Source: Candidatus Iainarchaeum sp. (GTDB lineage: Archaea > Iainarchaeota > Iainarchaeia > Iainarchaeales > CSSED10-239). From it: a DNA stretch of 8,594 nucleotides. A program made the position numbers and the translations under genes. The stretch's first letter is position 1. The number at the start of each line of letters is the position of its first letter. Where the stretch lies: assembly GCA_937968065.1 (NCBI GenBank), contig CALBUD010000081.1, forward strand, positions 1 to 8,594, given 5' to 3'. Of the stretch, positions 1 to 8,594 are shown piece by piece. The notes beneath the pieces were generated by a model. The model was not told where the DNA came from and ran no database searches. It saw nothing but the letters and a program-made list of their open reading frames with translations.

Positions 1-31
1 AAAATTCTTTGGAAAAAATTTTTTAATATAT

Positions 32-56
32 TTGTTATAATTACATATTATAACAA
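32..56. repeat. Perfect 10-bp inverted repeat TTGTTATAAT-tacat-ATTATAACAA (hairpin/cruciform or dimeric-protein operator)
   Basis: Arms 32-41 and 47-56 are exact reverse complements with a 5-nt spacer. The half-site TTGTTATAA recurs in the palindrome at 327-338. Confidence 0.85.
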
Positions 57-107
57 GAAGTTATAATAAATTAAATTATTTGATTTTTTTTATTTATCCG
101 ATCTTCA

Positions 108-123
108 TTTTTAAGGTAAAAAA
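108..123. repeat. Inverted copy of the left half of the iteron unit (TTTTTAAGGTAAAAAA)
   Basis: Exact reverse complement of TTTTTTACCTTAAAAA, which occurs at 275-290, 350-365 and 381-396. A partial direct copy, CCTTAAAAA, lies at 145-153. Confidence 0.8.
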
Positions 124-259
124 ATAGAAAAATATTAGAAAAATCCTTAAAAAATTACTAATATTACATAAATTACACTAGGTATACTTTAAATTACATA
201 TATAGAAACGAGTTGAAAACATACTTTTTTCTGTAATTGGAACTATTTTCTGTAATATT

Positions 260-494
260 GTTTGAAATCTGAATTTTTTTACCTTAAAAAGTTTGAAATC
301 CAAACTTTATTATACATAAAAATCAGTTGTTATAACAAACGAGGTGAAATTTTTTACCTTAAAAAGTTTGAAATCCAAACTTTTTTACCTTAAAAAGTTT
401 GAAATCTGAACTTGGTTTGAAATCCGAACTTTTTCATCTTATTTTTAGTATATTTTCTTAATTTTATTTATAAATTAGGTTTGGAATTCAAACT
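260..494 (+). repeat. Iteron array: six copies of core GTTTGAAATCYRAACTT, three of them inside a 33-nt unit TTTTTTACCTTAAAAAGTTTGAAATCCAAACTT
   Basis: Cores lie at 260-275, 291-307, 366-382, 397-413 and 415-431, plus a degenerate copy GTTTGGAATTCAAACT at 479-494. The 33-nt units at 275-307 and 350-382 are identical, and 381-413 differs at 2 positions. Adjacent cores are spaced 31, 75, 31, 18 and 64 nt apart. The core itself contains the small palindrome GTTTG-n5-CAAAC. Confidence 0.85.
327..338. repeat. Perfect 12-bp palindrome TTGTTATAACAA
   Basis: Self-complementary. It shares the TTGTTATAA half-site with the inverted repeat at 32-56 and lies between iteron copies. Confidence 0.8.
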
Positions 495-545
495 AAAATT
501 AGTTTTTCAAACAAATTTTGTATTTTTAGTTTACTTTTTGTTTAG

Positions 546-586
546 AAAATTTTTATAAAATGTTTTATGTAATTATATTTATAAAC
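546..586 (+). promoter_or_regulatory. Candidate promoter for the helicase gene (TATA-like boxes)
   Basis: TTTTATAAAA at 551-560, preceded by the purine-rich AGAAAA, and ATATTTATAAAC at 575-586. They lie roughly 30-65 nt upstream of the SD/start at 602-617. This rests on motif resemblance only. Confidence 0.3.
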
Positions 587-614
587 AATTTTTTAGTTTA
601 TGGAGATGAAATTA

Positions 615-2243
615 ATGTCTGAAAATTTTATAAAGCTTTTAAAAGAATATAATGAAACTATAAATGATGTTTCAAAAAAGATTGATATTGATATAAATGC
701 TATTTCATCTTTTGATTTTTTCAAAGATTCTAATTTTTTTGAAAAAAATCCAATAATGTATGAAGATAAAATATGGTGGAGATGGGATCATCAGAATAAG
801 AGATGGTATATAGTTGATGATGTTGAAATTATGCTAGACTTTTCTAATAATTTTATTTTAAGAGGCTCTACTTCTAGTGTTTTCCACTCTAATATAAGAA
901 CTGCTATTCTTAATTCTCTAAAACAAGCAGGTTTAATTTTTAAAAAACATTTCAAAAAAGATATTAAACCAACTTGGATTGTATTTAGAGATTGTATTGT
1001 GGATGTTGCAACAGGAGAAGTAATAGATCACGATTTTACATTCTTTGCAAAAAATCCAATACCTTATAACTTTTTAGCAGAAGATAATTTTGATACTTCT
1101 AAATTTGATGCACTTTTTAAATCTTGGGTTGTGGGGAATGGTCAAGATGAAAGTTGGGTTGATACTCTTTATGAGCTTGTCGCTTATAGTATGCTTCCAG
1201 ATTATCCTTTGGAAACTATTTTTTGTCTTCATGGAGATGGTTCAAATGGAAAATCATCTTTTATTAAATTACTTGTTAATTTTTTAGGAATGTATAATGT
1301 ATCAGCAACAGAATTATCTTTACTTTCAAATCCAAATTCTAGGTTTGAAACTACTGCTTTGCAAGGAAAATTAGTTTGTTTAATGTCAGAGCTTGATGAT
1401 GCCACAATTAAAAATACATCTCTTTTAAAAAAATTAGTTGGTAACAAAGAAGTTATAAGAGCAGAATACAAAGGTAAAGGTCATGTTGAATTTATTAATT
1501 ATGCAAAAATAATAATGTCTACTAATGTAATTCCAGACACAGCAGACAAGACAGATGGGTTCTATAGGAGATGGCTTGTAATAGATTTTCCTAATAAATT
1601 TGAATCTACAAATGGGGATATCTTAAATCAATTAACTGAAAAAGACTATTCTGCTCTTGCAAGAAAATCAATCGCAGTTTTAAAAACTATTCTTGAAAAA
1701 AATACTTTTACAAATCTTGGAACTATCAAACAAAGAAAACAAAGATATGAAGAAAAAGCCAATCCATTAAAGAGATTTATTGATGAACAATGTATAATTA
1801 ATCCTAACACAGAAGTTCCTGTTTTTGAGTTTTATGAAGCAGTAACTTCTTATTTTTCAGAGAAAGGCTATAGACAAATTACAAAAGCTAAACTTTCAAG
1901 ACTGATGAAAGAAAATGGTTTTGAATCTGAACCAAGACATAATCCAGATGTTAATAAAACTTGGAGATACTATATTGGAATTTCAATTAAAGAATTTAAT
2001 AATCCTACAATTAAAGTTTATGATAAAGATGAAAATAAATTTAAAGAAATAAAAGAATATAGAAATATTGAATTTGGAAAAGAATACAAATGGGAAGAGA
2101 TTGTATCTACCTTTAAGCATTACACAGAAGAAGATCTAAAACAAATAATCACATCTTGGAAAAGACAAGGTGCAGTTACAGAGGTTCGCTCTGGAATTTT
2201 TAGATTTGAAAATATTAATCAAAAGGAGATGATAGGCAAGTAA
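615..2243 (+). CDS. D5/P4-family SF3 replicative helicase (D5_N plus primase-C/helicase domain), with no recognisable primase domain
   Basis: Walker A GDGSNGKS (nt 1233-1256), Walker B LVCLMSELDD (1371-1400), motif C MSTN, and the downstream YRRWLVIDFPNKF arginine-finger region. The upstream pattern WIVFRDCIVDVATGE...FFAKNPIPYNF is typical of D5_N. The open frame begins at 600, but GGAG at 602-605 sits 9 nt before the ATG at 615, so 615 is the preferred start. Confidence 0.9.
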   Translation: MSENFIKLLKEYNETINDVSKKIDIDINAISSFDFFKDSNFFEKNPIMYEDKIWWRWDHQNKRWYIVDDVEIMLDFSNNFILRGSTSSVFHSNIRTAILNSLKQAGLIFKKHFKKDIKPTWIVFRDCIVDVATGEVIDHDFTFFAKNPIPYNFLAEDNFDTSKFDALFKSWVVGNGQDESWVDTLYELVAYSMLPDYPLETIFCLHGDGSNGKSSFIKLLVNFLGMYNVSATELSLLSNPNSRFETTALQGKLVCLMSELDDATIKNTSLLKKLVGNKEVIRAEYKGKGHVEFINYAKIIMSTNVIPDTADKTDGFYRRWLVIDFPNKFESTNGDILNQLTEKDYSALARKSIAVLKTILEKNTFTNLGTIKQRKQRYEEKANPLKRFIDEQCIINPNTEVPVFEFYEAVTSYFSEKGYRQITKAKLSRLMKENGFESEPRHNPDVNKTWRYYIGISIKEFNNPTIKVYDKDENKFKEIKEYRNIEFGKEYKWEEIVSTFKHYTEEDLKQIITSWKRQGAVTEVRSGIFRFENINQKEMIGK

Positions 2244-2385
2244 CATCAGCCATAAATGGTTTTGATAATATAAAAAATAAAATTTTGTATATTAAAGTGA
2301 CATCAACTCCATACTTACATTTTATATTTATTTTTTATGAAGAAAGAAAGACATTAAATGATGTTTATAAAATGGAGAGTTTAAA

Positions 2386-2562
2386 ATGAATAAAAAAGAA
2401 ACATACGAGTTTTTTACTACTGAGTTACAGGATTATATAATTAATTTAAAAAATAATTCTGGATTAACTAATATTGAAATAATTGGTTTATTAGATTTAT
2501 TTAAACAACTTTACTTAGAATCATATACTAAAAATATTTTAGAAGAAGAGGTAATAAAATGA
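2386..2562 (+). CDS. Small hypothetical protein, 58 aa (not in the ORF track)
   Basis: ATG is preceded by GGAGAG (2374-2379) with a 6-nt spacer. Its stop overlaps the next start as ATGA (2559-2562). Translation: MNKKETYEFFTTELQDYIINLKNNSGLTNIEIIGLLDLFKQLYLESYTKNILEEEVIK. Confidence 0.65.
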   Translation: MNKKETYEFFTTELQDYIINLKNNSGLTNIEIIGLLDLFKQLYLESYTKNILEEEVIK

Positions 2563-3017
2563 AAAAACTAAATTTTGAATGTAAAATGTGCAAAAGAGAT
2601 TTACTTCTTGCAAAGTCCCATAAGTATGTAGTGATAGATGGCTCTCATGAAGTTATTTGTAATTATTGCAACAATAAATACACACCTGACGAGATTAAGT
2701 CAGTTACTGTTATGGCTAATTTAGGAGATAAAACTTTAATTAAAGAATATGATTTAGGATTATTTTTATTAAATAATTTCACAGAACACGATATTGAAAA
2801 TTACCTTCCACACGAAAAAAACAAACTCTATAAATATCTTAACAAGATTTTAGGAGTAACAGATGCGATCTATTCTTTAACGATAAATATTACAAAGAGA
2901 AGACTTAATAAGTGCGAGCTATGCGACAAGCTTTTAGATTTTGAAGAATCAATTTATTTCAAGACAGGCAAAAAAAATAACTTCATTCAAGTATGTAAGG
3001 AGTGTGTGAATAAATGA
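2559..3017 (+). CDS. Double zinc-ribbon protein (CxxC-x22-CxxC at the N-terminus, CxxC-x23-CxxC at the C-terminus)
   Basis: Cys8/11/34/37 and Cys119/122/146/149. The two ribbons resemble each other (ECKMCKRDLL...VICNYC and KCELCDKLLD...QVCKEC). SD GAGGT lies at 2548-2552, and the start is ATGA-coupled to the upstream ORF. Confidence 0.8.
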   Translation: MKKLNFECKMCKRDLLLAKSHKYVVIDGSHEVICNYCNNKYTPDEIKSVTVMANLGDKTLIKEYDLGLFLLNNFTEHDIENYLPHEKNKLYKYLNKILGVTDAIYSLTINITKRRLNKCELCDKLLDFEESIYFKTGKKNNFIQVCKECVNK

Positions 3018-3142
3018 GATCAAGAACTGAAGAGAATAGAAAATATTATTTAAAAACAAAAGAATTAAGAAAAAATAAATATTATAAATCTAAAGAAGAT
3101 TTACTTAATAATTTTATAAATTTACTTAATAAAAACATTTAA
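3014..3142 (+). CDS. Small, highly basic hypothetical protein, 42 aa (not in the ORF track)
   Basis: The ATG overlaps the upstream stop as ATGA (3014-3017). AAGGAG lies at 2997-3002. Translation: MRSRTEENRKYYLKTKELRKNKYYKSKEDLLNNFINLLNKNI. A hairpin follows about 55 nt downstream. Confidence 0.45.
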   Translation: MRSRTEENRKYYLKTKELRKNKYYKSKEDLLNNFINLLNKNI

Positions 3143-3197
3143 AAATTAAACTATACTAAAATATATATTGAAGTTCACTTCTGAATTTCATCTCCTA

Positions 3198-3240
3198 GAT
3201 AGGCAAGAATTAAGACCCCTTGCCTATCATTATTTATTAT
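3198..3240 (+). terminator. GC-rich hairpin (10-bp perfect stem GATAGGCAAG/CTTGCCTATC, 11-nt loop) with a T-rich tail
   Basis: Stems at 3198-3207 and 3219-3228 are exact complements, followed by ATTATTTATTAT. This is one of only two GC-rich islands in the window and lies at the end of the 2386-3142 gene trio. Confidence 0.55.
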
Positions 3241-3253
3241 AGGTTATTAAAAT

Positions 3254-3346
3254 ATGAGTTTAATATTTTGGATTATTATTTTTATATTAATTTTATTTTT
3301 TTTATTTATTTTTAGTATTCCTTATCAACAATATTATGGAGATTAA
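3254..3346 (+). CDS. Possible 30-aa single-pass membrane peptide
   Basis: Translation: MSLIFWIIIFILILFFLFIFSIPYQQYYGD. There is only a weak SD (AGGT 3241-3244). It is in the same reading frame as the next gene, separated only by TAA-ATT. It could be non-coding T-rich spacer. Confidence 0.25.
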   Translation: MSLIFWIIIFILILFFLFIFSIPYQQYYGD

Positions 3347-3349
3347 ATT

Positions 3350-3643
3350 ATGATTAAAGCTATTTTGGAGAGGCAAGGTTTTTCAGTTTTTATTCCTTTA
3401 AAAAAAGATGAATTTGATTTATTAGCAATTAAACAAGATCATATAATTGCAATAGTCCACTTTAAAAACAAAACTTTAACAGAAGATAAGTTTCTTTCAA
3501 CTTATAAAAAAGAAATAATTAACTTAATTGATTTACATCTACCTTTTAATTTTTCCAAAGAAATTTGGATTGAAACCAAACAAGGTTTATTTTCAATTAA
3601 TGTTTTAAATATTTCTAAAATAACAAATGAGGTGTTTGCTTGA
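3350..3643 (+). CDS. Small PD-(D/E)xK / Hjc-like nuclease-fold protein, catalytic motif apparently incomplete
   Basis: ILERQGFSV...x13...DLLA...IAIVHFK follows the spacing of archaeal Holliday-junction resolvase Hjc (L..GF - 13 aa - D - about 13 aa - E-x-K). However, E-x-K reads H-F-K and the N-terminal catalytic Glu is missing. SD GGAG lies at 3338-3341. Confidence 0.4.
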   Translation: MIKAILERQGFSVFIPLKKDEFDLLAIKQDHIIAIVHFKNKTLTEDKFLSTYKKEIINLIDLHLPFNFSKEIWIETKQGLFSINVLNISKITNEVFA

Positions 3644-4164
3644 ACCCTTATTTTTTAATAGGTTATATTTTTTTATTAATTATAGGTTTTTTCTTTGCAA
3701 GAAAAGACACAAGAGAAGGTATAATTCCAGATAAATGGACAAACCCATTAATTATTTTATCTGTAATAATGTATTTTTTTGCATTTAATTTTTTCTCATT
3801 TACTTTTTATTTATATTTCACAATTTTAGTTTTACTATATCTATTTTTTGTATATCTTCAAAGAGCAATGCATTATTCAGGTTTAGCTTTAGGCACTGGT
3901 GATGTAAAATTTTTATTATTAATTTATGCATTAATTCCTTTTAGTTCTTCTGCTTTTGTAGGAATTCCTTTTTTTAACATTCTTTTTTGGACAATTGTTT
4001 TAGTTTTTTTCATGGTTTCTTTCAGATTAATTTATTATTTATTATTTTCCAAACTAAAAATCTTCAAAATAATGTATGGTTCATCAATTGATAAAACTGA
4101 AATTAGACTAGCTCCAATTATTTACTTTAGTTTGATAATCAACTTTTTTATACTTATTTTGTAA
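3640..4164 (+). CDS. Short A24-family aspartyl prepilin/preflagellin peptidase (TadV/CpaA/FlaK-like, no methyltransferase domain)
   Basis: Polytopic membrane protein. The first catalytic Asp lies in FARKDTREGIIPD (D23, nt 3706-3708). The second lies in the GxGD-type motif GTGDVK (D88, nt 3892-3909). The TTG start at 3640 overlaps the upstream stop (TTGA) and is preceded by GAGGTG (3629-3634). The first in-frame ATG is codon 44, which would delete TM1 and D23. Confidence 0.75.
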   Translation: MNPYFLIGYIFLLIIGFFFARKDTREGIIPDKWTNPLIILSVIMYFFAFNFFSFTFYLYFTILVLLYLFFVYLQRAMHYSGLALGTGDVKFLLLIYALIPFSSSAFVGIPFFNILFWTIVLVFFMVSFRLIYYLLFSKLKIFKIMYGSSIDKTEIRLAPIIYFSLIINFFILIL

Positions 4165-4261
4165 GTTTTCTAAAATACAAAGGTTTTTATATTTAAAAAA
4201 GTAAATCTGCTTTAAAACCTTTATTTTATAGGTATCTAACACTATTTTTACTTTTAAGATA

Positions 4262-4276
4262 CTTTTATATATAATT
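4262..4276 (+). promoter_or_regulatory. Candidate TATA-like promoter element for the prepilin-like gene
   Basis: CTTTTATATATAATT sits in a 175-nt AT-rich spacer. The predicted 5' UTR would contain a 6-bp hairpin CAAGCT-ttat-AGCTTG (4306-4321) and the SD AGGTGA (4333-4338). Confidence 0.3.
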
Positions 4277-4342
4277 TAAATCATTATATACTTATAATTC
4301 TAATCCAAGCTTTATAGCTTGAGATAAATAAAAGGTGATTTG

Positions 4343-4543
4343 ATGTTATTCAAAAACGAAAAAGGTGCAGGAATGATAGATTCTGTTATTGCTGGTGTTG
4401 TAACAATTATAGGTGTATTAATTGTAACTAATGTTGATACAGCTGCTAATCTTTCAGGAGCTACTGCAACAATGACTGGATTAATTGGTCTTGTATTATC
4501 TGCTGGTGGTATCTTATTTATCATAATGAATGTATTCAGATAA
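4343..4543 (+). CDS. Flp-like / class III signal-peptide prepilin, 66 aa, with two hydrophobic helices (candidate pilin or coat/membrane structural protein)
   Basis: The N-terminus MLFKNEKG|AGMIDSVIAGVVTIIGVLIV has Lys-Gly at -2/-1 (nt 4361-4366), Ala at +1 and Asp at +5 (4379-4381), then a hydrophobic helix. It closely parallels the Flp pattern F.KDE.GA..IEY. A second hydrophobic helix is MTGLIGLVLSAGGILFIIMNVF. The track start at 4340 is a TTG; the ATG at 4343 is preferred. Confidence 0.75.
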   Translation: MLFKNEKGAGMIDSVIAGVVTIIGVLIVTNVDTAANLSGATATMTGLIGLVLSAGGILFIIMNVFR

Positions 4544-4572
4544 ATAATATAATACTCTCCAACCTCATAGTT

Positions 4573-4621
4573 TTGCCTTGCCTTTCTCCTATTGGGCAAG
4601 GCAATCCTCTCCTATTTTTTA
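4573..4621 (+). terminator. Strong hairpin (TTGCCTTGCC/GGCAAGGCAA, 12-nt loop) followed by a T6 run
   Basis: Stems at 4573-4582 and 4595-4604 are exact complements. The T-run lies at 4615-4620, about 30 nt after the stop of the prepilin-like gene. Confidence 0.7.
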
Positions 4622-4647
4622 TTTAAAAACAACACTATTTAAAAACT
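4620..4647 (+). promoter_or_regulatory. Duplicated TATA-like box TATTTAAAAAC (4620-4630 and 4637-4647); candidate promoter of the downstream operon
   Basis: The second box is centred about 28-30 nt upstream of the ATG at 4671, and that ATG has no SD. This fits an archaeal-type leaderless or near-leaderless transcript. It is inference only. Confidence 0.35.
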
Positions 4648-4670
4648 TATTGCAACTATAATTATATTAT

Positions 4671-5054
4671 ATGGACTGGTATTTATTTTTAATATTTAGT
4701 ATTTTTTCAATAATCTTTTTATTATTTGGTTATAGTTTTAAGACCAGACTATATATTATTTTAGGTTCTCTTTTTATGATTTTAATTGGTTTTTTAACAC
4801 TATCAAATGGTATTTATTTACCTAATGGATATGATGTTTCATATGATTCTTTTTCAATAGATAAAAATATTATTGATTCTAATGTAACTGAATCTTTAGT
4901 AACTATAGATAATTTAGAATTAAATCCAAAGTTTGAACATATAGATAAAGATAGTCTTTATTCCAAATGGCTTTTTGGGTTATTATTTATGTTTGTGGGT
5001 GCTTTTGTATTATTTGATGCATTCTTTAATAATAGATTTAATAAATTTGTATAA
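4671..5054 (+). CDS. Membrane protein, 127 aa (two N-terminal and one C-terminal TM helices)
   Basis: Hydrophobic segments are WYLFLIFSIFSIIFLLFGY, LYIILGSLFMILIGFLTL and WLFGLLFMFVGAFVLF, around an acidic/polar loop. It is the first gene after the terminator and promoter-like region. I recognise no family. Confidence 0.7.
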   Translation: MDWYLFLIFSIFSIIFLLFGYSFKTRLYIILGSLFMILIGFLTLSNGIYLPNGYDVSYDSFSIDKNIIDSNVTESLVTIDNLELNPKFEHIDKDSLYSKWLFGLLFMFVGAFVLFDAFFNNRFNKFV

Positions 5055-5075
5055 AATTAAATAGGAGTTGGTTAA

Positions 5076-5579
5076 ATGCCAGACATAATGTATGATGCTC
5101 CAAGACAAACACAAATGGAGTCCGAAGAAGAAATTTTATCACGATTAATTACTCCTGAAGGTAAGACTTCATATAGAGAGGTTACAGAGTTTGACCCTGT
5201 AAGAAACAAATTTGTAAAAAAAGCAATTGATCTTGGTTCTCCTGAATTAAATCTTGCTGATTTAACCACAGCTATTTTAGTAGGTCAAAAATCTGAATTT
5301 GCTTTTGCTTGGCACACTGTCGCTTTAATTAATCAACTAGTTTTTATTGAAAGAGAATCTGGTTATGATTTATCTAATCTAATTAGATTTCATTATAACA
5401 ATTTAACCACAAATTTAAATTTATCCAAATCTGTTGATGGTGCAACAATGAAAGCATTAACAACTAAAGAATTAAAACAAATCCAAGAACATAGAATGGT
5501 TGGAGCTAATGGAGAAGCTCAAGACGAATATAAAGGTCTTGGCGACTTTATTAGAAGAAATCTTGGTGGCAAAAAATAA
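5076..5579 (+). CDS. Hypothetical protein, 167 aa
   Basis: SD AGGAG (5063-5067) lies 8 nt before the ATG. The ORF fills the space between its neighbours. No motif recognised. Confidence 0.75.
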   Translation: MPDIMYDAPRQTQMESEEEILSRLITPEGKTSYREVTEFDPVRNKFVKKAIDLGSPELNLADLTTAILVGQKSEFAFAWHTVALINQLVFIERESGYDLSNLIRFHYNNLTTNLNLSKSVDGATMKALTTKELKQIQEHRMVGANGEAQDEYKGLGDFIRRNLGGKK

Positions 5580-5594
5580 AGGAGTTGAAATTTA

Positions 5595-6584
5595 ATGAAC
5601 CCAGTTTTATTACAAGCAATATTTTTAATTATAATATTTTTCTTAAGTTTAACAATTGCATTTATGCTTAAATTTGGTGGGTATAGTTTTAGGCAATATA
5701 TCAAATCTAAATTACCAGGTTTCAAGCATAAAGGTGCTTGGTTTATTCAAGCAGGTGTAAATCAAAAAGTTAGATTAGTTTATAAAAAATTACCTGATGA
5801 CTTAAGAATAAAAATTAAATCTGGTGAAATTCCAGAAGATGACCAATATGCAACAATTAACGAAGTATTTCATCAAACAGATGACGATGGAGTTCCTGTT
5901 CTTTTTACTTTAGAAGATCTTCCTTTTACTTTCTTTTTAAAGAAACATCATTTAGATGATTTTTTTCCACAAGTAGATGAAATGATAAGTTTAATTGATG
6001 AAATTACTTATAACAAAATGTTTGATGAAGCAGAAGCTTTGAAGTTAATTATTAAAAATAAATTAACAGAAATGAAACCTTCCTTAAAATATATTCCAAA
6101 TTCCATTGCTGAACTTAATGCAATTTTTGGAATTGAAAAAAGTTTAAAATTTAAAGATAAACCTGCAATTTCTATTCTTTTAGAATTCAAAAAACATTTA
6201 TTCAAATTAAAAGAATCTATTTTAGAATCAAATAGACAGTTTGTTAATGTTCACGATCTTTTCCAAACAACAGGTTTTGTTAAAAACTTAACTAAAATTG
6301 CATTTATGGAATGGCAGAATGGTTTTTTAGCTGCAAAACAAACTAAAATGGAAAAGAAATTCAATACTTGGCTTGTTGTTATTGTAATTATAGTAGGTGT
6401 TTTAACTATAGTTGGAATTTATTTAACCAATTCTCTTAACGAAAGATTAGATGTTACTCAACAACAATTAAATCAAACACAAACAACTCTATTAGAAATT
6501 AAACAAGTATTAGGTGTAAATGTAACTGATACTACTAACACAATAGATTCTAACCTACCAGTTCCAAATAACCCATTGCAATAA
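5595..6584 (+). CDS. Bitopic membrane protein, 329 aa (N-terminal signal/anchor helix, C-terminal TM anchor, Q/T/N-rich tail)
   Basis: SD AAGGAG at 5579-5584. N-terminus MNPVLLQAIFLIIIFFLSLTIAFML. Second TM WLVVIVIIVGVLTIVGIYL near the C-terminus, followed by a coiled-coil-like segment LDVTQQQLNQTQTTLLEIKQ. No family recognised. Confidence 0.8.
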   Translation: MNPVLLQAIFLIIIFFLSLTIAFMLKFGGYSFRQYIKSKLPGFKHKGAWFIQAGVNQKVRLVYKKLPDDLRIKIKSGEIPEDDQYATINEVFHQTDDDGVPVLFTLEDLPFTFFLKKHHLDDFFPQVDEMISLIDEITYNKMFDEAEALKLIIKNKLTEMKPSLKYIPNSIAELNAIFGIEKSLKFKDKPAISILLEFKKHLFKLKESILESNRQFVNVHDLFQTTGFVKNLTKIAFMEWQNGFLAAKQTKMEKKFNTWLVVIVIIVGVLTIVGIYLTNSLNERLDVTQQQLNQTQTTLLEIKQVLGVNVTDTTNTIDSNLPVPNNPLQ

Positions 6585-6598
6585 GGAGATGAAATTAA

Positions 6599-7057
6599 AT
6601 GACTACATCAAGTCCAGGTAAAGGTGGAGAAAAGATTATCAAGTCAGTAAATGACTGGAACTATAAAACAATGGTTCTTGATAATTACAATGCTACAAAG
6701 AGTGTCTTAGTTGCAACAGCACAGAGTAAATTTGATAAGTCAATGGTGCAAAGTTGTTATTTAGCTACCTCTTCCCTTGCAAATATGATACTTCCTTTCA
6801 TTAAGACTAATAATTATAACATTACCTCTAAACCAATTAAAGAAAGAATAGATTTACTCTTAACTGAACTTGAAAATGATTATCCTGATGTTCAGACTTT
6901 CAATTTATCTGAGAGAGCAGAATACACTTTAAAATGTGGTCAAGTTATTAATTTACTTCCTCCTTTGTTCAGTTATATTGGTATGTATGTAAAGACAACT
7001 GCTAGAGGTATGTTTTTCTATCCAGATAAAGAACAAAAAGGAGATATGAATGAGTAA
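6599..7057 (+). CDS. Hypothetical protein, 152 aa
   Basis: SD AGGAG (6584-6588) lies 10 nt before the ATG. Its 3' end overlaps the next gene by 8 nt. Confidence 0.75.
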   Translation: MTTSSPGKGGEKIIKSVNDWNYKTMVLDNYNATKSVLVATAQSKFDKSMVQSCYLATSSLANMILPFIKTNNYNITSKPIKERIDLLLTELENDYPDVQTFNLSERAEYTLKCGQVINLLPPLFSYIGMYVKTTARGMFFYPDKEQKGDMNE

Positions 7058-8093
7058 TTATGAACCAAGAGTAATGCCGAGTGCAAGGTATGATTTAATT
7101 CCATATACAATTAAATTATCTCCAGAACCACAAAGGTCTTTACTTTATGAAATGTGGGCAAGACCAAGAAATAAGAACAACACCTTCTGCACTGTTACAG
7201 GAAATACCGGAAGTGGGAAGAGTTATGGTAACATTTTCTTTGGTTATATGCTTGATGTTGATAGCCACGAGAACCATTTATTTACAGAAGACGAAATAAT
7301 TTTTGACCCATTGGATTTTGTTGATAGAGTTTCAAAACCAAGAAGAATAGGTCAATTTTTTATGAAGGATGAGATTCAATTAGATGCCCATGCTAGAAAA
7401 TCTTTTTCTAAAATTAATGAAGTTCTAGGGAATGTAATGTCTACTATTAGATACAAGAGAGAAATAATTTTTTTAAATCTTCCATCAGAAACACAACTTG
7501 ATTCACAGATTAGATTATTAAGGTATGGTACTTTTGAGTTTACTGGTGTTGATCCAACTGGTTCATTTTCTAAATTTCAATTTGAATATCTAAATTATCC
7601 AAAAAAAGCAGACACAGAAGTTAGACAAGATAAAAAGGTTCAAAGAGATCCACTTGTAATGTGGGATAAAGAAGATGAAGCTTATGTTTCTCTTAAACAC
7701 TATACTGATTTATCCCTATTTTTACCATTTCATAAAAAAGACTTTGCAAAACTTCTAAAAGCTTATGATAGAAAGAAAGATGAATACTTAATGGGTAAAT
7801 ATGATAAATTCAAAAAAGAAATGAAAGAAGTTATGAATTCAGTTAATAATGATGAGAAATCATTAGAGGATATGATTGTATATGTTGATAAGCATAGAGA
7901 TCAATTTATGGGTGATAAAAAATTATCATTAGTTGCTCTGCAAAAGCATTTTAAAATTAATATTACAACTGCAAGACTTGTTAGAGCAGAGTTTCATAAT
8001 AGCTTTGCTGTTGAGAAAAAAGAAAAAAAGAAAGAAAGGTCAGCATTTATTGATGAACTTAAAAAAAGGAAAGAAATATTAAAAAATATGTAA
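7050..8093 (+). CDS. P-loop NTPase (Walker A/B), candidate packaging/assembly ATPase, with a Lys/Glu-rich C-terminal tail
   Basis: Walker A GNTGSGKS (nt 7200-7223). Walker B FFMKDE (7356-7373), followed by IQLD. A possible sensor strand is IIFLNLPS. SD GGAG at 7040-7043. No TM segment. Confidence 0.85.
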   Translation: MSNYEPRVMPSARYDLIPYTIKLSPEPQRSLLYEMWARPRNKNNTFCTVTGNTGSGKSYGNIFFGYMLDVDSHENHLFTEDEIIFDPLDFVDRVSKPRRIGQFFMKDEIQLDAHARKSFSKINEVLGNVMSTIRYKREIIFLNLPSETQLDSQIRLLRYGTFEFTGVDPTGSFSKFQFEYLNYPKKADTEVRQDKKVQRDPLVMWDKEDEAYVSLKHYTDLSLFLPFHKKDFAKLLKAYDRKKDEYLMGKYDKFKKEMKEVMNSVNNDEKSLEDMIVYVDKHRDQFMGDKKLSLVALQKHFKINITTARLVRAEFHNSFAVEKKEKKKERSAFIDELKKRKEILKNM

Positions 8094-8108
8094 TTGGAGA
8101 GTTTTAAT

Positions 8109-8453
8109 ATGGCAAAATATAGTTTCAGAATTGATAAAAATTTAGTTAAATCAAGAAAGATAGTTATAGATGCACCTAATTCTAATGTTGCAAATAATTA
8201 TTTTGTTAATCTATTACGAAAACAAGGCATAATACACAGACAAAACTATAATATGCCAAAAGATATTTTTAAAGGAACAGATAAAGAAGGAAAACCTTTT
8301 AAAAATGAATTTGTGCCTTATAAAGATAAAGAATTTGCAAAAAAGCTAAATAAAGATATTAAAAGCTATTTTAATAGAAAATATACTAATAGAAGGAGAG
8401 AATTAAAAGAAGTTCTATCTGATGGGGATTCAGGAAATTCTTTTAATATGTAG
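8109..8453 (+). CDS. Basic hypothetical protein, 114 aa
   Basis: The track start at 8094 is a TTG with no SD. GGAGAG (8096-8101) sits 7 nt before the ATG at 8109, and the initiation region is nearly identical to that of the 2386 gene. The protein is Lys/Arg-rich. Confidence 0.75.
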   Translation: MAKYSFRIDKNLVKSRKIVIDAPNSNVANNYFVNLLRKQGIIHRQNYNMPKDIFKGTDKEGKPFKNEFVPYKDKEFAKKLNKDIKSYFNRKYTNRRRELKEVLSDGDSGNSFNM

Positions 8454-8455
8454 TT

Positions 8456-8594
8456 ATGAATTTTAAAAAACTAATAATGACTGTTAAATTTTATATACAG
8501 AGATCATCTTCTTATTTATCCATAGTTAATGCTTGTATGATTATGGTTGTTATGATTAAATCACTCAATTTACCTATACAGAAATACTTACCTA
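8456..8594 (+). CDS. 5' part of a further ORF running off the window (hydrophobic segment YLSIVNACMIMVVMI)
   Basis: The ATG lies 2 nt after the upstream TAG, and the frame stays open for 46 codons to the window edge. There is no clear SD, so translation may be coupled. Confidence 0.4.
   Translation, partial: MNFKKLIMTVKFYIQRSSSYLSIVNACMIMVVMIKSLNLPIQKYLP

Follow-up and report, generated by a model that had tools for sequence, protein, structure and literature searches.

A divergent minimal A24 peptidase gene linked to the gene of a small hairpin protein on an apparently virus-like element

The locus and the element that carries it

The window, by which we mean the whole stretch of 8,594 nucleotides analysed here (contig CALBUD010000081.1), contains two neighbouring genes that a first-pass annotation had described as a self-contained pair, a minimal A24 prepilin peptidase and a Flp-like prepilin. 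Both open reading frames are confirmed at 3640-4164 and 4343-4543. As that annotation had noticed, a replication module flanks them on one side and a morphogenesis-like module on the other, in a virus- or plasmid-like replicon. The observation thus holds, and its interpretation is partly supported. The features of the window are listed below.

240 to 441, + strand: iteron array of GTTTGAAATCCAAAC-type repeats (repeat families D1-D6)
600 to 2243, + strand: D5/P4-type primase-helicase of 547 aa, replication module (family profiles)
3350 to 3643, + strand: 97-aa ORF, function without family assignment (conserved in close relatives and in L009)
3640 to 4164, + strand: minimal A24 (GxGD) aspartyl peptidase of 174 aa with about 6-7 predicted helices (PF01478, homologues, fold match)
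4264 to 4271, + strand: TTTATATA box, about 72 nt 5′ of the small gene (exact octamer in 11 of 15 loci)
4332 to 4339, + strand: Shine-Dalgarno sequence AAGGTGAT of the small gene (upstream sequence)
4343 to 4366, + strand: leader MLFKNEKG, predicted cleavage after Gly8 (Gly in 43 of 43 homologues)
4367 to 4543, + strand: predicted mature protein of 58 aa, putative major structural (coat or membrane) protein (hydropathy, alignments, synteny)
4573 to 4620, + strand: stable hairpin and T-run, terminator-like, 3′ of the small gene (RNA fold)
4671 to 7057, + strand: four conserved genes with no assigned function (tblastn synteny, no family matches)
7050 to 8093, + strand: P-loop ATPase with Walker A motif GNTGSGKS, closing the conserved module (hhalign, hmmsearch)

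The window is a piece of a larger element (at least 28 kb), whose gene content includes the D5-type primase-helicase, the iterons, an integrase, glycosyltransferases (conserved on related contigs) and large adhesin-like proteins. The primase-helicase matches TIGR01613 (2.6e-43), DUF5906 (3.2e-20) and phrog_864 (5e-59), and inspection of the upstream sequence found no Shine-Dalgarno sequence for its gene. The iterons lie 5′ of this gene and form a putative origin of replication. About 40 related metagenomic contigs were found, all of 21-30 kb and none inside a longer host contig. An 8-kb circular relative has the small gene and lacks the peptidase. Capsid, portal and terminase genes were not recognised in the window with Pfam or PHROGs, nor were there tRNA genes or jumps in composition marking an integration site. 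No match came from exact look-ups of the primase and the ATPase, from IMG/VR scanned with the peptidase and the primase, from GTDB genomes scanned with alignments of the small protein and the ATPase, or from phage and plasmid collections searched by tblastn with the peptidase, the small protein and the ATPase. The window is best explained as part of a dsDNA element of 28 kb or more that is virus-like, lacks a tail and comes from an uncultured host, with an archaeal host favoured.

The clues to the host point in different directions. NCBI assigns the contig to a Peptostreptococcales MAG, a label that fits an archaeal virus badly, and another of the contigs is labelled 'bacterium'. The integrase has weak matches to Firmicute prophages. 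The primase matches both Firmicute phages and spindle-shaped viruses of Nitrosopumilaceae, favouring neither side. Pointers to archaea are the TTTATATA box, first genes of transcription units that lack a Shine-Dalgarno sequence, Shine-Dalgarno sequences of the GGTGAT type, an Arc_trans_TRASH domain and the His1-like ATPase. If the host were bacterial, a virus or plasmid of Firmicutes would follow an archaeal-virus-like plan, which would be equally unexpected.

A minimal A24 peptidase without close cellular relatives

The peptidase ORF starts with TTG, with GAGGTG 7 nt 5′ of the start. The stop of the 97-aa ORF at 3350-3643 overlaps this start, which probably couples the translation of the two. 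The peptidase matches Pfam PF01478 (Peptidase_A24) with E 9.5e-7 and 29.7 bits, above the gathering cut-off of 26.5 bits. The same family is matched by 11 of 12 homologues (30-68% identity), with a best E of 3.1e-12. The candidate catalytic aspartates are D23 in RKD23TREGIIPD (codon 3706-3708) and D88 in GTGD88VK (codon 3901-3903). Both are invariant, together with G87, in alignments of homologues spanning 30-97% identity, and position 85 is Gly in every aligned peptidase except one, which reads QTGD. An AlphaFold (AF2) model of the protein has a pLDDT of 72.9, and a Foldseek search of the PDB with this model returned FlaK first (3s0x_B, prob 0.95, TM 0.53/0.50, E just 0.27) and a presenilin homologue second. 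Sequence searches of the PDB and NCBIfam gave no match to the peptidase, and PHROGs matched neither it nor the small protein. The family profile, the invariant aspartates and the FlaK fold together bear out the call of a minimal A24 peptidase, and on sequence grounds we regard the ORF as encoding a real, very divergent GxGD aspartyl peptidase.

Pfam finds the A24 core alone; the N-terminal cysteine-rich methyltransferase domain (DiS_P_DiS) of PilD/ComC-type enzymes is absent. At 174 aa the enzyme is therefore of the short FlaK/TadV-like form rather than the bifunctional one, as had been proposed. Archaeal FlaK, PibD and EppA and bacterial TadV/CpaA likewise belong to this Pfam family, have about six helices and no methyltransferase domain. 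As in FlaK (D18/D79) and PibD (D23/D80), the two aspartates are placed close to the end of helix 1 and, within GxGD, where a later helix begins. The 65-residue spacing between them is within the usual range of short A24 peptidases. Unlike FlaK, PibD and TadV, the enzyme is encoded by a virus-like element, outside a pilus or archaellum locus, and profile searches with it reach no cellular member of the family.

A profile search of 1.84 billion representatives, for which a narrower peptidase alignment served as query, recovered 9 clusters, all of proteins of 130-184 aa, and zero cellular A24 proteins. Together with the blank tblastn searches, this suggests a core viral gene and not a recent capture from a host. 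The catalytic aspartates and their GxGD context are invariant across this deep divergence, which argues for an active protease. An HMM of the peptidase family found zero A24 homologues in SSV1, His1, PAV1 and NMM1. The best BFVD match of the peptidase model is A5Y2D8 (138 aa, prob 0.91), possibly ORF138 of PAV1, a 138-aa membrane protein, and we treat this as a lead only. PAV1 ORF138 shows TRSD, AVD and PLSP at comparable positions; hhalign and Pfam were negative.

The small protein, its linkage and the downstream module

The small gene encodes 66 aa beginning MLFKNEKG/AGMIDSV (the slash marks the predicted cleavage site), followed by two hydrophobic helices. Hydropathy exceeds 2 across residues 9-31, straight after the leader. 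This first helix leads into a loop with an N-x-S/T sequon (AANLSG; a sequon occurs here in 33 of 40 motif-scored homologues), a second strongly hydrophobic helix (residues ~44-65) and a C-terminal Arg. The protein had been taken for a Flp-like prepilin, which is not upheld. Flp_Fap (PF04964) does not match it at E<=1, the residues after Gly8 are AGMIDS without Glu-Tyr, so that the G/xxxxEY motif is absent, and because of the second transmembrane helix we read it as a hairpin, not a pilin. We also considered, and rejected, a bacteriocin, either circular or with a double-glycine leader, since the leader is too short, the peptidase is of the wrong class and the gene's neighbours in conserved synteny are of virus type.

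The leader was compared across 43 distinct homologues, 40 of them scorable by motif. Its final Gly is present in 43 of 43, and its length is fixed. Position -2 of the 40 scored proteins holds K in 18, N in 18 and S in 4, and the remaining three read K-G, giving K at -2 in 21 of 43. N5 and E/Q6 are nearly invariant. The acidic residue that follows the leader is at +5 in some homologues and at +6 in others, and a few have a different residue instead. The first-pass annotation had matched the N-terminus to the class III rule by its charged leader, Lys-Gly and acidic +5 residue. The window protein does fit, with K7 at -2, yet by these counts the rule breaks down across homologues, its Lys-Gly and acidic +5 parts being true of this window only, and the Gly is the family feature. 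FlaK requires Lys or Arg at -2, and archaeal class III signals typically have it. Leader net charge among the 40 is -1 in 19, 0 in 8 and +1 in 13, and net negative leaders are atypical for class III signals. One feature of class III substrates, a Gly at -1 directly before a hydrophobic helix, is present. A scan of 12 loci (the window and 11 related ones) found the small protein to be the sole credible class-III-like N-terminus, in agreement with the earlier remark that nothing else in the window fits. By sequence it is the only plausible cognate substrate.

The small gene appears to have its own transcription signals. An exact copy of the TTTATATA octamer lies 5′ of it in 11 of 15 informative loci in which the rest of the flanking sequence diverges, and the octamer occurs just twice in the whole window. 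We interpret it as a conserved promoter element, probably an archaeal TATA box, whose consensus it fits; it could also be of sigma-70 type. The hairpin 3′ of the gene has a 10-11 bp stem (4573-4582 / 4595-4604) and a T-run at 4615-4620, with a folding energy of -19.3 kcal/mol (z = -5.1).

Both genes occur in every related contig with enough flanking DNA, usually next to each other as judged by tblastn synteny. The peptidase lies directly 5′ of the small gene in L001-4, 9, 10, 13-15, 18-22, 25, 26, 28-30, 32-35 and 41/42; it is elsewhere on the same contig in L005-8 and L043. This linkage persists down to 57% identity of the small protein and 30% identity of the peptidase. In L035 the peptidase gene is followed by two tandem paralogues of the small protein, both with the leader. 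The term "self-contained" overstated the relationship, because the window is a fragment of a larger element and one sub-lineage has the two genes on opposite strands, separated by about 6.5 kb. They also have separate promoters.

In all relatives the four genes at 4671-7057 keep their synteny with the small gene. Their products are a 127-aa membrane protein and proteins of 167, 329 (with hydrophobic segments at its N- and C-terminus) and 152 aa, none of which has a family match in Pfam, other profile sets or PHROGs. The ATPase that closes the module also lacks a Pfam match. Its hhalign match to His1 ORF16 is weak (E 2.5e-4, prob 43%; E 1.5e-3, prob 16%), and when all ORFs of four spindle viruses were searched with it by hmmsearch, His1 ORF16 came first (E 1.5e-4). 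SSV1 B251 matches it at the P-loop alone, and its AF2 model (pLDDT 59) is too poor for a structure search.

Pilus machinery was not detected. Profile searches of the window found no Flp_Fap, T2SSE or T2SSF, and the precomputed Pfam matches on the flanks of related contigs include none of them. The pair therefore lies outside any recognisable pil, tad or arl locus, as first described. The absence of a pilus ATPase and platform gene, also part of that description, stands; the window does hold a P-loop ATPase, and it is not of the PilB/TadA/FlaI type.

Proposed maturation of a coat protein and its alternatives

Among the roles offered by the first-pass annotation, maturation of the element's own coat subunit is the best supported by the sequence data. 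The small gene is the first of a conserved block whose last gene encodes the ATPase weakly similar to His1 ORF16, and for this reason its product is most likely the major virion protein, cut after Gly8 by the element's own peptidase. Its own TTTATATA box, strong Shine-Dalgarno sequence, terminator-like hairpin and first place in the module all suggest a structural protein. So do its occurrence as one or two paralogues, as with the major capsid proteins (MCPs) of spindle viruses, and the conserved glycosyltransferases seen together with the loop sequon. Its role as substrate is suggested by the Gly in 43 of 43 homologues, the fixed leader length, the hydrophobic helix that follows directly and the lack of a second such N-terminus in the 12 loci.

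In the model that we propose, the 66-aa protein would be the element's major membrane-embedded structural subunit, expressed from its own strong promoter. It would enter the host membrane as a helical hairpin, with the 8-residue leader and the C-terminal Arg in the cytoplasm and the sequon loop outside. The minimal A24 (FlaK/TadV-like, GxGD) aspartyl peptidase in the same membrane would cut the leader off after the invariant Gly8, like prepilin peptidases at the cytoplasmic face. The trimmed subunit would then be built into particles with the help of the downstream conserved proteins and the His1-ORF16-like ATPase. Taken whole, this is our best explanation, and we put about even confidence in it. 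Several results count against it: K at -2 in just 21 of 43 homologues, net negative leaders in 19 of 40, an acidic residue that shifts or is lost, the separate promoters, the 6.5-kb split in one sub-lineage and the peptidase-less 8-kb circular relative. MCP homology, moreover, is not significant, and hhalign links the ATPase to His1 weakly, at probabilities of 16-43%.

Known archaeal viruses offer partial parallels. SSV1 VP1 and the small protein are both small, hydrophobic and two-helix, with an N-x-S/T sequon in the loop, and the VP1 precursor loses an N-terminal extension just before helix 1, as is predicted here. Fusellovirus VP1 precursors are cut at NPKLTKG/E, TRG/E, AKA/E and KKA/E, and the VP1 site in SSV1, SSV2, SSV6 and SSV9 follows the pattern [KR][GA]/E, which reads as a prepilin-peptidase-type site. 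In SSV1 VP1 the residues just upstream of the cleavage site are essential and the +1 Glu is dispensable; the VP1 protease of fuselloviruses is unidentified, and their genomes have no recognisable protease gene (PMC5748691). Fusellovirus VP1 leaders are 14-65 aa long, compared with 8 residues here, and hhalign detected no sequence homology to VP1. Comparisons of the small protein with SSV1 VP1, His1 VP21 and a VP1/VP3 profile gave hhalign probabilities below 1%, hmmsearch against the ORFs of four spindle viruses found nothing significant, and tblastn against phage and plasmid collections gave no match. In His1 (Halspiviridae) and wyrdviruses, the morphogenetic module brings together an MCP of ~70-80 aa that has two hydrophobic segments and is present as one or two paralogues, a set of conserved genes with uncharacterised products, a large adhesin-like protein and a soluble P-loop ATPase. 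The element resembles it in its small two-hydrophobic-helix protein (58 aa mature), the tandem paralogues of L035 and the conserved block, and its P-loop ATPase is weakly similar to the His1 one; it differs in lacking detectable MCP homology and in its D5 primase-helicase for replication.

The peptidase could instead process or mis-process host pilins or archaellins, which would secure a receptor or adhesion structure or block superinfection, with its position beside the small gene reflecting gene order alone. This is unlikely, because the enzyme belongs to a deeply divergent, element-specific lineage without near cellular relatives and occurs in every sufficiently covered member, the pattern of a core and not an accessory gene. 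It does have points in its favour: A24 enzymes are promiscuous toward class III-type substrates, type IV pili matter for the archaeal viruses SSV9, SIRV8 and SNJ1/SNJ2, and the genes, each with a promoter of its own, are unlinked in L005-8 and L043. Pilus-making hosts already own an A24 enzyme, however, and this reading would not explain why the small protein has an invariant leader ending in Gly.

The short leader, the Gly at -1 and the hydrophobic N-terminal helix would also suit a pilin, Flp-like or of a minimal archaeal kind, that is cut by the element's peptidase and polymerised by host machinery. Very small pilins exist, such as Flp and M. maripaludis EpdE. Lysogenic conversion of this sort has a precedent in the temperate archaeal pleolipovirus SNJ2, which encodes the class III signal-peptide pilins PilA1 and PilA2, processed by host PibD (PMC12426801). 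Those are true pilins that form host pili and are not virion components, and SNJ2 relies on the host enzyme whereas this element encodes its own. A pilin carried as mere cargo would need no private peptidase. The small protein has no Flp_Fap or pilin profile match, its second hydrophobic helix makes a membrane hairpin, its gene heads the morphogenesis-like module in every relative, and profile matches reveal an assembly ATPase or platform gene on none of the contigs. We find this reading quite unlikely. The presumed substrate also differs from those of FlaK and PibD, being a two-helix hairpin with a leader often lacking Lys or Arg at -2.

Mobile elements are known to carry peptidase and pilin pairs: PilU/PilS on the IncI1 plasmid R64, BfpP/BfpA on the EAF plasmid and TcpJ/TcpA on the Vibrio pathogenicity island, which was at one time suggested to be a phage, VPIphi. 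The likeness is that a mobile element brings an A24 peptidase with a cognate small hydrophobic substrate, presumed here. Those pairs sit in complete type IVb pilus operons with assembly ATPase, platform and secretin, none of which is found here, and the substrate on this element heads a virus-type morphogenesis block instead.

The element could also be a plasmid or an integrative element, with the hairpin protein as a VirB2/TraA-like pilin or channel subunit processed much as TraF processes TrbC on RP4. The two-helix hairpin has the size of a conjugative pilin, integrase, primase-helicase and iterons are present, capsid, portal and terminase genes are not recognised, the 8-kb circular relative looks plasmid-like and the contig is binned with a bacterial MAG. 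We nevertheless judge this very unlikely. VirB4, VirD4 and relaxase are unmatched in the window, in the precomputed Pfam matches and in spot checks of 20-kb relatives; the ATPase picks His1 ORF16 and no secretion ATPase; large adhesin-like proteins and glycosyltransferases suit archaeal virus genomes; and the contigs, all of 21-30 kb, are never embedded in a longer host contig. Least probable is that the leader is kept, MLxxNExG serving as a cytoplasmic interaction tag and the A24 homologue having another membrane role or none: the N5-E6-x-G8 motif is more conserved than usual class III leaders and lacks their usual positive charge, but both catalytic Asp and the GxGD context are invariant across deep divergence and no other candidate substrate is encoded in the 12 loci scanned.

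We return to the reading in which the peptidase matures the element's coat protein. Prepilin peptidases are housekeeping enzymes of pilus, archaellum and secretion systems, and a literature search found no report of a virus-encoded A24 peptidase. A core A24 gene of a virus-like element without pilus machinery, paired with the main hydrophobic structural protein, would be a new use of these enzymes; as an intramembrane aspartyl protease, its product would also represent a novel type of maturation enzyme for viruses. The contigs define a family of non-tailed elements of ~25-35 kb that is widespread in anoxic habitats and had not been described; the samples include landfill leachate, digesters, and sediments of soda lakes and Ace Lake. 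The finding also bears on the old open question of SSV1 VP1 processing, as VP1 cleavage sites resemble PibD sites. It is tempting to speculate, although we consider it doubtful, that A24 peptidases are the capsid-maturation proteases of membrane-assembled archaeal viruses generally, in which case the present family would carry its own enzyme, and fuselloviruses, whose VP1 protease has escaped identification since the 1980s, would use host PibD. If true, this would connect the assembly of spindle-shaped or pleomorphic virions, in mechanism and perhaps in evolution, with the biogenesis of type IV pilins.

A peptidase gene and its small neighbour

Every gene of the 8,594-bp window lies on the + strand, and G+C is about 25%.

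Features of the window
240-441, +, iteron array
600-2243, +, D5/P4-type primase-helicase (TIGR01613, 2.6e-43; DUF5906, 3.2e-20)
between the primase-helicase and the 97-aa ORF, +, small Zn-finger-type ORFs
3350-3643, +, 97-aa ORF, its stop overlapping the start of the peptidase gene
3640-4164, +, 174-aa A24 peptidase
between the peptidase and small genes, spacer of 178 nt
4343-4543, +, 66-aa small protein
3' of the small gene, +, four ORFs of 127, 167, 329 and 152 aa, with no family matches
7050-8093, +, P-loop ATPase, 347 aa
after the ATPase, last in the window, +, 119-aa ORF

Judged from its sequence and structural model, the 174-aa protein is a short FlaK/TadV-like A24 peptidase of predicted activity, placed in the short form because it lacks a methyltransferase domain. 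It scores 29.7 bits against Pfam Peptidase_A24 (gathering score 26.5, E 9.5e-7), and 11/12 homologues match the same family (PF01478, best E 3.1e-12). D23 and GTGD88 are invariant among nine relatives of 50-97% identity found in a search of 5.8 billion proteins; related contigs supplied further copies with as little as 30% identity, in which D23 and G87-D88 are still invariant. The AlphaFold model is all-helical (pLDDT 72.9), with D23 ending helix 1 and GTGD opening helix 4. Its top PDB match is FlaK (3s0x_B, prob 0.95, TM 0.53/0.50, E 0.27), and the second is a presenilin homologue, likewise a GxGD protease. The first-pass annotation had proposed an A24 peptidase adjoining a small-protein gene, and the Pfam score, the invariant aspartates and the FlaK fold match bear this out.

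Against 1.84 billion representative proteins, the peptidase profile found nine clusters only, each of 130-184 aa, and reached no cellular A24 enzymes. The protein had no match in the PDB by sequence, in NCBIfam or PHROGs, or by tblastn in phage and plasmid collections. This divergence pattern marks an old, element-specific lineage, not a gene captured recently from a host. PGAP annotation of an identical protein at NCBI already reads 'prepilin peptidase'. The best viral structure match in BFVD is A5Y2D8, an unnamed 138-aa protein (prob 0.91, TM 0.48/0.57). ORF138 of the spindle-shaped virus PAV1 (L039, 10909-11325) encodes a membrane protein, likewise of 138 aa, in which TRSD, AVD and PLSP are placed comparably to RKD, TGD and LAP; sequence tests were negative, and its identity with A5Y2D8 is a candidate match.

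The small protein, MLFKNEKG/AGMIDSVIAGVVTIIGVLIVTNVDTAANLSGATATMTGLIGLVLSAGGILFIIMNVFR (slash, predicted cut), is a hairpin whose two hydrophobic segments span roughly residues 9-31 and 44-65. It has no Pfam match of note and none to Flp_Fap; the earlier label of Flp-like prepilin is not supported. There are 43 distinct homologues, 40 of them scorable by motif; leader length is fixed and N5-E/Q6-x-G8 is conserved. A24 enzymes have a near-universal requirement for Gly at -1, immediately before a hydrophobic helix. Gly8 is found in all 43 homologues, and this requirement is therefore a family feature. Unlike Gly(-1), Lys(-2) and the acidic residue at +5 are not: Lys occupies -2 in 21 homologues, Asn in 18 and Ser in 4, and the acidic residue that follows the Gly is found at either +5 or +6, with a few homologues lacking it. 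The class III signal-peptide rule invoked previously thus survives at -1 and not as a full motif. Net charge is -1 in 19 of the 40 scored leaders, and the loop carries an N-x-S/T sequon in 33/40. A simple scan of every ORF of the window and of 11 related loci gave no second credible N-terminus, in agreement with the earlier claim that no other in the window fits.

One related locus, L035 (2768-3800), has the peptidase gene followed by two tandem small-protein paralogues (3361-3567 and 3594-3800), each starting MLFKNEKG. Spindle-shaped viruses show a similar VP1/VP3 or one-or-two-MCP pattern.

Linkage of the pair and the element that carries it

Except in a second sub-lineage, the peptidase gene lies directly upstream of the small gene in every locus with at least ~600 nt of upstream sequence (L001-4, 9, 10, 13-15, 18-22, 25, 26, 28-30, 32-35, 41/42). 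In the second sub-lineage (L005-8, L043), it is ~6.5 kb off, on the opposite strand, beside the primase. Only one element, L016 (Ga0334901_1005303, 8081 bp), carries the small gene but lacks a peptidase. It is a complete circle of 7,981 bp with a terminal overlap of 100 bp, to which L017 is identical across 7.2 kb. Its small gene is a 95%-identical copy, promoter region included. Its 824-aa Ser-rich protein and 77-aa membrane protein have homologues in the large elements, and the final ~60 residues of its D5-like primase nearly match the window's primase. L016 has no peptidase, ATPase or remaining module genes, and is a candidate satellite or plasmid that would need the large element as helper, a relation comparable to that of pSSVx/pSSVi with fuselloviruses.

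The peptidase and small protein also occur, identical, in other assemblies. Three metagenomic contigs (L013-L015), 94-96% identical to the window, reach beyond it, which makes the window one fragment of an element that measures at least 28 kb (contig NPIE01000839.1). Merging L015 with L001, which are 99.9% identical over 8 kb, gives a size of possibly ~36 kb. A tyrosine integrase (Pfam 1.8e-14) lies upstream of the region equivalent to the window, and glycosyltransferases and many small ORFs lie downstream. Distant relatives of 21-30 kb (L005-9, L032, L041-43) have the same plan. They encode 850-1,300-aa proteins, some with Laminin_G_3, CHB_HEX or CBM_5_12 domains, as well as a Gtf3_C-type glycosyltransferase and an integrase. 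Related contigs, the longest no more than 30 kb, show no host flanks, tRNA genes or composition jumps. Family matches of the window and its relatives include no pilus/secretion ATPase, platform protein, VirB4/VirD4, terminase, portal or recognised capsid protein. The setting of the pair is a virus-like element and not a pilus locus, in line with the earlier proposal of a virus/plasmid-like replicon with no recognisable pilus ATPase or platform gene.

Several other features of the element were observed. At window positions 240-441, a ~27-nt iteron with the near-palindrome GTTTGAAATCCAAAC is present in four to five copies. The stretch is AT-rich, precedes the primase-helicase gene and is likely to be a replication origin. 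The intergenic region between the primase and Zn-finger genes is a variable cassette site, 309 bp in the window (2231-2540) vs ~1.65 kb in 95%-identical relatives (L015 6547-8199), where the extra stretch encodes three additional small ORFs. The 97-aa ORF (3350-3643), probably translationally coupled to the peptidase gene, is kept in close relatives and in L009. Its pattern GFSV...DEFDLLAI...IIAIVHFK resembles a PD-(D/E)xK nuclease core, with no profile support.

A conserved block headed by the small gene

The small gene probably encodes the element's main structural protein, and a coat subunit of its own is the best reading of what was first called a prepilin. The gene has its own promoter region: although the flanks diverge, 11 of the 15 informative loci have an exact TTTATATA octamer upstream of it. 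The octamer has only two copies in the whole window. A strong SD precedes the gene and a stable hairpin follows it (-19.3 kcal/mol, z -5.1). Block order is always the small gene, 127 aa, 167 aa, 329 aa, 152 aa and the ATPase. Published spindle-virus morphogenetic modules comprise an ~80-aa MCP that has two hydrophobic segments and occurs as one or two paralogues, an unknown conserved gene block, an adhesin and a soluble ATPase, and the element's layout matches them. When every ORF from SSV1, His1, PAV1 and a Nitrosopumilaceae spindle virus was searched with the ATPase HMM, the top match was His1 ORF16 (E 1.5e-4). In hhalign the two align over 110-123 columns (E 2.5e-4 and 1.5e-3, probabilities 43% and 16%), spanning Walker A, the Walker B DE motif and an S-[TI]-[IL]-R-Y-K motif. 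Comparison with SSV1 VP1, His1 VP21 and a VP1/VP3 profile could not show that the small protein is directly homologous to them, so we infer a coat protein from architecture and position.

The ATPase of close relatives (L001 4850-6883; also L002, L014, L015) has 677 aa vs the window's 347. An insertion of ~330 aa, absent from the window copy, splits Walker A (GNTG/C...FITGN/SGKS). It begins with Cys and ends with Asn then Ser, which is intein-like, and it has no Pfam intein or endonuclease match.

Host and proposed maturation

An archaeal host is modestly favoured over a bacterial one. The bacterial reading draws on NCBI records, which list the pair as 'MAG: prepilin peptidase / hypothetical protein [Peptostreptococcales bacterium]' and a further copy as '[bacterium]'. 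Binning is unreliable for short low-GC contigs. The 4.8-kb contig JBBAFM010000153.1 (L003, GCA_041655415.1), with identical proteins MFA5528491.1 and MFA5528490.1, belongs to a Peptostreptococcales MAG; this binning conflicts with archaeal-virus-like features and was probably driven by composition. The integrase weakly matches Firmicute prophages. The primase, matching Firmicute phages and Nitrosopumilaceae spindle-shaped viruses alike, does not discriminate. Databases are biased towards bacterial phages. An archaeal host is supported by the conserved TTTATATA box, the His1-like ATPase, a relative's above-threshold match to Arc_trans_TRASH, and gene content typical of non-tailed archaeal viruses. 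In addition, the first-in-unit genes at 600 and 4671 lack an SD and all operon-internal genes have GGAG or GGTGAT. Such SD-less starts are typical of archaeal leaderless first genes, not proof of them. Both genes (primase and 127-aa membrane protein) have an AT-rich, TATA-like sequence 15-35 nt upstream.

In the mechanism we propose, the precursor would insert as a hairpin, with the leader and C-terminal Arg cytoplasmic and the sequon loop outside, where glycosylation would take place. The A24 enzyme in the same membrane would cut after Gly8 at the cytoplasmic face, and the 58-aa product would then be assembled with the downstream proteins and ATPase. The analysis establishes the enzyme family and catalytic residues, the invariant Gly, the hairpin architecture, the linkage of the two genes and the lack of pilus machinery; cleavage, topology, virion role and host are inferred from these. 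We consider the scheme as a whole evenly balanced between right and wrong.

Fuselloviruses offer a parallel. The SSV1 VP1 precursor is cut before Glu66 by a protease reported as unknown, and it is the five residues upstream of the cut, not the Glu, that are essential (PMC5748691).

VP1 precursor genes and cut sites
SSV1 (L011), 12567-13001, NPKLTKG/EATNIG
SSV2 (L044), 13372-13638, SPKSKKA/EGSINIG
SSV6 (L045), 14967-15398, NPKLAKA/EGVNVG
SSV9/K1 (L046), 230-643, NPKLTRG/EATNIG

All four sites read [KR][GA]/ immediately ahead of the first hydrophobic helix, which is the form of archaeal class III signal-peptide sites (PibD, FlaFind rules). The sequences suggest that the VP1 cut may be a prepilin-peptidase (PibD)-type site. 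A Sulfolobus islandicus pibD knockout does not support SSV9; the effect was ascribed to the loss of pili. Our literature search found no paper linking PibD to VP1.

Pairs of A24 peptidase and pilin on plasmids or islands are well known (R64 PilU/PilS, BfpP/BfpA, TcpJ/TcpA), and are not known outside complete type IV pilus operons. In thaumarchaeal ICEs, prepilin peptidases and pilins are found alongside VirB4 and FlaI machinery, and the pleolipovirus SNJ2 has its own pilins and uses the host's PibD (PMC12426801). The reference spindle viruses SSV1, His1, PAV1 and a Nitrosopumilaceae spindle virus yielded no A24 peptidase with the family HMM, and we found no description in the literature of a virus-encoded A24 peptidase or of one paired with a capsid-like hairpin protein. 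We regard the pair as a familiar enzyme-substrate logic placed in a genomic, and probably also a functional, setting that is new, and the VP1 parallel makes the hypothesis of A24 maturation testable in a cultured system.
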